Shown here one piece after another: positions 1 through 64,000 of a stretch of DNA of 64,000 nucleotides. The notes under the pieces were generated by a model that saw nothing but the letters and a program-made list of their open reading frames with translations, did no database searches and was not told the origin of the DNA. This DNA is from Polyangiales bacterium (lineage in GTDB: Bacteria > Myxococcota_A > Polyangia > Polyangiales > Ga0077539), in the NCBI GenBank assembly GCA_044229975.1, contig JBGARZ010000005.1:352001-416000 (forward strand). The letters are read 5' to 3'. The position numbers were made by a program, and so were the translations under genes. Numbering within the stretch: position 1 is the stretch's first letter; each line of letters begins with the position of its first letter.

Positions 1-1
1 T

Positions 2-292
2 TCCCGTCTCGGCGGAGAAGAGCACCTCGCCGTCGCAGATCACCCGGTCGGGCGTGACCACCGTGCCGCGCAGCCGCACGAAGCGCGTGTTGCCGGTCGC
101 GGGCGTGCACGCCGCAAAGGCGTCGGGGCAGGTCTCCGTCGCCACGCCCATCGCCGCGTCGCTCGGGACGACGGCCGCCTCCCTCGGGACGTCGACCGCG
201 GGCGTCGATGCGTCGGGCGCGTCGGCAGGGGGTGACGAACAGCCGAGCACGAGCCCGATCAACACCAGACATCGGAGCAGGCTTCTCGGCAT
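2..292 (-). CDS. Lipoprotein, probable amidohydrolase-family N-terminus (runs off the window edge)
   Basis: Manual translation: MPRSLLRCLVLIGLVLGC (lipobox), D/A/P-rich linker, then VRLRGTVVTPDRVICDGEVLF, resembling the N-terminal beta-sandwich of amidohydrolases. Not in the ORF track because it is partial. Confidence 0.55.
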   Translation of the reverse strand, partial: MPRSLLRCLVLIGLVLGCSSPPADAPDASTPAVDVPREAAVVPSDAAMGVATETCPDAFAACTPATGNTRFVRLRGTVVTPDRVICDGEVLFSAETG

Positions 293-559
293 GGAGCGAT
301 CGTTGTCCGATCGACGCGGCGTTGTCTACGCGCTACTCGGCGCCCATCACGCCCGCGGCGAGCGCGGCGAAAAGGAGGGCGAGAGCGCGGAGGCCGATCG
401 AGGGCATGGCGCGCACGCTACGGGGGCGAAGACACGGTGACGTGACGAACCCGCGACGACCTCGGCATGTGACAGCCGTGTGTGCTGCGTGAAGCTACGG
501 TGAGATTGCCTCCGCGCCCTTGTGCGAGCCCGACCACCCCGCGTACGTCCGCGCGGCCC

Positions 560-1999
560 ATGAGACCCCTGCGAGCTTGCGCGATCGCGGTCGGACTGCT
601 GCTCGCCTGCGCGGGTCCCGGCGACGATCGCGACGCGCTGCTCCGCTCCGCCTTCACGCGCACCGATGCCTCGCTGCTGGCCCAGCGGCCCGCCCTCATG
701 GCCGGTCGCTACACCCTGATGAGCGCGTCGCCGGTGGCGTTCTATCGGGGCTCGCTCTCGCTCTTCCTCCGTGATTGGCGCGACGGGGCGATGGACCTCT
801 CGCGCTCGGCCTTCGCCGTCGACGCCCCGATGCCCATCGGCGTCGGCGACCCCCACGTCGAGAACTTCGGCGCGCTCCAGGCCCGCGACGGCACGCTCGC
901 GCTCGAACCCAACGACCTCGACGCCGCCGACCGCGTCCCATACCTCTGGGACCTGCGCCGCCTCACGGTCGGCCTCTGCGTCGCGGCCTTCACCGCCAAC
1001 CCCGACGACCCGACCGCCCGGCAGGCTTCCACGGCCGCCGCGCGCGACATCGCCCGCGAGGCAGCGCTCGCCTACGCCGCCGCGATCCAGCCACGGGCAC
1101 CCGAGGCGCGCGTCACCGAAGGCGGCGGCGTGCCGGTGCTGGACGACCTCTTCCGTCGTGGTCAGCGCGACGCCCAGCGGCGCGCGGAGCTCGACGAGCT
1201 CACCGTGGTGACCGCGGGCGCGCGGCGACTGCGGCGAGGGCCACCCGACGCCTCCGAGCCGACGAGCGCGCTGGCCGACCTTCCCCCGTGGGCGATGGAC
1301 TCGCTGCCCGATCTCTTCGCCCGCTATCGCTCGACGCTCACGTCACCGCCAGACCTCAGGTACTTCGCGGTGCTCGACGCGGCGAGACAGTTCGGCAGCG
1401 GCGTCGCCAGCTGGCCGCGGGTGCGACTGCTCGTGCTGCTGCGGGGCCCGACCGACGCGGACGAGGACGACGTCATCGTCGAGGTCAAGGAGCAGACCGA
1501 CTCCATCACCCCCGGCGGACCACCGCCGACCGTGTACTTCGACGACATCCCGTCCCGCGTGGCGGCCGCTCGCGCGACGCTGTGGTCACGCCCCGACGCT
1601 GACCCGCTCTGGGGGACGACGACGTGGTTCGGCCTCGCGGTGCAGGTGCGAACCGAGTCCGAAGCCCACAAGGGCGTTCGCATCGACCGCCTCACGGGCG
1701 CGGCCGGAACACCCGACGCACTCCGCGGTCTGGCGCGCGTCCTGGGCGCGATGCTCGCGCGTGCTCACCGGCGCTCGCTCCCCACGCCCGCGCCGCAGGC
1801 CGCGGTCGTCGCGCGTTCTCCGTCCGCTTTCGTCGACGAACAGGCCGAGGTCTCCATGCGCTACGTCGCCCAGGTGATGCACGACTGGCAGCGCTTCGGC
1901 GCCCTCGTTCGCACGGCGGGCCCGACGCTCGGCTTCCGGGCGCTACCCGACGACGCTCCGTCGTCTCCGGTACATGCCCTCTTCGGAGTAGCGCCATGA
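560..1999 (+). CDS. DUF2252 family (kinase-like) protein with lipoprotein signal
   Basis: MSASPVAFYRGS, GDPHVENFG, NDLD, WDLRRL, GSGVAS and EVKE motifs; ATG 560 gives the signal MRPLRACAIAVGLLLAC. Confidence 0.8.
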   Translation: MRPLRACAIAVGLLLACAGPGDDRDALLRSAFTRTDASLLAQRPALMAGRYTLMSASPVAFYRGSLSLFLRDWRDGAMDLSRSAFAVDAPMPIGVGDPHVENFGALQARDGTLALEPNDLDAADRVPYLWDLRRLTVGLCVAAFTANPDDPTARQASTAAARDIAREAALAYAAAIQPRAPEARVTEGGGVPVLDDLFRRGQRDAQRRAELDELTVVTAGARRLRRGPPDASEPTSALADLPPWAMDSLPDLFARYRSTLTSPPDLRYFAVLDAARQFGSGVASWPRVRLLVLLRGPTDADEDDVIVEVKEQTDSITPGGPPPTVYFDDIPSRVAAARATLWSRPDADPLWGTTTWFGLAVQVRTESEAHKGVRIDRLTGAAGTPDALRGLARVLGAMLARAHRRSLPTPAPQAAVVARSPSAFVDEQAEVSMRYVAQVMHDWQRFGALVRTAGPTLGFRALPDDAPSSPVHALFGVAP

Positions 2000-3063
2000 G
2001 TCGCTCCCTCGCCCTCGTCTCCTTCGCGCTCATGCTCGCGCCCCTCGCGGCGGGCGCCCAGGTCACTCCCCTGCAGGCGCCCAACGCCACGGCGGCGGGC
2101 AGCACGGGGCTCGCGGTTCGCCCGGGTGTGGAGGTGTTCGCGCAGTACGCGCTCCGGTTGACCAACACCGACTCGGGCACCGACACCGTCCACGACTTCG
2201 ACGTGCCGCGCACCCACGCGTCGCTGTCCGCGTCGTTCGAGCAAGTGCGCGCCCGCGTGGTGCTGGAGGCCGTGCGCTCGGCCTCCGAGGGATCGCTCCT
2301 CGGGGTGGGCGGCGACAGCCTCATCCTCCGCCTGCGTGAAGCGTGGGGCGGCTGGCAATCGCCCCGTTTCGACGTCCGCGCGGGTGTCACCCCGACGCTC
2401 ACCCTCCCGGAGATCGAGTCCACCTGGGGGTTGCGCGCCGTCGCGCCGACGCCGCTGGAGTCGACGCGCCTCGTCGCGCCGGCCGACCTCGGCGTGACCG
2501 TGCGCGTCGCGCTGCCAGGTGGCTACGGCGCCGTCGCGGTGGGCGCCTTCAACGGCGAGGGCTACGCGCAGCGGGAGTTCAACCGCAGCAAGAACGTCGA
2601 GGCCATGGCCGTCGTGCGCCCCGCGCCGTCGGGTGTGCTGCAGCCGCTCTGTGTTCTCGCGTCGTACCTCGTCGGGACGTCCGGGGCCGGCGACGTGCGG
2701 GCCGACCGCGCGACGGGCGCCATCCTGTGGCGAGGCACACGAGTACGCGGCGGCGTGTCGTTCACGTATGCGTGGGGCGTCGACGATCGCGGCGATCGCA
2801 ACGGGTGGCTCGCCGAGGGCTTCGTGGCGGCCGAGCCGGTGGGCGCGCTGCTCCTCGGGGCGCGTGTCCTGCGCTGGCGACGGGACGACGGCGTCGACAC
2901 CGACCACGTCACGACCATCGTCGCCACGGCGGGCTGGCGGGTCGCGCGCCCGTGGGAGGTCTTCGTCGCGGGCACCCGATCGATCCCTGGGGCGCGCGCC
3001 GTCCTGGCCGTCCCCGCGTCGGACTTCTGGGACCTGCGCGTCGTGTCGCGGCTGGTCTTCTGA
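1996..3063 (+). CDS. Outer-membrane beta-barrel / porin-like protein
   Basis: Signal peptide, amphipathic strands, LREAW and GAFNGEG motifs as in OprO/P-like porins, terminal Phe; ATGA overlap with the upstream gene. Confidence 0.65.
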   Translation: MSRSLALVSFALMLAPLAAGAQVTPLQAPNATAAGSTGLAVRPGVEVFAQYALRLTNTDSGTDTVHDFDVPRTHASLSASFEQVRARVVLEAVRSASEGSLLGVGGDSLILRLREAWGGWQSPRFDVRAGVTPTLTLPEIESTWGLRAVAPTPLESTRLVAPADLGVTVRVALPGGYGAVAVGAFNGEGYAQREFNRSKNVEAMAVVRPAPSGVLQPLCVLASYLVGTSGAGDVRADRATGAILWRGTRVRGGVSFTYAWGVDDRGDRNGWLAEGFVAAEPVGALLLGARVLRWRRDDGVDTDHVTTIVATAGWRVARPWEVFVAGTRSIPGARAVLAVPASDFWDLRVVSRLVF

Positions 3064-3092
3064 CTTCAGTTCCCCTCTCGAAGGACCATTCG

Positions 3093-3758
3093 ATGAAGCA
3101 CCTCTCCATCGCCCTCGCGCTCCTCGCCGCTGGTTGCTCCGAGCAGCGCATCGACGCCCTCGTCATCGCCGACACCGGGGTCGACGTCCCGACCACGGCC
3201 GCGCCGATGGACGTCGGCACCGTCACCGCGACCGACGCCGGAACCATCGTCGCGACCGACACCCCGACGACGACGACCCGCGACGTGGGCGCGGGCGGGG
3301 CACTGGTCATCAACGAGATCCGCGCGGTGGGCGAGGAGTGGGTCGAGCTCTTCAACGCGGGCGCCTCACCGGTCGACCTATCAGACGTGATGGTGACCGA
3401 CACGGAGACCGACGACGGCGGCCCGCGGGTGTCGCGCGCGATGCGCTTTCCGCGCGGGACGATGCTCTCGCCGGGTCAGTACGTGGTGATCGTCTCGGAC
3501 CAGGCCGACGCTGGATCAGGACCGCAGACGCGTTGTCCCGACGGCGGTCCGACGACCTGCTTCCACGCGAGCTGGAGCTTGAGCGCGAGCCGCGGCGAAA
3601 ACGTCTGGGTGCTCTCTGCCACCGGCGTCGTGACGGCCCGCGAGCTGTACCCGATGGAGGCCGCGCCCGAGGGTCAGGCGTGGGGCCGCGTGCCCGACGG
3701 CACCGGGTCGTTTGCGCCCGTCCGTCCGACGCCGGGCGCGGTGAACGTCCGTCCGTGA
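3093..3758 (+). CDS. Lamin-tail-domain (LTD) lipoprotein
   Basis: AAGGA RBS; lipobox LAAGC; LVINEI...EWVELFN...VDLS...WGRVPDG...PTPGAVN. Confidence 0.8.
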   Translation: MKHLSIALALLAAGCSEQRIDALVIADTGVDVPTTAAPMDVGTVTATDAGTIVATDTPTTTTRDVGAGGALVINEIRAVGEEWVELFNAGASPVDLSDVMVTDTETDDGGPRVSRAMRFPRGTMLSPGQYVVIVSDQADAGSGPQTRCPDGGPTTCFHASWSLSASRGENVWVLSATGVVTARELYPMEAAPEGQAWGRVPDGTGSFAPVRPTPGAVNVRP

Positions 3759-3817
3759 CAGTCGTCGACGAGACCGTCAGTCGAGCACCGAAAGATGAGC
3801 GCGGACGCTTCGACGGC

Positions 3818-4288
3818 CTACCGATCGCAGACCACCTGCCACGCGCCGCTGGAGCAGATGATGTCTTCACCCCCGTCGCGCGGGAAGACGCCGAAGCTCG
3901 CGCAGCGGACGTACCCGAGCCACTCGCGGGTACCGTCTGGCGGCGGCGAAGCGCTGTTCCAGACGAAGTAGTAGCTCGCGCCGTCGGGTGCGCGGGCGTA
4001 GCCGTGCCACACCTCCACGTCCAACAGGTACGACTGCCGCGCCGTCCAGAACGCGCGGCCCGCGCGAACGGCCTCGACCGCACACCGCCGCGACGAGGCT
4101 TGATCTTCAGCGGCAAGAACGCGCCCGCAGAACGTGGCTTCGGGCCCAGCGATCGCGACCAACGCAGGGTCGAGCGCGCACGACGCGCCGCCGTCTCGCG
4201 CGGAGGGTGGCGCGAGCCCGGTCGACGTCCCGCACCCGGCGAGGATCGCGCACGTCGCGACCCACGACCGACCGATGCAGACGCCCAT
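3818..4288 (-). CDS. Hypothetical Cys-containing lipoprotein
   Basis: Lipobox ILAGC after ATG 4288; TGn-TACGCT box 8 nt upstream. Confidence 0.6.
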   Translation of the reverse strand: MGVCIGRSWVATCAILAGCGTSTGLAPPSARDGGASCALDPALVAIAGPEATFCGRVLAAEDQASSRRCAVEAVRAGRAFWTARQSYLLDVEVWHGYARAPDGASYYFVWNSASPPPDGTREWLGYVRCASFGVFPRDGGEDIICSSGAWQVVCDR

Positions 4289-4384
4289 GGAGGCGGAGCG
4301 TATCACCGCCGGGCGTTCGCTCCGGTGGGCCTTCCGCGACGTCGGCGCTCGACAGCGCGTGAGACCAGAGCGACAGGGATCACG

Positions 4385-4744
4385 ATGAGCTCCTTCCGTC
4401 GCAACATCCGCCCACACGTCGACGCCGAACTCCGAGCCGCGGCGGCGGCCGATGCCGAAGGTCGCGCGAGCGATGCCTTCGCCCACCTGGAGCGCGCGCA
4501 CGTGCTCGGTCAGGCGTCGACCATCGAGCACGTCCGGGTACACGGCCGCATGCTGCTCTGGGGCGTGCGGCACGGCGACGCGCGAGAGTGCGTCGGTCAG
4601 GTGATCCGCATCGCCGGCGCCGCCACGAAGACGGCGTTTGGCATGGTGCCGCACGGCAACACGGGCGGCGCCAACGTCAGCCCGGTCGCCCGTATGGCCG
4701 TCCCGCCAGACCTCGCGGCGCGCATCCGCGAAGCGCAGTCGTAG
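4385..4744 (+). CDS. DUF3703 family protein
   Basis: AFAHLERAHVLGQ...H..H..ML...GQ..R...P.GNTGGANVSP signature. Confidence 0.85.
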   Translation: MSSFRRNIRPHVDAELRAAAAADAEGRASDAFAHLERAHVLGQASTIEHVRVHGRMLLWGVRHGDARECVGQVIRIAGAATKTAFGMVPHGNTGGANVSPVARMAVPPDLAARIREAQS

Positions 4745-4843
4745 CGAGCGCTCAGCTCACCGACCTTGTCGAGCGCGGGCCATCGCCCGCAACGGCGCAC
4801 GTCGCGGAGCGCCGTCGCCGCCCGGGCGGTCGAGGACGCTCTT

Positions 4844-5101
4844 TCAGCGAACGATGCTGGTCTCGCCCGTCGTCGTGGCGTTGCGGCGCACTTCGAGCCG
4901 GTACCGGCTGTTGGTGGTCTGGAGGTAGTAGACCTCTTCGCCGGCGACCCGGAGGATGCGTCGCACCGGCGTGGTCACGTACTCGTGCAGCCCGTCGGGG
5001 AACTCGATGACCACGACCTGACCCCGTCGCGGAGAGCGCACGAGGCGACCTACCACCGGGCGGCCAGGCTTCGGACCAAGCTTGCGGAGCACGACCTCCA
5101 C
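4844..5101 (-). CDS. Small hypothetical beta-rich protein
   Basis: 85-aa ORF with protein-like composition (VVVIEFPDG, YYLQTTNSRYRL); TGn-TAGCGT box upstream. Confidence 0.6.
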   Translation of the reverse strand: MEVVLRKLGPKPGRPVVGRLVRSPRRGQVVVIEFPDGLHEYVTTPVRRILRVAGEEVYYLQTTNSRYRLEVRRNATTTGETSIVR

Positions 5102-5264
5102 GACGGGAAAACGCTAGCACAGGGCCCCGCGCGATCGCACGACCATCCCGAACCAAATCCACGACGCTCGTCACCCCCTCCCCACCCGTCACCCCTTGCG
5201 CTAGTCATCTGCGCCCTGCCCTTTGACAGATCCGTCCAAAGTCCTGACACGCCCCGCCAAGGTC

Positions 5265-7766
5265 GTGACGCATGCCCGACGCCCGCGGGTGCGTCGCACG
5301 AGCATCAGCTTCGGCGCGCTCATCGACCGATGGTTCGCGCAGCGCGGAGACCACCCGACGGCGGTGCAGCGCTCGGTCTTCGCGGCCTACGCCGAGGGTC
5401 GCCCGCTGCTGGTCACGGCGCCGACCGGGAGCGGCAAGACGGCGGCCGTGATGCTCCCGCTGCTCGCCGATCTCATCGCCCACGCGACGGACGAGCCCTC
5501 CGGGGTGAGCGTGCTCTACCTCGCCCCGGTGCGCGCGTTGTCGGCGACGCAGTCCGACGCCATCACCGCGATGATCGCCTCCCTCGGCGGCGGTCTGCGC
5601 GTGGCGCAGCGCACCGGCGACACCACCGCGACGCAGCGCACCGCCCAGCGCAACCGCCCGCCCGATGTGCTGCTCACCACACCCGAGTCACTCGCGGTGC
5701 TGCTCGCGGGTCCTGGGGCGGCGATGCTCACGCGGGTGCGCGCGGTGGTGCTCGACGAGCTGCACCTCCTCGCGACCGGCAAGCGCGGCGCCCTCCTCTC
5801 CACCACCCTCGCGCTCCTCGACACCTGGACCGCCCTCCACGAAGCCCCCGCCCCGCGTCGCTTCGCCATGAGCGCGACGGTGCGCCCGCTCGACGCGCTC
5901 GCCGCGTGGGTGCACGCCGACACCCGCGTGATCGCCGTCGCCAACGACACGCCCGCGCAGCTCCGCATCACCGATCCGCCGATGGAACAGGCCTTTCCCG
6001 ACGGGTCGTGGGCGTGGCGCAAGGTGCTCCCCATGATCGCGCGCCAGGTCGCCGCCACCGATGGAACCACCCTGCTCTTCGTCGGCGCCCGCACCCGCGC
6101 CGAGCTGTGGGCCGTTGCGCTGCGCGATGTCCTCCCGGCGCGCCTCGGGGTCGCGTGCTTCCACGGGTCGCTCTCGTTGGAGGAGCGCGCGCGCGTGGCC
6201 GACGAACTGCGCGCGGGAACCGTCCACGTCGTCGTCGCCACCAGCGCCCTGGAGGTCGGCGTCGATCTGCCCGCGGTGAAGCGGGTGCTCGTGCTCGGCG
6301 CGCCCGCGGCGACGTCGCGGCTGTTGCAGGCGGCGGGTCGCGCCGACCACCGCCCGGGTGTGGCGGCGCGGGCCGAGCTCATCCCGACGAGCGCCCTTGA
6401 TGCGGTGCGCTGCGCTGCCGTGATTCGCGCGGCGGAGAGCGGGGACATCGAGCCGCTCACGTTGCGCGAGGGCGACCTCGACGTGGCGGTGCAGGCGGCG
6501 CTCGGTCGCTTGCAGTTGCGGTCGGCGAGCGCGGCGTCGGTGGGAGATTTCCTGCGCGCATCACCGACGCTGCGCGGGCTGTCGGACGACGACCTCGGGC
6601 GGGTGATGGGCTACCTCGCGCACGGCGGCGACGCGCTCGCGGCGTACCCCGAGATGGCGCGCGCGGTGACTGACGGTGAGCACTGGGCCATCAGCGGAAA
6701 GCGCTCCGAGCGACGCTACCGCCAGGGCATCGGAACCATCGTCGGCGACGTCTCGGTGGAGGTTCATCACGGGCGGAGGGTGGTGGGTCAGCTCGACGGG
6801 CGCTTCGCGGTGTCGCTGGAGGTGGGCGACCGCTTCGTCCTCGGTGGCAGGAAGTGGCGGGTGACGGCGCGGACCAACGACGCCATCGTGGTGCGCCCCG
6901 ACCGCAGCCCCGAGCGAGCGCTCCCCGCGTGGATGGGACAGCGCCAGGCCCAGAGCGCGCAGGTGGCCGAGTCCGTGGAGGCGCTGTGGTCGGAGCTCGA
7001 AGCGCTGGCCGCGGCGGACGACGGCGGCGAGCGCATCGCCGAACGCCTCGCGGTGCACCCGGTGACCGCGGGTGCGGTGTGTTCGCTGGTGCGGGCGCAG
7101 GTGAGGCGGTCGTCGGTTCCGGGGCCCGATCGCTTCGTGGTGGAGCTGCATCGTGATGGCGAGCGGGCGCATCTGGTGGCGTTCACCTTCGCGGGATCGA
7201 TGGCCAACGAGCTCATCGCGCGCGCGGTGGCCTCACGGTATCGCGACGCGACGGGTGAGCCCGCGGCGGTGACCGCGTTCGACGAGGCGGTGTGCGTGAC
7301 GGCCGACGCACGACTCGCAGCGGCGTCACGCGAGACGCTGGGGCAATGGTTTGCGCCGGAAGGATTGCGCGCCGATGCGATGCGCGCGCTCCACGATGGC
7401 GTGCTGAGCGGGGCGTACTTCCGCGAGGTCGCGCGGGTGTCGCAGCTCTGGCTGCCGGGGGGAAAACCGGGCGCCGCGACGCCGGGGTTGCTGCACGACG
7501 TGTTGCGCAAGCACGACCCGGGGCACGTGTTGTTGCGGGCGCTCGACCACACACTCTGGACGTCGCTCGAAGGGGAGCGGGCGCTCGACGTGCTGGCCGA
7601 TCGGGCGGGGCGGCGGTGGCACCTGCACCGGATGGACGGGCCGTCGCCGCTGAGCATCCCGGCGCGAACGTGGATGGACCGCGACGCCGTGCGCGGCGAC
7701 GACCCCGAGCGCGCGCTCTTGGACGCGGCGAACCGACTCTTCCAGGCGACGCTGGCGGGCGGCTGA
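5265..7766 (+). CDS. lhr: Lhr-core DEXH-box helicase (ligase-associated DNA damage response type)
   Basis: APTGSGKT, TTPESL, DELH, SAT, HGSLS, ATSALEVGVD, QAAGRADH. Start uncertain: GTG 5265 chosen because the track's TTG 5223 lies inside a TTGACA. Confidence 0.85.
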   Translation: MTHARRPRVRRTSISFGALIDRWFAQRGDHPTAVQRSVFAAYAEGRPLLVTAPTGSGKTAAVMLPLLADLIAHATDEPSGVSVLYLAPVRALSATQSDAITAMIASLGGGLRVAQRTGDTTATQRTAQRNRPPDVLLTTPESLAVLLAGPGAAMLTRVRAVVLDELHLLATGKRGALLSTTLALLDTWTALHEAPAPRRFAMSATVRPLDALAAWVHADTRVIAVANDTPAQLRITDPPMEQAFPDGSWAWRKVLPMIARQVAATDGTTLLFVGARTRAELWAVALRDVLPARLGVACFHGSLSLEERARVADELRAGTVHVVVATSALEVGVDLPAVKRVLVLGAPAATSRLLQAAGRADHRPGVAARAELIPTSALDAVRCAAVIRAAESGDIEPLTLREGDLDVAVQAALGRLQLRSASAASVGDFLRASPTLRGLSDDDLGRVMGYLAHGGDALAAYPEMARAVTDGEHWAISGKRSERRYRQGIGTIVGDVSVEVHHGRRVVGQLDGRFAVSLEVGDRFVLGGRKWRVTARTNDAIVVRPDRSPERALPAWMGQRQAQSAQVAESVEALWSELEALAAADDGGERIAERLAVHPVTAGAVCSLVRAQVRRSSVPGPDRFVVELHRDGERAHLVAFTFAGSMANELIARAVASRYRDATGEPAAVTAFDEAVCVTADARLAAASRETLGQWFAPEGLRADAMRALHDGVLSGAYFREVARVSQLWLPGGKPGAATPGLLHDVLRKHDPGHVLLRALDHTLWTSLEGERALDVLADRAGRRWHLHRMDGPSPLSIPARTWMDRDAVRGDDPERALLDAANRLFQATLAGG

Positions 7767-7785
7767 AGCAGTATCCTCGCGCGCC

Positions 7786-8619
7786 ATGTCGACCACCCGC
7801 ACCGTCGAGGCCAACGGCGTCCGCTTCCACGTCATCGAGGAGGGCAGCGGGCCGCTGGTGCTGTTGATCCACGGCTTCCCGGACACGGCGCACACCTGGG
7901 ACGACGTGCGGCCCGCGCTCGCGGCCGCGGGGTACCGGGCGGTGTCTCCCAACACGCGCGGGTATGCGCCGACGGAGGTTCCGGCGGATGGGCGCTACGA
8001 CAGCGATGCGCTGGGCCAGGACGCCGTCGCCCTCATCGCCGCGCTCGGCGAGGAGCGCGCGTACGTGGTGGGTCACGACTGGGGCGCGAGCGCGGCGTAC
8101 TCCGCGGCGGTGCTCGCGCCAGAGCGAGTCCGCAAGCTGGTGACGGTGGCGATTCCCCACCCGGCGTCGCTGCGACCGACGCCCGCAAAGGCGTGGGGCG
8201 CGCGGCATTTCGTCACGCTGCGGCTGCCGGGCGCGGTCGAGCGAGCGCGCGCCGGGGACTTCGCGGAGATCGATCGGCTGGTGCGGCGGTGGTCGCCGGC
8301 GTGGGAGGTTCCGGCGGGGGAGACGGCGGCGGTGAAGGAGGCGTTTCGCGCACCGGGCAGCCTCGACGCGGCGCTGGGGTACTACCGGGCGATGCGGCCG
8401 TGGTTGCCGTCGTCGCTGCGGCGGCGCATCGACGTGCCGACGGCGAGCTTCTCGGGCGACACCGACGGCGTGCTCACCCACGACGACTACGAGCGGGCGC
8501 GCTCGTGGTTCAAGCGCTCGTACGAGGTGGTGCGGATGCCGGGCGGACACTTCATGCACCGGGAGCATCCTGAGCGCTTCATCCGCGAGCTGCTCCGGGT
8601 GCTGAAGGACGAGACGTGA
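7786..8619 (+). CDS. Alpha/beta hydrolase (epoxide hydrolase-like)
   Basis: HGFP oxyanion motif, GHDWGA nucleophile, GHFMH catalytic His. Confidence 0.9.
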   Translation: MSTTRTVEANGVRFHVIEEGSGPLVLLIHGFPDTAHTWDDVRPALAAAGYRAVSPNTRGYAPTEVPADGRYDSDALGQDAVALIAALGEERAYVVGHDWGASAAYSAAVLAPERVRKLVTVAIPHPASLRPTPAKAWGARHFVTLRLPGAVERARAGDFAEIDRLVRRWSPAWEVPAGETAAVKEAFRAPGSLDAALGYYRAMRPWLPSSLRRRIDVPTASFSGDTDGVLTHDDYERARSWFKRSYEVVRMPGGHFMHREHPERFIRELLRVLKDET

Positions 8620-8641
8620 TGAGCGGGTCATTTGGCGCTGG

Positions 8642-8871
8642 GGTTCGCGCGTGCGGCCTCAGAACGCGGAGCCAGACCCCGACCGTGAGGGAGGGGACGC
8701 TACTCTCGGACCGCCAGCGACCATCCGAGATTCTCGGCACGCTGAGCCCCCGGACGACGATCATCGGGGGGCACGGTCGGACCGAAGAGACGCGCATTGG
8801 ATCGTCGCAGTCGCGTCCCCTCCCTCACGGTCGGGGTCTGGCTCCGCGTTCTGAGGCCACGCGCGCGAACC
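8642..8871. repeat. REP-doublet (REPIN/MITE-like) inverted repeat
   Basis: Perfect 46-bp inverted repeat, 8655-8700 vs 8813-8858, extending imperfectly to 8642/8871, with a 112-bp spacer. Each arm holds the hairpin CCCCGACC-GTGA-GGGAGGGG. Confidence 0.85.
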
Positions 8872-8896
8872 GCGGAGAGCGACCCGAGACGCCCCC

Positions 8897-9676
8897 ATGC
8901 TGACCCTCGACGACGGCCTCCGCTGCGTCGCGCCCGGTGGGCTCTTCGACCCGGCCACCCGCACGCTCGTCATCGCCGACATCCACGCGGGCTACGTCCG
9001 CACCCTCCAAGCCCGCGGCTACCTCCTCCCCGGCGTCGACGACCGCGAGCTCCTCGCGCGCATCGCCTCCCTCCGCGCTCGCCTCGATCCGGCCACCGTC
9101 GTCATCGCGGGCGACGTCGTCCACGGGGCCTCGTCGCTCCGCCGTGGTGTCGACGGACTCAGCGCGCTCGACCGCCTGCTGTCCGCGCTCGATGGGTGCG
9201 CCGCAGTCATCATCCCCGGCAACCACGACCGCGGCCTCGACGCAGCCCTCGCCGATCGCGACGTCACGGTGTGCGCCCGCTGGTGCTTCGGCCCTCACGT
9301 CGCCATCCACGGCGACGTCGCCGACGAGCTACGCCGCGAGCGCTCTCTCGCATTGAGCGCAGGCGGTCGCGTCGTGCTCGGTCACTACCACCCAGCGCTG
9401 GTGCTGCGTGACGCGCTCGCCACGCGCACCAAGGTGATGGCCTTCGCCTGGGCCGCCGGGCTCGTGTGCGTCCCCGCGCTCACGCCCTTCGCGCGCGGCA
9501 GCGACCTCGTGCTCGACGCCGAGCTCACCGCCGTCGTCGACGCGAGCGAGCTGGAGACCGCGGTCATCGTCGGCGATCGGGTGCTCCCCACCGGGCGCCT
9601 CGACCGGGTGCGCGCGGCGCTGGGACGCGCTCCTCCTCGCGCTCGGGTCAGCGGCGGTCGCAGTTCGCGAAGCTGA
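8897..9676 (+). CDS. pdeM: Metallophosphoesterase, PdeM/Lhr-associated type
   Basis: ADIHAG, GDVVH, GNHD, HGD and GHYHP calcineurin-like motifs; lies near lhr. Confidence 0.8.
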   Translation: MLTLDDGLRCVAPGGLFDPATRTLVIADIHAGYVRTLQARGYLLPGVDDRELLARIASLRARLDPATVVIAGDVVHGASSLRRGVDGLSALDRLLSALDGCAAVIIPGNHDRGLDAALADRDVTVCARWCFGPHVAIHGDVADELRRERSLALSAGGRVVLGHYHPALVLRDALATRTKVMAFAWAAGLVCVPALTPFARGSDLVLDAELTAVVDASELETAVIVGDRVLPTGRLDRVRAALGRAPPRARVSGGRSSRS

Positions 9677-10391
9677 ACTCCGCGTACTCGTTGGTCGTGG
9701 TCTGCGGGATAAGCCCGATGACCTCACGCGAGCGCGGCGGCGACAGGTTGTCCTGCAAGCCCTCGCAACGCATGCGGCCGCGGAAGTTCTGCCCGTCGAC
9801 CGCGTCGATGAACACGTGACAAACGCCCGTCACTCCGATGGTCCCGTCTGCCGGCTTCACGCCCCAGCCGGCGCCGCGCACCTGCACGAAGCCGCCTTCT
9901 CCGCCGGACCGCAGTTCGGCGCCGGCGCGCTCGAGCACGCCCGTCGCGAAGAGGCCCTCCTGCGACTCGGAGAAGTTCTGCCCCGGCTCGATGGCCGCGA
10001 TGCGAAACGTGATGCGCGTGCCCCCGGTGGTTGGCGCCACGTTACAGACCACGTCGACCGTCGGCGACCCCGCGCTGCCGCGCACCGAGTGGCTCGTGAC
10101 GTTGCAGTTGGCGCCCGACGAGCTCGCCGGACACCGCACCCGCCACGCCGCCGAACCGGTTGCGGGCACCCCGCCGCCGTCCGCGCGACTCGTGCCACCA
10201 TCCGTCCCGCCGTCCGCGCCCGCACAGACGCACGCGCCGAAGCTGCCGCTCGCCCCGCAGGTCTGCGCCCCGGGGCCGCCGCCCGCGCAGGGGCACGCCA
10301 CCACCTGTCCCAGCGTGCAGCGGACAGCCTCGTCGGTTCCGCACCCCACCAACACAAAGGCAATGGCCACCATCGCCGCGTTCGCTCTCAT
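9648..10391 (-). CDS. Lipoprotein, paralog of 11689..12288, with an extra Cys-rich N-terminal module
   Basis: Lipobox LVGC; C-terminal ~170 aa nearly identical to 11689..12288. Confidence 0.75.
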   Translation of the reverse strand: MRANAAMVAIAFVLVGCGTDEAVRCTLGQVVACPCAGGGPGAQTCGASGSFGACVCAGADGGTDGGTSRADGGGVPATGSAAWRVRCPASSSGANCNVTSHSVRGSAGSPTVDVVCNVAPTTGGTRITFRIAAIEPGQNFSESQEGLFATGVLERAGAELRSGGEGGFVQVRGAGWGVKPADGTIGVTGVCHVFIDAVDGQNFRGRMRCEGLQDNLSPPRSREVIGLIPQTTTNEYAEFSFANCDRR

Positions 10392-10412
10392 CGATCCCTC
10401 CGAAAATTTAGG

Positions 10413-11648
10413 TCAGTACACCACGCGGGTGCTGATGCTCGTCGGCAGCGCGCCCACGGCGATGGCCACCGCGTTCGAGACGTCCTGATCGATGTCCATG
10501 ATCAGGTAGCCGATGGAGGCGTCGGTCGCGAGCACCTGCGCGCGGATGTTGGCCCCGAGGTCGCTCGCGATGCGGTTGACGTCGCGGAGCACGCCGGGGA
10601 CGTTGCGGTGCGCGTTGAGCACCCGGTGCGAGCCCGCCGTCGGGGCCATCTCCAGGTTGGGGAAGTTCACCGCGCCGACGGTGCTGCCCACCTCGATGTA
10701 GCGCGTGAGGCTCGTCGCCACCTCGCGCCCGATGTTGGCCTGCGCCTCCAGCGTCGAGCCGCCGATGTGCGGCGTCAGGATCACGTTGGGCAGGCCCTGC
10801 AACACCGACACGAAGCCCTCGCCGTTGCCCTCGGGCTCCTCCGGAAACACGTCGATCGCCGCGCCCCCGAGCTTGCCGTTGGCCAGCGCCTTCGCCAGCG
10901 CGTCGAGGTCGACCACGCTCCCGCGGCTGGCGTTGAGCAGCATCGCACCGGGACGCATGCGCGCGATGGCCTCGCCGTCGATCATCTTCTCCGTCAGCGG
11001 CGTCGCGGGCACATGCAGCGTCACGAAGTCCGACACCGCGAGCAGCTCTTCCAACGAGGGCAGCGTCATCGCGTTGCCGATGGAGAGCTTCGTCGCGATG
11101 TCATAGGACACCACCCGCATGCCCATGGACTCGGCCAGCACGCCGACCTGCGACCCGATGTGGCCGTAGCCCACGATGCCGAGCGTCTTGCCGCGCACCT
11201 CGACGCAGCCCGCGGACACCTTGCGCCACTGTCCGGCGTGAACCTCGCGCGCGCGGTCGCCGAGCTGGCGCGCCAGCATGACGATCTCGGCGATGATCAT
11301 CTCGGCCACGCTGCGGGTGTTGCTGAAGGGCGCGTTGAACACCGGCAGCCCGAGGTCGTGCGCCGTGCCCAGCTTCACCTGGTTGGTGCCGATGCAGAAG
11401 CACCCGACGGTCATCAGCGACGGGGCCTCGGAGAGCACCCGCGCCGTCACCTGGGTCTTGCTACGGATGCCCAGCACCTGCACGCCCTTGAGGCGCTCGA
11501 TGAGGGCGTCCTCGCCGAGGGCGCCGTTGAGCGCCTCGACCTTGCAGCCCGCGTCGAGGAGCAGGTCGTGCGCGCTGGCGTGGACGTTTTCGAGCAACAG
11601 GACCTTGAGCCCTGCCGCGCTGCGCGAAGGCGGAGAAGAACGTGTCAT
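10413..11648 (-). CDS. serA: D-3-phosphoglycerate dehydrogenase
   Basis: GIRSKT, CFCIGTNQV, NAPFSNTRSVAE, GYGHIG, TPHIGGST and a C-terminal ACT domain. Confidence 0.97.
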   Translation of the reverse strand: MTRSSPPSRSAAGLKVLLLENVHASAHDLLLDAGCKVEALNGALGEDALIERLKGVQVLGIRSKTQVTARVLSEAPSLMTVGCFCIGTNQVKLGTAHDLGLPVFNAPFSNTRSVAEMIIAEIVMLARQLGDRAREVHAGQWRKVSAGCVEVRGKTLGIVGYGHIGSQVGVLAESMGMRVVSYDIATKLSIGNAMTLPSLEELLAVSDFVTLHVPATPLTEKMIDGEAIARMRPGAMLLNASRGSVVDLDALAKALANGKLGGAAIDVFPEEPEGNGEGFVSVLQGLPNVILTPHIGGSTLEAQANIGREVATSLTRYIEVGSTVGAVNFPNLEMAPTAGSHRVLNAHRNVPGVLRDVNRIASDLGANIRAQVLATDASIGYLIMDIDQDVSNAVAIAVGALPTSISTRVVY

Positions 11649-11688
11649 CCGTGGTTTCGATTCGAAAGAGGGAGAAGGAGAAGGGAGC

Positions 11689-12288
11689 TCAGCGGTTGTC
11701 GCAGTTGGAGAACGTGAACTCCCCGAACTCGTTGGTCGTGGTCGACGGGGGGTTGCCGATGACCTCGCGCGAGCGCGGCGGCGACAGGTCGTCCTGCACG
11801 TTGGCGCAGGCGATGCGGCCGCGGAAGTTCTGCCCGTTGAGCGCGTCGATGAAGACGTGACAGACGCCCGTCACGCCGATGGTCCCGTTTTCCGCCGTCA
11901 CGCCCCAGCCGGCGCCGCGGATCTGCACGAAGCCGCCGTTTTCGCCCGCGCGCAGCTCGGCGCCCGCGCGCTCGAGCACGCCCGTCGCGAAGAGGCCCTC
12001 CTGCGACTCGGAGAAGTTCTGCCCCGCGTTGATGGCCGCGATGCGAAACGTGATGCTCGTGCCGCCCGTGGTCGGCACCACGTTGCAGCTCAGGTCGACG
12101 GTGGGCGACCCCGCGCTGCCGCGCACCGAGTGGCTGGTGACGTTGCAGTTGGCGCCCGACGAGCTCGCCGGGCAGCGCACCCGCCACACCGCCGAGCCCG
12201 TCATCGGGAGCGGGTCATCGCCGCAGCCGACTCCCATCAACACCAGCGCCCCGACCGCCAGACCACGCAACACTCGCATCGACATCAT
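11689..12288 (-). CDS. Lipoprotein, paralog of 9648..10391
   Basis: GGAGGA RBS; lipobox GVGC; shared WRVRCPASSSGANC...NCD domain. Confidence 0.8.
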   Translation of the reverse strand: MMSMRVLRGLAVGALVLMGVGCGDDPLPMTGSAVWRVRCPASSSGANCNVTSHSVRGSAGSPTVDLSCNVVPTTGGTSITFRIAAINAGQNFSESQEGLFATGVLERAGAELRAGENGGFVQIRGAGWGVTAENGTIGVTGVCHVFIDALNGQNFRGRIACANVQDDLSPPRSREVIGNPPSTTTNEFGEFTFSNCDNR

Positions 12289-12338
12289 CGCTCCTCCGAA
12301 CCACCGACCTAAGGTTGCCGCGACTCTACCCCAAGAGC

Positions 12339-13496
12339 TCAGCGGGACGTCGAAAAGGCGTGTTCGAGGTCAGCGATGAGGTCATCCGCGGCTTCCAGAC
12401 CCACCGAGATGCGGATGAGCCCGTCGTCGATGCCCAGAGCCGCGCGCGTCTCCGCCGGAACCGACGCGTGCGTCATGACGGCGGGCAGCTCGATGAGCGA
12501 CTCCACCCCGCCCAGGCTCTCCGCGCAGGTGAACACCTTCAGCGCCGACAAGAACTTCTGCGACCGCTCGGCCACCGTCCCGCCCGCCCCCTTGATGACG
12601 AAGGAGATCATCCCCCCAGGGGTCTTCATCTGACGGCGGATGAGCTCGCGCTGGGGATGGTCTTCGTTGCCCGGGTAGTACACCCGCGCCACGTCGGCGT
12701 GCTTCCGCAGCCAGAGCGCGATGGACTGGGCGTTGTGGGCATGGCGATCCATCCGCACCGGGAGGGTCTTCAAGCCGCGCAGGACGAGGAAGCAGTCGAA
12801 GGGCGACGGGATTGCCCCCATCGCGTTTTGCAGGAAGCGCAGCCGCTCGGCGAACTCGTCGTCGCTGGTCATCACGAGGCCGCCGACCACGTCGGAGTGG
12901 CCGTTGAGGTACTTGGTGCTGGAGTGCACCACCGCCGTCGCGCCGAGCCCGAGGGGCTGCTGGTTGCACGGCGTCGCGAAGGTGTTGTCGACGATGACCG
13001 GGATGCCCTTGCGGCTCGCGAGCGCGCACACCCGCTCGATGTCGAACACCTTCAGCATCGGGTTGGACGGCGTCTCCAGCCACACGAGCTTCGTCTCGGG
13101 GCGGAAGGCTTCTTCCGTGCGCGCGAGGTCGGTCATGTCGACGAAGGAGGCGGTGATGCCCATTGGGTTCATCACCTTGTCGAGGATGCGGAAGGTTCCG
13201 CCGTAGACGTCGTCGCCGCACACCACGTGGTCGCCGGGGCGGAGCAGGTGGAGCATCGTGGTGGTGGCCGCGCACCCGCTCGCGAAGGCGAGGCCGTGGC
13301 GCGCGCCTTCGAGGGCGGCGGCGCAGGCTTCGAGGGTGTTGCGGGTGGGGTTGCCGCTGCGGGAGTAGTCGTAGCCCTTGTGGTTGCCAGGGCCGTCCTG
13401 CGCGAAGGTGCTCGACAGGACGATGGGGGTCATCACCGCGCCCGACGTGGGGTCGGGGTGCTGCCCGGCGTGGATCGCGAGGGTCTCGATCTTCAT
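12339..13496 (-). CDS. Cystathionine gamma-lyase/gamma-synthase (Cys/Met metabolism PLP enzyme)
   Basis: YSRSGNPT, ETPSNP, DNTFATP, SSTKYLNGHSD (PLP lysine), AESLGGVESL. Confidence 0.93.
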   Translation of the reverse strand: MKIETLAIHAGQHPDPTSGAVMTPIVLSSTFAQDGPGNHKGYDYSRSGNPTRNTLEACAAALEGARHGLAFASGCAATTTMLHLLRPGDHVVCGDDVYGGTFRILDKVMNPMGITASFVDMTDLARTEEAFRPETKLVWLETPSNPMLKVFDIERVCALASRKGIPVIVDNTFATPCNQQPLGLGATAVVHSSTKYLNGHSDVVGGLVMTSDDEFAERLRFLQNAMGAIPSPFDCFLVLRGLKTLPVRMDRHAHNAQSIALWLRKHADVARVYYPGNEDHPQRELIRRQMKTPGGMISFVIKGAGGTVAERSQKFLSALKVFTCAESLGGVESLIELPAVMTHASVPAETRAALGIDDGLIRISVGLEAADDLIADLEHAFSTSR

Positions 13497-13558
13497 GGGG
13501 ACGGGTGATCCCACAGACGAACCGGCGCCCGCAAGGACGCCGGTCCTGGGAGGGGAGA

Positions 13559-15532
13559 TCAGCGGCGGGCGGCGCGGGCGGCGACCGGGGCGGGCGCGCG
13601 GCGGACGGGGGCTCCGGGCGTGGCGCCGAGGATGACCTCCAGCGTGGTGCCGCGGGCGTGGGCGAAGAACGGCGGCGCGGCCTCGCGGAAGTGCAGCGTG
13701 AGCTCGGCGCCGGTCGCGCGGTTGATGACGCCCGCGTTGGCGATGCGCGAGTCGAGGCGCGCGAGGGCCGCGGCGAGGTCGAGCGAGCGGCGACCGGGGA
13801 TCACCACCGTGATGGTGTTGCCGCGGGTTCCGGGCCCGGAGAGCGACGCGACGGGGCCGTCCATGCGGAGCGCGAGGCGGGTGCCGACGCGCACGCTGGG
13901 GTTGCCGAGCGCCGCGGGGCGCAGCGGCGACGCGCTGATCATCGGGCGCACGCCCGCCGCGGCGAGGCGGTTGGCGGCCGGCGCCATCGCGGCGCGGGCC
14001 CGGGGGGCTCCCTGCACGATGACGGGCTGCACGCCGTCGACCTGCCCGGAGTTGGACAAGGCCGCGCCCTGGAGGTCAGCCGGGAGGTGGTTGCCCGCGG
14101 CCAGGATGCGCGGCTCGGTGCCCGCGCCCATGGGGACGGGCTCTTCGGTCGTGCCTTCCTGAACGACGCCGGTCGGGGCGGCCGGGGCCGGGGTGACGAG
14201 GTCCGCCGCCGGAGCGGGGTCGGCGGTGACCGCGACCTGCGGGTGCGGCGCAGGCGCGCTCGACCCGCCGCCGATGGCCAGCGCGAGGATGGCGACGGTC
14301 AACGCAGCGGCAGCGAAGGCGTACATCACCACGCGGCGGTTGCGCTTGCGGGAGATGGTTCCGTCGGGGTCGCTCGCCGTCGCCATGGTGGGCAGGTGCT
14401 GCGGACGCAGCCCGTTGGGCAGCGCCTCGCCGCTGAAGTCTTCGGTCTCCGAGGTGCGCTGAAACCGCGCGCGCAGGGCGCCGACGCCCTTCACCACGCC
14501 CGCCGCGACGGGGGTCGCGATGCGGCGCGTGCCCTCCCAGGCCGAGCGCGCCACGCCAACGGTGCGCTGCATCCAGCTCGGGCCCGCGGGGAGCTCGTCG
14601 TCGAAGTCGTCGTCGGCCGAGTCGATGGCCGACGGCGGGGTCGCGACCGGCACGGCCTGGACCGTCGGGGGCTTCGGCCGGGCGACCGTTCGCACCGTCG
14701 GCGGATCGTTGGGGGCCGTATCAGTCGCCCGCTCGACGGGGGCCTCGATGGTCTTCGCGAGCGCGGGCTCGACCTTCGCGGGCTCGACCTTCGCGGGCTC
14801 GACGGCCTTCGCGACGACGGGCTCCTCGACCTTCGGCGCCTCGGCCTTCGGCGCTTCGCTCTTCGCGGCTTCGATGAGGGCCGCGGTGACGGGCGCCTTC
14901 GCGACCGACGAGGTGCGCGAAGTGCGCGGCGGGCCGCTGTCGAGGTCGATGGTGAGGATGAGCCGCGGGTTGCGGGTGACCGGGTCGATCTCGACGTCGA
15001 CGGCGCTGATGACGCCGGGCTCGTTCTCCTTCGATCCCTCCACGGTGACCTTGCCACCCAGCTTCAAGAACGACAGGTCGTGCCCGACCACCACGGCGCC
15101 CGGAACCCGCTCGCGGAGCTTCGCGCGGAAGGGCGCGTCCATGCTGTCGAGGTGCAGGCGCACCTTGCTCTCGGCCGCGGGGACGCTCTTCGCCATGGGC
15201 TCCAGCGTGCGGCGCAGCGAGGCGCGGGCGTCGCCCTGCATCGCGAGAAACTTCACCCCGAAGGCGCCCGAGCGGGAGCCCTCGTCGTGGCACCAGACGA
15301 CCTCACCGCGGCCATCGATGGAGCGGCCGTCTTCGAGCATGAAGCGAAACGCGAGCTGCTCTCCGAGGTCGGGGAGCAGCGGGCTGCGTACGCTCATGCC
15401 GCCGACGGACAGGTCGATGGCGTCGGCCTGGATGGCCTCGCGGGTCTTCTCCGGGCCGAGGTCGATGGAGGCGTGAAACGGTCGACGGGGGGCGGTCGGG
15501 TCGCGCCGATCCGCGGTGGCGATGGAACCCAT
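13559..15532 (-). CDS. PilZ-domain bitopic membrane protein with Pro/Ala linker and AMIN-like periplasmic end
   Basis: GAGGAG RBS; DLSVGGM, GEVVW and FGVKF PilZ motifs; EPAKV repeats; one TM helix (VVMYAFAAAALTVAILALAIG). Confidence 0.75.
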   Translation of the reverse strand: MGSIATADRRDPTAPRRPFHASIDLGPEKTREAIQADAIDLSVGGMSVRSPLLPDLGEQLAFRFMLEDGRSIDGRGEVVWCHDEGSRSGAFGVKFLAMQGDARASLRRTLEPMAKSVPAAESKVRLHLDSMDAPFRAKLRERVPGAVVVGHDLSFLKLGGKVTVEGSKENEPGVISAVDVEIDPVTRNPRLILTIDLDSGPPRTSRTSSVAKAPVTAALIEAAKSEAPKAEAPKVEEPVVAKAVEPAKVEPAKVEPALAKTIEAPVERATDTAPNDPPTVRTVARPKPPTVQAVPVATPPSAIDSADDDFDDELPAGPSWMQRTVGVARSAWEGTRRIATPVAAGVVKGVGALRARFQRTSETEDFSGEALPNGLRPQHLPTMATASDPDGTISRKRNRRVVMYAFAAAALTVAILALAIGGGSSAPAPHPQVAVTADPAPAADLVTPAPAAPTGVVQEGTTEEPVPMGAGTEPRILAAGNHLPADLQGAALSNSGQVDGVQPVIVQGAPRARAAMAPAANRLAAAGVRPMISASPLRPAALGNPSVRVGTRLALRMDGPVASLSGPGTRGNTITVVIPGRRSLDLAAALARLDSRIANAGVINRATGAELTLHFREAAPPFFAHARGTTLEVILGATPGAPVRRAPAPVAARAARR

Positions 15533-15773
15533 GGAATCTATCTCCTCTTTCCTCGCGACCCTTCGTGGGCAGAGAGCTCCCGCCGCGGGATCCACAGGTG
15601 TTGAGACCTGTACCCCGCGTCGGGATGACCGTTGGTGGTCCCCGCAAAGCTCGCTCGGCGCTTGAGCCGCCTATGCGACGGACGATTCCGATGCGTCCAA
15701 TTTCTGTCGCCACCCTTTCGTACGATTGCGGGAGAATTGACGTCGCTCTCGGCGATGGGCTAACGGCCGCGGC

Positions 15774-16715
15774 GTGGCGCTGACGCTGCACGTCTCGGTG
15801 CCGGGGAGCGATCCCCAGACCATCACCCTCGATCAACCGCGCGTCGTCATCGGCCGAGGGGCGCACGCCGACGTGCGCATCCCGTCGCGCGCCGTGAGCG
15901 ACCAGCACGCGCTCATCCGCGTCGACGGCCCCGACGTCTCCATCATCGACGAGGGCAGCACCAACGGCACGCGCGTCAACGGCGTCGCCATCCCGCGCGG
16001 TCGACGGAAGTTCCTGCGCGACGGCGACGAGATCGGCGTCGCCGACTACGACATCAAGGTGGCCTTCGTCATCGCGCTGGCCGACCCGCCCGAGCGCACC
16101 ATCACCCTCGCGCGCCGGCTCTTGAAGGACTCGCTGCGCTCCCTCGGCGGCGAGACCGCGCCGTCCTACCTGGAGCTACGAACGGGCAAGCAGGCAGGCG
16201 GTCGCTGGGACATCCTCCCGGCGGGCGCGCGGCTCACCCTCGGGCGCGGCGATGGCTGCGACGTGCTGCTCGACGACCGCGACTGCTCGCGCCAACACGC
16301 CGAGGTGGAGCGCGACGCCGACGGCATCATCGTGCGCGACCTCGGCAGCAAGAACGGCATCGTCGTTGGCGGCCGCGCGCTCACCGAGCGACGACTGAAG
16401 AACGGCGACGAGTTCACCATCGGCCGCAGCACGCTGCGCCTGGTCGACCCGGCCGAGGAGCTGCTCAAGAGCTTCGAGTCAGGCGCCGACGAGCCCGCCG
16501 CGCCGCCTCCGCCGAGGCCGTCGCTGCCGCCGGTGATCCCCGCGACGCCGGAGGAGGAGACCGCCACGACGCCCGCCGCGGAGGTCGTGGTCGCCGAGGC
16601 GCCGAAGCCGCCAGCACCACCGCGAAGAGGCGATGCCGACTGGATCGTGCTCGCGCTATCGGTGGTGATCCTGGTGGTGAGCGTGGTCGCGCTGGTGCTG
16701 GTGCTGAAGCGCTGA
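15774..16715 (+). CDS. Double FHA-domain protein with C-terminal TM anchor
   Basis: Two GR...S..HA...D.GS.NG FHA motifs; hydrophobic C-terminus. Confidence 0.88.
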   Translation: MALTLHVSVPGSDPQTITLDQPRVVIGRGAHADVRIPSRAVSDQHALIRVDGPDVSIIDEGSTNGTRVNGVAIPRGRRKFLRDGDEIGVADYDIKVAFVIALADPPERTITLARRLLKDSLRSLGGETAPSYLELRTGKQAGGRWDILPAGARLTLGRGDGCDVLLDDRDCSRQHAEVERDADGIIVRDLGSKNGIVVGGRALTERRLKNGDEFTIGRSTLRLVDPAEELLKSFESGADEPAAPPPPRPSLPPVIPATPEEETATTPAAEVVVAEAPKPPAPPRRGDADWIVLALSVVILVVSVVALVLVLKR

Positions 16716-16717
16716 TC

Positions 16718-17005
16718 TCACCCCTCCTGGGGTGACGTCGCGACCGGCGGAGTGATCGACGCACACAGCGCAATGAAGTCCGCGCGCGATCGCAGCGACG
16801 CGCGGGCGACGACGGCGTGGCCGAGCTCGTGGACGAGGATGCTGACGAACACCACCGCGAACCACTCGACGACAAACGCCGCTCCGCTGCGGCGCGATCC
16901 GAGCGCGAGGGTGACGAGGAAGAAGCTCGGGTGGATCGCGACGGGAAAGCCCGCGACCCGGAAGCGGAGAGCGGTCGGTGTGGCGTTGGCGGACTCGGGA
17001 TTCAC
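16718..17005 (-). pseudogene. Truncated site-2 protease (M50) fragment
   Basis: FRVAGFPVAIHPSF...SILVHELGHA, with a stop about 30 aa later; no NxxPxxxLDG half. Confidence 0.65.
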
Positions 17006-17011
17006 GGAGCG

Positions 17012-18676
17012 CTACGCCAGCACGAGCTCGCGCAGCAGGTCGAGGCTCACGTTGCCGCACGCGAGCACCCGCCGATGAAACTCCTTCAAGGGCCCCAGCT
17101 CCGCGCGCACCCAGTCGTCGCGCAGCGCGAGCATCGCCCGCTGGCCGACCTTGTACGAGATGGCCTGCGCGGGCCATCCCAGGTAGCGCGTCACCTCGCT
17201 GCGGGCGGTCTCGGCGTTCATGCCGCCGAGGGTCTCCATCATCTCGACCGCGCGATCGAAGGTCCACGGCTGACCCGCGTGCAGCAGCGCATCGTCGGGG
17301 ATGGTGAGCCCGAGGTGCGACCCGATGTCGATGACCACGCGGCACGCGCGCATCATCTGGTTGGCGAGCATCCCGAGCTCGTACTCGGGCTTCTCGTAGT
17401 AGCCGAGCTCGCGCATGAGCTGCTCGACATAGAGCGCCCACCCCTCGGCGTAGCCCGAGTAGCCGTAGGCCACGCGGTGCAGGCGCGAGAGGTTCTCGGT
17501 GAGCGACACCTGGATGCCGCACTGGAGGTGATGCCCCGGAAAGCCCTCGTGGTAGGCCGTGCTGACCTCGTCCCAGAGCGCGAACGGGCCGTCGCCGGTG
17601 AGCGAGTACCAGACGGTTCCGGGGCGCGAGAAGTCCTCCGAGGGCGGGAGGTAGTACGCGCCAGGAGGGCCGCCATCGGGCGCGGCCTTCACGTCGACGC
17701 GACGGATGGAGTCAGGCACGTCGAAGTGCTTGCCGTCGAGCTCGGCGAGGGCGCGTGACTGGCGGTCGTTCATCGCGGCGAGGAAGCTCGCGCGGTCGGG
17801 CGCACCGCGCGCGGGGTCGCTGCGCAACATCGCCATGGTGTCGGTGAGCGACGAGCCTGGCGCGATGGCCGACGCGAGGGCGGTCATCTCTTCGTGGAGG
17901 CGTCGCACCTCGGTCCAGCCCCAGGCGTAGGTCTCCTCGGGGTCGGGGGTCGACCCGAGGAAGCGTCGCATCTCGCGCAGGTACCGCGGCCTGCCGACGC
18001 CGTCGTCGGACTTCGCGCGCGGGAGGTAGGTGCCTTCGAGCCAGTCGCTCATCGATCCGTACGCCGCACACGCTTGCGTCGCGGCGGCGGTCACGCGCGC
18101 ACCGAGCGCGGCGTCCTCGATGCCCGCGGCGGCGAACCTCGATGCGAGCGCGCGGAAGGACGACTGCTCGCCCTCGTTGGAGCGCCCCTGCTCGATGGCG
18201 GCGCGCACCTGTCGGACGGCGACGAGCTGTCCGTGATCGAGGCCCTCGGCGAGCGAGCGGCGGTAGCCGTCGAGCACAGTGGCGACGCCTTCGAGGCGCG
18301 CGGCGATGGCCGACCACCCGGCGGCGCTGGTGGTGTCCATGGAGTCGAACACCATGCGCACCGACTGAAACGGCGACGCGAGGTGGTTGAGGTCGACGCG
18401 GTGGTCGCCGTGATCGAAGGCGGCGAGGTCTTGATCGAGCCAGTCGAGGGCGACGTGGACGGCGAGGCGCGACCATCGATCGGGCTGCGGCGGGAGCGCG
18501 GCGAAGCGATCGCGCCAGGAGCGCAGCGTGGCGGCGGCGTGGGCCGCGCCGTCGGGGGAGAGGTCGTCCCAGCGATGGTCGTGGCCGGGGATGCCCATGA
18601 AGGTGGCCTGCATGGGGCGGAGCGCCGCGAGCTCGTCGACGAGCGCGTGGCTGAGGGCGAAGGGGTCGTTGGTCAT
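17012..18676 (-). CDS. DUF885 family protein (putative metallopeptidase)
   Basis: YHEGFPGHHLQ, EGWALY, RACRVVIDIG, PAQAISYKVG. Confidence 0.9.
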   Translation of the reverse strand: MTNDPFALSHALVDELAALRPMQATFMGIPGHDHRWDDLSPDGAAHAAATLRSWRDRFAALPPQPDRWSRLAVHVALDWLDQDLAAFDHGDHRVDLNHLASPFQSVRMVFDSMDTTSAAGWSAIAARLEGVATVLDGYRRSLAEGLDHGQLVAVRQVRAAIEQGRSNEGEQSSFRALASRFAAAGIEDAALGARVTAAATQACAAYGSMSDWLEGTYLPRAKSDDGVGRPRYLREMRRFLGSTPDPEETYAWGWTEVRRLHEEMTALASAIAPGSSLTDTMAMLRSDPARGAPDRASFLAAMNDRQSRALAELDGKHFDVPDSIRRVDVKAAPDGGPPGAYYLPPSEDFSRPGTVWYSLTGDGPFALWDEVSTAYHEGFPGHHLQCGIQVSLTENLSRLHRVAYGYSGYAEGWALYVEQLMRELGYYEKPEYELGMLANQMMRACRVVIDIGSHLGLTIPDDALLHAGQPWTFDRAVEMMETLGGMNAETARSEVTRYLGWPAQAISYKVGQRAMLALRDDWVRAELGPLKEFHRRVLACGNVSLDLLRELVLA

Positions 18677-18766
18677 GGTGGCGAGCGAGACCAACGCTTC
18701 GACGGGCGTGGCGTCAAGCCGCGGTCGTTCTTGACAGCTACCGACGGCGGGAGGGACATCGTCGAC

Positions 18767-19873
18767 ATGTTGGGCTCGGTTCGAATCGTGAACTTCAAGG
18801 GGCTTCACGACGTGACGGTGCCGACGGGTCGCCTCACGGTGCTCGTGGGCCCGAACGGAGTTGGCAAGACGAGCGTCCTGGAAGCGATCGAGTTGGTCGG
18901 ACAGGCCGCGACGGAAGCGCGACCGCAGCTCTTCAAGAAGGACGTTCTCACCGGACGCTTTCGTCGTGAGTGGATCCTGCGATCGGGTGCCTCGGAGCTA
19001 AGCGTCGAGTGTGCGCTGGACGGTTTGACGCTCGCGCTCGCGGCGAAGTCGGGCGCCGCGTGGTGCGAACTCAAGGTCCGCGACGACGGCAGCAAGGACC
19101 AGCGCATCCTTGATGCGACCGACGATCCCCACGTCGAGCGGCTGCGAAACGTCGCCCGACTGCGCTTCGATCCAGAGTCGATGGCGAACTCACCCGTGGT
19201 CTCGGAGGGCTCGCCCTCGCTCTCGGCCGACGGGAGCGGATTGCCCACGCTACTTCAGTATCTCCATGGCCTGAGAGACGGCACGCTTGAGCGCATCGAG
19301 GCGGCCGTTCGAAGTGTCGTCCCGCGATTCCTGCGAGTTCAGTTCCGTCCGGTGGGTGTTCCCAACCACGGTTTCGAGAGCCACACGATCGACGGCAAGT
19401 CCTTCCTCGTTCCGACGTCGGGCGAGAAGGCGGGAGTCGGCCTCTTCGTCGAGTTCGAAGATGGCGTGGTGACGCCCGCCACCCACGTCAGCGAAGGAAC
19501 CCTCCTAACCATCGCGCTCCTGACGATGGCACACGCATCGTTGATCCACGGAGCGAGCCTCATCCTGATCGACGACATCGACCGCGCGCTGCACCCCGAC
19601 GCCCAGTTCTCGTTGGTGGAGGCGCTGCGCGAGGTGTTGAAGACGACGCCATCGCTTCAGATCATCGCGACGACCCACTCGCCCGATTTCGTCGATGCGT
19701 GCGAGTTCGACGAGGTGGTGGTCATGGGATTCGACCCGCTCAACGGACCAGTCGCCGCCCCGCTCTCGGCTCACCCTGAGGCGCAGCATTGGCGCACCCT
19801 GATTCGCACAGGCGAGTTCTGGGGCACCATCGGTGAAGGCTGGGTGAGGTCCGTCGAACGCGCCGCGGAATGA
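18767..19873 (+). CDS. ABC-type (AAA_21-like) ATPase
   Basis: NFKG, Walker A GPNGVGKT, signature SEGT, Walker B LIDDID, ALHP D-loop, TTHSP H-loop. Confidence 0.9.
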   Translation: MLGSVRIVNFKGLHDVTVPTGRLTVLVGPNGVGKTSVLEAIELVGQAATEARPQLFKKDVLTGRFRREWILRSGASELSVECALDGLTLALAAKSGAAWCELKVRDDGSKDQRILDATDDPHVERLRNVARLRFDPESMANSPVVSEGSPSLSADGSGLPTLLQYLHGLRDGTLERIEAAVRSVVPRFLRVQFRPVGVPNHGFESHTIDGKSFLVPTSGEKAGVGLFVEFEDGVVTPATHVSEGTLLTIALLTMAHASLIHGASLILIDDIDRALHPDAQFSLVEALREVLKTTPSLQIIATTHSPDFVDACEFDEVVVMGFDPLNGPVAAPLSAHPEAQHWRTLIRTGEFWGTIGEGWVRSVERAAE

Positions 19874-20703
19874 GCGCTCCAGGGTGCGTTGCGATCGTCG
19901 GTGAAGACACCGTCCATGCAGTGCTGCTGTGCTGTCTGCTCCGCCAGGTCATCCGTGAAGCCGCGCGCGAACTCGGCCAGGAATGGATCGTCGAGAACCT
20001 TATCGCCGACCCAGCGTTCGTCGGGCCGACGGATCTCCACTCCTTCATCCCAGGTCTCCACTATCGCTGCTCGATTTCTTCTGCGCCGGCGCGAGGTCCT
20101 TCGGCCACGATCGATGGAAGGCCCATCAAGCTGCGAGGACACCTCGATGGCTCCCCGATTGGTCCCGAAGGACAGAAGTGGAGGCACCTTCTGCTGGAGG
20201 TTCTCTCGGACGCGCCGGACGTGGTGCTCATCGCGAAGGACACCGACGGCAGACCAGAAAGCCTCGACGGACTTCGCCGGGTAGCGCGCTACTACGCCGA
20301 GGCGGACTCCTCGCGCGTCATCGTCGTCGCTGCGCCACACCGCGACGCCGAGGGCTGGTTGGTCGCGGGCTTCGTCCCGACCCCTGCAACCCACGAGACG
20401 AAGACGCTTGCGACCGTCCGCCGCGACCTGAACTTCGATCCGACGACTTCGCCAGAGCGGCTGACGTCGCACCCCAACGACGCCCCGACCGATGCGAAGC
20501 GCGTGCTCCGTCAGTTGCTCAACCTCGCACCCATCGTCAGCATGCCTCCCTCGCCCGAGGACTGTGCGCTGCTCCAGGAGCGACTGTTGGGCGACCTCGC
20601 CCTCCTCCGAGCGCGGAACGCCGAATCAGGGCTGACAACCTTCCTCGACGACCTCACCCATCACGCACTGCCGCGACTCTTCGGCGTGCTGCGACCGCGC
20701 TGA
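19870..20703 (+). CDS. TOPRIM-like (DUF4276-like) partner of the ATPase
   Basis: VAIVGED, KDTDG (DxD) and DAEGWL motifs; ATGA overlap with the ATPase. Confidence 0.6.
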   Translation: MSAPGCVAIVGEDTVHAVLLCCLLRQVIREAARELGQEWIVENLIADPAFVGPTDLHSFIPGLHYRCSISSAPARGPSATIDGRPIKLRGHLDGSPIGPEGQKWRHLLLEVLSDAPDVVLIAKDTDGRPESLDGLRRVARYYAEADSSRVIVVAAPHRDAEGWLVAGFVPTPATHETKTLATVRRDLNFDPTTSPERLTSHPNDAPTDAKRVLRQLLNLAPIVSMPPSPEDCALLQERLLGDLALLRARNAESGLTTFLDDLTHHALPRLFGVLRPR

Positions 20704-21746
20704 GCCCCCGGGGCAGCGCGCTTCGGCTTGATCCCCGCGGCGATGCCCGGGTGCTCGGCGGCGAGCTCCTCGAAGCGCGCGACGATGCGGTCCTTCCGCT
20801 TCTTGAAGTGTGCGCGGTTGTTGCGGACCTTCTCCATCAGCACCCGCGCGACGCGCTCCGACGGCGCCAGGTCGAGCAGCGGGAAGCCCGAGTTGAAGCC
20901 GTTGAGCGCCTTCGCGCCCGTCGGGCCCCAGTCGGTCATCAGCCGCCGATAGACGACCTCCTCGCGGCGCTCGGGCGACAACGCGCCGAGAATCTCCCGC
21001 CCCGTCGCATCCCCCCAGAACGGCACAACCAGATCCCACCGCGGCTCCAGCGTGACGCCCGCCCGCACCAGCGGGAGCAGCGCGAGCACGCCGAGCGTGT
21101 CCAGCTCGTACAGCCCGAGCATCCCGTAGCCGAACGCGTCGTCCCTCATGTACGGCGCGTCGGGTTTGCGGAGCGACGCGAGCACATCGGCGAAGACGGC
21201 AGCCCACCCGGCCGCGCTCGCGGCGTGCCCATCGAGGACGCCTCGCAGCCGCTCTTCCAACGGAAACCCATGGATGCCGTAGGGCTCCAGCACGCTCTCC
21301 GCCGCGGCCTCGATGACCTGCGCGGGCGTGAGGTGCTCCATCAACACGAGGGGAATGCCCTGGCCGAACTCCAGCGCCTCATCGGGCTGCGCGAGCCACA
21401 CCTTCCACAGCGGCCACTCCACCGCGACGCCCTCGTGCGTCCAGGGGACGCGGCGTTCGAGCGCGCCCGGCGGGTCGACGCCCAACCAGCGACGCAACAG
21501 CCGCTTGCTCGACGGCAGCCCGTTGCCTCCCGCGTCGACGCCCTCGCGCAGCAGCGCCTCGGCCACGCGCCGCTGATCGGCGGTGAGCTCCTCTGGAAGC
21601 GCGATCTCTTCCCACCGGGGCCAGCGCGCGACGCAGCCGGTGCGGCGGATGGCCTCCCGCGCGGCGTCACCGGCCCGCGATACGTCGGGGTCGCCGGCGA
21701 CGATGCGAAGGAGGCCGTCGAGGTCTTCGGTGAACGTGGGTTCCAT
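20661..21746 (-). CDS. Hypothetical alpha-helical protein
   Basis: Long ORF with host-like codon usage; no family recognised; start uncertain. Confidence 0.65.
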   Translation of the reverse strand: MEPTFTEDLDGLLRIVAGDPDVSRAGDAAREAIRRTGCVARWPRWEEIALPEELTADQRRVAEALLREGVDAGGNGLPSSKRLLRRWLGVDPPGALERRVPWTHEGVAVEWPLWKVWLAQPDEALEFGQGIPLVLMEHLTPAQVIEAAAESVLEPYGIHGFPLEERLRGVLDGHAASAAGWAAVFADVLASLRKPDAPYMRDDAFGYGMLGLYELDTLGVLALLPLVRAGVTLEPRWDLVVPFWGDATGREILGALSPERREEVVYRRLMTDWGPTGAKALNGFNSGFPLLDLAPSERVARVLMEKVRNNRAHFKKRKDRIVARFEELAAEHPGIAAGIKPKRAAPGAQRGRSTPKSRGSA

Positions 21747-21849
21747 CGCGCGCATGGCCCGAGTGGATACCCGAGCGATCGCCCGCTCGACCACAATGGG
21801 CTTGAGTCCGTCCTCCGCGCGCCTCTACCTTCTTCGATGGAGGACCCTC

Positions 21850-22647
21850 ATGGCGCTGAAGAACCTGACCGACAACGAAATGCTCGAACTGTCGTCCGCC
21901 TGGATCGACCCGAACCGCCGGCGCCCCGCGCTCGAAGCGCAGCCGCTGCTCGCGGCGATGCTGCCCAGCATCGAGGCCGCCCACGCGGGGCTCCTCGCGG
22001 GTGACGGTCCGACCGGTGACGACGCGCGGGAGAAGGAACGCGCCGCGCTCTACGAGCAGGGCGTCACCCTCGACCAGCGGCACGACCGCAAGGGCCGCGG
22101 GGCGTTTACGCTGCTGACCGCCCTGGTCGACCTGAGCGACGACCCGGCGGAGGCCGAGTCGCTTCTGGCGTTGCGGCACGCGCTCTTCCCCGACGACAAC
22201 CTCGCGGTGCTCTCCGCGAGCTGGAAGGGCGAGGCCGGCAACGCGCGTCGGGTGCGCGAGAAGGTCCTCGGCGACAAGGCCCTGACCGCCTTGCTGAAGG
22301 CCATCCCGTTGATGGGAAGGCACACGCTGCTCGACGGCGTGAAGGACTTCGTCGGCGCGGCAGAGAAGCTCGGCGCGGTCGAAGATCGGCGCGTGGCCCT
22401 GGAAGAGCCCGCCACGCCCGACGCGCGCTCGGGTCGGGTGAAGGCGCGCAACCGCTGGATCGCCGTGAGCAACAGCCTCGTCCACCTCGTCGACGACCTG
22501 CTGGAGCTGGAGCCGACGGCGCGACGCGCGCTGCTGGGCGCGACGACGGACGCCGAGGGCAAGGCCGACGCCCGCGCGCTGGGGCGACGCCCCGCGGAGG
22601 TGGTCGCCGAGCCGGTCAAACCGGTTTCGGGGCCGGGTCAGGGGTAG
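21850..22647 (+). CDS. Hypothetical alpha-helical protein
   Basis: GGAGGA RBS before ATG 21850; host-like codon usage. Confidence 0.75.
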   Translation: MALKNLTDNEMLELSSAWIDPNRRRPALEAQPLLAAMLPSIEAAHAGLLAGDGPTGDDAREKERAALYEQGVTLDQRHDRKGRGAFTLLTALVDLSDDPAEAESLLALRHALFPDDNLAVLSASWKGEAGNARRVREKVLGDKALTALLKAIPLMGRHTLLDGVKDFVGAAEKLGAVEDRRVALEEPATPDARSGRVKARNRWIAVSNSLVHLVDDLLELEPTARRALLGATTDAEGKADARALGRRPAEVVAEPVKPVSGPGQG

Positions 22648-22676
22648 TTCGCAGCGACCGAAACCGATCGGGAGGC

Positions 22677-22779
22677 GGGGTCGAGGGTGGTCGGCGATTG
22701 GTTGCACACCCACCGAGACCGGGGTCGAGGGTGGTCGGCGATTGGTTGCACACCCACCGAGACCGGGGTCGAGGGTGGT
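22677..22779. repeat. 44-bp tandem repeat, about 2.3 identical copies
   Basis: Unit GGGGTCGAGGGTGGTCGGCGATTGGTTGCACACCCACCGAGACC at 22677 and 22721, partial copy at 22765. Confidence 0.9.
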
Positions 22780-24669
22780 TCACCCCCCGCGCAGCTTGCG
22801 CCGATCACCCACCCGTAGCGTCACCTTCCGCGCGTCGAACCACTCCAGATAGGGAATGGCCCACTTGCGCGACAGCCCGCTCAGCTCCTTGAAGCCCTGC
22901 GCGTCGATGGTCCCCTTCTCCTTCAACCACGCCACCAGCGCGGCCTCCAGCGCCGCCATCGCCGCCGCGTCCACATACACCTCGCTCGTCACCTTCACCG
23001 CCTCGGCCCGATCGGTGAGCCGCTTCAGCGCCGCCGCGAGCCCCCTGGCGTCCGTCCCCAACGTAGTCGCCAGCTCGTCGACCCGCGGCGCCGACGTGCC
23101 CGCCCGCGCCAGCGCCGCCCTCACCTGCGCCAGGTACGGCGTCTCGTCGGCGCTCCTCGGCCGCCACCCCGCGCGCGCAATCACGTCCCCTTCGCGCGTC
23201 ACCCGCTTCGCCGCCACCAGCGCGCCCAGCGCCGCGTCCACCACCGCGTCGTCACCCAGCGCCGCCAGCGCGCTGCGCCCCATGCCCCGCTCGTCGGGGC
23301 TGCGTCCATGGTGGGCGCTCAGCGCCTCCAGCACCCTCCCCTGCAACGCCTCCAACGCCGGCCGCGACACCCACCGATCGCTCGCGACCGCTACGCCCGC
23401 CGTCCCCTCCGCGACCGCGTAGCCCGCCCTCGCCCACAGCGCCGCGCCGTCGAGTCCGCGCAGCCCCGCGGCCTCCAGCTCCACCTCCGCGCGCGTCCTC
23501 GCATCGCCCGCCGCGCTGCGCCGCGCACGCTCGGCCGACACCGCGCGACGACGCACCCGCTCCACCACCGGGCGCACCACCGTGAGCCCGCCGACGGTAC
23601 CGCCCACGCCCGCCAGCGACGGCGGACCGCGCATCACCAGCCGCTCGCCCACGCGCAACACCAGCGGCCGATCGGTGGTCACCCGCGCGAGCGCCTCTGC
23701 TCCCGCCGCGAGCGATTCGCCCTCCAGCAGCGACACCGTCGCGAGCGCGTGCGTCGCCCCCGCTGCCACCTCCAGCTTCGTCCGCCGGCCGAGCGCCCGC
23801 CGCGTCTCCGGCAGCGATCGCACCACCGCATCAAACGAACGCGTCACCGCCGTCATCCCCTCGCGAAGCACCCACTGCCCACGCGCCACGTCCGCGAGCT
23901 CCACGCCCGCGAGGTTGACCGCCACCCGCGACCCCGCGCGCGCCTCCTTCACGGCCTCACCGTGCACCTGGAGCCCGCGCACCCGCGCGCCCAGCAGCCC
24001 ATGCGACAGACCCGACGGACCCACCGCCACGGCGTCGCCTTCGTGTAGCGATCCGGCCACGAGCGTGCCGGTCACCACCACCCCGAAGCCCTTGCGCGCA
24101 AAGACCCGATCGATGGGCAGCACGGGCGTCCCACCGGCCTCGCGCGGCGCCACGTCCACCGCCGCCAGCGCCGCCCGCAGCGCCTCCACGCCGCGTCCAT
24201 CGCGCGCGCTCACCGCCACCACCGGGGCGCCGTCGAGGGCCGTCCCGCGCAGCACCTCGCGCACCTCGTCGGCGGCCAGCTCGACGAGGTCGTCGCTCGC
24301 GAGGTCGCACTTGGTGAGCGCGCACACGCCGTTGGTCACACCCACCAGGCCGGCGATGGCGAGGTGCTCGCGCGTCTGCGGCATCACGCCTTCGTTCGCG
24401 GCCACCACCAGCAGCATCACGTCGACGCCCCCGGCGCCCGCGATCATCGTCCGAACGAAGCGCTCGTGGCCCGGCATGTCGATGACCGCTGCGCGCGTTC
24501 CGTCGCCCAGGTCCATCGCCGCGAAGCCGAGCTCGATGGTGATGCCGCGCGCCTTCTCCTCGGGCAGCCGGTCGGTGTCGACGCCCGTCAGCGCCTTCAC
24601 CAGCGCCGTCTTGCCGTGATCGATGTGACCCGCCACCCCGATCACCCGCTGACCCGGCCCCGTGCTCAT
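22780..24669 (-). CDS. selB: Selenocysteine-specific elongation factor
   Basis: GHIDHGKT, EEKARGITIELGF, DMPGHERF, PQTREH, and a C-terminal winged helix (LSRKWAIPYLEWFD). Confidence 0.95.
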   Translation of the reverse strand: MSTGPGQRVIGVAGHIDHGKTALVKALTGVDTDRLPEEKARGITIELGFAAMDLGDGTRAAVIDMPGHERFVRTMIAGAGGVDVMLLVVAANEGVMPQTREHLAIAGLVGVTNGVCALTKCDLASDDLVELAADEVREVLRGTALDGAPVVAVSARDGRGVEALRAALAAVDVAPREAGGTPVLPIDRVFARKGFGVVVTGTLVAGSLHEGDAVAVGPSGLSHGLLGARVRGLQVHGEAVKEARAGSRVAVNLAGVELADVARGQWVLREGMTAVTRSFDAVVRSLPETRRALGRRTKLEVAAGATHALATVSLLEGESLAAGAEALARVTTDRPLVLRVGERLVMRGPPSLAGVGGTVGGLTVVRPVVERVRRRAVSAERARRSAAGDARTRAEVELEAAGLRGLDGAALWARAGYAVAEGTAGVAVASDRWVSRPALEALQGRVLEALSAHHGRSPDERGMGRSALAALGDDAVVDAALGALVAAKRVTREGDVIARAGWRPRSADETPYLAQVRAALARAGTSAPRVDELATTLGTDARGLAAALKRLTDRAEAVKVTSEVYVDAAAMAALEAALVAWLKEKGTIDAQGFKELSGLSRKWAIPYLEWFDARKVTLRVGDRRKLRGG

Positions 24670-24711
24670 GGGGTCACCATACCAGCGGCTCTGTTACTCT
24701 CCGCGCCCACC

Positions 24712-26430
24712 ATGCGACCCGCGCGCGCCCTCGTTCTTCTCCCCTTCCTCCTGGCCGCCTGTGACGACGCGGCACCCGCGGCGGACGCCGCCGTCACCGA
24801 CGTCCCCCGCAACGACCTCGGCGCCGCCGACGCGCCCGATGCCACCACCGACGACGTCGTCGAGCCCGCGGTCGATGTCCCTGCGCCGGACGTCCTCCCC
24901 ACCATCGAGCCCTTCGACCCCAACCCCCGCGGCAGCTTCCCGCCGGGCTTTCTCTGGGGCTCGGCCACCGCCCCGTACCAGATCGAGGGCGGCCTCGAAC
25001 GCACCGACTGGGGACAGTGGGAGTCGATGCCCAACCGCATCCTCAACGGCGACCGCGCCAACAACGGCCCGCGGAGCTTCACCCAGTTCGCCGGCGAGCT
25101 CGACGCCCTCGTCGCCACCCACCAGAACGCCTACCGCCTCGGCTTCGACTGGTCGCGCCTCTTCCCGACGCGCGCCGCCTGGGACCGCTGCTTCGCCGCG
25201 CGCACCCGTCCCCTCGCGGACTTCATGACCGAGTGCCGCGCCGCCGCCGACCCCGAAGGCGTCGCCTACTACCACCGCGTGCTCGACGCGATGGCCGCGC
25301 GCCGGCTCGTCCCGATGGTGACGCTCTACCACTTCGTTCTGCCCGACTACCTCAACGACCTCTCGCAGCCCTACGACACGCAAGGGTGGGTGCGCGACGG
25401 TATCGTCGACGACTTCGGCGTGTGGTCGCGCTTCGCGGGCGGTGAGTACGGCCGCCAGGTCGACTGGTGGATCACCCTCAACGAGCCCCTCGTCATCGCC
25501 GCCGGTGGGTACGTCCAGAACGTCTTCCCCCCCGGCGCGCCGCTCAACTTCGACCGCGTCCGACGGCTCGTGGGCCACATGATCCGCGCCCACGCGCGCG
25601 GCTACGACGCGCTCCACGAGGCCGACACCTTCGCCGTCGCGAGCAACGCCGACGCGGGCGTCGGTGGCACCGGCGGTCGACCGGCGCTCGTCTCCATCGC
25701 CACGCACAACCGGGTGTTTCGCGCCGAGCGGCCGGGCAACGAGGCTGATGAAGCGGGCGCCCGCGCCGTGGCCTACATCAACAACGACCTCTTCATGAAC
25801 GCCATCGTCGCAGGCGACTTCGACGGCGACGCCGACGGCACGCTCACCGGCCCGATGGACGTGCGCAACGACCCGTCGCTGCGCGCCCGCGCCGACTACA
25901 TCGGGCTCAACTACTACGGGCTCACGCTGGTGCACGGCATCCCCTCGCTGCCCATCCTCCGGGGGTTTCCGCAGCAGGTCTCGCTCAACACCCCGCTCCC
26001 CAAGTCCGACCTCGACTGGGATCTCTACCCCCAAGGGTTCCTGCTCGTGATGCGCGAGCTGCGGCGCTTCAACCTCCCGGTGATCATCACCGAAAACGGC
26101 CTCGCCGACGCCTCCGGAACCAACCGCCCGCGCTACCTCGCCGAGCACCTCGCCATCGTCGCGCGCGCCATCCGCGAGGGCCTCGACGTGCGCGGGTACT
26201 TCCACTGGTCGATCATCGACAACTTCGAGTGGGCCGAGGGGTTCTGCCCCCGCTTCGGCATCTACACCGTCGACTACAACGACCCCGCGCGTCGCCGCAT
26301 CCCCACGCCCGCGGCCGAGACCTACCGCCGCATCATCGACGAGAACCAGGTGAGCGACACGCTCCTCCGCGAGGTGCCCGCCTACCACCCGCCGACGCTG
26401 TGCCACCCGCGCACCGACGCCGGGACGTGA
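24712..26430 (+). CDS. Glycoside hydrolase family 1 lipoprotein
   Basis: Lipobox LAAC; FLWGSATAPYQIEG, TLNEP, ITENG, DNFEWAEG. Confidence 0.92.
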   Translation: MRPARALVLLPFLLAACDDAAPAADAAVTDVPRNDLGAADAPDATTDDVVEPAVDVPAPDVLPTIEPFDPNPRGSFPPGFLWGSATAPYQIEGGLERTDWGQWESMPNRILNGDRANNGPRSFTQFAGELDALVATHQNAYRLGFDWSRLFPTRAAWDRCFAARTRPLADFMTECRAAADPEGVAYYHRVLDAMAARRLVPMVTLYHFVLPDYLNDLSQPYDTQGWVRDGIVDDFGVWSRFAGGEYGRQVDWWITLNEPLVIAAGGYVQNVFPPGAPLNFDRVRRLVGHMIRAHARGYDALHEADTFAVASNADAGVGGTGGRPALVSIATHNRVFRAERPGNEADEAGARAVAYINNDLFMNAIVAGDFDGDADGTLTGPMDVRNDPSLRARADYIGLNYYGLTLVHGIPSLPILRGFPQQVSLNTPLPKSDLDWDLYPQGFLLVMRELRRFNLPVIITENGLADASGTNRPRYLAEHLAIVARAIREGLDVRGYFHWSIIDNFEWAEGFCPRFGIYTVDYNDPARRRIPTPAAETYRRIIDENQVSDTLLREVPAYHPPTLCHPRTDAGT

Positions 26431-26846
26431 GGGCGCTCGCCCTCCTCGCCCTCCTCGCTCTCTTCCCCGCCGACCTCCTCGCGCAGGGGCGCGCCCGACG
26501 CCACCGCCGACCACCGCGACCACCCACTGGAGCCGTTCATCTCCGCGTGCTGCGGGTCGAGCGCGCGTCCATCGACGGAGCCCGCCTCGCCGCACCCACG
26601 GTGCTCCCCGCCGTCGTCCGCTGCCTCGACGCCGCGCGCGCCCGCGACCCCGCCGGGTTTCCTTCGTCTCGCAGCGTCGAGGTCGTCATCGGACTCGCCG
26701 CCGGAGGGAGGGCGCAGGCCGTGGAGTTCGACCCGCCCCTCACCGCGCTGGGCCTGTCCGCGTGCCTCGGCGACGCGCTGCTCACGTGGCGCCAGCCGGG
26801 CAACACCCAGCCCCGCGCGTCGGTCTATCTCCGCCTCGAACTCTGA
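26427..26846 (+). CDS. Small secreted protein (possibly AgmX/TonB-C-like)
   Basis: GTGA overlap with the GH1 gene; signal peptide; two Cys (VRCL, SACL). Confidence 0.55.
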   Translation: MRALALLALLALFPADLLAQGRARRHRRPPRPPTGAVHLRVLRVERASIDGARLAAPTVLPAVVRCLDAARARDPAGFPSSRSVEVVIGLAAGGRAQAVEFDPPLTALGLSACLGDALLTWRQPGNTQPRASVYLRLEL

Positions 26847-26857
26847 CCTTCGACGGC

Positions 26858-28003
26858 ATGGGCCTTGAGTCTGCGGGCCCGGACGCCAGCGGCACTTCCG
26901 CCGTCGCGCGTCCCTCCCCGATGGCCCCCATGCCGCACCTCTCACGGTCCACCACCGCGCCCGCCGACGAGCGTCGTTCGTCTCCGCCCGAAGGTTCTCT
27001 CCGAGTGCAGCCGACGCCCCCGTCGCCGCTCGAAGATGTCCCCTGTCCGGCGGCAATCCTCGACGCCGCTTGCGTCGTGAGGGAGGCCAACCGCGCCTGG
27101 CTCACCTCGCCCATGGGCGTCGCCAACCTCGGGCAGAGCTACCCGGCCGGACTCCACGCCGCCGTCCCCAACGCCGCCGCCCTGCTCCGCGCCATCACCG
27201 AAGTCATCACCACAACACCCGACGTCGATCGGGTTGTCAGTGGCTTGACAGTACCCTGTCACGAGTATGACGCTGAACATTGGACCTCTGTCAGCTTGTC
27301 GACAGCGATGCGTCAGAATCGACGGTGCTGGATGGTGCTCCATCAGGATGCGACGGCGCAGAAGCAGGAAGAGCGGCGTCAGGAGATGGTCCTGCGCACT
27401 GCGATGATCCAGGCGTGCCCGCAAGATCCGACGGTGCGTGAGCGCCGGGTGGCGACGATGCTGGGCGAGCTGCTCAACGCGTCGGCGGTGGTGGTCTGGG
27501 AGCGAGCGGCCACGGGTGCTCTTCGGGCCCGCCCGCTGGAGACGGCATCGTCGTCCCCGCGGGTGGCGACCATCGCGCACACCAAGCAGCTCACGGCCGT
27601 GATGGACGGCAACACGGCCGAGTGGCTACGGCTCCTCGACGGGACGCCCTGCTTCGCGGTCCCCGTGAGCCAGCACGAGCGGGTGGTGTTGCTGCACTTC
27701 CAACCGCGCCCTCGCTTCGACCTCGACACGCTGACGCTCGTGGCGCGCGCGCTGCGGCCCACCACCACGCTGCTCGCGCACGCCCGCGCCGCTCGTGCGC
27801 GGACGCCCCGCGAGGCCCGGCGCACGCTCGACCCCGACGACGCGCGGTACCCCGACCTCGCCCAACACGAGCGCCTCCACATCGAGCGCACCCTCGCCCT
27901 CTGCGGCAACAACATCGTCCGCGCGGCGCAGGCGCTGGGCATCGCGCGCTCGACGCTCTACGAGCGCCTCAAGGACTACGGCGTCACCCTGTCGGTGCGC
28001 TGA
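26858..28003 (+). CDS. PAS-like sensor with C-terminal Fis-type HTH
   Basis: PAAILDAACVVREANRAW (PAS-like); HIERTLALCGNNIVRAAQALGIARSTLYERL (HTH_8). Start uncertain. Confidence 0.7.
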   Translation: MGLESAGPDASGTSAVARPSPMAPMPHLSRSTTAPADERRSSPPEGSLRVQPTPPSPLEDVPCPAAILDAACVVREANRAWLTSPMGVANLGQSYPAGLHAAVPNAAALLRAITEVITTTPDVDRVVSGLTVPCHEYDAEHWTSVSLSTAMRQNRRCWMVLHQDATAQKQEERRQEMVLRTAMIQACPQDPTVRERRVATMLGELLNASAVVVWERAATGALRARPLETASSSPRVATIAHTKQLTAVMDGNTAEWLRLLDGTPCFAVPVSQHERVVLLHFQPRPRFDLDTLTLVARALRPTTTLLAHARAARARTPREARRTLDPDDARYPDLAQHERLHIERTLALCGNNIVRAAQALGIARSTLYERLKDYGVTLSVR

Positions 28004-28007
28004 CCGC

Positions 28008-28388
28008 TCAGCCCTTCACCCTCATCAAGAACAGCGGGTTCCACGCGAAGAGCGAGAGCTCGGCGCGGCCCTGCATCCACTGCCGCAGCGCGGCCCCTGA
28101 GTCCGCGTCGTCGAAGCGCCCGGCGTCGATGAGCGCGCACAGCTCGCCGTCGTCCACCGGAGCGCCCGGCAGCGCCTCCCGCCCGCGCTCGATCTCCGCG
28201 ACCATCTCCGGGCCGCGGGACATCTCGCGCGACGCGACGCCCAGCACATGGGTCGCCACGAGCGTCTCGAAGCGCAGCCGCGGGTCGGTGATGGCCGGGA
28301 CCACCTTGGTCGCGAGGTGCTCGCGCGCGGCGTCGATGAGGTCGAGGGCGCTGGGGTGCTGCTCGAAGGCGTCGCGATCGTTGCTCAT
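28008..28388 (-). CDS. DUF6285-like protein
   Basis: PSALDLIDAAREHL...LCALIDAG...NP pattern; overlaps the phosphotransferase stop. Confidence 0.65.
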   Translation of the reverse strand: MSNDRDAFEQHPSALDLIDAAREHLATKVVPAITDPRLRFETLVATHVLGVASREMSRGPEMVAEIERGREALPGAPVDDGELCALIDAGRFDDADSGAALRQWMQGRAELSLFAWNPLFLMRVKG

Positions 28389-29425
28389 GGGGTGCCCTTC
28401 TCGATGCGGTCGATGCGGTCGATGAGCTCCCACTCCATCTCGGCGGCCTTGCGCCCGAGGCTCACCAGCTCCACCGAGCGGTCGCTCCCGCTCAGGTGAC
28501 GGGCGGCCTGCGCGTGGCACATCACCGCCCAGCGGAGGTTGCCCAGCAGCTCCCACCAGACGAGCGCAGCGCGGTCGACGGGGCGACCACCGGCCGAGGC
28601 ATACCCGTCGAGGTATTCGTCGAGCGATCCGACACCACCGACCAACTTGGTGTCCTGCTCGAAGCGCCAGTCGCGCACGGTGGCCCACCCGAGGTCTTCG
28701 TGACGATCACCGAGGTGCGCAAACTCCCAATCGAGGACGCCGCGCAACCCCTCGCGGTCGACCAGCAGGTTGCCGATGCGGTAGTCGCCGTGCACCAGCG
28801 TGAGCTCGCCGTCCCACGCCGGGACGTGCGCCGTGAGCCAGCGCAGCGCGTAGACCCACGCGGGGTTGCGCAGCCCGAGCGACGCCACGACCGTGCGCGA
28901 CTGGTGCAGCGCCTCTTCCGCGGGTGTGCGCCCGTCGGTGACGCCGGGGAGCGTCGGCAGGCCATCGACAGGGACACGATGGATGACCGCGAGCGCCTCA
29001 CCGAGCTGTCGGGCGAGCACCTCGCGGGCGGCGGCGAGCTCGGGCGCCCGCACCACCTTGCGGCCGACGCTCTCGCCGACGAGTCGCTCCATGAGAAACC
29101 ACGCCCGCGGCGCACCGGGCGCTGAAAGGTACCGCGGCGTCGGCGCTCGCACGCCCGCCGCACACGCCGCGCGGAGGAGCGCGAACTCCGTCGCCCGGTC
29201 GAGGGCCCACGCGCTCATGTTGGCGCCCATGTCGCGACGCAGGACGAGGGCCTCGGTGGCGTCGCCCACGCGCAGGTCGAGCGCCCAGGTCTCCATCGAG
29301 GCACCACCCGCGAGGCGCCGCGCGGACACGAGCGATGTGGGGAGTCCGGTGGTGGTGCTCACGACGCCGAGCACCTCGTCGCGCAACGGGTCGGACAGCG
29401 AGTCGGCGCGGATCACGTCGGTCAT
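28385..29425 (-). CDS. Phosphotransferase (APH-like, ACAD10/11-type) family protein
   Basis: GGASMET, HGDYRIGN, LDWEFAHLGD, EDLGW. Confidence 0.88.
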   Translation of the reverse strand: MTDVIRADSLSDPLRDEVLGVVSTTTGLPTSLVSARRLAGGASMETWALDLRVGDATEALVLRRDMGANMSAWALDRATEFALLRAACAAGVRAPTPRYLSAPGAPRAWFLMERLVGESVGRKVVRAPELAAAREVLARQLGEALAVIHRVPVDGLPTLPGVTDGRTPAEEALHQSRTVVASLGLRNPAWVYALRWLTAHVPAWDGELTLVHGDYRIGNLLVDREGLRGVLDWEFAHLGDRHEDLGWATVRDWRFEQDTKLVGGVGSLDEYLDGYASAGGRPVDRAALVWWELLGNLRWAVMCHAQAARHLSGSDRSVELVSLGRKAAEMEWELIDRIDRIEKGTP

Positions 29426-29498
29426 GGTGATGATGGTCGGCGACGGTACACGCGCGGGGCGTGGCCCGCGACTCCGAACGCCGCTACGATCGCCCTCC

Positions 29499-30155
29499 AT
29501 GGACACGCAACCGACGCCCTTCGCCGAGCACCAACGCTTCCTCGCGACGCTGCGCGCGAGGCTCCACGCGCAGGCGCTGGGCTTGCGCATCGCAACGCTG
29601 GCGGGGGTCTCGACCTGGGTGCTGGTGCACGGGCAGACGGCCGAGGCGCGGTACCTCTTCGTGGCACCGATGCTGGCGCTGGCCGGGGGCGCGCTGGAGG
29701 TCGGCCTGGAGCGGCGCGATCAGTTGCTGGGCGCGCTGGGTCGGCTGCCCACGGCGATGGTCGACGTCGAGCTGGTGGAGTCGCAGGTGCCGTGGCGTCG
29801 CGCGGTGTACCGCTCGGCGCTGCCGTGGCTGTACGTTCCGACGGCCATCCTCGCGGCGGGCATCACGCTCGATACGCTCGACGCGCGCCCCGGGTGGACG
29901 GCGCACCTCTTCTGGCTCATCGCGCTGGGCCTGGTGTCCGTCGCGGCCTACTGCGGGGTGCTGGGTGCGTGGTGGAGCGACCACTTCGGCGACGCCCGCG
30001 AGACCTCTTCGTTGCCCAGCGCCACCAGCCTCGCGGCGACGCCCGCGGTGGTGCAGCGGACGCCGTCGTTGGTTCCGGGTGAGCCGACGCCGGGGCCGTT
30101 TCCGGTGAAGCGCACGGAGTCGACGACGCAGAGCTTCGGCACGCCGGTGAGCTGA
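29499..30155 (+). CDS. Hypothetical membrane protein (about 4 TM)
   Basis: Hydrophobic segments; TACGAT 8 nt upstream of ATG. Confidence 0.65.
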   Translation: MDTQPTPFAEHQRFLATLRARLHAQALGLRIATLAGVSTWVLVHGQTAEARYLFVAPMLALAGGALEVGLERRDQLLGALGRLPTAMVDVELVESQVPWRRAVYRSALPWLYVPTAILAAGITLDTLDARPGWTAHLFWLIALGLVSVAAYCGVLGAWWSDHFGDARETSSLPSATSLAATPAVVQRTPSLVPGEPTPGPFPVKRTESTTQSFGTPVS

Positions 30156-30167
30156 CGGTCGGATCCG

Positions 30168-32777
30168 TCACCACACCGTCCGAACCACCACCCCTCGCGT
30201 CGACGACGCGCCGTCCCCGAGCTGTCCTTCGGTGTCGCGACCCCAGCAGCGCATCGTCCCGTCCGTTCGCACCACGCAGGTGTGCGTCGCCCCCGCCGTC
30301 ACCGCGCGCAGACCGTCCACCCCCGCCACCCGCACCGCCCGCGATCGTGACGTCCGCGTCCCGTCGCCGAGCTGACCAAACTGGTTCCATCCCCAGCAGC
30401 GCAGCTCGCTCGTCCCGGTGCGTGCGCAGGCGTGCGACCCGCCCACTGCGATCTCCGTCACGCCCAGCAGCGCGCTGCCCTCGTCGGTCAGCACCGGCGT
30501 CGCCGTCAGCGCCACCCGCTCGTCGCCCGTACCCGCCTGACCGCCGTCGTTGAGACCCCAGCAGCGAACCGTCCCGTCCCTCGACCGTGCACACGCGAAC
30601 GACTCGCCGACCCCGACCTCCGCCGCGTCGCTCACCCCATCGACCGCCGTCGGGAGCGTGCGCGCCGTCGAGGTCCCGTCCCCGAGCGAGGCGCCCTCTG
30701 GCGGACTCCCCCAGCAGCGCACCGCGCCGTCGCCCACGACCGCGCAGGACATCCGCTCGCCCGCCGCCACCGCGCGCACGTCGCGCAGCGCCAGGGTCAC
30801 TGGCGTCGTCGACAGCTCCCACACACCACCATCCGGCGAGGCCACCCCGAGCTGCTCGAAGTCGTTGGCGCCCCACGCCCGCGCCGTCCCGTCGCTCAAG
30901 CGCGCGAGCACGTGCCACAGCCCGACGCTCACCGCCGCGACGCCCGTCGACTGCACCTGGCTCGGCCGGTCGCGCGCATCGGGTCGACCGTCCCCCACCT
31001 GCCCGGCGCCGTTGGGACCCCAGCACGTGAGACGCCCGTCCGACTGCACCGCGCAGGTGCCACCGCCCGCCGACACCGACTGCACGTTCGTCAGCCCGTC
31101 GACGCGTCCGGGCGTTCCGCGCTCGCCCTCGGTGCCGTCACCGAGCCGGTAGTTTTCGTTGGAACCCCAGCACCACGCGACCCGCTCACCCGTCACCGCG
31201 CAGGTGTGCCGCGCGCCCGCCGACGCCTGCTCCACGCCCGTGAGCTCGCGCACCGCGACGGGAGACGTTCGCACCGAGGCCGCGTCGCCGAGCTGCCCCT
31301 CGCGATTGCTCCCGAAGCACGAGACCGCGCCGTCCGTCGTCAGCACGCACGTATGCGCCCGACCCGCCGTCACCCGGCTGGCGGTGAGGCCCGCGACCAG
31401 CGTCGCCCGCTCCACCCGCGTTCGCTGCGGCCCCGCCTGCCCTTCGTCGCCGCGACCCCAGCAGCGCACCGTCCCGCCCTCGCCCACCGCGCACGAGTGC
31501 AGCGCGCCCAGCGCGAGCCGCGTCACGCCGCGCAACGGAACGCCGTCTTCATCCACCACCGTCACCGGCACGTCCGATCGGTCGGCCCCCGGCCCGTCGC
31601 CGAGCTGCCCCTCCGCGTCGCGGCCCCAGCAGCGCACCCCGCCACCGTCGACGATCGCGCACGAGTGCCCCTCGCCCGATGCCACCAACACCGCCCCGGT
31701 GAGCACCGCCGTCGCCGACGCCGTGCGCGTGGAGCCCGCGGCTCCGTTGCCGAGCTGTCCTTCGCTGTCGTCGCCCCAGCAGTGCACCGCGCCGCTCGCG
31801 AAGAGCGCGCAGGTGTGGCTGCGTCCCGCGGCGATCTGCGTCACGTCGGCGAGCGGGCCCGTCGCCCCGCGCACCACGACGGGCGTCGTCGTGCGGGTGG
31901 TGGTTCCGTCGCCGAGCTGTCCGTAGTCGTTGCCGCCGAAGCACACCGCGCTGCCGTCCGAGCGCACCGCGCACATGTGCTCGCCGTTGCCGTTGAGGTC
32001 GCGCGCCACGTTGAGCCCGAGGATCACCGACGGCGTCCCGTCGCTGTACCCCCAGCAGAGCACCGCGCCGGCGGGGCGACGCACGCACACCTGCGCGATG
32101 GACGTCGCGATCTGCACGGCCTCCGCCACGCCGCGGGCGACGCGGGGGAAGGGGTGCGGGCGGAAGGTTCCGTCGCCGAGCACGCGGGCGTCGCGGTCTT
32201 GCGAACCCCAACAACGCACGGTGCCGTCGGAGAGCACGGCGCAGGTGTAGACGTCGCCCGCGGAGACGTCCGTCACCGTGAGGCAGCGACCGTTGGTTCC
32301 GCAGGTGACGGGACAGCTCATGGGGCACGCGCCGCTGTCCGTGACCGGGACGTCGGTGACGGCGCCGTCGGTGGGGACGCCGCCATCGCCCGCGACAGAC
32401 ACGGTGATGGGCGAGGCGCAGCGGCCGCCGGCGACGCAGGTTCCGCCGAGGCAGTCGCCGTCGTTGATGCAGCGGACGTAGCAGCGGCTGTCGGCGCAGC
32501 GGGCGCCCTGCGGGCAGTCGGCCTCCGACGAACACAAGCGCGTGGCGCCTTCGGGAAGGCACACCCGCGCGCCCGTCACGGCGCTGGGGAGGCAGGGTCG
32601 GCCGACGGGGCAGTCGCGGTCGCTGCGGCACGCCTCGCGGCAGTAACGATCGGCGCACACGAGGGGCTGGTCGCACTCGTCGCTGAAGGCGCAGGTGCCG
32701 CCGCTCGGGACCTTGGAGGTGCACGAGAGCACGGCGAGAGAGGCGACGAAAAGCGCGGCGGCGAGCGGGCGGAACAT
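30168..32777 (-). CDS. RCC1-repeat lipoprotein with Cys-rich N-terminus
   Basis: Lipobox VLSC; more than 12 repeats of H.CA...G.V.CWG....GQLG. Confidence 0.9.
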   Translation of the reverse strand: MFRPLAAALFVASLAVLSCTSKVPSGGTCAFSDECDQPLVCADRYCREACRSDRDCPVGRPCLPSAVTGARVCLPEGATRLCSSEADCPQGARCADSRCYVRCINDGDCLGGTCVAGGRCASPITVSVAGDGGVPTDGAVTDVPVTDSGACPMSCPVTCGTNGRCLTVTDVSAGDVYTCAVLSDGTVRCWGSQDRDARVLGDGTFRPHPFPRVARGVAEAVQIATSIAQVCVRRPAGAVLCWGYSDGTPSVILGLNVARDLNGNGEHMCAVRSDGSAVCFGGNDYGQLGDGTTTRTTTPVVVRGATGPLADVTQIAAGRSHTCALFASGAVHCWGDDSEGQLGNGAAGSTRTASATAVLTGAVLVASGEGHSCAIVDGGGVRCWGRDAEGQLGDGPGADRSDVPVTVVDEDGVPLRGVTRLALGALHSCAVGEGGTVRCWGRGDEGQAGPQRTRVERATLVAGLTASRVTAGRAHTCVLTTDGAVSCFGSNREGQLGDAASVRTSPVAVRELTGVEQASAGARHTCAVTGERVAWCWGSNENYRLGDGTEGERGTPGRVDGLTNVQSVSAGGGTCAVQSDGRLTCWGPNGAGQVGDGRPDARDRPSQVQSTGVAAVSVGLWHVLARLSDGTARAWGANDFEQLGVASPDGGVWELSTTPVTLALRDVRAVAAGERMSCAVVGDGAVRCWGSPPEGASLGDGTSTARTLPTAVDGVSDAAEVGVGESFACARSRDGTVRCWGLNDGGQAGTGDERVALTATPVLTDEGSALLGVTEIAVGGSHACARTGTSELRCWGWNQFGQLGDGTRTSRSRAVRVAGVDGLRAVTAGATHTCVVRTDGTMRCWGRDTEGQLGDGASSTRGVVVRTVW

Positions 32778-33067
32778 CGCGCCACACTATCAGCAAGCCG
32801 TGCCGGAAATGGCAGATCGGCCCCGACCCGATGGGCTCCGCGGTTGTGTTGATCGGGTGGTGCGTGGACGGACGCAACCCGACAACCGCGAGGCCCAGCA
32901 AGTGGGACCGCTGCCGCGAAGATCGATGGGCGCTTGCGCGTCGCATCGTCTACGCACCCGGAAGGATAGTTACCGCGGCGGTCGATCAGGGGGAGGACCT
33001 CGACCAGCCGCGGCGCCCTCAGGCAAGAGGGACCCTATCGCGGGTCGACGGGCTCACAAAGATTTCG

Positions 33068-34348
33068 TCACACCTCGGTCGAGGCGTGGATGAGGGCCTC
33101 GTACTGGGTCTGCACCCGCGTGAGCGCGATGGAGTCGAGGAAGGAGAGAAACGCGAACTCCGGCACCAGGGTCTTCCACCGACGAAGCCACGCCGGGATG
33201 AAGCGCGGGCGCTGGAGGATGCCGCGCCGCCGCAGGTGCACCATCGCGGTGAGGTCTTCGAGCGCGAGCCGACCGCAGACCAGGAGCTCCATCTCGTCGC
33301 GGAAGCCCTCGCGCACCACCGCGCTCAAGAACGCCTGCACGTCGAGCAGCCCCGCGAGGTAGACGGTGTCCTTGGTGAAGGGCGCGCCGCCCGTCAGAAC
33401 GCCGCCGCGAAACACCCGCTGCGCGTCGAGCCAGGCATCGCGCTCGGAGGTTCCGGTGTCGACGAGGTGACGGAAGACTTCGAGGAAGCTCGCACCCTGC
33501 TCGGCCATGTCGACCAGCAACACCCGGCCGGCGAGCCGCTGCATCCGGTCGATGGAGGCGCAGTGGTGGTGCAGCTCCGTAAACACCGCGAGGCCCTCCT
33601 GCATGCGTGTCGAGCGCGGACCGCCTACGCGAAGGAAGGGCGCCTCCAGTTGTGCTGCGCCGTTGTGCCCGGAGAGCGCGTGGGTCTCGACCTCGTGGTG
33701 CCACAGCGCGTCGGCTTCCCACGGCGAAAACGTCGCGTCGCCCCGCACGCGCACGCGGCTCATGCCCGCGACCACCTTGGCCGTCGCGTCGGGGTCGACC
33801 ACGATGTTGATGGCCATGGAGGGGTACTCACGCGCCACCCGCGCGCGCAGCATCGCGGCGAAGCCCTCGGCGTCGAGGGTCTCCACCTCGCCCTCGTCCT
33901 GGGCCTCGTCGGAGCCGTGCGGGCGGAGGCGTTCGAGCACGTGGTTGGCGAGGTCGATGTTGCGCTCGCGTCCGCCGTGGAAGCGCGTGCGGGCGCCGCC
34001 GTACAGATCCCGCGACAGCCGATAGAACTCCGTCGTGCCCATGGCGAGCAGCAGCCGGCAGGCGTCGCGCATGGAGCCGAGCGTCGAGCGCAGCCACACG
34101 GTCACCGGGTCGTCGCCGTCGAGGGAGTCTTCGGCGGCGGTGAGCTCGTCGACGCGCGCGTTGAGGCCGTCGCGGTCGATGTCGTAGGTCACCTCGGGGA
34201 GCGAGCCCGCGCCGTCGGCGAAGAAGCGCTCCTCCGCCGCGCGAGGCCACGCGATGGCTTCGAGCACCCGCACCTTCGCGCCGCCCTTCGCGAGCGTCTC
34301 GACCATCTGCAAGCGCTCGCGGAGCACGTCGTCGCCGGGGAGGGTCAT
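33068..34348 (-). CDS. DUF1704 / QEGLA-motif metallopeptidase (MATCAP-like)
   Basis: HHEVETH, QEGLA, RVFRGG, FTKDTVYLAG. Confidence 0.88.
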   Translation of the reverse strand: MTLPGDDVLRERLQMVETLAKGGAKVRVLEAIAWPRAAEERFFADGAGSLPEVTYDIDRDGLNARVDELTAAEDSLDGDDPVTVWLRSTLGSMRDACRLLLAMGTTEFYRLSRDLYGGARTRFHGGRERNIDLANHVLERLRPHGSDEAQDEGEVETLDAEGFAAMLRARVAREYPSMAINIVVDPDATAKVVAGMSRVRVRGDATFSPWEADALWHHEVETHALSGHNGAAQLEAPFLRVGGPRSTRMQEGLAVFTELHHHCASIDRMQRLAGRVLLVDMAEQGASFLEVFRHLVDTGTSERDAWLDAQRVFRGGVLTGGAPFTKDTVYLAGLLDVQAFLSAVVREGFRDEMELLVCGRLALEDLTAMVHLRRRGILQRPRFIPAWLRRWKTLVPEFAFLSFLDSIALTRVQTQYEALIHASTEV

Positions 34349-34429
34349 CGCCCGGCAGCCTACCGCGAACGTCGCCAGAAACGCGGGGCCTGTTTACGTC
34401 GGCCGGTATGCTGCGGGCGGAGCACCGCC

Positions 34430-35404
34430 ATGGCCGCACGCCGCGTCGCACCCATCCCCCAGCTCGACCTCTTCGCCGGCCCCGACCCCCTCGCCGCGGT
34501 CTATCGAGACGCCGCGGCCGTCGCCGCTCGGCTTCCGCCGCGGCTGCATTTCGGGACGAGCTCGTGGTTCACGACGGGGTGGGCGGGGATCGTCTGGGCG
34601 CGCCGCTACACCGAGGCCGATCTCGCGCATGAGGGCCTCACCGAGTACGTGCGCCACCCGCTGCTCACCACCGTGGGCATCGACCGCAGCTACTACGCGC
34701 CCGTTCCGCCGGCGGACTTCGATCGGTACGCGGGGCAGCTCCCGTCTGGGTTTCGGTGCGTCATCAAGGCCCCAGCGTCGGTGATGTCCGCCACGCTGCC
34801 GCAGAAGGACCGCGACGCCCCGCTCGTCGCCAACCCCGACTACCTGTCGCCCGAGCGCTTCTACCGCGACCTCGGCGACGCGCTCGTCGGGCACTTCCTC
34901 CCGCACACCGCCTGCGTGCTGCTGGAGTTTCCGATGGCCTCGCGGGTGTTCACCGGCGACGCGAAGACCTTCGCGCGGCGGCTCGACGCCTTCCTCGCCG
35001 AGATGGACCCGCGGTTGTGTTTTGCCGTGGAGCTGCGCGACCCGGCGCTGCTCCAGACGGCCTATGCGCGCGTGCTCGACGAGCGTCGGGTCGCGCACGC
35101 ATACAACCTGCACTCGCACATGCCGCTGCCGGGGGCGCAGCGCGCGGTGGTGTCACTCAAGCACCAGCCCTTCGCGGTGGTGCGGTGGTCGCTGCCGCCG
35201 CACACGCACTACGACGAGCGGAAGCAGGCGTTGCTGCCCTTCGATCGGCTGCAGGACGTCGACCCGGCGCGGCGGGCAGACACGCTGTCGGTGATTCGAG
35301 AGGCGCTCGGAGACGGGCTGGAGACCTGGGTGCTCGTGAACAACAAGGCCGAGGGGTGTTCGCCGCTCACCATCCGGGCGCTGGCGGACGCGCTGGCGGG
35401 GTGA
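34430..35404 (+). CDS. DUF72 family protein
   Basis: FGTSSW...W.G, TVGIDRSYY, IKAP, AVELR, LVNNKAEG. Confidence 0.88.
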   Translation: MAARRVAPIPQLDLFAGPDPLAAVYRDAAAVAARLPPRLHFGTSSWFTTGWAGIVWARRYTEADLAHEGLTEYVRHPLLTTVGIDRSYYAPVPPADFDRYAGQLPSGFRCVIKAPASVMSATLPQKDRDAPLVANPDYLSPERFYRDLGDALVGHFLPHTACVLLEFPMASRVFTGDAKTFARRLDAFLAEMDPRLCFAVELRDPALLQTAYARVLDERRVAHAYNLHSHMPLPGAQRAVVSLKHQPFAVVRWSLPPHTHYDERKQALLPFDRLQDVDPARRADTLSVIREALGDGLETWVLVNNKAEGCSPLTIRALADALAG

Positions 35405-35407
35405 CGT

Positions 35408-35574
35408 GGGGTGGGGACGGTTTCAGCTTTTCATGTTGTTACGGCTGCTCGGATCGTAACAACTTGAAAAGCTGAAACCGTTTCGCTGTTACGGCTGCTC
35501 GGATCGTAACAACTTGAAAAGCTGAAACCGTCCCCACCCCGTCCCAACTTGAAAACTTGAAACCGTCCCCACCC
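35408..35574. repeat. AT-rich nested inverted/direct repeat element
   Basis: 36-bp inverted repeat, 35408-35443 vs 35505-35540, one mismatch; exact 45-bp direct repeat at 35437-35481 and 35487-35531; third partial arm at 35545-35574. Confidence 0.9.
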
Positions 35575-35583
35575 TCCCCCGCC

Positions 35584-37053
35584 ATGCGCCCGATGGACGG
35601 CTTCTCCTTCGCGATCGACCCCGACTCCGAGCACCCGGTGTACGCGCAGCTCGCCCGCGCCGTGATCGACGATGTGCTCCGCGGGCGGCTCCGTCCCGGC
35701 GATGCCCTCCCGGGCAGCCGCACCCTCGCCTCGACGCTCGGCGTCCACCGCAACACCGTCCTCACCGCCTGGGGTGAGCTCACCGCCGAAGGCTGGATCA
35801 CCACCCGCCCCGGCGGCGGAACCTTCGTCGCCCCATCGCTCCCCAACCACGCCCCGCGGCGCTTCTCCCCGCGCGCCCCGGTCGCCACGGCCATGCCCGA
35901 CCGGGTCGGCTTCTCCCTGCCCGACGCGCCGCCCTCCTGGGACGATCCGTGGGACGCCCCTCGCGGCGCCCTCGTGCTCGCGAGCGGCATGCCCGACCTG
36001 CGCCTCGTCCCCGTCGACGCTCTCGCTCGCGCCATCCGTCGAGCCCTCACCCAACACCGCGAGGCTGCCCTCGGCTACGGCGATTCGCAGGGCCACCCGA
36101 GGCTGCGCGCCGCCCTCGCCGCCATGCTCGCGTCGCACCGCGGCCTGCCCGTCGGTGCGCAAGACGTGGTCGTCACCGAGGGCAGCCAGATGGGCCTCGA
36201 CCTCGTCGCACGCGCCCTCTTGCGACCCGGCGACGTCGTGGCCGTCGAGTCCCTCGGCTACCCGCCCGCATGGAGCACCTTCGCGCAGACCGGCGCCCGC
36301 CTCGTCGGCGTCACCATCGACCGCGGCGGCCTCTCCATCGACGCGCTCGAAGCCCTTGTCGCCAAGGAGCGCGTGCGGATGATCTACGTCACGCCGCACC
36401 ACCAGTACCCCACCACGGTCACCCTCTCGGCCGAGCGACGACTCGCCCTCCTGGAGCTCGCCCGCAAGCACCGCATCGCGGTGGTGGAGGACGACTACGA
36501 CCATGAGTTCCACTACGAGGGCAGGCCGGTGTTGCCCCTCGCGAGCGCCGACCTCCACGGCGTCGTCCTCCACGTCGGAACCCTCTCCAAGGTCCTCGCC
36601 CCCGGCCTGCGCGTCGGCTACGTGGTCGCACCCGCGCCGGTGCGAGCGCGCCTGGTGGCGCTGCGACAGCACGCCGTGCGGCAGGGCGTGAGCGCCATGG
36701 AGATGGCCGTCGCCGACCTGCTGGAAGAGGGCGAGCTGCAACGCCACGCGCGACGCATGCGGCGGGTGTACGCGCGGCGTCGCGAGGTGCTGCGCGGCGC
36801 GCTCGCGGAGTCGCTGGGCGAGGTGCTCACGGTGCAACCATCGGGCGGGGCCATGGCGCTGTGGGCGCGGGCGGCGCGCGGCTTCGACCTCGAAGCGTGG
36901 ACGGCGCGGTGCCGCGACGCGGGCGTGTGGTTCGCGACGGGGCGACGGTTTGCCTTCGATGGGCGCCCACGACAGGCGGTGCGACTGGGCTTCGCATCGA
37001 GCACGGAGGCCGAGATCGGGGAGGCCGTGAAGCGCATGGCGCGCGGGGTGTGA
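35584..37053 (+). CDS. MocR/GabR family regulator (GntR HTH + PLP aminotransferase domain)
   Basis: LPGSRTLA..LGVHRNTV...L.AEG HTH; TPHHQYPT, EDDYD, SKVLAPGLRVG. Confidence 0.93.
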   Translation: MRPMDGFSFAIDPDSEHPVYAQLARAVIDDVLRGRLRPGDALPGSRTLASTLGVHRNTVLTAWGELTAEGWITTRPGGGTFVAPSLPNHAPRRFSPRAPVATAMPDRVGFSLPDAPPSWDDPWDAPRGALVLASGMPDLRLVPVDALARAIRRALTQHREAALGYGDSQGHPRLRAALAAMLASHRGLPVGAQDVVVTEGSQMGLDLVARALLRPGDVVAVESLGYPPAWSTFAQTGARLVGVTIDRGGLSIDALEALVAKERVRMIYVTPHHQYPTTVTLSAERRLALLELARKHRIAVVEDDYDHEFHYEGRPVLPLASADLHGVVLHVGTLSKVLAPGLRVGYVVAPAPVRARLVALRQHAVRQGVSAMEMAVADLLEEGELQRHARRMRRVYARRREVLRGALAESLGEVLTVQPSGGAMALWARAARGFDLEAWTARCRDAGVWFATGRRFAFDGRPRQAVRLGFASSTEAEIGEAVKRMARGV

Positions 37054-37103
37054 GGGCCGTTGGCGCTTCCGCCACGAGCGCCGTGGCTCTACGACTCCCC
37101 TCG

Positions 37104-38312
37104 ATGACCACGCTCCGCCGCGCCTGCTTCGCGATCGTTCTTCTCGTCGCGGCTTGCGACTCCCCCGCTGCCCCGACCGATGCGAGCACGGTCCGCGACG
37201 CCAGCGACGACCTCGCGCGCACCGACGTCGTCGCCGTCGATGCTCCCGTCGTCGATGCCACCGACGCCGGCGCCCAACGATGCACGCGCGCCCTCTCCGT
37301 CGAGCGCGTCGAAGACCTCGGCGCCTTCTCGCTCCCCTCGGACGCCGTGCTCTCCCGCGACGGCGTCTCCTCCGGCCTCTTCCGCGGCCGCCTCGCGTGG
37401 ACCTTCGGAGACACCTTCCTCACGCGCCGCAACCCCATCGACAACAGCTCGGTGCTCTCGGCCACCGCAGGCTGGAGCCGCGCCGACGCGCCCCTCACGC
37501 TCAGCGAACCCGTCGACGACGCGGGCTTTCCCAACCAGCTTGTTCCGTACACGGACGAGGAGCTGCGGGCCAACCGCGCCGACGCGCTCAACGGCTGGGC
37601 GCTGTGGCCCGGCGCCGTCATCGACACCGGCACCAACGAAGCCCTGCTGCTCTTCCAGCGCATCAAGCGCATCAACGGCTCCGGCTTCGAGAGCCAGGGC
37701 ATCGGGATGGCCCGCCTCACCGAGGGATCCACCCTCGCCGTTCGCGCTGGCGCCGACCTCTTCCCGGCGGTGGCCGACGCGGGCGTCCCGGTGCTCTACG
37801 GCTCCGGGGGCGCGAGCGTGCTCGAAGACACCGTGTACCTCTTCGCGTGCGGCAGCGTCGGCTTCCTCAACCAGGGCTGCCGCGTCGCCCGCGCGCCTCG
37901 CGCTCGCGCGGCGGAGCGGGCGGCGTATGAGTTCTTCGACGGCGCGCGCTGGGTCGCCGACATCGCGCGCGCGGCGGTGGTCATCGAGCAGATCGGCGGC
38001 GGCGTCTCCATCTCGCTCAACCCGCACCTCGGCTGCTACCTCGCCGTCACCGGCGGAACCCTCCACAGCTCCATCATCCTCCGCTCGTCAGAGCACCTGG
38101 AGTCGGGCTGGGGCCGCGCGTCGTCGGGGGTGACCATCGAAGCGACCGCTGATGGGGGCGTTCTTCCGGCGCCGGAAGGGTACGACTACCTCTTCCTCGA
38201 ACACCCCGCGCTGCGCTCGGCCGATGGTCGGCAGATCGTCGTCAGCTACTCGCGACCGCTGGGCAACTTCCGCGGCGAGGTGCGCCTCGTGCGTATCACC
38301 CTCGGGCGCTGA
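37104..38312 (+). CDS. Lipoprotein, DUF4185/DUF5005-like beta-propeller
   Basis: Lipobox VAAC; RDG..S, WTFGDTF, VARAP, YEFFDG..W motifs. Confidence 0.6.
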   Translation: MTTLRRACFAIVLLVAACDSPAAPTDASTVRDASDDLARTDVVAVDAPVVDATDAGAQRCTRALSVERVEDLGAFSLPSDAVLSRDGVSSGLFRGRLAWTFGDTFLTRRNPIDNSSVLSATAGWSRADAPLTLSEPVDDAGFPNQLVPYTDEELRANRADALNGWALWPGAVIDTGTNEALLLFQRIKRINGSGFESQGIGMARLTEGSTLAVRAGADLFPAVADAGVPVLYGSGGASVLEDTVYLFACGSVGFLNQGCRVARAPRARAAERAAYEFFDGARWVADIARAAVVIEQIGGGVSISLNPHLGCYLAVTGGTLHSSIILRSSEHLESGWGRASSGVTIEATADGGVLPAPEGYDYLFLEHPALRSADGRQIVVSYSRPLGNFRGEVRLVRITLGR

Positions 38313-38341
38313 TCGCCGCCCAACCGTCGTACCATCGCGCG

Positions 38342-39688
38342 GTGTTCAACGATCAGACCGCGCCGCATCTCTGGGATGCGAAGGACCGCGCGCAGCTCAC
38401 CGAGCACCTCGTGACGCTGCGCGCGCAGTACGCGAAGTTTCTCATGCGCTGGACCATCATCGCGACGGTGCTCTGGTGGGTGACGGACCCGATCCTGCTC
38501 CGCCACGTGCCGGGAGGCGCGACGGCCTTCGGGCTCATGCGCATCAGCGCGGTCGTGGGCTCGTCGGTGGTGCTGCTCATCCTCCGTGGCGTGAACCGCC
38601 TCGAAGGTGCCCGCCTCGTCGCGTGCACGGTGGTCTGGTCTGTCTTCACTGCGTGCATGACGGCCAGCCTCTCGCGCCTCGGAAACTTCTCGACCCTGTG
38701 GTTTCACGGGTTCTACCCGGTGGTGATCGCGACGGCGTTCTTCCCCTTCCATTTCAAGGCCCGCGTGGTCTTCGCCACCATCATCGGCGCCTCGCTCCTC
38801 GGCGGCTTCGTGCTGGCGCGACCCGACGCAATGCGCCCGCCCTTCTTCGGCCCGACGGTGGGCTACATGGTCTTCACCGTCGGCGTCGGCATCGCCTTCG
38901 GGCACCGCTTCTTCCTCGTCACCTGCGAGGCGTTTCGCCAGCGCCTCGCCGTCGCCGCCCAACGCGAAGACCTGCGTCACCAGGTCGACCTCCGCACCGA
39001 AGAACTCCGTCGCCTCGCCGCGCACCTCGACCGCGGCGGCGAAGAGGAGCGCCGTCGCATCGCCCGCGAGCTCCACGACGAGCTCGGTCAGGGCGTCTCG
39101 GCGCTGCGCTACGCCCTCGCCACCACGCGCCGCCGCTTCGAGCGCGACCCGGCGACCATCGGCGTCAACATCGACGACCTCGACGAGCTCGTGCGGCGCG
39201 TGGCCGACAGCACCCGCGACGCGCTCACCCACCTCCGCCCGCGCATGCTCGACGACCTCGGGCTCACCGCCGCGGCCGAGTGGCTCGTCCAGAGCACCGT
39301 GGCGCGCGGAGGCATCGCCACGACGCTGCGCGTGGAGGGCACCGAGACCGCCACACACCGCGACGCCGACGGCGAGACCCGCGGGGCCGACCCGGTGAGC
39401 GTCGCGGCCTTTCGCATCCTCCAGGAGGCGCTCACCAACGTGACGAAGCACGCGGAGGCGACACGCGCGGAGGTGACCGTTCGCTTCGCCGAGACGCTGA
39501 CGCTGGAGGTCGACGACGACGGCGTCGGCCCGACGGCGGACGGCCCCGGCGGACGCGGCCTCGGGGTGCTCGGCATGCGCGAGCGGGCCCACGCCCTCGG
39601 CGGAACCTTCTCCCTGGAGCCCCGCCCTGGCGGCGGAACGCGCATGCGTTGCTCGCTGCCGCGCCCCGCGGCGGAGGTGTCGGGATGA
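38342..39688 (+). CDS. Membrane sensor histidine kinase (HisKA_3)
   Basis: About 5-6 TM; ERRRIARELHDELGQ, QEALTNVTKHA, DDGVG, GLGVLGMRER. Confidence 0.93.
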   Translation: MFNDQTAPHLWDAKDRAQLTEHLVTLRAQYAKFLMRWTIIATVLWWVTDPILLRHVPGGATAFGLMRISAVVGSSVVLLILRGVNRLEGARLVACTVVWSVFTACMTASLSRLGNFSTLWFHGFYPVVIATAFFPFHFKARVVFATIIGASLLGGFVLARPDAMRPPFFGPTVGYMVFTVGVGIAFGHRFFLVTCEAFRQRLAVAAQREDLRHQVDLRTEELRRLAAHLDRGGEEERRRIARELHDELGQGVSALRYALATTRRRFERDPATIGVNIDDLDELVRRVADSTRDALTHLRPRMLDDLGLTAAAEWLVQSTVARGGIATTLRVEGTETATHRDADGETRGADPVSVAAFRILQEALTNVTKHAEATRAEVTVRFAETLTLEVDDDGVGPTADGPGGRGLGVLGMRERAHALGGTFSLEPRPGGGTRMRCSLPRPAAEVSG

Positions 39689-40323
39689 TTCGCGTGGTGC
39701 TCGCGGACGACCACGCCATCGTGCTCGGCGGGCTGCAACGCCTGCTCGCGGAGACCGGCGACATCGAGGTGGTCGGCACCGCCGCGGATGGCCGTCAGGC
39801 GCTCAAGCTATGCCTCGGGGCGGGCCTCGCGTGGGACCTGCTCGTGCTCGACCTCTCGCTGCCGCGCGTCGGCGGTCAGGAGGTGCTGCGACGCGTGCGC
39901 GAGGCGCTGCCCGAGGCCCGCGTGGTGGTGCTCTCCATGTACCCCGAAGACCAGTACGCCCAGCAGCTCAGGCGCGACGGAGCCGCCGCGTACGTGTCCA
40001 AGTCCTCGCCGCCAGAGACCCTCGTCGACGCCATCCGCGCCGTGATGGCGCACGGGAGTTGGTCGCACCGCGAGACGCCGAAGGCGGGCGACGAGAGCGC
40101 CAGGGCGCCCGCCGAGGCGCTGCCCCACCGCTCGCTGTCTTCGCGCGAGCTCCAGGTCTTCAACCTGCTCTTCGAGGGGCAGACCGTCACGGACATCGCC
40201 GCGCAGCTCGACCTGCACGCGAGCACTGTCAGCAATCACCTCCGCTCCATCAAGACCAAGCTCAACGTCAACACCGTCGCGGAGATCGTCCGCTACGCGC
40301 ACCGCGTCGGCCTCATCGACTGA
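39685..40323 (+). CDS. NarL/LuxR family response regulator
   Basis: ADDH, LDLSLP, SMY; HTH LSSRELQV...STVSNH; ATGA overlap with the kinase. Confidence 0.95.
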   Translation: MIRVVLADDHAIVLGGLQRLLAETGDIEVVGTAADGRQALKLCLGAGLAWDLLVLDLSLPRVGGQEVLRRVREALPEARVVVLSMYPEDQYAQQLRRDGAAAYVSKSSPPETLVDAIRAVMAHGSWSHRETPKAGDESARAPAEALPHRSLSSRELQVFNLLFEGQTVTDIAAQLDLHASTVSNHLRSIKTKLNVNTVAEIVRYAHRVGLID

Positions 40324-40441
40324 GCGGAGCCCAACATTTGTTTGGGTCCCAGACGCTGGATTCTCCGCAGTCACAAAGGTAGTTGCACGGTGTCGGGTGC
40401 CCTGTCGCGCGTCGCGGCAGAGGGCTCCGGGGAGCACGCGC

Positions 40442-40954
40442 ATGCAGCACCTCCGCCTCGCATTGTTCTTGTCGGTGACCGCCCTCAGCGGCTCGGCTCG
40501 CGCGCTGCCCGAGACCGGCGCCGCGATGCCCAGCTTCGCCGTCGACGCCATCGACGGATCACGGCACACGCAGGCCGACCTCCGCGGTCACTGGAGCGTC
40601 GCGCTCGTGATGACCGACAAGGACGTGAAGGACGACCTCGCCGCGTGGTGGGGCCGCCTCGAAGGAGCCCTGCCAGGGCGCGCGCACCTCTACACCTTCG
40701 CGGCGCTGAGCATCTTCCCGCTCGTCCCGACGGCGCTGCTCATCGACCAGGCCCGCGGGTCGACGCCGCGCCCGCTGTGGTCGTCGGTGTGGTTCTCCCG
40801 CGACGGCAGCTTCGCGCGCTCGCTCGGCCTGCCCGAAGAAGAGACCCCCTGGGTGGTGGTGATCCACCCCGATGGCCACGTGGCGTTCACGCTGCACGAG
40901 CGCGTCTCCGCGCAGGGCCTGTCGCGCGTCCTCGCGGCGCTGCCGCCTCCGTAG
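40442..40954 (+). CDS. Secreted thioredoxin-like-fold protein without CxxC
   Basis: Signal peptide; G..MPSF...IDG...DLRG; PWVVVIHPDGHV. Confidence 0.65.
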   Translation: MQHLRLALFLSVTALSGSARALPETGAAMPSFAVDAIDGSRHTQADLRGHWSVALVMTDKDVKDDLAAWWGRLEGALPGRAHLYTFAALSIFPLVPTALLIDQARGSTPRPLWSSVWFSRDGSFARSLGLPEEETPWVVVIHPDGHVAFTLHERVSAQGLSRVLAALPPP

Positions 40955-41011
40955 GCGCGCCCGTCGACTCCGGAAGCCTTCCGCACAACCCCTGAAGGGA
41001 CACACCCCCCG

Positions 41012-42814
41012 ATGTCGCCTCTGCACGTCGCCGCTGCGGCCGTGTTGGCCGTGTTGCTCTACCTCGTCCTGCGCCCGTCCGGGTCCGGGAAGACCCGTCG
41101 CGTCCGCGCGCGTCCGAGGCGCCTCCCGTGGGTGCACTCCACCATCCGCGTGACCCGCGACGCGTGGCACAACTGGAGCGGCGAGCTGCACTGCAAGCCC
41201 GCCCGACTCTACTGCGACGACTCCGGTGGCCCGTGGCGCTCGCCGCGCACCCTCGAAGACCTCCAGGCCATCGTGCGCGACGCGCGGGCGGTGGGGGCGC
41301 CCATCCGGATGTTCGGCTCGTCGCACTCCTGGGCGCGGCTCGCCCCCTGCCCCGACGGCTTCATGGTCGACAACCGGATGATCGGCGCCGAGGGCGACTA
41401 CTTCCGCACCACCATCGAGCCCGACGCGGACGGAACCGGCGCGCGCGCCACCGCCCCACCGGGAATGCTCTCGCAGGAGTTCGAGAAGTGGCTCTGGGAC
41501 ATGGGCTACACCCTGCCCGCCAGCGCCTTCGAGGACTGCTTCACCCTCGGCGGCATGGCGGCGACCGCCACCCACGGCTCGGGCATCGACGTCGCCACCG
41601 TCTCCGACCACATCGTCGGCATGACCTTCGTCGACGGCCTCGGCGAGGTGCGCCGCTGGACCCGCGAGACCGCCACCGCCGACGAGCTCGCGGCCATCCA
41701 GTGCGGCCTCGGCTGCCTCGGGCTCATCTACGACATCACCTTCGCGGTCGAGGCCCGGACGGAGGTCGTCCACACCGCTCGTACGGTCCCGTACGACTCG
41801 CTCTTCGCCGACACCGACGAGGCCCGCGCCGCGCTGCGCGAGCTGCACGAGACCCACGACGGCATCGAGTTCTTCTGGTGGCCCTTCCGCTTCAGCGGGC
41901 TGCCGCTCGTGTCGCGCCCCGAGATCAACCCCGACGTGTGGATTCTCGCGATGCAGCGCACGCGCACCACCGAGGTGCCGCTACGCAGCGCGTGGCGAAG
42001 CTTCGTCCACCTGCAGATCCTCGACGTCGCGGCGATGGTGAGCTGCGGTCTGATGATGACGGCGCTGCGGCCGTTTCCCAAGGCAGCCTTCGTGCTGCCG
42101 TGGGTGACCTGCTTCACCAACCTCTGGGTCAACGCCCGCTCGGGCCAGTGGCGCATGCCCTACTACGAGGGCCAGCACTTCGTGAACGCCACCGGGGTGG
42201 AGTTCGTCCGCGCCATCGCCGCGGAGTGGAGCGTGCCCTTCGAGCGCCGCGCCGACCCCAACGCGCACGACGGCTACGAGCGCGTGCGGCAGTCCTTCGC
42301 GGCCCTCCACAACCTCTGCGTCGACCAGTTCAACACGCACCCCCTCACGGACCCGAAGGCCTCGCCGGTGATCCTCTCGGTCGAGATGCGAACCATCGCG
42401 GCGAGCTCCGCGCTGATGAGCCCCGGCTACCAGCCCGAGGGCCGCCGCCGCGCCGTGCACTACGCCGCGCCGGAGATCGTCACCGTCGCGGGACATCCCG
42501 CGTGGGACGGCTTCGTCCGCCGCGCCAACCTCGCGCTGACCGCGCAGCCGTCGGTGTTCGGCCGCGAGGTGCGCTGCCACATCGCCAAGCCCTTCCACAG
42601 CCTTCCGCACCCCGACTTCCCCGACGGCAACATGGCCGACTACTGCCGCGCGCAGTACGTCGCCGCGGGCACCTGGGAGCGCTTCCAGGCGGTGCGCCGC
42701 GCGGTCGACCCGGACGGGGTCTTCCTCAACGACTACCTGCGCGGATGGTTCAACGACCAGACCCCAGCCGCGGAGCTGCCCGAGGAGGAGCAAGCCCTCG
42801 ACCGCGTCGCGTAG
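41012..42814 (+). CDS. FAD-linked oxidase (ALO/gulonolactone-oxidase-like, VAO family)
   Basis: N-terminal TM; NWSG, GSSHSW, TLGG..ATATHG, GLGCLG, DPDGVFLN. Confidence 0.85.
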   Translation: MSPLHVAAAAVLAVLLYLVLRPSGSGKTRRVRARPRRLPWVHSTIRVTRDAWHNWSGELHCKPARLYCDDSGGPWRSPRTLEDLQAIVRDARAVGAPIRMFGSSHSWARLAPCPDGFMVDNRMIGAEGDYFRTTIEPDADGTGARATAPPGMLSQEFEKWLWDMGYTLPASAFEDCFTLGGMAATATHGSGIDVATVSDHIVGMTFVDGLGEVRRWTRETATADELAAIQCGLGCLGLIYDITFAVEARTEVVHTARTVPYDSLFADTDEARAALRELHETHDGIEFFWWPFRFSGLPLVSRPEINPDVWILAMQRTRTTEVPLRSAWRSFVHLQILDVAAMVSCGLMMTALRPFPKAAFVLPWVTCFTNLWVNARSGQWRMPYYEGQHFVNATGVEFVRAIAAEWSVPFERRADPNAHDGYERVRQSFAALHNLCVDQFNTHPLTDPKASPVILSVEMRTIAASSALMSPGYQPEGRRRAVHYAAPEIVTVAGHPAWDGFVRRANLALTAQPSVFGREVRCHIAKPFHSLPHPDFPDGNMADYCRAQYVAAGTWERFQAVRRAVDPDGVFLNDYLRGWFNDQTPAAELPEEEQALDRVA

Positions 42815-42846
42815 CCCCGCAGACAACCACAGGAACCATACGCCCC

Positions 42847-43914
42847 ATGAAACTCCCGCTCTTCCAACCGCGCACCAACACGCTCAACCACTTCGCGTCG
42901 CCGCCCGACGAGGGCCCCCGCATCGCGCTACCGTACCCGAGCGGTTGGTTTGGCCTCGCCTTCTCGGACGAGGTCGCGCCCGGCGAGCTGAAGCGCGCGC
43001 AGCTCGCGGGTCGCGAGGTCGTGGTGTTTCGCACGGAGTACGGTCGGGCGGCGGTCTTCGAGGCGCACTGCCCGCACCTCGGCGCGCACTTCGGTCACGG
43101 GGGTTGCGTCGAGGGGGAGACCCTGCGCTGCCCGATGCACGACTTCCGCTTCGACGTGGAGGGCCGGTGCGTCGCGGTCGGCGTCGGGCACTCGCACCTC
43201 CCGTCCGCGCGGGCGGGCGCGCTGCACGTTCGCGAGAACTGCGGGGTGATCCTCGCGTGGCACCACCCGGACGGCGCCGAGCCGGACTGGGAGCCTCCGC
43301 CGCTGGTCGAGGCATCGCTGGCCGACGGCCCGTCGCAGCGCCGGCACACCGTCATCCGCTCGCACGTGCAGGAGCTCGGCGAGAACCTCTTCGACGTCAG
43401 CCACCTCGGCGCCGTCCACGGCTACGAGCAGCCCGAGATGGACGCCCGCCCGACCACCGACGGGACGGCCATCCACGGCAGCGCGCGCCTCACCGCCGCG
43501 ACGAAGCTCGGGCCGTTCACGCAGCGCGTGCGGGTCGACCTGAAGACGCAGCTCCACGGCCTCGGCATCGCCCTCTTCGACTCCTCGTCCGAGCCCGGCG
43601 GGCTCTCGTTTCGCGGCGCCTTCACGTGGAACCCCATCGGCCCCGATCAGGTCGACTTCCGCATCAGCGTCTGGATCAGGAAGGTCGACGCCGGCCTCGC
43701 GACGATGCCCCTCTTCCGTCGCCTCCCGCCGCATACCCAGAGCGAGCTCATGGGGCGCATGCTCCTCCCCACGATCATGCGCGACATCCGCCAGGACCAG
43801 GTCGTGCTGGAGCGCAAGCGCCACCTCACGCACCCCGGCTACTCCGACGGCGACGTTCCGATCGCGGTGTACCGTCGCTGGACGAAGCAGTTCTATCCAG
43901 GCCCTCAGACCTGA
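42847..43914 (+). CDS. Rieske oxygenase (cholesterol 7-desaturase/KshA-like)
   Basis: YPSGWF, CPHLG...CPMH Rieske ligands, ENLFDVSHLGAVH mononuclear Fe site, RRWTKQFY. Confidence 0.88.
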   Translation: MKLPLFQPRTNTLNHFASPPDEGPRIALPYPSGWFGLAFSDEVAPGELKRAQLAGREVVVFRTEYGRAAVFEAHCPHLGAHFGHGGCVEGETLRCPMHDFRFDVEGRCVAVGVGHSHLPSARAGALHVRENCGVILAWHHPDGAEPDWEPPPLVEASLADGPSQRRHTVIRSHVQELGENLFDVSHLGAVHGYEQPEMDARPTTDGTAIHGSARLTAATKLGPFTQRVRVDLKTQLHGLGIALFDSSSEPGGLSFRGAFTWNPIGPDQVDFRISVWIRKVDAGLATMPLFRRLPPHTQSELMGRMLLPTIMRDIRQDQVVLERKRHLTHPGYSDGDVPIAVYRRWTKQFYPGPQT

Positions 43915-45155
43915 GCGGCGCGCACGACTTCGGCGATGCGATCGCCGACCTCCCAGCCCCAGCGCCCGAGGCTCACCCCGCCCAGCGGCGTCACGTCGAA
44001 GCCCGGGAAGAACATCGTCGGCCGCACCCGCGAGCGACACCGCCCGTCGGTGATCGGCCAGTGCGCGCAGCCGTGCGCCGGGCCCGTGAGGTCGGCGTCC
44101 GCGAGGAGGCGTTCGAGCCCCGGCTCGTAGCCCGTCGCGAGGATGACGTCGTCGAAGCGCTCCTCCCCGTCGCTGAAGCGCACGCCGCCCGCGGTGAGCG
44201 CCTCGATCGCGCGCACGTTGCCGTCGATCACGCGGATGCTCCCGTCGCGGATGGCCTTCACGGCGCCGACGTCCATCACCGGGATGCGGTGCTCGTACAT
44301 CATCCCGTGCACGGGCGGCGTCGTGGGCTTGCGGATGCCGTAGCGGGAGAGATCAACCGAGAGCGCCCTCATCACGACGTCGCGCGTCCGCACCTCGCGG
44401 TCGAACGCGGGCGTCCCGCGGGTGAGCGCGTGCGACGCGGCCTGCTTCGCCTCGGACATCTGCCCAAACGCGCGGGCCACCTTGTAGAGCGTCAACGTCG
44501 GCGACAGCGGGATGAAGTGCCGCGGCGCCCGCACCCACATGGACACGGCGCGCGCTCCGCCTTGCGCGAGGTCGAGGGCGATCTCGGCGCCGGAGTTTCC
44601 GCTGCCGACCACCAGCACCGAACGCCCGGCGAAGTCGGTCGGGTTGCGGTACTCGCCGCTGTGCAGCACGCGCCCGCCGAAGCGCTCCTCGCCGCCGAGC
44701 GTGACCCGCTTCGGGAGGCGGTTGACGGAGGTGGCGACGGCCACGCAGCGCGCGCGGAGCACGCCCTTCGAGGTCTCCAGGCGCCACGGAAACGCCCCCG
44801 TCGTGTGCTCGATGCGCGTCGCCTCGGTGCCGAGGCGGAGGTGCTCGTCGAGCTGGTGGTGCTGCGCGTAGCCGCGGAAGTAGCCGAGGAGTTCTTCCCG
44901 CTTGAGCAGCAGGGGGAGGGTCTTGCGGAGACCGCCGTCGTGCGGGAGGTCGTGGTCGGGCGAGTGGAGATGGATGCGGTCGTACGTGCGGCTCCAGAAG
45001 TGCCCGACGCCATCGCCCCGCTCCAGCACGGCGAAGCGCAGCCCGTCCTCGCGTCGCAGGCGCGCACCCGTGGCGAGGCCCGCGAAGCCTGCGCCCACCA
45101 CCACGGCATCGAGGGTCTCTTCCGGGGTCTCGCTCGTCGTCACGCGGCGACCCAT
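43905..45155 (-). CDS. Flavin-containing monooxygenase (YUCCA/FMO-like)
   Basis: GAGFAG, FGGRVLHSGEY, GSGNSG, ATGY. Start could be GTG 45143. Confidence 0.9.
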   Translation of the reverse strand: MGRRVTTSETPEETLDAVVVGAGFAGLATGARLRREDGLRFAVLERGDGVGHFWSRTYDRIHLHSPDHDLPHDGGLRKTLPLLLKREELLGYFRGYAQHHQLDEHLRLGTEATRIEHTTGAFPWRLETSKGVLRARCVAVATSVNRLPKRVTLGGEERFGGRVLHSGEYRNPTDFAGRSVLVVGSGNSGAEIALDLAQGGARAVSMWVRAPRHFIPLSPTLTLYKVARAFGQMSEAKQAASHALTRGTPAFDREVRTRDVVMRALSVDLSRYGIRKPTTPPVHGMMYEHRIPVMDVGAVKAIRDGSIRVIDGNVRAIEALTAGGVRFSDGEERFDDVILATGYEPGLERLLADADLTGPAHGCAHWPITDGRCRSRVRPTMFFPGFDVTPLGGVSLGRWGWEVGDRIAEVVRAAQV

Positions 45156-45282
45156 AGCGTTCGGGCGGGGGAGCTGTCTGCCAAACAATGGTTTGTGCGA
45201 CCTTGCGGTCGCGGACCATCGGAGGTGATGGGAGTCGTGCTCGCGAACCTGCTCGGGCTCACGAAGCGCGGAGGGGACGCGA

Positions 45283-45789
45283 TCAGGCGTCGCGCAGGTC
45301 GAGCGGGCCGAGGAAGTCGCGCTTGCCGAGGTTGACGCCGTTGTGGCGCAGCAGCGCGTACGTGTGCGAGGCGTGGAAGAAGAAGTTGGGCAGCGCGTGC
45401 TGCTGGAAGTAGGCCGCGCCGGTCATGACCTTGCCCTCCCAGCGGGGCTGCGTGATGACGCGCGTCGCGGCGCCCTCGAAGTCCTGCGCGGTGAGCGTGT
45501 CGAGGAACGCGATGGTGGAGCGCACGCGGGCGCTGAGCTCGCCGAGGGTCTTCTCGGTGTCGGCGTTGGACGGCGCGGGCTTGCCCGTCAGGCGCGAGGC
45601 CGCGAGCTTGGCGGTGTCGCACGCGATCTGCACCTGCCGCGCGAACCCGAGCTGGTCGGGCGCGAGTCGAAACCCGAGGTAGAGGTCGGGGTCGAAGGAC
45701 TTCTCCTTCGCGTGAGCCGCCGCCGTCTCCAACCAGGTGTCGAGCTGACCGAGGGTCTTCTTGAACTGCTGAAACGTCTCGAAGTACAT
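45283..45789 (-). CDS. DUF1993 (DinB-like) protein
   Basis: RLAPD...QVQIACD, LPNFFFH...Y..LRHNGV.LGKRDF. Confidence 0.92.
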   Translation of the reverse strand: MYFETFQQFKKTLGQLDTWLETAAAHAKEKSFDPDLYLGFRLAPDQLGFARQVQIACDTAKLAASRLTGKPAPSNADTEKTLGELSARVRSTIAFLDTLTAQDFEGAATRVITQPRWEGKVMTGAAYFQQHALPNFFFHASHTYALLRHNGVNLGKRDFLGPLDLRDA

Positions 45790-45822
45790 GGCGCGCACGC
45801 TACGCCAGACCGGGCCTGCCCG

Positions 45823-47502
45823 TCACGGACCCGGAGGCAGGACGCCGATCGCGAGTTGATAGCTCCGTGCGTCCGCGCCGCGCGCCACGATGCACGCGGC
45901 GTAGGTCCCGGCAGCGAGCTCACGGAGCGCACCCACCCTCTCGGGTCGGAGTCGCGCGCTGCCCCGAAGCGGACCACCCGAGCCGTCGTCGGAGGTGATC
46001 CAGCGCCCGAGCTCCACCCCCGACGGCGCATGGAAGCTCAATCGCAGACCGCTCGGAACGGTCTCCAGGTAGAGCGACTCGCCCGCGCGCACAGTGACGG
46101 CGTAGCAGTCCTGCGGGTCGGTCGTGGACACCGCGCCGGCGTAGAGCGTCGATCGCGCGACCGCGGCCATCGGCGCGGCGGGAGCATTGTTGGGCTCCAC
46201 TTCGTCGACCGCGGCCATGCACGTCGGCGTGCTCGATCCCGTCGTCGGGACGCAGCGGGTCGCGTCGGGGCAGAGCGTGCGGATGCCGCCGAGGTCACAC
46301 GCGCTGCCCACACTCGCGACGACCCGACACGTGGAGCGGTAGCGCGAGAAGTTGGAGCACTCCAGCGTGCCGTCGCAGCGCGGCTCGGCCCCTCGGCAGT
46401 CGGCCCCGGCGACGGTGCCGGGCGCGGCGCACTGACCGGGCTCGGTGAAGTCGGCCGAGGTGCAGCCGTCCCCCTCCTCCGCGCAGGCTGTCGTGCGGAG
46501 CGTGGCATCGCAGGCCCCACCGCGCGCGACGCGTCGTCGGCAGATGCCTGATCCACTGGGGAAGTTGCACTCCAGCCCGTCGTCGCACGCGGGAGACGTG
46601 TCGCGGCACCGCGCTCCGATGGACCCGGTCGCAACACAGCGAGAGGACCCGACGCCCTCAGCGCACTCAGCGCCCGCGGGGCAGCCGACGCCCGGGACGC
46701 CGCACTCCGCTCCGAGGGCGACCGTGCGCACACAGAACGCACTCTCCGGCGCGGTGAAGAAGGTGCTGGTGCAGGTGAGGCCGATGGGGCAGGTGGTGAC
46801 TCCCCCGTCGGGCGTGGGCGGAGCGACGAGGCAGGTGCCGCCCGCGGTACCGGCGGCGGGGGTGACGACGCAGCGGAGGGTTCCGTCGACGGACTGGCAC
46901 GATGAGCCGCGGCCGCAGCAGTTGCCCTGCACCGGGCAGCGCTCGTACGAGTCGCCGCAGAAGTCATCGGGTCGCAGCCCGGGACGGCACCGGTAGTACC
47001 CGCTGACCCCCGACACTTCGAGGTGGCAGGCGAGGCCGTAGTCGCACTCGTTGTGGACGGGCGCGACGGTCGAACGGTTGCAATAGCTGCCCTCCGATCC
47101 GCTGCGAACGCAGGAGTAGAGGCCGGCCGCGTCGGGCGCGCAGTCGGCACCGAAGACGCAAGGGCGATTGATGTCGCGCGGCTCGCAGCGCCCGCCGAGA
47201 GGCGTCGCCGGAAGGCAGCCCGTCGAGTAGCACTGGGTGCCCACGGGACACGGATTGTCGGGGCCGCAGCGGCCCGCATCGACGGACGCCTCGGCGACGG
47301 CGTCAGCCAATGGAGATGGCGCGCGATCGACGGCGGTGACGGCATCGACGGTGGCGGCATCGACGGTGGCGGTGTCGGTGACAGCGATGGCGGCGTCGAC
47401 GGTGGCGACGACCGAAGGGGGCTCGGCACAACCGACGAGCAGGGCGACGGACGCGGGATACAGGACGCGTCCGACGACGCTCGACGACAGAGGGATGCTC
47501 AT
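45823..47502 (-). CDS. Cys-rich repeat lipoprotein with C-terminal PPC-like domain
   Basis: Lipobox LVGC; repeated G..C....C..GL.C units; EVEPNN...D.Y.V motif. Confidence 0.75.
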   Translation of the reverse strand: MSIPLSSSVVGRVLYPASVALLVGCAEPPSVVATVDAAIAVTDTATVDAATVDAVTAVDRAPSPLADAVAEASVDAGRCGPDNPCPVGTQCYSTGCLPATPLGGRCEPRDINRPCVFGADCAPDAAGLYSCVRSGSEGSYCNRSTVAPVHNECDYGLACHLEVSGVSGYYRCRPGLRPDDFCGDSYERCPVQGNCCGRGSSCQSVDGTLRCVVTPAAGTAGGTCLVAPPTPDGGVTTCPIGLTCTSTFFTAPESAFCVRTVALGAECGVPGVGCPAGAECAEGVGSSRCVATGSIGARCRDTSPACDDGLECNFPSGSGICRRRVARGGACDATLRTTACAEEGDGCTSADFTEPGQCAAPGTVAGADCRGAEPRCDGTLECSNFSRYRSTCRVVASVGSACDLGGIRTLCPDATRCVPTTGSSTPTCMAAVDEVEPNNAPAAPMAAVARSTLYAGAVSTTDPQDCYAVTVRAGESLYLETVPSGLRLSFHAPSGVELGRWITSDDGSGGPLRGSARLRPERVGALRELAAGTYAACIVARGADARSYQLAIGVLPPGP

Positions 47503-47893
47503 GGTGTGCGTGCAGCGTGGCCGACGTGTGGGGGATCCGTCGGGCAAACGTCGCGCGAGGTGCCGATCAGGCGGCGAAGGGGGGTCACCGGGGCCCGTCG
47601 GTCGGCGCCCCCTACGCGCTGCACGTCGTCGACCGGGACCCCGAAACCGCGACCCACCCTCCCACGGCGACGGCGCTCGCGACGGGCGCGGCGTCGGCCT
47701 TCGCGCCCTCGGTGGTCGCGCGCGACGGGTCGACCCGGCGCTCGATCGCGCAGATCGTCGACCACGCGATCACCATCTCGACGGCGACCAACGCGCGCGA
47801 ACCTGCGATCGCGTCGAGTGAATACCCAGGTCCCCGCGACCGGGGCGGCGGTGTGGTGCGGGCCTCACCGCTCACGCTGCCGTAGGGCGCTGC

Positions 47894-49693
47894 TCAGCGC
47901 ATCGCGCGCAGGGTCGTCTCGCTCTCGATGCGCGCGGGCGCCGTCATCGCCGCCGCCGTCACCCGCGCCATCGCCGCGGGCGGAACCGGGATCACCAGCT
48001 CCACGTTGCGATCGAGCGCCGTGCCGACGTGCGACGCCTCCCACGCCGAGACGTACTCCGTCATCGCCAGCCGCCGGAACCGTCGCTCCATGCAGTTGGT
48101 CGACGTGAAGTCGATCATCGTCCCGAAGAGCGACAGCGTGCCGTCACCGTTGGCCACGACCTCCATCGCCCGCGCCTGGTTGGGCCAGTCGGCCATCGAT
48201 CCGCTCTGCACCTCCCAGTAGCCGGGGTGTGCCGCGTCGGCCCCGCGCACGGGGCGCACCCGCACGTCGTGCTCGTGGCCCACCAGCCACGCGATGACGT
48301 TGGGGTACGACGCCACGCGCGCCTCGATCTCCGCCGCGGACACCGCATCAGCGATCTCGGCCCCGATCTCGCCCTCGCGCCGGTCGATGGACGTCGTCGG
48401 GTGGTGCGACGCCAGCATCACCAGCACGCCGTCGGTCTGCGCCCGCTCCAGCTCCGTGCGCAGCCACCCGTCGAACACCGCGCGCTTCACCAGACCACTG
48501 GAGCCACCCGTGAAGTCGCTCGTGTCCAGCGCGAGGATGCGCAGCACCCCCGGCACCACGTCCTGCGCCCAGTGCGCGCCCTGCGACACGTCCGTCGTCG
48601 CGGGGTAGCCGTGCCCTGCCGGACCTGGCATCGCGGGTCCTCCCCGCAGCGTGCTGACGATCTCGGCGCGCTCCAGCAGACGTCGCGATGGGTCGGCCTC
48701 GAACTGCCCACGACGGGGCGGCGCATACCACTGGGTGTAATCGCGCGTGCCGAAGGCGGACGTCGTCCCGATGGCGGCGGCGCGGAGCTGGTCGGTCGGC
48801 GCCGTGGTGCCCACCACCATCACGTCGTGGTTGCCAGGCACATAGAACCAGGGCGCCGGGAAGGCCACGGCGTCGAAGGGGTCCTTCGGGTCGTTGCCCG
48901 CGCCCGGGATGGGGTCGTCGTCGCGCCCCGAGTCGGTGTGCACCCCCGTCGCCCCGTCCATCACCTGCATGAACCACTGCAGCTCGTTGAGCTGCCCGCT
49001 GTCCGCACAGTCGCCCGCGATGACCCCGAACTGAAACGCCCGCCCCCCGGCGGTGAGATCGCGCAGCGTGCGGTTCATCGCCGACATGGCGCGCGGCAGG
49101 TACGCCTCCTGCGCACGGATGGCCCCCGAGAGCGCCGGGCTGTCGAGCGCGCCGTACCGCGTCGGCGACTCGTCATCCACGAGCTGTGTGTCCGAGAAGG
49201 CCACGAACCACGCGAGCGACCGCCGCCCCGCCGCGGGGGCCGTGCTGTTGGCGCCGAGGTCCATGCGCCGCTCGCGCGTCACCGCCGGGCCGCGCACGTA
49301 CTGGTCGTACCCGAGCGTGTGGTAGGCGCGCTCCCCGGCCTCCTGCATCGGGTTCATCATCGCGCGGCTGTCGGGCATCATCACCCGCATCGCCATCGGC
49401 GCGAACGACCCGAGCAGCGTCGACGCCACGGCCTCGGGCTCCACCGCGCCTGCGGGCTCGGTGTCCTCGCAGCGCGGCAACCGAAGCCCCCCGTGCGGAT
49501 CACCGACGTCCTCGATCGTTCCGAGGTCTTCCAGACCGGCCGCGTCCGAGGTCCCGGCGTCGACGATCACGTCGCTCGTGATGACGCCCTCGGTGAGCCC
49601 CGCGTCACTGCCCGCGTCGGTGTTTGCGGCGTCGTCGCTACAGCCCGCGACCGCCAGCAGCGCCATGAAACAGCCCGGAATGACACCTTTCAT
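47894..49693 (-). CDS. Calcineurin-like metallophosphoesterase lipoprotein (TIGR03767-like)
   Basis: Lipobox VAGC; SDTQLVDDESP, GDCAD, GNHD, SHH, GHEH. Confidence 0.85.
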   Translation of the reverse strand: MKGVIPGCFMALLAVAGCSDDAANTDAGSDAGLTEGVITSDVIVDAGTSDAAGLEDLGTIEDVGDPHGGLRLPRCEDTEPAGAVEPEAVASTLLGSFAPMAMRVMMPDSRAMMNPMQEAGERAYHTLGYDQYVRGPAVTRERRMDLGANSTAPAAGRRSLAWFVAFSDTQLVDDESPTRYGALDSPALSGAIRAQEAYLPRAMSAMNRTLRDLTAGGRAFQFGVIAGDCADSGQLNELQWFMQVMDGATGVHTDSGRDDDPIPGAGNDPKDPFDAVAFPAPWFYVPGNHDVMVVGTTAPTDQLRAAAIGTTSAFGTRDYTQWYAPPRRGQFEADPSRRLLERAEIVSTLRGGPAMPGPAGHGYPATTDVSQGAHWAQDVVPGVLRILALDTSDFTGGSSGLVKRAVFDGWLRTELERAQTDGVLVMLASHHPTTSIDRREGEIGAEIADAVSAAEIEARVASYPNVIAWLVGHEHDVRVRPVRGADAAHPGYWEVQSGSMADWPNQARAMEVVANGDGTLSLFGTMIDFTSTNCMERRFRRLAMTEYVSAWEASHVGTALDRNVELVIPVPPAAMARVTAAAMTAPARIESETTLRAMR

Positions 49694-49818
49694 TCACGGG
49701 ATTGTAACGTGACTCCCCACGCCCTCGCGACCATCCACCAGCCCCGCGGGGCGCGGCCCGCTGCGCGCGACCCGACGTGTCCCTTGCGGCGTTCGGGCGC
49801 TCCTGTTACGCGCTCTCA

Positions 49819-52800
49819 ATGGGACCCATCTACTCCGCCAGTGCCCGGGCACTGGGGCTCCTCGTGTTGGGCGCCGCGCTCGCGGTCGCCTGCTCCTCCA
49901 ACCAGAGCGTCATCGGGGGGACGGTCGACGCCGGCACCGACGTCGTGGTCGTCAACGACCTGGGCGTCCCGGACAACGGCGCCGTCGACGTCGGCACGCC
50001 CGACCGTCCAGACGTTTCGTCGGGCTGTCGCGCCAACGCCGACTGCGCCGCCAACAGCGCGGGCCTGCGGGTCTGCGACACCGCCTCGGGCCTCTGCGTG
50101 GCGTGCCTGCCCTCCAACGACACGTGCCCCGCCGACCAGCACTGCGTCGCGGGCATGAACGTCTGCGCCTCGGGCTGTCGCAACGACGACGGCTGCGCCG
50201 TCACCCCGACGGGCGACGGGGGTACCCCCGATGGCGGCGTGAGCGTCGAGCGCGGCCGCTGCAACGTCGCCACCAACTCCTGCGTGCAGTGCGTCATCAA
50301 CGACCACTGCCCCGCCGGCACCCGCTGCGCGGGCAACCAGTGCGTCCCCGGCTGCGACGCCGCGCGCGCCTGCCCGACGGGCCTCACCTGCTGCGACGGC
50401 GGCTGCGTCGACACGGCCCGCAACACCGCGAGCTGCGGCGCCTGCGGCACGACGTGCAGTGCCGCCAACGCCGAGCCCGGCTGCTTCGGCGGCGTGTGCG
50501 GCGTGGCCCGCTGCACCGCGCCCTTCGCCGACTGCGACGCCGTCGCGGCCAACGGCTGCGAGACCAACACCCTCAGCACCGTCAACCACTGCGGCGGCTG
50601 CGGCGTCGCGTGCCCGTCGCGCAGCAACGCCACCGTGAGCTGCACCGCGGGCACCTGCGCGTTCGCGTGCGACACGGGCTTCGCCGACTGCGACGGCGAC
50701 GCCAACAACGGCTGCGAGGTCGAGCTCGCCACGACGCCGTCGCACTGCGGGTCGTGCGCCAACGCCTGCACCGCCACGGCCGGGACGCCGGGCTGCGCCG
50801 CGGGCGCCTGCACCGTCGCGAGCTGCGACACGGGCTTCGGTGACTGCGACGGCAACGCCGCCAACGGCTGCGAGGTCAACCTCGGGTCGAGCATCGCCCA
50901 CTGCAACGCCTGCAACAACGCATGCCCCGCCCCCGCGGGCGGCGCGGCGGTGTGCGTCGCCGGGGTCTGCGGCCTCGGCACCTGCGCGACGGGCTTCGCC
51001 AACTGCGACGCGGCCGATGGCAACGGCTGCGAGGTCGACACGCGCACCACCCTCGCCCACTGCGGCGGCTGCGGGCAGTCGTGCGCGCCGGCCAACGCGA
51101 CGGGCACCTGCGCGGCGGGCGTGTGCGGCATCGGCGCCTGCACCACGGGCTTCGCCGACTGCGACGGCGTCGCGAGCAACGGCTGCGAGGTCAACCTCCA
51201 GACCGACCTGCGCCACTGCGGAACCTGCAACAACCTCTGCCCCACGCCCTCCAGCGGCAGCGCGGTGTGCTCCGCGGGCGCCTGCGGCATCGGCGCGTGC
51301 GACACGGGCTTCGGCGACTGCGACGGCAACACGGGCAACGGCTGCGAAACCGACACCCGCACCTCCACCGGCAACTGCGGTAATTGCAGCAACGCGTGCT
51401 CGGCCCGGCCCAACGCCGCGGCCTCGTGCGCGGCCAGCGTGTGCGGCCTCGGCACCTGCGCGACGGGCTTCGCCAACTGCGACGGCGACGCGAGCAACGG
51501 CTGCGAGGTCAACCTCCAGTCGACGCTCGCAAACTGCGGGGTGTGCGGCCGGGCGTGCAGCTTCGCCAACGGGGCGGCGGCGTGCACGGCGGGCGTCTGC
51601 GCGCTCGACGGCTGCAACGCGGGCTTCTCGGACTGCAACGCGATGGCCTCGGACGGCTGCGAGGTCAACACGGCCAGCACCGTGACGAGCTGCGGGACCT
51701 GCGGGCGCGTGTGCAGCTTCGCCAACGCGGCGGCGACGTGCGCGGCGGGCGCTTGCGTCTTCGGGGCCTGCACCGCGGGCTTCGGCGACTGCAACGCGTC
51801 GTCGGGTGACGGCTGCGAGACCGCGCTCAACACCGACTCGCGCAACTGCGGCGCGTGCGGGCGCGTCTGCGCGTCGGGGTCGGTCTGCGTCGCGGGCGCC
51901 TGCCAGTTCGGCGGCGGAACCGAAGACCGCACCATCACCACCGCGGTGGTGCTCGACCCGGTGCGCGCGGCGGCGCGGGGCTCCGTCGGGGCCTTCGTGC
52001 TCACGGTCTCCAGCGCGACGGGGGCCTTCGTCGTCGGGCAGACGGTGGTGATCCACCAGACGCAGGCGGCGGGCGCCACGGCCGGACGCTACGAGCTCAA
52101 CCGCATCACCGCGGTGGGCACTGGCACCATCAACCTCGCGACGGCGCTGTCCAACGAGTACACGCTCGCGGGCAACGACCGGGCGCAGGTGATGGTGGTG
52201 ACGGAGCTGCGCTCGCTCACCGTAGCGGTCGGCGGCTCGCTCGCGGCCGCGGCCTGGAACGGCACCCACGGCGGCATCCTCGCCCTCGACGTCGCCGGGG
52301 CGGTCAACGTCGCGGGGACGATCAGCATGGGCGGGCGGGGCTTCCGCTCGCAGGGCCACGCGTGCCTCTTCCACTGCGGTCGCGGCTTCCAGGGCGAAGG
52401 CTCGACGGGCGTCGGCGCGGCGAACATCACCCGCAACGGCTCCGGCGGCGGCGGCGGCGGCGCGGGCCAGGACGACGGCTCCGGCGGCGGCGGCGCGTAC
52501 GGCGGCGTCGGCGAGGATGGCGTCTACATCGCGGCCAACAACTGCGGGTCGTGCGCGGAGAGCTGCCCCATCCCCCACGGCCAGGGCGGCTCGGCGGTGG
52601 GCGGCACCAACCTCAGCGCGAGCGTGTTGTTCGGCGGCGCGGGCGGTGAAGGCGGCGCGGACGAGGACGGCGGCAGCCCCGGCGCAGGTGGCTTCGGCGG
52701 CGGCGCCATCCTCCTGCGCGCGGGCACCATCACCGTCACCGGATCGATCAACAGCAACGGCGGCGCGGGCACCCGCGGCAACAACGACTGCGGCGGCGGC

Positions 52801-53022
52801 GGCTGCGGCATGGGCGGCGGCGGTGGCGGCGCGGGCGGAGCGATCCGGCTCGTGGCGGCGACCAGCGTGACGCTCGGCACCGACCTGGTCGTGGCGCGCG
52901 GCGGAGCCTCCGCCAACGCCTCGTGTGACCGCGCCCGCAGCGGCGTCGGCGGCGTCGGGCGCGTGAGCGTCCTGGCGCCCGCCCTCGTCGGCACCACCTC
53001 CCCCACGCTCACCCGCGAGTAG
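49819..53022 (+). CDS. Large Cys-rich repeat lipoprotein with Gly-rich C-terminal domain
   Basis: Lipobox AVAC; 9 repeats of F.[DN]C[DN]....[ND]GCE......[HNS]C..C...C; Gly-rich tail. Confidence 0.85.
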   Translation: MGPIYSASARALGLLVLGAALAVACSSNQSVIGGTVDAGTDVVVVNDLGVPDNGAVDVGTPDRPDVSSGCRANADCAANSAGLRVCDTASGLCVACLPSNDTCPADQHCVAGMNVCASGCRNDDGCAVTPTGDGGTPDGGVSVERGRCNVATNSCVQCVINDHCPAGTRCAGNQCVPGCDAARACPTGLTCCDGGCVDTARNTASCGACGTTCSAANAEPGCFGGVCGVARCTAPFADCDAVAANGCETNTLSTVNHCGGCGVACPSRSNATVSCTAGTCAFACDTGFADCDGDANNGCEVELATTPSHCGSCANACTATAGTPGCAAGACTVASCDTGFGDCDGNAANGCEVNLGSSIAHCNACNNACPAPAGGAAVCVAGVCGLGTCATGFANCDAADGNGCEVDTRTTLAHCGGCGQSCAPANATGTCAAGVCGIGACTTGFADCDGVASNGCEVNLQTDLRHCGTCNNLCPTPSSGSAVCSAGACGIGACDTGFGDCDGNTGNGCETDTRTSTGNCGNCSNACSARPNAAASCAASVCGLGTCATGFANCDGDASNGCEVNLQSTLANCGVCGRACSFANGAAACTAGVCALDGCNAGFSDCNAMASDGCEVNTASTVTSCGTCGRVCSFANAAATCAAGACVFGACTAGFGDCNASSGDGCETALNTDSRNCGACGRVCASGSVCVAGACQFGGGTEDRTITTAVVLDPVRAAARGSVGAFVLTVSSATGAFVVGQTVVIHQTQAAGATAGRYELNRITAVGTGTINLATALSNEYTLAGNDRAQVMVVTELRSLTVAVGGSLAAAAWNGTHGGILALDVAGAVNVAGTISMGGRGFRSQGHACLFHCGRGFQGEGSTGVGAANITRNGSGGGGGGAGQDDGSGGGGAYGGVGEDGVYIAANNCGSCAESCPIPHGQGGSAVGGTNLSASVLFGGAGGEGGADEDGGSPGAGGFGGGAILLRAGTITVTGSINSNGGAGTRGNNDCGGGGCGMGGGGGGAGGAIRLVAATSVTLGTDLVVARGGASANASCDRARSGVGGVGRVSVLAPALVGTTSPTLTRE

Positions 53023-53127
53023 CAGAGCCCCAAGCACTACCCCTCCCCCAACGCTCGCGAACGCCGGTCTTCCGGCGATCGCGAGAACGCCGCGCTCCGA
53101 CCGCCCCCCGAACGCGCGTAGCGCTCG

Positions 53128-53685
53128 TCAGAGCCTGAAGCCGACGTTGATGTCGACGGTCGGTGCGAAGCGCGCGAAGCCCGGAAACGCCGCTGCTCCG
53201 TCGAAGGTCGCCGTGTGGTACTGCGCGCCGAGGCCGAGCCCGATGAGCCAGCGCTCGCCGAGGAGCCACGTCCATCCGACGCTCACCCCAACCGCGAGCG
53301 CGGGGCCGAGGAGCGACTGCCCGCCGCGGGTCGCGCCCACCGCCGCGGCCTGAACGAAGGGCGACACCCAGAAGCCGCCGGGAGCTGTTCCGAAGGGGTG
53401 CACGAAGGCTCTGCCGCGGAGGACGACGCCGATGACGTCACCCGCGGGGGTGTGGTCGCCGCCCGCGAGACCGAGCACGTTGGAGTTCACCATCCACGGG
53501 CTGTAGAGACCGGCGCTCGCCTGCGCGGTGACGAAGCAGCCGAGCGTTCGTTGGTAGCCGACGTTGATGACGTGCAGCCCGAGGTCGGCGACGATCGCGT
53601 TGGGACGTTGAGTGCAGGGCTGCGCCGAGGCCGCGGCGCCAGCGAGCAGGACGGAGAGCGCGACGGAGGCGACCGGGAGCTTCAT
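53128..53685 (-). CDS. Small outer-membrane beta-barrel (DUF3575-like)
   Basis: Signal peptide, amphipathic strands, ends INVGFRL; TATCGT 7 nt upstream of ATG. Confidence 0.65.
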   Translation of the reverse strand: MKLPVASVALSVLLAGAAASAQPCTQRPNAIVADLGLHVINVGYQRTLGCFVTAQASAGLYSPWMVNSNVLGLAGGDHTPAGDVIGVVLRGRAFVHPFGTAPGGFWVSPFVQAAAVGATRGGQSLLGPALAVGVSVGWTWLLGERWLIGLGLGAQYHTATFDGAAAFPGFARFAPTVDINVGFRL

Positions 53686-53734
53686 GGTCGCGACGATACG
53701 GAGAGACCAGCGCGAACGCGACGGATGATTCCGC

Positions 53735-54601
53735 TCAGCCGAACGCGCCGACGACGACGCGCCCGATCTCCGCGTGCGCCTCTTCCCTCGCGCGAAGGCT
53801 CGCCGCTGGCGCCTCCACGTAGGCCGCCACCACGATCGGCGCCCGGCCGGGTGGCCACGCCACCGCGACGTCATTGCACGCGCCGCGCTCGCCGGTTCCG
53901 GTCTTGTCGCCGACGCGCCAGGTTGGTGGCATCCCCGCGCGCAGTCGGGCACGTCCCGTCGACGAGGCGACCATCCACTCCGCGATGCGAGCGCGCGACG
54001 CGGGCGAGAGAACCCGCGGGGAGAGCAGCAGCGTCGCCATGGTGCGCGCCATCGCCGACGGCGTGGTGGTGTCGCGCGGGTCACCCGCGAGGTTGGTGTT
54101 GAGCGTCGGCTCGTTGCGGTCGAGCCGCGTGGTGGCGTCACCCATCGCACGCAGAAACGCGGTGAGCTCGGCGGGGCCGCCGAGTCGCGCGAGCAGCAGG
54201 TTGGCGGCGGTGTTGTCGCTTCGCTCGACTGCCGCGGCACACAGCGCTTCGACGGACATCGCGCCGTCAGCGAGATGCGCTCGCGTGTCCGGCGCGTACT
54301 CCAACAGGTCGGCCGCGGTGAACGGCACCCGCGTCGCGAACATCAGCGTCCCCTCGTCGACGCGCCGCAATGCCATGCACGCGAGGACAGCCTTGAAGGT
54401 CGAGCACATCGCGAAGCGCTCGTCGCCGCGGTGAGCGATGCGACGCTCGGAGCCCGCGTCCCACGCCGCTACGCCGATGCGTCCACCAAGGCGAGTCTCG
54501 ATGGCCGCGAGGCGCGCCAAGGTGCCGTCTTTCGTCCGATGGCACGCACCGATCGTGGCGACCGCGGCCCCGACAAGCAGCCGCCGTCGGTCGATGGACA
54601 C
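53735..54601 (-). CDS. bla: Class A beta-lactamase
   Basis: FAMCSTFK (SxxK), SDN, EPTLN (E166/N170), DTTTP, DKTG; N-terminal RRRLL and IGAC. Confidence 0.95.
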   Translation of the reverse strand: MSIDRRRLLVGAAVATIGACHRTKDGTLARLAAIETRLGGRIGVAAWDAGSERRIAHRGDERFAMCSTFKAVLACMALRRVDEGTLMFATRVPFTAADLLEYAPDTRAHLADGAMSVEALCAAAVERSDNTAANLLLARLGGPAELTAFLRAMGDATTRLDRNEPTLNTNLAGDPRDTTTPSAMARTMATLLLSPRVLSPASRARIAEWMVASSTGRARLRAGMPPTWRVGDKTGTGERGACNDVAVAWPPGRAPIVVAAYVEAPAASLRAREEAHAEIGRVVVGAFG

Positions 54602-54608
54602 GACCTGC

Positions 54609-57434
54609 CTACCGCCCCGCCGCCCCGCCCGCGGGCTCGCCCGGATCGGACCCGTGCCCGTCGTCCAGCGCGAGCGCGTCGACCCGTCGCACCAGCAGCG
54701 CGTCGAGCCCCCGCGGCGCCAACGCGTCCGGTCGCCCCGAGACCCACCCGGTGAGCGCGTCGCGCACCAGCGGCGGCGCCGCGTCGTAGCGACGCACCAC
54801 CTCCTCTGGCGCCTCGACCACCCTCCCCATCGCCGCCAGCAGTTCGCCCGCTGCCGCCGCGTTGTCCGTCGGCGATCGGTCGTTCTGCAACGTCACCCGC
54901 GACCCGTCAGGACCGCGGTACTCCTGCACCGCGCGCACCTTGCTGCCGAAGCGCCCCTGCACCCGCACGCTCCGGTCGCCCTCGCGCACCGCCGTCACCG
55001 CGCGGCCCGACTCCCACGGCGCGACCCGCACCGCCGCCACCACCCGCCGCCCCGGCGCCTCCGCCGTGCCCGCGAGCCGCAGCCGATGCATGCCCGCCTC
55101 GCCGCGCAATAGCCCGAACGCGTACGCCCCTCTCACACCCAGCAGCCACGACTCCTCGTCGTCGCGCGGGTCTCGCCACCACGTCGCGGTGTACCCGCGG
55201 TGCTTCGCCCACTCGACGTACAGCGCCGCCAGCCGGTCGCGCATCTCCGGTCCGCTCGCGCCCACGACGCGGCACTCCACCAGCGCGTCGGCCCGACCGA
55301 GGTCGCCCATCACCACCAGCTCGCGCCGCGCGTCACGCAGCGCCTCCTCCAGCGCCCGCACCTCCTGCGCCGCGCCCTCCAGCGCCCGCCGCGAGGCCCC
55401 CTTCTCCAGCGCATCCCGCGCGCCCGCCACGCGCTCCTCCAGCGCCTCGACCCGATCGATGAGCTCCGACTCGCGCTCCAGGGCCTGCTCGTTGGCCGCC
55501 GCCCGCGCCGCGTCGCGCCAGAACCCCGGAGCCTCGCGCTCGCCCAGCAGGGCGTTCTGCCGATCGACGGCGGCCGTGAGGTGCACCGTCTCGCGCAGGC
55601 CATCGAAGCTCGCCTCGGCCTGTTGGAGCATCACCCGCAGCACCTCGCGGTCGATGACCCGCGGGTCCGTTCGCCGCGATGGAACCTCGCTCGCCCGGTA
55701 CGTCCGCGACGTCTCGGTCTCGACGACGCGCACCCGGATGGCGCCGTCGCGCGGCGTGATGCGGAGGATCGACCCCGGCGCCACGGCCTCTTCCATCAGG
55801 GTCATGGCGAGCGGCAACACCAGCCGCTTCTGGATCTCCCGCTTGAGCGCCCGCGCCCCATAGCGGGCGTCGACCCCCTGCCGGATGACGAGGTCGAGCG
55901 CGGCGTCGTCGACGTCGACGGTGAGCCCCGGCGCCACGATGCCTTCGCGTTGGAGCACCCGCGCGAGCTCGAAGCGCGCGACGGTGCGCAGCTCGACCAG
56001 CGAGAGCGCGTGGAAGATGGTGACGTGCTGAAAGCGGTTGAGAAACTCGGGGCGAAACGACGCTTCGAGCGCCGCACGGATCTTCCCTTCGCGGTCATCG
56101 CCCGCGCGCTCGCCGAAGCCGACGGCGCGCGAGGTCTCCTGGGCGCCGACGTTGGAGGTGGCGATGACGATGGTGTTGCGGAAGTCCACCGCGTCGCCGT
56201 CGGGCGTGCTCATGCGCCCTTCATCGAGCAGCGGCAGGATGAGGTCCCAGAGGTTGGGGTGGGCCTTCTCCAGCTCGTCGAGCAGCACCACCTGGAAGGG
56301 CTGCGCGCGCACCGGATCGAGCAGCCGCGCGGGCGCATCGCGACGCCGCGGAGAGCCGAGCAGCAGCTCGAACGCGTGGTAGTCCTTGAACTCCGACAGG
56401 TCGAAGCGGAGCAGGCGGTCGGCGCTGCCGAAGACGAAGGTGGCGAGCAGCCGCGCGAGCTCGGTCTTGCCGACGCCGGTGGGGCCGACGAAGAGGAAGG
56501 TCCCGATGGGACGCCCGGTGTCGTGGAGGCCCGACTTGTAGAGGGCGATGGCCTCGACCATGGCGTCGATGGCCGCGCGCTGGCCCACGAGGCGCTCCTG
56601 AAACCACGCGCGCACCGAGCCCGCGGTCATCGTCACGGCGCGCGACACGATGAACGACGGCAGACCCGTCCGCCGCGCAAACGCCGTCTCCACGGCGGCG
56701 GGCGTGAGCTCTTCGTCGGCGAGGTCGGGCTGCTCGATGATCCATTGCAGGAGCCCGAGCGCGGGGCCCGGCTGGAGCTGCGCCCGCAGGAAACGCGACG
56801 TGAGCTGCACCATGGCGCGACGCACGCTCTCGTCGACGGCGCGGCCCGCTCCCTCGGCGACACGCTGGAGCACGGCGTCGACCTGCGCGGCGTCGAGCGG
56901 CGCCACGTCGAAGCGCTGGAGGAGGCGCGTGAAGCCGGGGATGCGGTCCATGGTGCGGAGGCGCTCGACGTTGAGCTCGACGACGACGTTGAGCTCGCCC
57001 GCTTCGAGCATGGGGCGCAGCGCGTCGAGCACGTTGTCCGTGGAGGTGTCCGAGGCGCCCGCGGTGTTGAGGTTCCAGGCGTCGGTGAAGAAGAGGATCT
57101 CGTTGCGCTCACGCGACTGCTTCACCCACGCGCGCAGCTTGGACTGCCAGTCGCCGAGGTAGTGGGTGCCGCTGAGGAGGTCCATGGTGGACACCCGCAC
57201 GAGGCCGCCTTCGCCGCGTTCGAGGCGGGCGCTGTGCACGCCCTGGAGCACGGCGGTCTTGCCCACGCCCGTCGGCCCGACCAGCATCACCGAGCGCCCC
57301 GCGGTGAGCTGCTCGTCGACGCGCGCGATCAGGTCGTCGCGGTACGGCACCCCGAGGCTCTGCCCCCCGAGCGCGAAGGGAGCGAGGGTGCGCCGCTCCT
57401 GGAGATACAGCCCGTAGTAATCCTTCTCGGCCAC
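54609..57434 (-). CDS. ClpA/C-type double AAA+ ATPase fused to a GGQ-less RF2-like domain
   Basis: Two GPTGVGKT motifs; D2 has LLDELEKAH, RPEFLNR, GAR and VGF; the C-terminal ~330 aa are collinear with RF2. GTG 57434 is supported by TGG-TATGGT 6 nt upstream. Confidence 0.88.
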   Translation of the reverse strand: MAEKDYYGLYLQERRTLAPFALGGQSLGVPYRDDLIARVDEQLTAGRSVMLVGPTGVGKTAVLQGVHSARLERGEGGLVRVSTMDLLSGTHYLGDWQSKLRAWVKQSRERNEILFFTDAWNLNTAGASDTSTDNVLDALRPMLEAGELNVVVELNVERLRTMDRIPGFTRLLQRFDVAPLDAAQVDAVLQRVAEGAGRAVDESVRRAMVQLTSRFLRAQLQPGPALGLLQWIIEQPDLADEELTPAAVETAFARRTGLPSFIVSRAVTMTAGSVRAWFQERLVGQRAAIDAMVEAIALYKSGLHDTGRPIGTFLFVGPTGVGKTELARLLATFVFGSADRLLRFDLSEFKDYHAFELLLGSPRRRDAPARLLDPVRAQPFQVVLLDELEKAHPNLWDLILPLLDEGRMSTPDGDAVDFRNTIVIATSNVGAQETSRAVGFGERAGDDREGKIRAALEASFRPEFLNRFQHVTIFHALSLVELRTVARFELARVLQREGIVAPGLTVDVDDAALDLVIRQGVDARYGARALKREIQKRLVLPLAMTLMEEAVAPGSILRITPRDGAIRVRVVETETSRTYRASEVPSRRTDPRVIDREVLRVMLQQAEASFDGLRETVHLTAAVDRQNALLGEREAPGFWRDAARAAANEQALERESELIDRVEALEERVAGARDALEKGASRRALEGAAQEVRALEEALRDARRELVVMGDLGRADALVECRVVGASGPEMRDRLAALYVEWAKHRGYTATWWRDPRDDEESWLLGVRGAYAFGLLRGEAGMHRLRLAGTAEAPGRRVVAAVRVAPWESGRAVTAVREGDRSVRVQGRFGSKVRAVQEYRGPDGSRVTLQNDRSPTDNAAAAGELLAAMGRVVEAPEEVVRRYDAAPPLVRDALTGWVSGRPDALAPRGLDALLVRRVDALALDDGHGSDPGEPAGGAAGR

Positions 57435-57497
57435 GACGCGACCATACCACCCGTCGTTGACCGCACCGCCCGTCAGGCGTGTTCTACTCCGCGACCG

Positions 57498-58706
57498 ATG
57501 GCGCGCCGGCTCGACTTCTGGTTCGACTACACCTGCCCCTACGCCTACCTCGCGAGCACCCAGGTGGAGGCCCTCGCGCGGCGCACGGGTGACGTCCTCC
57601 GCTGGCGCCCGATGCTGCTGGGCGGGGTGTTCAAGGCCAACAGCACGCCGCAGAAGCTCTTCGCGACGCTTTCGCCGCAGAAGGCCGCCCACAACGCCCA
57701 GGACCTCCAGCGCTGGGCTCGTCTGTACGACGTCCCGTTGACGATGCCCGCGGGTCACCCGCTGCGGTCGGTGGAGGCGCTGCGCGCGACGCTGGCCACC
57801 GGGTGCGACCCCCGGGTCATCCACGGTTTCTACCGGGCGTACTGGGTCGAGGGCCGGGAGATCTCACGGCCCGAGACCATGCGCGACGTGCTCGCGGCCG
57901 CGGGCCACGACGCTGACGCGGTGCTGCCGACGCTCGCGGGCGATGCGCTGCGCGACGCGCTGCGAACGGAGACCGAGCGGGCCATCGCGCTGGGCATCTT
58001 CGGCGCCCCGGCGTACGTGCTCGACGACGCGGTGATGTACTGGGGCGGCGACCGCGCGCACTTCGTCGAGGGGCTCCGACCGACTGATCTCATCCCGACT
58101 CCATCAAAGGACAAGCTCATGGCACACACGCTGGAAATCTATTGGGACTTCTCATCGCCCTTCGCGTACCTCGGCGCGACGCAGGCGAAGGCCCTGGCCG
58201 AGCGCACCGGGGCGACGCTCATCTGGCGCCCGATGCTGCTGGGCGGGCTCTTCAAGGCCATCGGGCAGGAGATGGTCCCGATGAACACCTGGAGCGACGC
58301 CAAGCGCCGCTACTACTTCGATGACATGAATCGGTGGGCGGAGTTCTGGGGTGTGCCCTTCAACTTTCCTGCGACCTTCCCGGTCAATAGCATCAAGGCG
58401 CTTCGCACCTACCTCGCGCTCCCGGCCGAGCGGCAGGACGCCTTCCGCGACGGCGTGTTTCGCGCGTACTGGGCAGAAGGGCGTGACATCAACGACGACA
58501 AGGTGCTGGCGGAGTTCATCGGCGACGACGCGGCGGCGGTGATGGCGCGCACGCAGGACCCGGCCGTGAAGCAGGCGCTGGTCGACGCCACCAAGAGGGC
58601 CGAGGCGGAGGGCGTGTTCGGCGCGCCGACCTGGGTCGTCGACGGCACGGATCTCTACTGGGGACAGGACCGTCTGCCGCTGGTCGAGCGCGCGCTCGCG
58701 AAGTGA
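57498..58706 (+). CDS. Tandem 2-hydroxychromene-2-carboxylate isomerase / kappa-GST (DsbA-like) domains
   Basis: Two domains, DYTCPYAY...WRPMLLGG...GIFGAP...WGGDR and DFSSPFAY...WRPMLLGG...GVFGAP...WGQDR. Confidence 0.88.
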   Translation: MARRLDFWFDYTCPYAYLASTQVEALARRTGDVLRWRPMLLGGVFKANSTPQKLFATLSPQKAAHNAQDLQRWARLYDVPLTMPAGHPLRSVEALRATLATGCDPRVIHGFYRAYWVEGREISRPETMRDVLAAAGHDADAVLPTLAGDALRDALRTETERAIALGIFGAPAYVLDDAVMYWGGDRAHFVEGLRPTDLIPTPSKDKLMAHTLEIYWDFSSPFAYLGATQAKALAERTGATLIWRPMLLGGLFKAIGQEMVPMNTWSDAKRRYYFDDMNRWAEFWGVPFNFPATFPVNSIKALRTYLALPAERQDAFRDGVFRAYWAEGRDINDDKVLAEFIGDDAAAVMARTQDPAVKQALVDATKRAEAEGVFGAPTWVVDGTDLYWGQDRLPLVERALAK

Positions 58707-58852
58707 TTCGAAGCGACGGTCGGCCGGGGCTCCCGGTGGGCGACCGCGCACGTTGCTTCCCTCCGAGCGCGCGTCGGGAGTAGCGTCGCCGTCGTCGGGT
58801 CCTTTGTCGGGGGACCAACACCCTCCCTTTCTCCACGCCGCATGAGACGCCG

Positions 58853-61402
58853 GTGAACACGCGCAACCGCACCCTCCTCGCCCTGAGTCTCACCGCCGCC
58901 CTCGGCGCCCTCCCCCGCGCCGCCCACGCCGACGAGCGCACCGAAGCCCGTCGCCACTTCCGGGCGGGACTCGACCTCGTCACGCAGCGGCAGTACGTGC
59001 GCGCCATCGAGGAGTTCCAGGCGGCGTACGCCATCCTCCCCAACGTCAACGTGCTCTTCAACATCGCCCGCGCGTACAGCGACGTGGGCGACGTCGACCG
59101 CGCCCTCGACTACTACCAGCGCTACCTGCTCGCGGACGTTCCTGATCGCGCCGAAGTCGAGCAGACCATCCGCGACCTCGAACAACGCCGCCGCGCCGCC
59201 ACCGCCCCGCCCGCTCCGACGCCCGCCACGCCCGCGGTCAACCCGACGCCCGTCAACCCGACCGCGACGCCCGTCGCGCCCGTCGGCCCGACCGGGACGC
59301 TCTCCCCCGAACAGGTCGCCGCGCTCCGCTCCGCCGCCGACACGCTGCTCCAGCTCGCCGGCAACGCACCCGCGACCATCGCCGCGACGCCTGCCACGCC
59401 CGCATCGCCGACGACTCCCACGACACCGCCGACCACCGGTCCCGCGCGTGGCGCCGACGACACCTACGAGGAGCGCGTGGTCACCGCCACGCTCACGGCG
59501 CAGAGCCCGCTCGATTCGCCCAACGCCACGTCCGTCATCACGGCGCAGGACATCCGCCTGTCGGGCCTCTCCAACGTCGCCGAGATGCTGCGCCGCGCGG
59601 TGGGCGTCGACGTGATGTCCCTCGACAACAGCGACCAGCAGGTGGGCATCCGCGGCTTCAACCGCCGCCTCTCCAACCGCGTGCTCGTCCTCATCGACGG
59701 CCGCTCGGTCTACCTCGACTTCATCGGCGTCACGCTCTGGTCGATGCTCCCGGTCAACCCGGAGGAGATCGAGCGCATCGAGGTCATCCGCGGTCCGGGC
59801 TCGGCCCTCTACGGCGCCGACGCCTACTCCGGCGTCATCAACATCATCACCCGAACCCCCGGCGAAGGACGCAACTCCGTCACCGTCGGCGCGGGCAACG
59901 GCGGCGTCCTCCGCACCACCATCACCAACTCGGGACGGGCGGGCAACGTCGGCTACCGCACCGGCGTCGGCTACGAGCAGGGATACACCTTCGGCCGCCT
60001 CGTCCCCCCGACCGACCTCTCGTATCGGATCGGCGCCAACGACACCAACCGCTCGCTCCAGAACCTCCACGCCGACATCGACCTGCGCTCGCAGCTCTCG
60101 CGCTCGCTCTCCATCCAAGGCGGTCTCGCGGCTACCACCGGGACCATCTGGTTCAACGCCATCGGGCCGCTGCGGCGCTTCTGGACGGACATCACCTTCG
60201 TCCAGCCGTACCTCCAGCTCAACGCCGGCGGCTTCACCGCGCGCGCCTTCATGAACCACGTCCAGGGCGAGTCCGGCGAGGTCCTCCAGCGCGTCGGGAC
60301 GCCCCCCATCAACACCCAGTTCACCCAGGACATCATCGACGTGGAAGCCCGCTACAACCGGGGTTTTCGCCTCGGGCCCGTCGGCTTCGACCTCACCCTC
60401 GGCGGGTCCTACCGGGCGAAGCACATCTCGTGGTCGTTCCTCGACGCCGACCACCTGCTGCACCACTTCGCGGGCTTCGTGCAGGCGCAGGCCCGCTTCG
60501 CGCCGCAGTTCTCCGCCACCGCCTCGCTGCGCGTCGACCGCCACCCGGTGCTCGACTCGCCGGTGCTCTCGCCCCGCCTCGCGCTCATCTACAAGCCCAC
60601 CGCCCGGCGCGCGTTGCGACTCACCGGCGCGACGTCGTTTCGCACGCCGACGATGCTCGAGCTCTACCTCAACCTCGCCAACCCATCACCGTTGCCCGGT
60701 GTGTCGGTGCAGGCCCAGGGCGGTGAGGTCTTCAACAACGGCGCGCAGCGACTCTCCGCCGAGAGCGCCGTCTCCGTCGACATCGGCTGGCAGGACCAGA
60801 CCTCCGACCGCTTCCAGTACGAGCTCGGCGCCTTCTTCATGCGCGGCGTCGACCTCATCGAGCTCACCAACGTGCTCTTCAACCCGCTCCCCGGATCGCC
60901 CAACCCCGGCGGCCTCGTCGACGCCGGGCGCTTCCGCTTCGCCAACGACCCCTTCGCGACCTCCATGTACGGAGTGGAAGCCGCCTTCCGCGTCGCCCCC
61001 GTCGAGGGCCTCGACCTCTTCGCCAACTACACCTTCGCGTACACCCAGCAGCAGACCGGCGCGGGTCTCCGCCTCGATGACCAGCGCACGCCGCAGCACA
61101 AGCTCAACGTCGGGGCCCAGGTGCGCACCGCCTTCGGTCTGGACGTCGAGGTCACCGGCAACCTCGTCTCGTCCCAGATATGGCGAGAGCAGGACTTCGA
61201 CGCCGCCCGCGGCGTGGTGCTCAACACCTATCCATTGGACACCTACTTCCTCCTCAATGGTCGGGTCGGCTACCGCGCCCTCCGCGACCGCTTGGAGTTT
61301 GGCGTCGTCGGCACCAACCTCACCGACAACCGCGCGCGGCAGCACCCCTTCGGCGCCCCCATCGGCGCCCGCGTCATGGCGACCGTCGCCTTCCGCTATT
61401 GA
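58853..61402 (+). CDS. TonB-dependent receptor with N-terminal TPR domain
   Basis: Signal peptide, TPR helices, P/T linker, plug VLVLIDGR...IERIEVIRGPGSALYG..A..GVINIIT, barrel ending FRY. Confidence 0.92.
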   Translation: MNTRNRTLLALSLTAALGALPRAAHADERTEARRHFRAGLDLVTQRQYVRAIEEFQAAYAILPNVNVLFNIARAYSDVGDVDRALDYYQRYLLADVPDRAEVEQTIRDLEQRRRAATAPPAPTPATPAVNPTPVNPTATPVAPVGPTGTLSPEQVAALRSAADTLLQLAGNAPATIAATPATPASPTTPTTPPTTGPARGADDTYEERVVTATLTAQSPLDSPNATSVITAQDIRLSGLSNVAEMLRRAVGVDVMSLDNSDQQVGIRGFNRRLSNRVLVLIDGRSVYLDFIGVTLWSMLPVNPEEIERIEVIRGPGSALYGADAYSGVINIITRTPGEGRNSVTVGAGNGGVLRTTITNSGRAGNVGYRTGVGYEQGYTFGRLVPPTDLSYRIGANDTNRSLQNLHADIDLRSQLSRSLSIQGGLAATTGTIWFNAIGPLRRFWTDITFVQPYLQLNAGGFTARAFMNHVQGESGEVLQRVGTPPINTQFTQDIIDVEARYNRGFRLGPVGFDLTLGGSYRAKHISWSFLDADHLLHHFAGFVQAQARFAPQFSATASLRVDRHPVLDSPVLSPRLALIYKPTARRALRLTGATSFRTPTMLELYLNLANPSPLPGVSVQAQGGEVFNNGAQRLSAESAVSVDIGWQDQTSDRFQYELGAFFMRGVDLIELTNVLFNPLPGSPNPGGLVDAGRFRFANDPFATSMYGVEAAFRVAPVEGLDLFANYTFAYTQQQTGAGLRLDDQRTPQHKLNVGAQVRTAFGLDVEVTGNLVSSQIWREQDFDAARGVVLNTYPLDTYFLLNGRVGYRALRDRLEFGVVGTNLTDNRARQHPFGAPIGARVMATVAFRY

Positions 61403-61416
61403 TGGAGCGATGTGAG

Positions 61417-63009
61417 ATGAACCGCCCCCTCCCCCTCATCCTCGCGTCCCTCCTCCTCGGCTGCATGGACGCGCCGCTCGACCGCGACCGCGAGGACGGA
61501 TACCCCAACCACAACGCCCCCCTCGGCCGCATCGAAGGGACCATCCTCTACGAAGGCCCTACGCCCACGCTCGACCGCGACGGTCGGCCCCTCGGGCGCG
61601 TCGTGCTGCTGCTCTTCAAGGCCGACAACCCGCCGCCGCCGCAGGGTCTCGCCACCACCGCGGAGTCGGTTCAGACCATCCCCGCGTCGCAGGTGTTCAC
61701 CCAGCTCACGCCGACGTTGCCGGGTTACGTGCGGGCCAGCGTGCCCTTCGTCTTTCCCAACATCACCAGCGGCGGCCTCTATCAATTGAGGGCGTTCTAT
61801 TCCAACAGGGATGAGCGCACGGGCTTCCAACCGGTCTTCGGTGTGCGCAGCCAGCCGGTGCGCGGCGACGTCGGCGGCGGCGCGGTGCTCGACCCGCGCG
61901 CGACCGTCCCGTCCTTCCTCAGCATCCCCGTCGGAACCCCCAACGGCAGCGGCGTCTACACCCTCCCGGAGACCGGCGCCGTCACCGGGGACGTCACCGT
62001 CTTCATCGGCTCTCCCATCACCGAAGACCGCCCGGTCTTCCATGTAAGCCCCGCGCCGCCCGAGCGCGGGCAGACCTTCACCCCCGTGGCCCTCGAAGCC
62101 CGCCCCGCCCTCGGCGCCGCGCAGACCAACTACGCCTCGCGCACCGGCTTCATCAGCCCTGACGCGCGGGCCTACGAGATCCCCAGCAACACCCCGGCGA
62201 CGGACCTCCTGACCTTCCTCGGCGCGCTCCCGCGGCTGACCCTCAGCGGCGGGCTGCCCGACGCCGAGGTGCCCAACGCCGCCAACGCCGGCGTGGTCTT
62301 CACCAACCCCGTCCCCTTCGCCCTCGGAACCGTCTACCGCCCCCAGCACCCCACCCTCTTCGCGCCCAACACCATGGGCGCCGAGCCCCCGGTGCTGCGC
62401 TTCCCGTGGGTGTTTCCGCTCGCCATCCTGGTGAAGCTCCACGAGCCCACCGTCGAAGAGCGCGCCGTGCTCACGGCGGCGGCGCCCGACCCGCTCAGCC
62501 TCGCCCGCATCGTGAGCGCCCTCAACCAGCCCGAGCGCGCCGCAGGTACCGTCCCCGTCGTGATGTTTGGCAGCGTCGTGCCGGACAGTGGCTTGCAGGA
62601 CTTCGCGACCATCGTGCGCCCCGCGCCCGCTCCGCCCGTGGTGCAGCCCTCGGTGCAGGTGGTCTTTCCCCCGGTGGCCTTCGAGATCCGCGGACCCAAC
62701 CCCGAGCGCGACTGGGCTGCCATCGTCCCGCGGCTCCCGCCGCCCATCGCGGCCTCCACGGGTGCGCTGCCTCCGGGGTCGCGCTGCGCCGGTGCCCGCG
62801 GCCTGCCGCCGGGGCGCTACTCGCTCACCATCGTGACCGCGCGCGGCGCCACCTGGACCCTGCCCAACGACCTCGCGCCGCAGACCTTCCCCCCGCGCGT
62901 CGCGGGCGCGCCCATCACCTCGGCCGCGTCGCAGGGCGCGGTCGTGCGCATCGTCGCCGCACCGGCCCAGGCGGGCAACGTCTGCCCCGCAGGGATCCCG
63001 TCGGATTAG
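61417..63009 (+). CDS. Lipoprotein, probable partner of the TonB-dependent receptor
   Basis: Lipobox LLGC; starts directly after the receptor; beta- and Pro-rich. Confidence 0.75.
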   Translation: MNRPLPLILASLLLGCMDAPLDRDREDGYPNHNAPLGRIEGTILYEGPTPTLDRDGRPLGRVVLLLFKADNPPPPQGLATTAESVQTIPASQVFTQLTPTLPGYVRASVPFVFPNITSGGLYQLRAFYSNRDERTGFQPVFGVRSQPVRGDVGGGAVLDPRATVPSFLSIPVGTPNGSGVYTLPETGAVTGDVTVFIGSPITEDRPVFHVSPAPPERGQTFTPVALEARPALGAAQTNYASRTGFISPDARAYEIPSNTPATDLLTFLGALPRLTLSGGLPDAEVPNAANAGVVFTNPVPFALGTVYRPQHPTLFAPNTMGAEPPVLRFPWVFPLAILVKLHEPTVEERAVLTAAAPDPLSLARIVSALNQPERAAGTVPVVMFGSVVPDSGLQDFATIVRPAPAPPVVQPSVQVVFPPVAFEIRGPNPERDWAAIVPRLPPPIAASTGALPPGSRCAGARGLPPGRYSLTIVTARGATWTLPNDLAPQTFPPRVAGAPITSAASQGAVVRIVAAPAQAGNVCPAGIPSD

Positions 63010-63122
63010 GCCCGCGGCAGCGTGGGACGCTGGACAGCCCCCGCGCGGCTGTGGGAGGTTCCGGCCCTCAGCGACATGCGTGCGGCGAAACTTCGATCAT
63101 CGACCGTATCGGGAGGATCTCG

Positions 63123-64000
63123 GTGAACATCACCTGCCCTCGTTGTGGCAAGGAGAACCCCGAGGACGTGCGCTTCTGCCTCGGCTGCGGCACCGACCTG
63201 CACGGCCGCGGTAGCGTCGCGTCGTCCATCGGTCGACCGCCTCCGCTCGGCGTCCCGCCGCGCCTCCAGCCGCCGCCTCCGCTCGGTGCGCCGCGCCCCG
63301 CGGGCGGCACTGGCCCGGCGCCCCTCGGCCCGCCGCCCGGTCCGGCGGCGTTCGGTGGCGGGCCCGCGCCGCTCAACGCGCCGCCGTCGCTCTCGTCCAA
63401 TCCCCTCAGCGCCTCGACCCCCACCAGCAACCCGGTCAACCCCAACGGACCGCTGCTCGGCCCGATGCCCTCCCTCGCGGGCCCGCCCGGTCTCGGCGCG
63501 CCTCCGGGCATCGGTGGCCCTCCCGGACTCGGTGGCTTCTCTCCGTCGCCGATGGGCCCGCCTCCGTCGCTCGCAGGCGCTGCCCCCATGGGCGGCATGC
63601 CGCCGCTCCTCGGTGCGATGCCGCCGCTGCCCGGTGCCGCGCCGCCGCCCGTTGCGCCTGTCGCTCCGGCCGCGATGCCGCCGTCCATGGGTGGTCTTCC
63701 GCCGCTCATGGGCTCGATGCCCTCGCTGCCTGGCGCGGCGCCGCCCGCCATGCCCGCGATGCCCGGTGCGTTTCCTCCGCCCGTCGGGCCCGCGATGCCG
63801 CCTGCCATGTCGCCCAACCCCTTCGGGTCGGCCATGGCGCCGGTGCCGCCCATCGCCGCCAACCTCCCGCCGCCCGTCGGCATGGGGCCGCCGCCGGTGC
63901 CCCCGATGGGGCCGCCCCCGGTGCCGCCGATGGGGCCGCCCCCGGTGCCCGCCAGCTTCGGCGCCAGTGATCCCTTCGGCTCGGCTGATCCCTTTGGTGG
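63123..64000 (+). CDS. Zinc-ribbon protein with long Pro-rich region (runs off the window edge)
   Basis: GGGAGG RBS; GTG start; CPRCGKEN....FCLGCG, followed by PPMG-type repeats. Confidence 0.8.
   Translation, partial: MNITCPRCGKENPEDVRFCLGCGTDLHGRGSVASSIGRPPPLGVPPRLQPPPPLGAPRPAGGTGPAPLGPPPGPAAFGGGPAPLNAPPSLSSNPLSASTPTSNPVNPNGPLLGPMPSLAGPPGLGAPPGIGGPPGLGGFSPSPMGPPPSLAGAAPMGGMPPLLGAMPPLPGAAPPPVAPVAPAAMPPSMGGLPPLMGSMPSLPGAAPPAMPAMPGAFPPPVGPAMPPAMSPNPFGSAMAPVPPIAANLPPPVGMGPPPVPPMGPPPVPPMGPPPVPASFGASDPFGSADPFG

Follow-up and report, generated by a model that had tools for sequence, protein, structure and literature searches.

Results

The window, the whole stretch of DNA analysed here, comprises 64,000 nt from Polyangiales bacterium (GCA_044229975.1, contig JBGARZ010000005.1, forward-strand positions 352,001-416,000). 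Its minus strand carries, at 54609..57434, a gene for a Clp-type ATPase of 941 aa with a pseudo-RF2 tail (P0001; GTG start at 57434, TAG stop at 54611-54609, GC3 0.94), and all features given below lie on that strand. D1 and D2, the two rings of a Clp ATPase, are followed by a tail of RF2 fold, and most of the 120 best homologs are 900-970 aa long. A sequence-only reading of this DNA had noted the lack of a Clp N-terminal repeat domain and of a long M-domain, and both points hold. A Pfam search gave no match to the Clp N-terminal repeat domain, and Walker A begins at residue 53, as it begins at residues 40-59 in 117 of the 119 full-length homologs, so that no N-domain is concealed upstream. 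The in-frame 390 nt before the start codon have a GC3 of 0.68, compared with 0.94 for the gene itself, and are overlapped by an opposite-strand DSBA gene; a hidden N-domain reached from an upstream start is thus excluded. The linker between D1 and D2 measures 36 aa, compared with 41 in the genome's ClpA and 160-163 in its two ClpB-type proteins; three ClpC-type proteins have 97-102.

Tandem Clp-type AAA+ domains with ClpB_D2-small, found by Pfam and by structural matches, make P0001 a class-1 Clp/Hsp100 protein, but not a ClpB, given that the long coiled-coil M-domain is absent and a ClpP loop is present. Databases label its homologs ClpA, ClpC or AAA family ATPase, and the best structural folds for the motor are ClpC and ClpB; both would suit a ClpA/ClpC paralog, ordinary or in decay, to which an RF2 fragment is attached as a passenger. 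We find this hardly credible, since all curated ClpA and ClpB models score far under their cut-offs (257-290 bits vs 993-1232; TIGR02639, 257 vs 993), homologs with as little as 42% identity, and from different phyla, share both the losses and the fusion, and the genome already carries canonical ClpA and ClpB. That clp and prfB were merged by a frameshift or during assembly is ruled out, as the fusion is shared by more than 100 homologs and the genome encodes intact, normal RF1 and RF2. The motif changes described below are, at the level of sequence, traits of a family, neither chance nor sequencing error.

D1 (residues 31-262, 56649..57344; Pfam AAA; ClpB NBD1, Z 17.2) is predicted to be non-hydrolysing or non-canonical. 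Its Walker A (57255..57278) and pore-1 loop GTHYLGDW (57147..57170) are retained, as had been read from the sequence: the Walker A Lys is found in 118 of 119 homologs, and the pore loop, which aligns to ClpB KYRG, has Tyr, Trp or Phe at position 92 in all 119. Walker B (57075..57095), read earlier as LFFTDAW rather than LFIDE, does lack the catalytic Glu. It aligns to LFIDELH of ClpB in the alignment to solved structures, with Asp in 119/119 homologs and Glu at the following position in 0/119; DE is likewise seen in 0/37 distant proteins retrieved with the tail alone. The earlier reading had overlooked further changes, namely the loss of both arginine fingers (56910..56939, aligned to ClpB ALERRF; consensus FxxLF), the replacement of the sensor-1 Thr, and the gain of Glu153 (56976..56978) beside that lost Thr, at a position that is Ala in ClpB. 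The sensor-2 Arg, present in 103/119 homologs, is Gln in P0001. Glu153 is a signature of the clade, invariant in 119/119 homologs and present in 35/37 of the distant proteins. Could it be a relocated catalytic base, keeping D1 alive as a gripping motor in a protein where both rings hydrolyse? Such a role would be compatible with the explanation we favour below. The residue closes the sensor-1 strand and accompanies the loss of the Walker B Glu (70/81 non-GYVG rows, 0/30 canonical rows), and D1 retains the Lys of Walker A and the Asp of Walker B. We nevertheless regard it as improbable: both arginine fingers are missing, and the equivalent Glu persists in some clade members whose Walker A is damaged, which fits a structural role.

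D2 (residues 275-572, 55719..56612; Pfam AAA_2 and ClpB_D2-small) has intact catalytic motifs, as proposed earlier, with Walker A, the Walker B DE, sensor-1, arginine finger and sensor-2 retained in 120-121 of 121 aligned proteins. In a quick tree it does not group with the canonical Clp branch (SH-aLRT 99). The replacement of GYVG by GSPRRRDAP in its pore-1 loop (56331..56357) was also read correctly: the segment aligns to GAPPGYVGYEEG of solved structures, is 3 residues shorter, is rich in Pro and has an aromatic residue in only 1 of 47 representatives. What did not survive comparison is the suggestion that a basic D2 pore contacts or threads RNA. RRR or RRK does occur in P0001 and its genus, but the net charge of the loop averages +0.02 (range -2 to +2) over 47 homologs of less than 60% identity, P0001 alone (1/47) having the highest value of +2; Arg at positions 363/364/365 is found in 37/29/6 of 121 proteins, and conservation is confined to Gly, Pro, Pro-Ala and Leu positions. 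An RNA-threading pore is therefore refuted as a family trait, and very improbable for P0001. The conserved basic patch of these proteins lies instead in a hairpin of tail domain 3 (mean net charge +3.4).

The loop VGF (residues 438-440, 56115..56123), pointed out earlier at the position of the ClpP-docking [LIV]G[FL] loop, aligns as AVGF to the ClpA-derived ERKSIGL loop in the ClpB/ClpA chimera 5ofo, that is, to IGL of ClpA. Had it been unconserved among homologs, the proposal would have fallen; in fact every one of 119 full-length homologs and 37 metagenome copies keeps Gly-Phe between variable flanks, and so do 32/37 distant proteins retrieved with the tail alone (the other 5/37 lack it; 3/37 have a degenerate D2), and a strict or loose docking motif occurs in 71/75 clade rows. 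The pLDDT is low at 440-442, as expected of a free loop. In the same genome ClpA has the docking loop and the ClpB-type proteins lack it. Two ClpP genes are present in this genome, and ClpP was detected in 40 of 41 genomes searched. A predicted complex of D2 with three ClpP chains scored 0.58 against 0.24 for the best of 3 controls, weak support that may derive from similar complexes already solved; contact agreement between runs was at least 84%, and the pLDDT of the partner at least 74. The mark used for such predictions was reached by 116/157 solved pairs and 2/215 mismatched pairs, and those that reached it at 0.60 or below comprised only 18 solved pairs and both mismatched ones. The earlier suggestion that the protein may recruit ClpP thus gains from the conservation and position of the loop, and slightly from the modeled complex, and we consider it probable that P0001 is a ClpP partner.

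The tail (residues 596-927, 54654..55649; Pfam PCRF; E. coli RF2, E 4e-13) has all four release-factor domains and superposes on RF1 (1zbt) with Z 20.3 and an rmsd of 3.8 over 285 residues. Where RF2 has its SPF anticodon loop (55014..55088), the motif is gone and the loop is shorter: the span from His783 to Trp807 takes 19 aa in 79/119 homologs and 25 in 17/119, compared by hand count with 27 in the genome's RF2. The GGQ loop is replaced by a basic beta-hairpin of domain 3 (54915..54989; strands 816-826 and 832-840), with Arg834 in 117/119. The letters SPF or GGQ occur anywhere in only 7/119 and 2/119 tails, respectively, GGQ being absent from that of P0001; SPF is carried by 19 of the 21 GGQ-bearing release factors nearest to the tail. 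Beyond the two lost loops, release-factor residues are retained (Gln850 107/119, Asn858 104/119, Arg881 119/119). Sequence and model agree that the tail is a non-catalytic copy of the RF2 fold. It is less conserved than D2 (0.48-0.64 vs 0.70-0.79), and RF2-like tails have strongly decayed in sister clades. In the ribosome structure 5czp, the E. coli RF2 chain is extended by 15 residues at its N-terminus, so that attachment there is tolerated. N-domains and adaptors of ClpA sit at the D1 entrance. The sequence-only reading had the RF2-like domain replace the usual substrate or adaptor module; the fold is real and targeting is plausible, but the tail cannot replace such a module in position, because it is joined to the C-terminus of D2.

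P0001 is one member of a clade that spans several phyla and takes in MXAN_4823-25 of Myxococcus xanthus; the N-terminal modules of this clade are HEAT repeats, a UPF0150-like domain, or none. Among 40 relatives, 8 have the single-gene type, 11 have trio subunit 2 and 4 have both, and obligate pairing with the trio operon is accordingly not supported; within the genus, 7/8 genomes retain an ortholog. Across 51 wider-clade loci and 57 loci of a D1 scan (window included), the only conserved neighbours are paralogs or close kin, and no recurrent neighbour ties the family to translation or ClpP. The beta-lactamase gene adjacent to P0001 did not turn up beside its orthologs in 12 other loci, some of them short. 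According to PMC6617876, chloramphenicol raises MXAN_4823-25 transcripts (log2FC 3.57, 2.67 and 2.61) and, likewise, that of the ClpC-annotated MXAN_4832 (1.19), so that a general stress response could account for the induction. These data bear on the sister trio, not on the single-gene type; M. vastator has no close ortholog of the P0001 type (best E 9.5e-88). MXAN_4823 is assigned to the P0001 clade. The tail of its ortholog was modeled with low confidence (pLDDT 55), and Foldseek returned nothing for it at E 0.001, although release factors filled ranks 1-14 (best E 0.007). For the MXAN_4824 ortholog, comparison of its tail with RF-like tails gave no match (probability <1%).

Discussion

Several known systems resemble P0001 in part. 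It shares with ClpA and ClpC the tandem D1-D2 fold, a linker of ClpA length without M-domain, a catalytic D2, an aromatic D1 pore-1 loop and [LIV]G[FL] at the docking position, but differs from them in having no N-domain, a D1 that carries Glu153 but neither the Walker B Glu nor the sensor-1 Thr nor arginine fingers, a D2 that lacks GYVG and falls outside the canonical branch, and a 350-aa tail of RF2 fold. The tail follows RF2 (PrfB) in the order of its four domains and in conserved core residues, whereas it lacks SPF and GGQ, has each of the two loops shortened by about 8 residues in most homologs, and is fused behind an ATPase. MXAN_4823-4825, uncharacterised members of the ClpA/B family, share the clade and the D1 and D2 signatures, with an RF-like tail in the MXAN_4823 ortholog; unlike P0001, they are three paralogs with added N-terminal domains, one of them tailless, and their tails are far more diverged. 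In the open literature, with most subscription papers outside it, none of the matches listed described a Clp/pseudo-RF2 fusion; the main text of a release-factor survey (PMC6514570) does not contain the word "Clp", and its section 2.4 has no such fusion. On sequence grounds P0001 is likely an undescribed protease partner, and it may be aimed at ribosomes.

The best explanation overall, which we hold tentatively from sequence and models, is that P0001 hexamers likely dock on ClpP by their VGF loops, with the tail likely reaching ribosomes or their partners. The chloramphenicol response of the sister trio speaks in its favour, within the limits given above. Homohexamers are likely for the single-gene type, since its occurrence does not depend on that of the sister operon with three genes. 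D1 would bind nucleotide without normal hydrolysis while its conserved Tyr loop grips polypeptide, and D2 would drive the ATP cycle and open ClpP, itself unable to grip. A motor with its grip in D1 and none in D2 would be better suited to polypeptides in an unfolded state, stalled nascent chains for example, than to forceful unfolding. It may not thread at all: the GYVG loops of ClpA D2 are part of the principal motor (PMC9663308), and Torsins, which are Clp-related AAA+ proteins without aromatic pore loops and without an arginine finger of their own, are thought unlikely to translocate substrates (PMC5425593). TorsinA matches D2 of P0001 structurally (Z 18.2), although Torsins are single-ring, cofactor-activated proteins of the eukaryotic ER, while P0001 keeps an arginine finger in D2 and an aromatic loop in D1.

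A rival reading takes P0001 as a ClpP-docking switch and not a translocase, its tail a decoy or sensor for RF2-binding proteins (toxins, phage proteins or rescue factors) whose binding would make the D2 cycle open or block ClpP in a response to stress or conflict. The split of grip and hydrolysis between rings, the patchy occurrence (8/40 relatives), a tail that is less conserved than D2 and decays in sister clades, and the variable N-terminal modules all speak for it. We think it rather unlikely, as the 51 and 57 loci show no recurrent defence-like neighbours, the highly conserved D1 pore loop suggests that polypeptide is held, and orthologs are retained in most genomes of the genus.

For the tail, the favoured mechanism would have the pseudo-RF2 arm bind stalled or non-stop ribosomes on their A-site side, with neither codon reading nor peptide release, and so bring ClpP to arrested translation; we put this step a little short of an even chance. 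Against it stands the loss of both RF2 tips: one enters the decoding centre and the other the peptidyl-transferase centre, and without them the main known contacts with the ribosome are gone. The same loss has a precedent in plant chloroplast PrfB3, a repurposed RF2 paralog without SPF and GGQ that binds the petB 3' UTR (PMC5897788). PrfB3 is a stand-alone RNA-stabilising protein without an ATPase, and its likeness to the tail is one of motif loss; it was the second match of the tail in a feature search (0.89, a lead only). Together with the conserved basic hairpin of domain 3, it suggests an RNA- or ribosome-remodelling ATPase that is independent of ClpP, with an RNA-binding tail and a Gly-Phe loop that makes some other contact. 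That Gly-Phe is kept precisely where ClpP would dock, a site at which ClpB-type proteins have lost it, and that the predicted complex weakly favours ClpP, makes such an activity distinctly unlikely.

Taken to its full extent, the ClpP-docking explanation describes a ribosome quality-control protease, in which a disarmed RF2 would serve as a tRNA-shaped A-site probe that finds stalled ribosomes with no need of a tmRNA tag or adaptor, and the split motor, its D1 possibly with a relocated catalytic Glu, would feed nascent chains to ClpP. Single-gene homohexamers and three-gene heterohexamers would be its two forms. As a whole this proposal is doubtful.

Bacteria tag stalled nascent chains (by tmRNA or with poly-alanine tails), and separate proteases locate the tag. 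If the proposal is true, a ClpP partner with its own release-factor-shaped probe would couple the recognition of a stall straight to proteolysis. The family also probes a rule of AAA+ motors, with a hydrolysis-competent ring that has no aromatic loop and a loop-bearing ring that has no catalytic residues, a split conserved across phyla. M. xanthus DK1622, a tractable model, has members of the clade that respond to a ribosome-stalling antibiotic (MXAN_4823-25), which would make these ideas directly testable.

Gene and Genomic Context

The 941-aa Clp-type ATPase is encoded on the minus strand of the window, from 57434 to 54609, and our finding concerns the ATPase part of this ORF. Its Pfam matches are AAA (residues 49–176), AAA_2 (308–470), ClpB_D2-small (481–558), and PCRF (631–803); the NCBIfam ClpA, ClpB, and prfB models all match, far under their cut-offs. 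The start is correct: GC3 in the in-frame region 5′ of it is 0.68, versus 0.94 in the gene, and that region runs into a DSBA gene of the opposite strand. The same genome encodes canonical ClpA, ClpB, ClpV, two ClpPs, RF1, and RF2, and the gene is therefore an extra system. This genome (G000) also holds a Clp ATPase on contig C27 (G000:C27:78781-81168) with a degenerate D1, yet with GYVG and a VGF loop present. Close homologs with names are records from Myxococcales, Deltaproteobacteria, and Alphaproteobacteria.

A class A beta-lactamase gene (53735–54601, minus strand; 316 bits against a cut-off of 200) starts 7 bp past the stop of the Clp gene and is probably a recent insertion, since none was found next to orthologs at 12 other loci. 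Two tandem DSBA-like genes (57498–58706, plus strand) are divergent from the Clp gene, a pairing seen in genus-level relatives only, and a TonB-dependent receptor with N-terminal TPR repeats lies at 58853–61402 (plus strand).

Motor Motifs

Motifs were tallied after aligning the query to its 120 best homologs out of 7607 matches; tallies over 119 rows leave out two incomplete proteins of 671 and 683 aa. Sites, among them sensor-1, sensor-2, and the arginine fingers, were set by alignment to solved structures. The sequence-only reading had described a first ring (D1) that keeps Walker A and the pore Tyr and has an altered Walker B, and the homologs agree: the Walker A Lys is present in 118/119, the Walker B Asp and an aromatic pore residue in all 119, and the Walker B Glu in none, with LFFTDAW lying opposite LFIDELH of ClpB. 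D1 is also without arginine fingers and without the sensor-1 Thr, beside which an acidic residue, Glu153, occurs where ClpB has Ala. Invariance of Glu153 (119/119 homologs) would favor a D1 that is active through this residue, a reading compatible with the role favored below, but the missing arginine fingers speak against it and we regard it as improbable.

The second ring (D2) keeps all its catalytic motifs (120–121 of 121 aligned proteins), and the D1–D2 linker is ClpA-sized, in keeping with the intact D2 and absent long M-domain described earlier. Replacement of GYVG likewise holds across the family: the pore segment, opposite GAPPGYVGYEEG in solved structures, carries an aromatic residue in 1 of 47 representatives (<60% identity). 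The further suggestion that a basic D2 pore contacts RNA fails as a family trait, because the mean net charge over these representatives is +0.02 and the +2 of the gene studied is the extreme; what the family shares is that the aromatic grip has been lost. The principal motor of ClpA is D2, whose pore Tyr residues touch substrate (PMC9663308), and Torsins, which are without such aromatic loops, are regarded as unlikely translocases (PMC5425593). Together with the motif losses, these cases point to D2 as a ring that should hydrolyse but not grip, and to D1 as one that would grip without catalytic residues.

Docking Loop and ClpP

The VGF loop (residues 438–440) had been placed at the position of the ClpA/C/X docking loop, and AVGF indeed lies opposite the ClpA-derived IGL loop of the chimera 5ofo. 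Its conservation had been put forward as a test, and Gly-Phe is found in 119/119 homologs; in 118 of these the residue before it is Val, Leu, Phe, Met, or Ile. Because these homologs were picked by whole-protein similarity, two further sets were examined. Among 54 metagenome loci obtained via D1 patterns, the 37 with enough gene to align all have Gly-Phe (six as AGF). A tail-profile search gave 146 new proteins, and the 37 of at least 880 aa show Gly-Phe in 32, the Glu153-position Glu in 35, the D1 DE in none, and the D2 DE in 34. Three proteins (P0192, P0195, and P0229) have a degenerate D2 too, retain the RF-like tail, and are possibly fully inactive paralogs.

In an AlphaFold model of the protein (pLDDT 91.7, pTM 0.62), the D2-tail linker is flexible, as is the docking loop, and its top Foldseek matches are ClpC chains out of ClpC–ClpP complexes. 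A predicted complex of D2 with three ClpP gives weak support for docking: it scores 0.58, versus 0.24 for the best control, with at least 84% of contacts agreeing between runs and a partner pLDDT of at least 74. The pass mark is reached by 116/157 solved pairs and 2/215 mismatched pairs, but at 0.60 or less by just 18 of the solved pairs and by both mismatches, and similar complexes are already solved. We infer that the ATPase is a hexamer, and it probably docks on ClpP. That it works as a decoy-triggered ClpP switch we consider unlikely.

The Pseudo-RF2 Tail

The tail has an RF2 fold: residues 590–861 align with E. coli RF2 (E 4e-13), and model residues 611–930 superpose on RF1 1zbt (Z 20.3, rmsd 3.8, 285 residues). 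RF2 appears to be its source, since SPF occurs in 19/21 release-factor-sized GGQ proteins among the tail matches. The tail itself has neither SPF nor GGQ, both loops being ~8 residues shorter in most homologs, and domain 3 persists as a basic beta-hairpin with a mean net charge of +3.4 and with Arg834 in 117/119. Tail matches at E 1e-30 form 76 clusters (50% identity), many of them fragments. A short PCRF match elsewhere in the genome (G000:C4:10788-11570) lies in a reading frame without GGQ. The sequence-only reading had suggested that the RF2-like domain replaces the substrate or adaptor module; the fold stands, while the position does not, as the tail, given ClpA topology, sits at the D2 end, away from the D1 entrance, and so does not replace the N-domain in place.

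Plant PrfB3, an RNA-binding RF2 that has lost both motifs, offers a precedent (PMC5897788). Ribosome targeting by the tail is close to an even call, if slightly short of one; an RNA or ribosome remodeller independent of ClpP is more doubtful than the switch.

Distribution and the Sister Operon

A species-level genome scan gave the best 79 loci among the matches listed, so that the phylum range is at least that given here. The 111 ATPase cores that were aligned comprise 70 with all four traits (GYVG absent, new Glu present, D1 DE absent, RR absent), 28 canonical, and 13 mixed. Clade labels include at least Myxococcota, Planctomycetota, Verrucomicrobiota, Acidobacteriota, Chloroflexota, Bacteroidota, Gemmatimonadota, Actinomycetota, and Pseudomonadota. 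A quick D2 tree with midpoint rooting, built on 110 rows after a short one was left out, has a branch (SH-aLRT 99) that separates 30 canonical rows and 6 GYVG-less Patescibacteria rows from the other 74, and the single-gene family is a 13-row group (support 99). Six GYVG-less Clps (loci L055, L064, L084, L085, L092, and L093; five Patescibacteria-labelled) fall within the canonical Clps and apparently lost the motif independently.

Many clade members are encoded in operons of two or three genes and carry additional N-terminal domains; four loci (L022, L029, L037, and L027) have N-terminal HEAT repeats or a UPF0150-like domain, not a Clp N-domain. One sister three-gene operon (loci L001 and L002; G000:C20:427935-437045) lies outside the window, 18 kb from the gene studied, and encodes proteins of 1124, 1107, and ~756 aa, with RF-like tails on proteins 1 and 2 and a tailless protein 3 that keeps VGF. 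Three groups of operon tails match the RF-containing group (profile probability 95–97%). Among 40 relatives, the single-gene type occurs in 8 and trio subunit 2 in 11, both in 4. A 1892-aa Myxococcus virescens protein (P0136) clusters with trio subunit 2 and also subunit 3; it is apparently a natural fusion of the two, which hints at a heteromeric ring.

The M. vastator trio, with possible lengths of 1149, 1127, and 836 aa, matches MXAN_4823, 4824, and 4825 of M. xanthus in length (PMC11423568), and its protein 1 shares a 90% cluster with ABF91057.1 (MXAN_4823). The protein 1 tail matches RF-like tails at 92–94% probability, and release factors rank first for its low-confidence fold, none at E 0.001; profile comparison of the protein 2 tail with RF-like tails gave no match. 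Under chloramphenicol the three M. xanthus genes rise by log2FC 3.57, 2.67, and 2.61 at 8 h, and by 1.47, 2.17, and 1.92 in a second condition (PMC6617876). For the single-gene type this response is weak support: it was seen in the sister type, and a gene annotated as ClpC rose too (PMC6617876).

Placement and Proposed Role

Searches of the open literature found no description of a Clp/pseudo-RF2 fusion, and the main text of a release-factor survey, its section 2.4 included, makes no mention of Clp (PMC6514570). In fold and docking loop the ATPase is like ClpA and ClpC, but it falls outside them on four membership tests and is therefore a new form among the class-1 Clp ATPases, neither ClpA nor ClpC. 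We tentatively favor, as plausible though short of probable, a ClpP partner whose disarmed RF2 arm would bring the ATPase to stalled ribosomes, from where unfolded nascent chains would be handed to ClpP.
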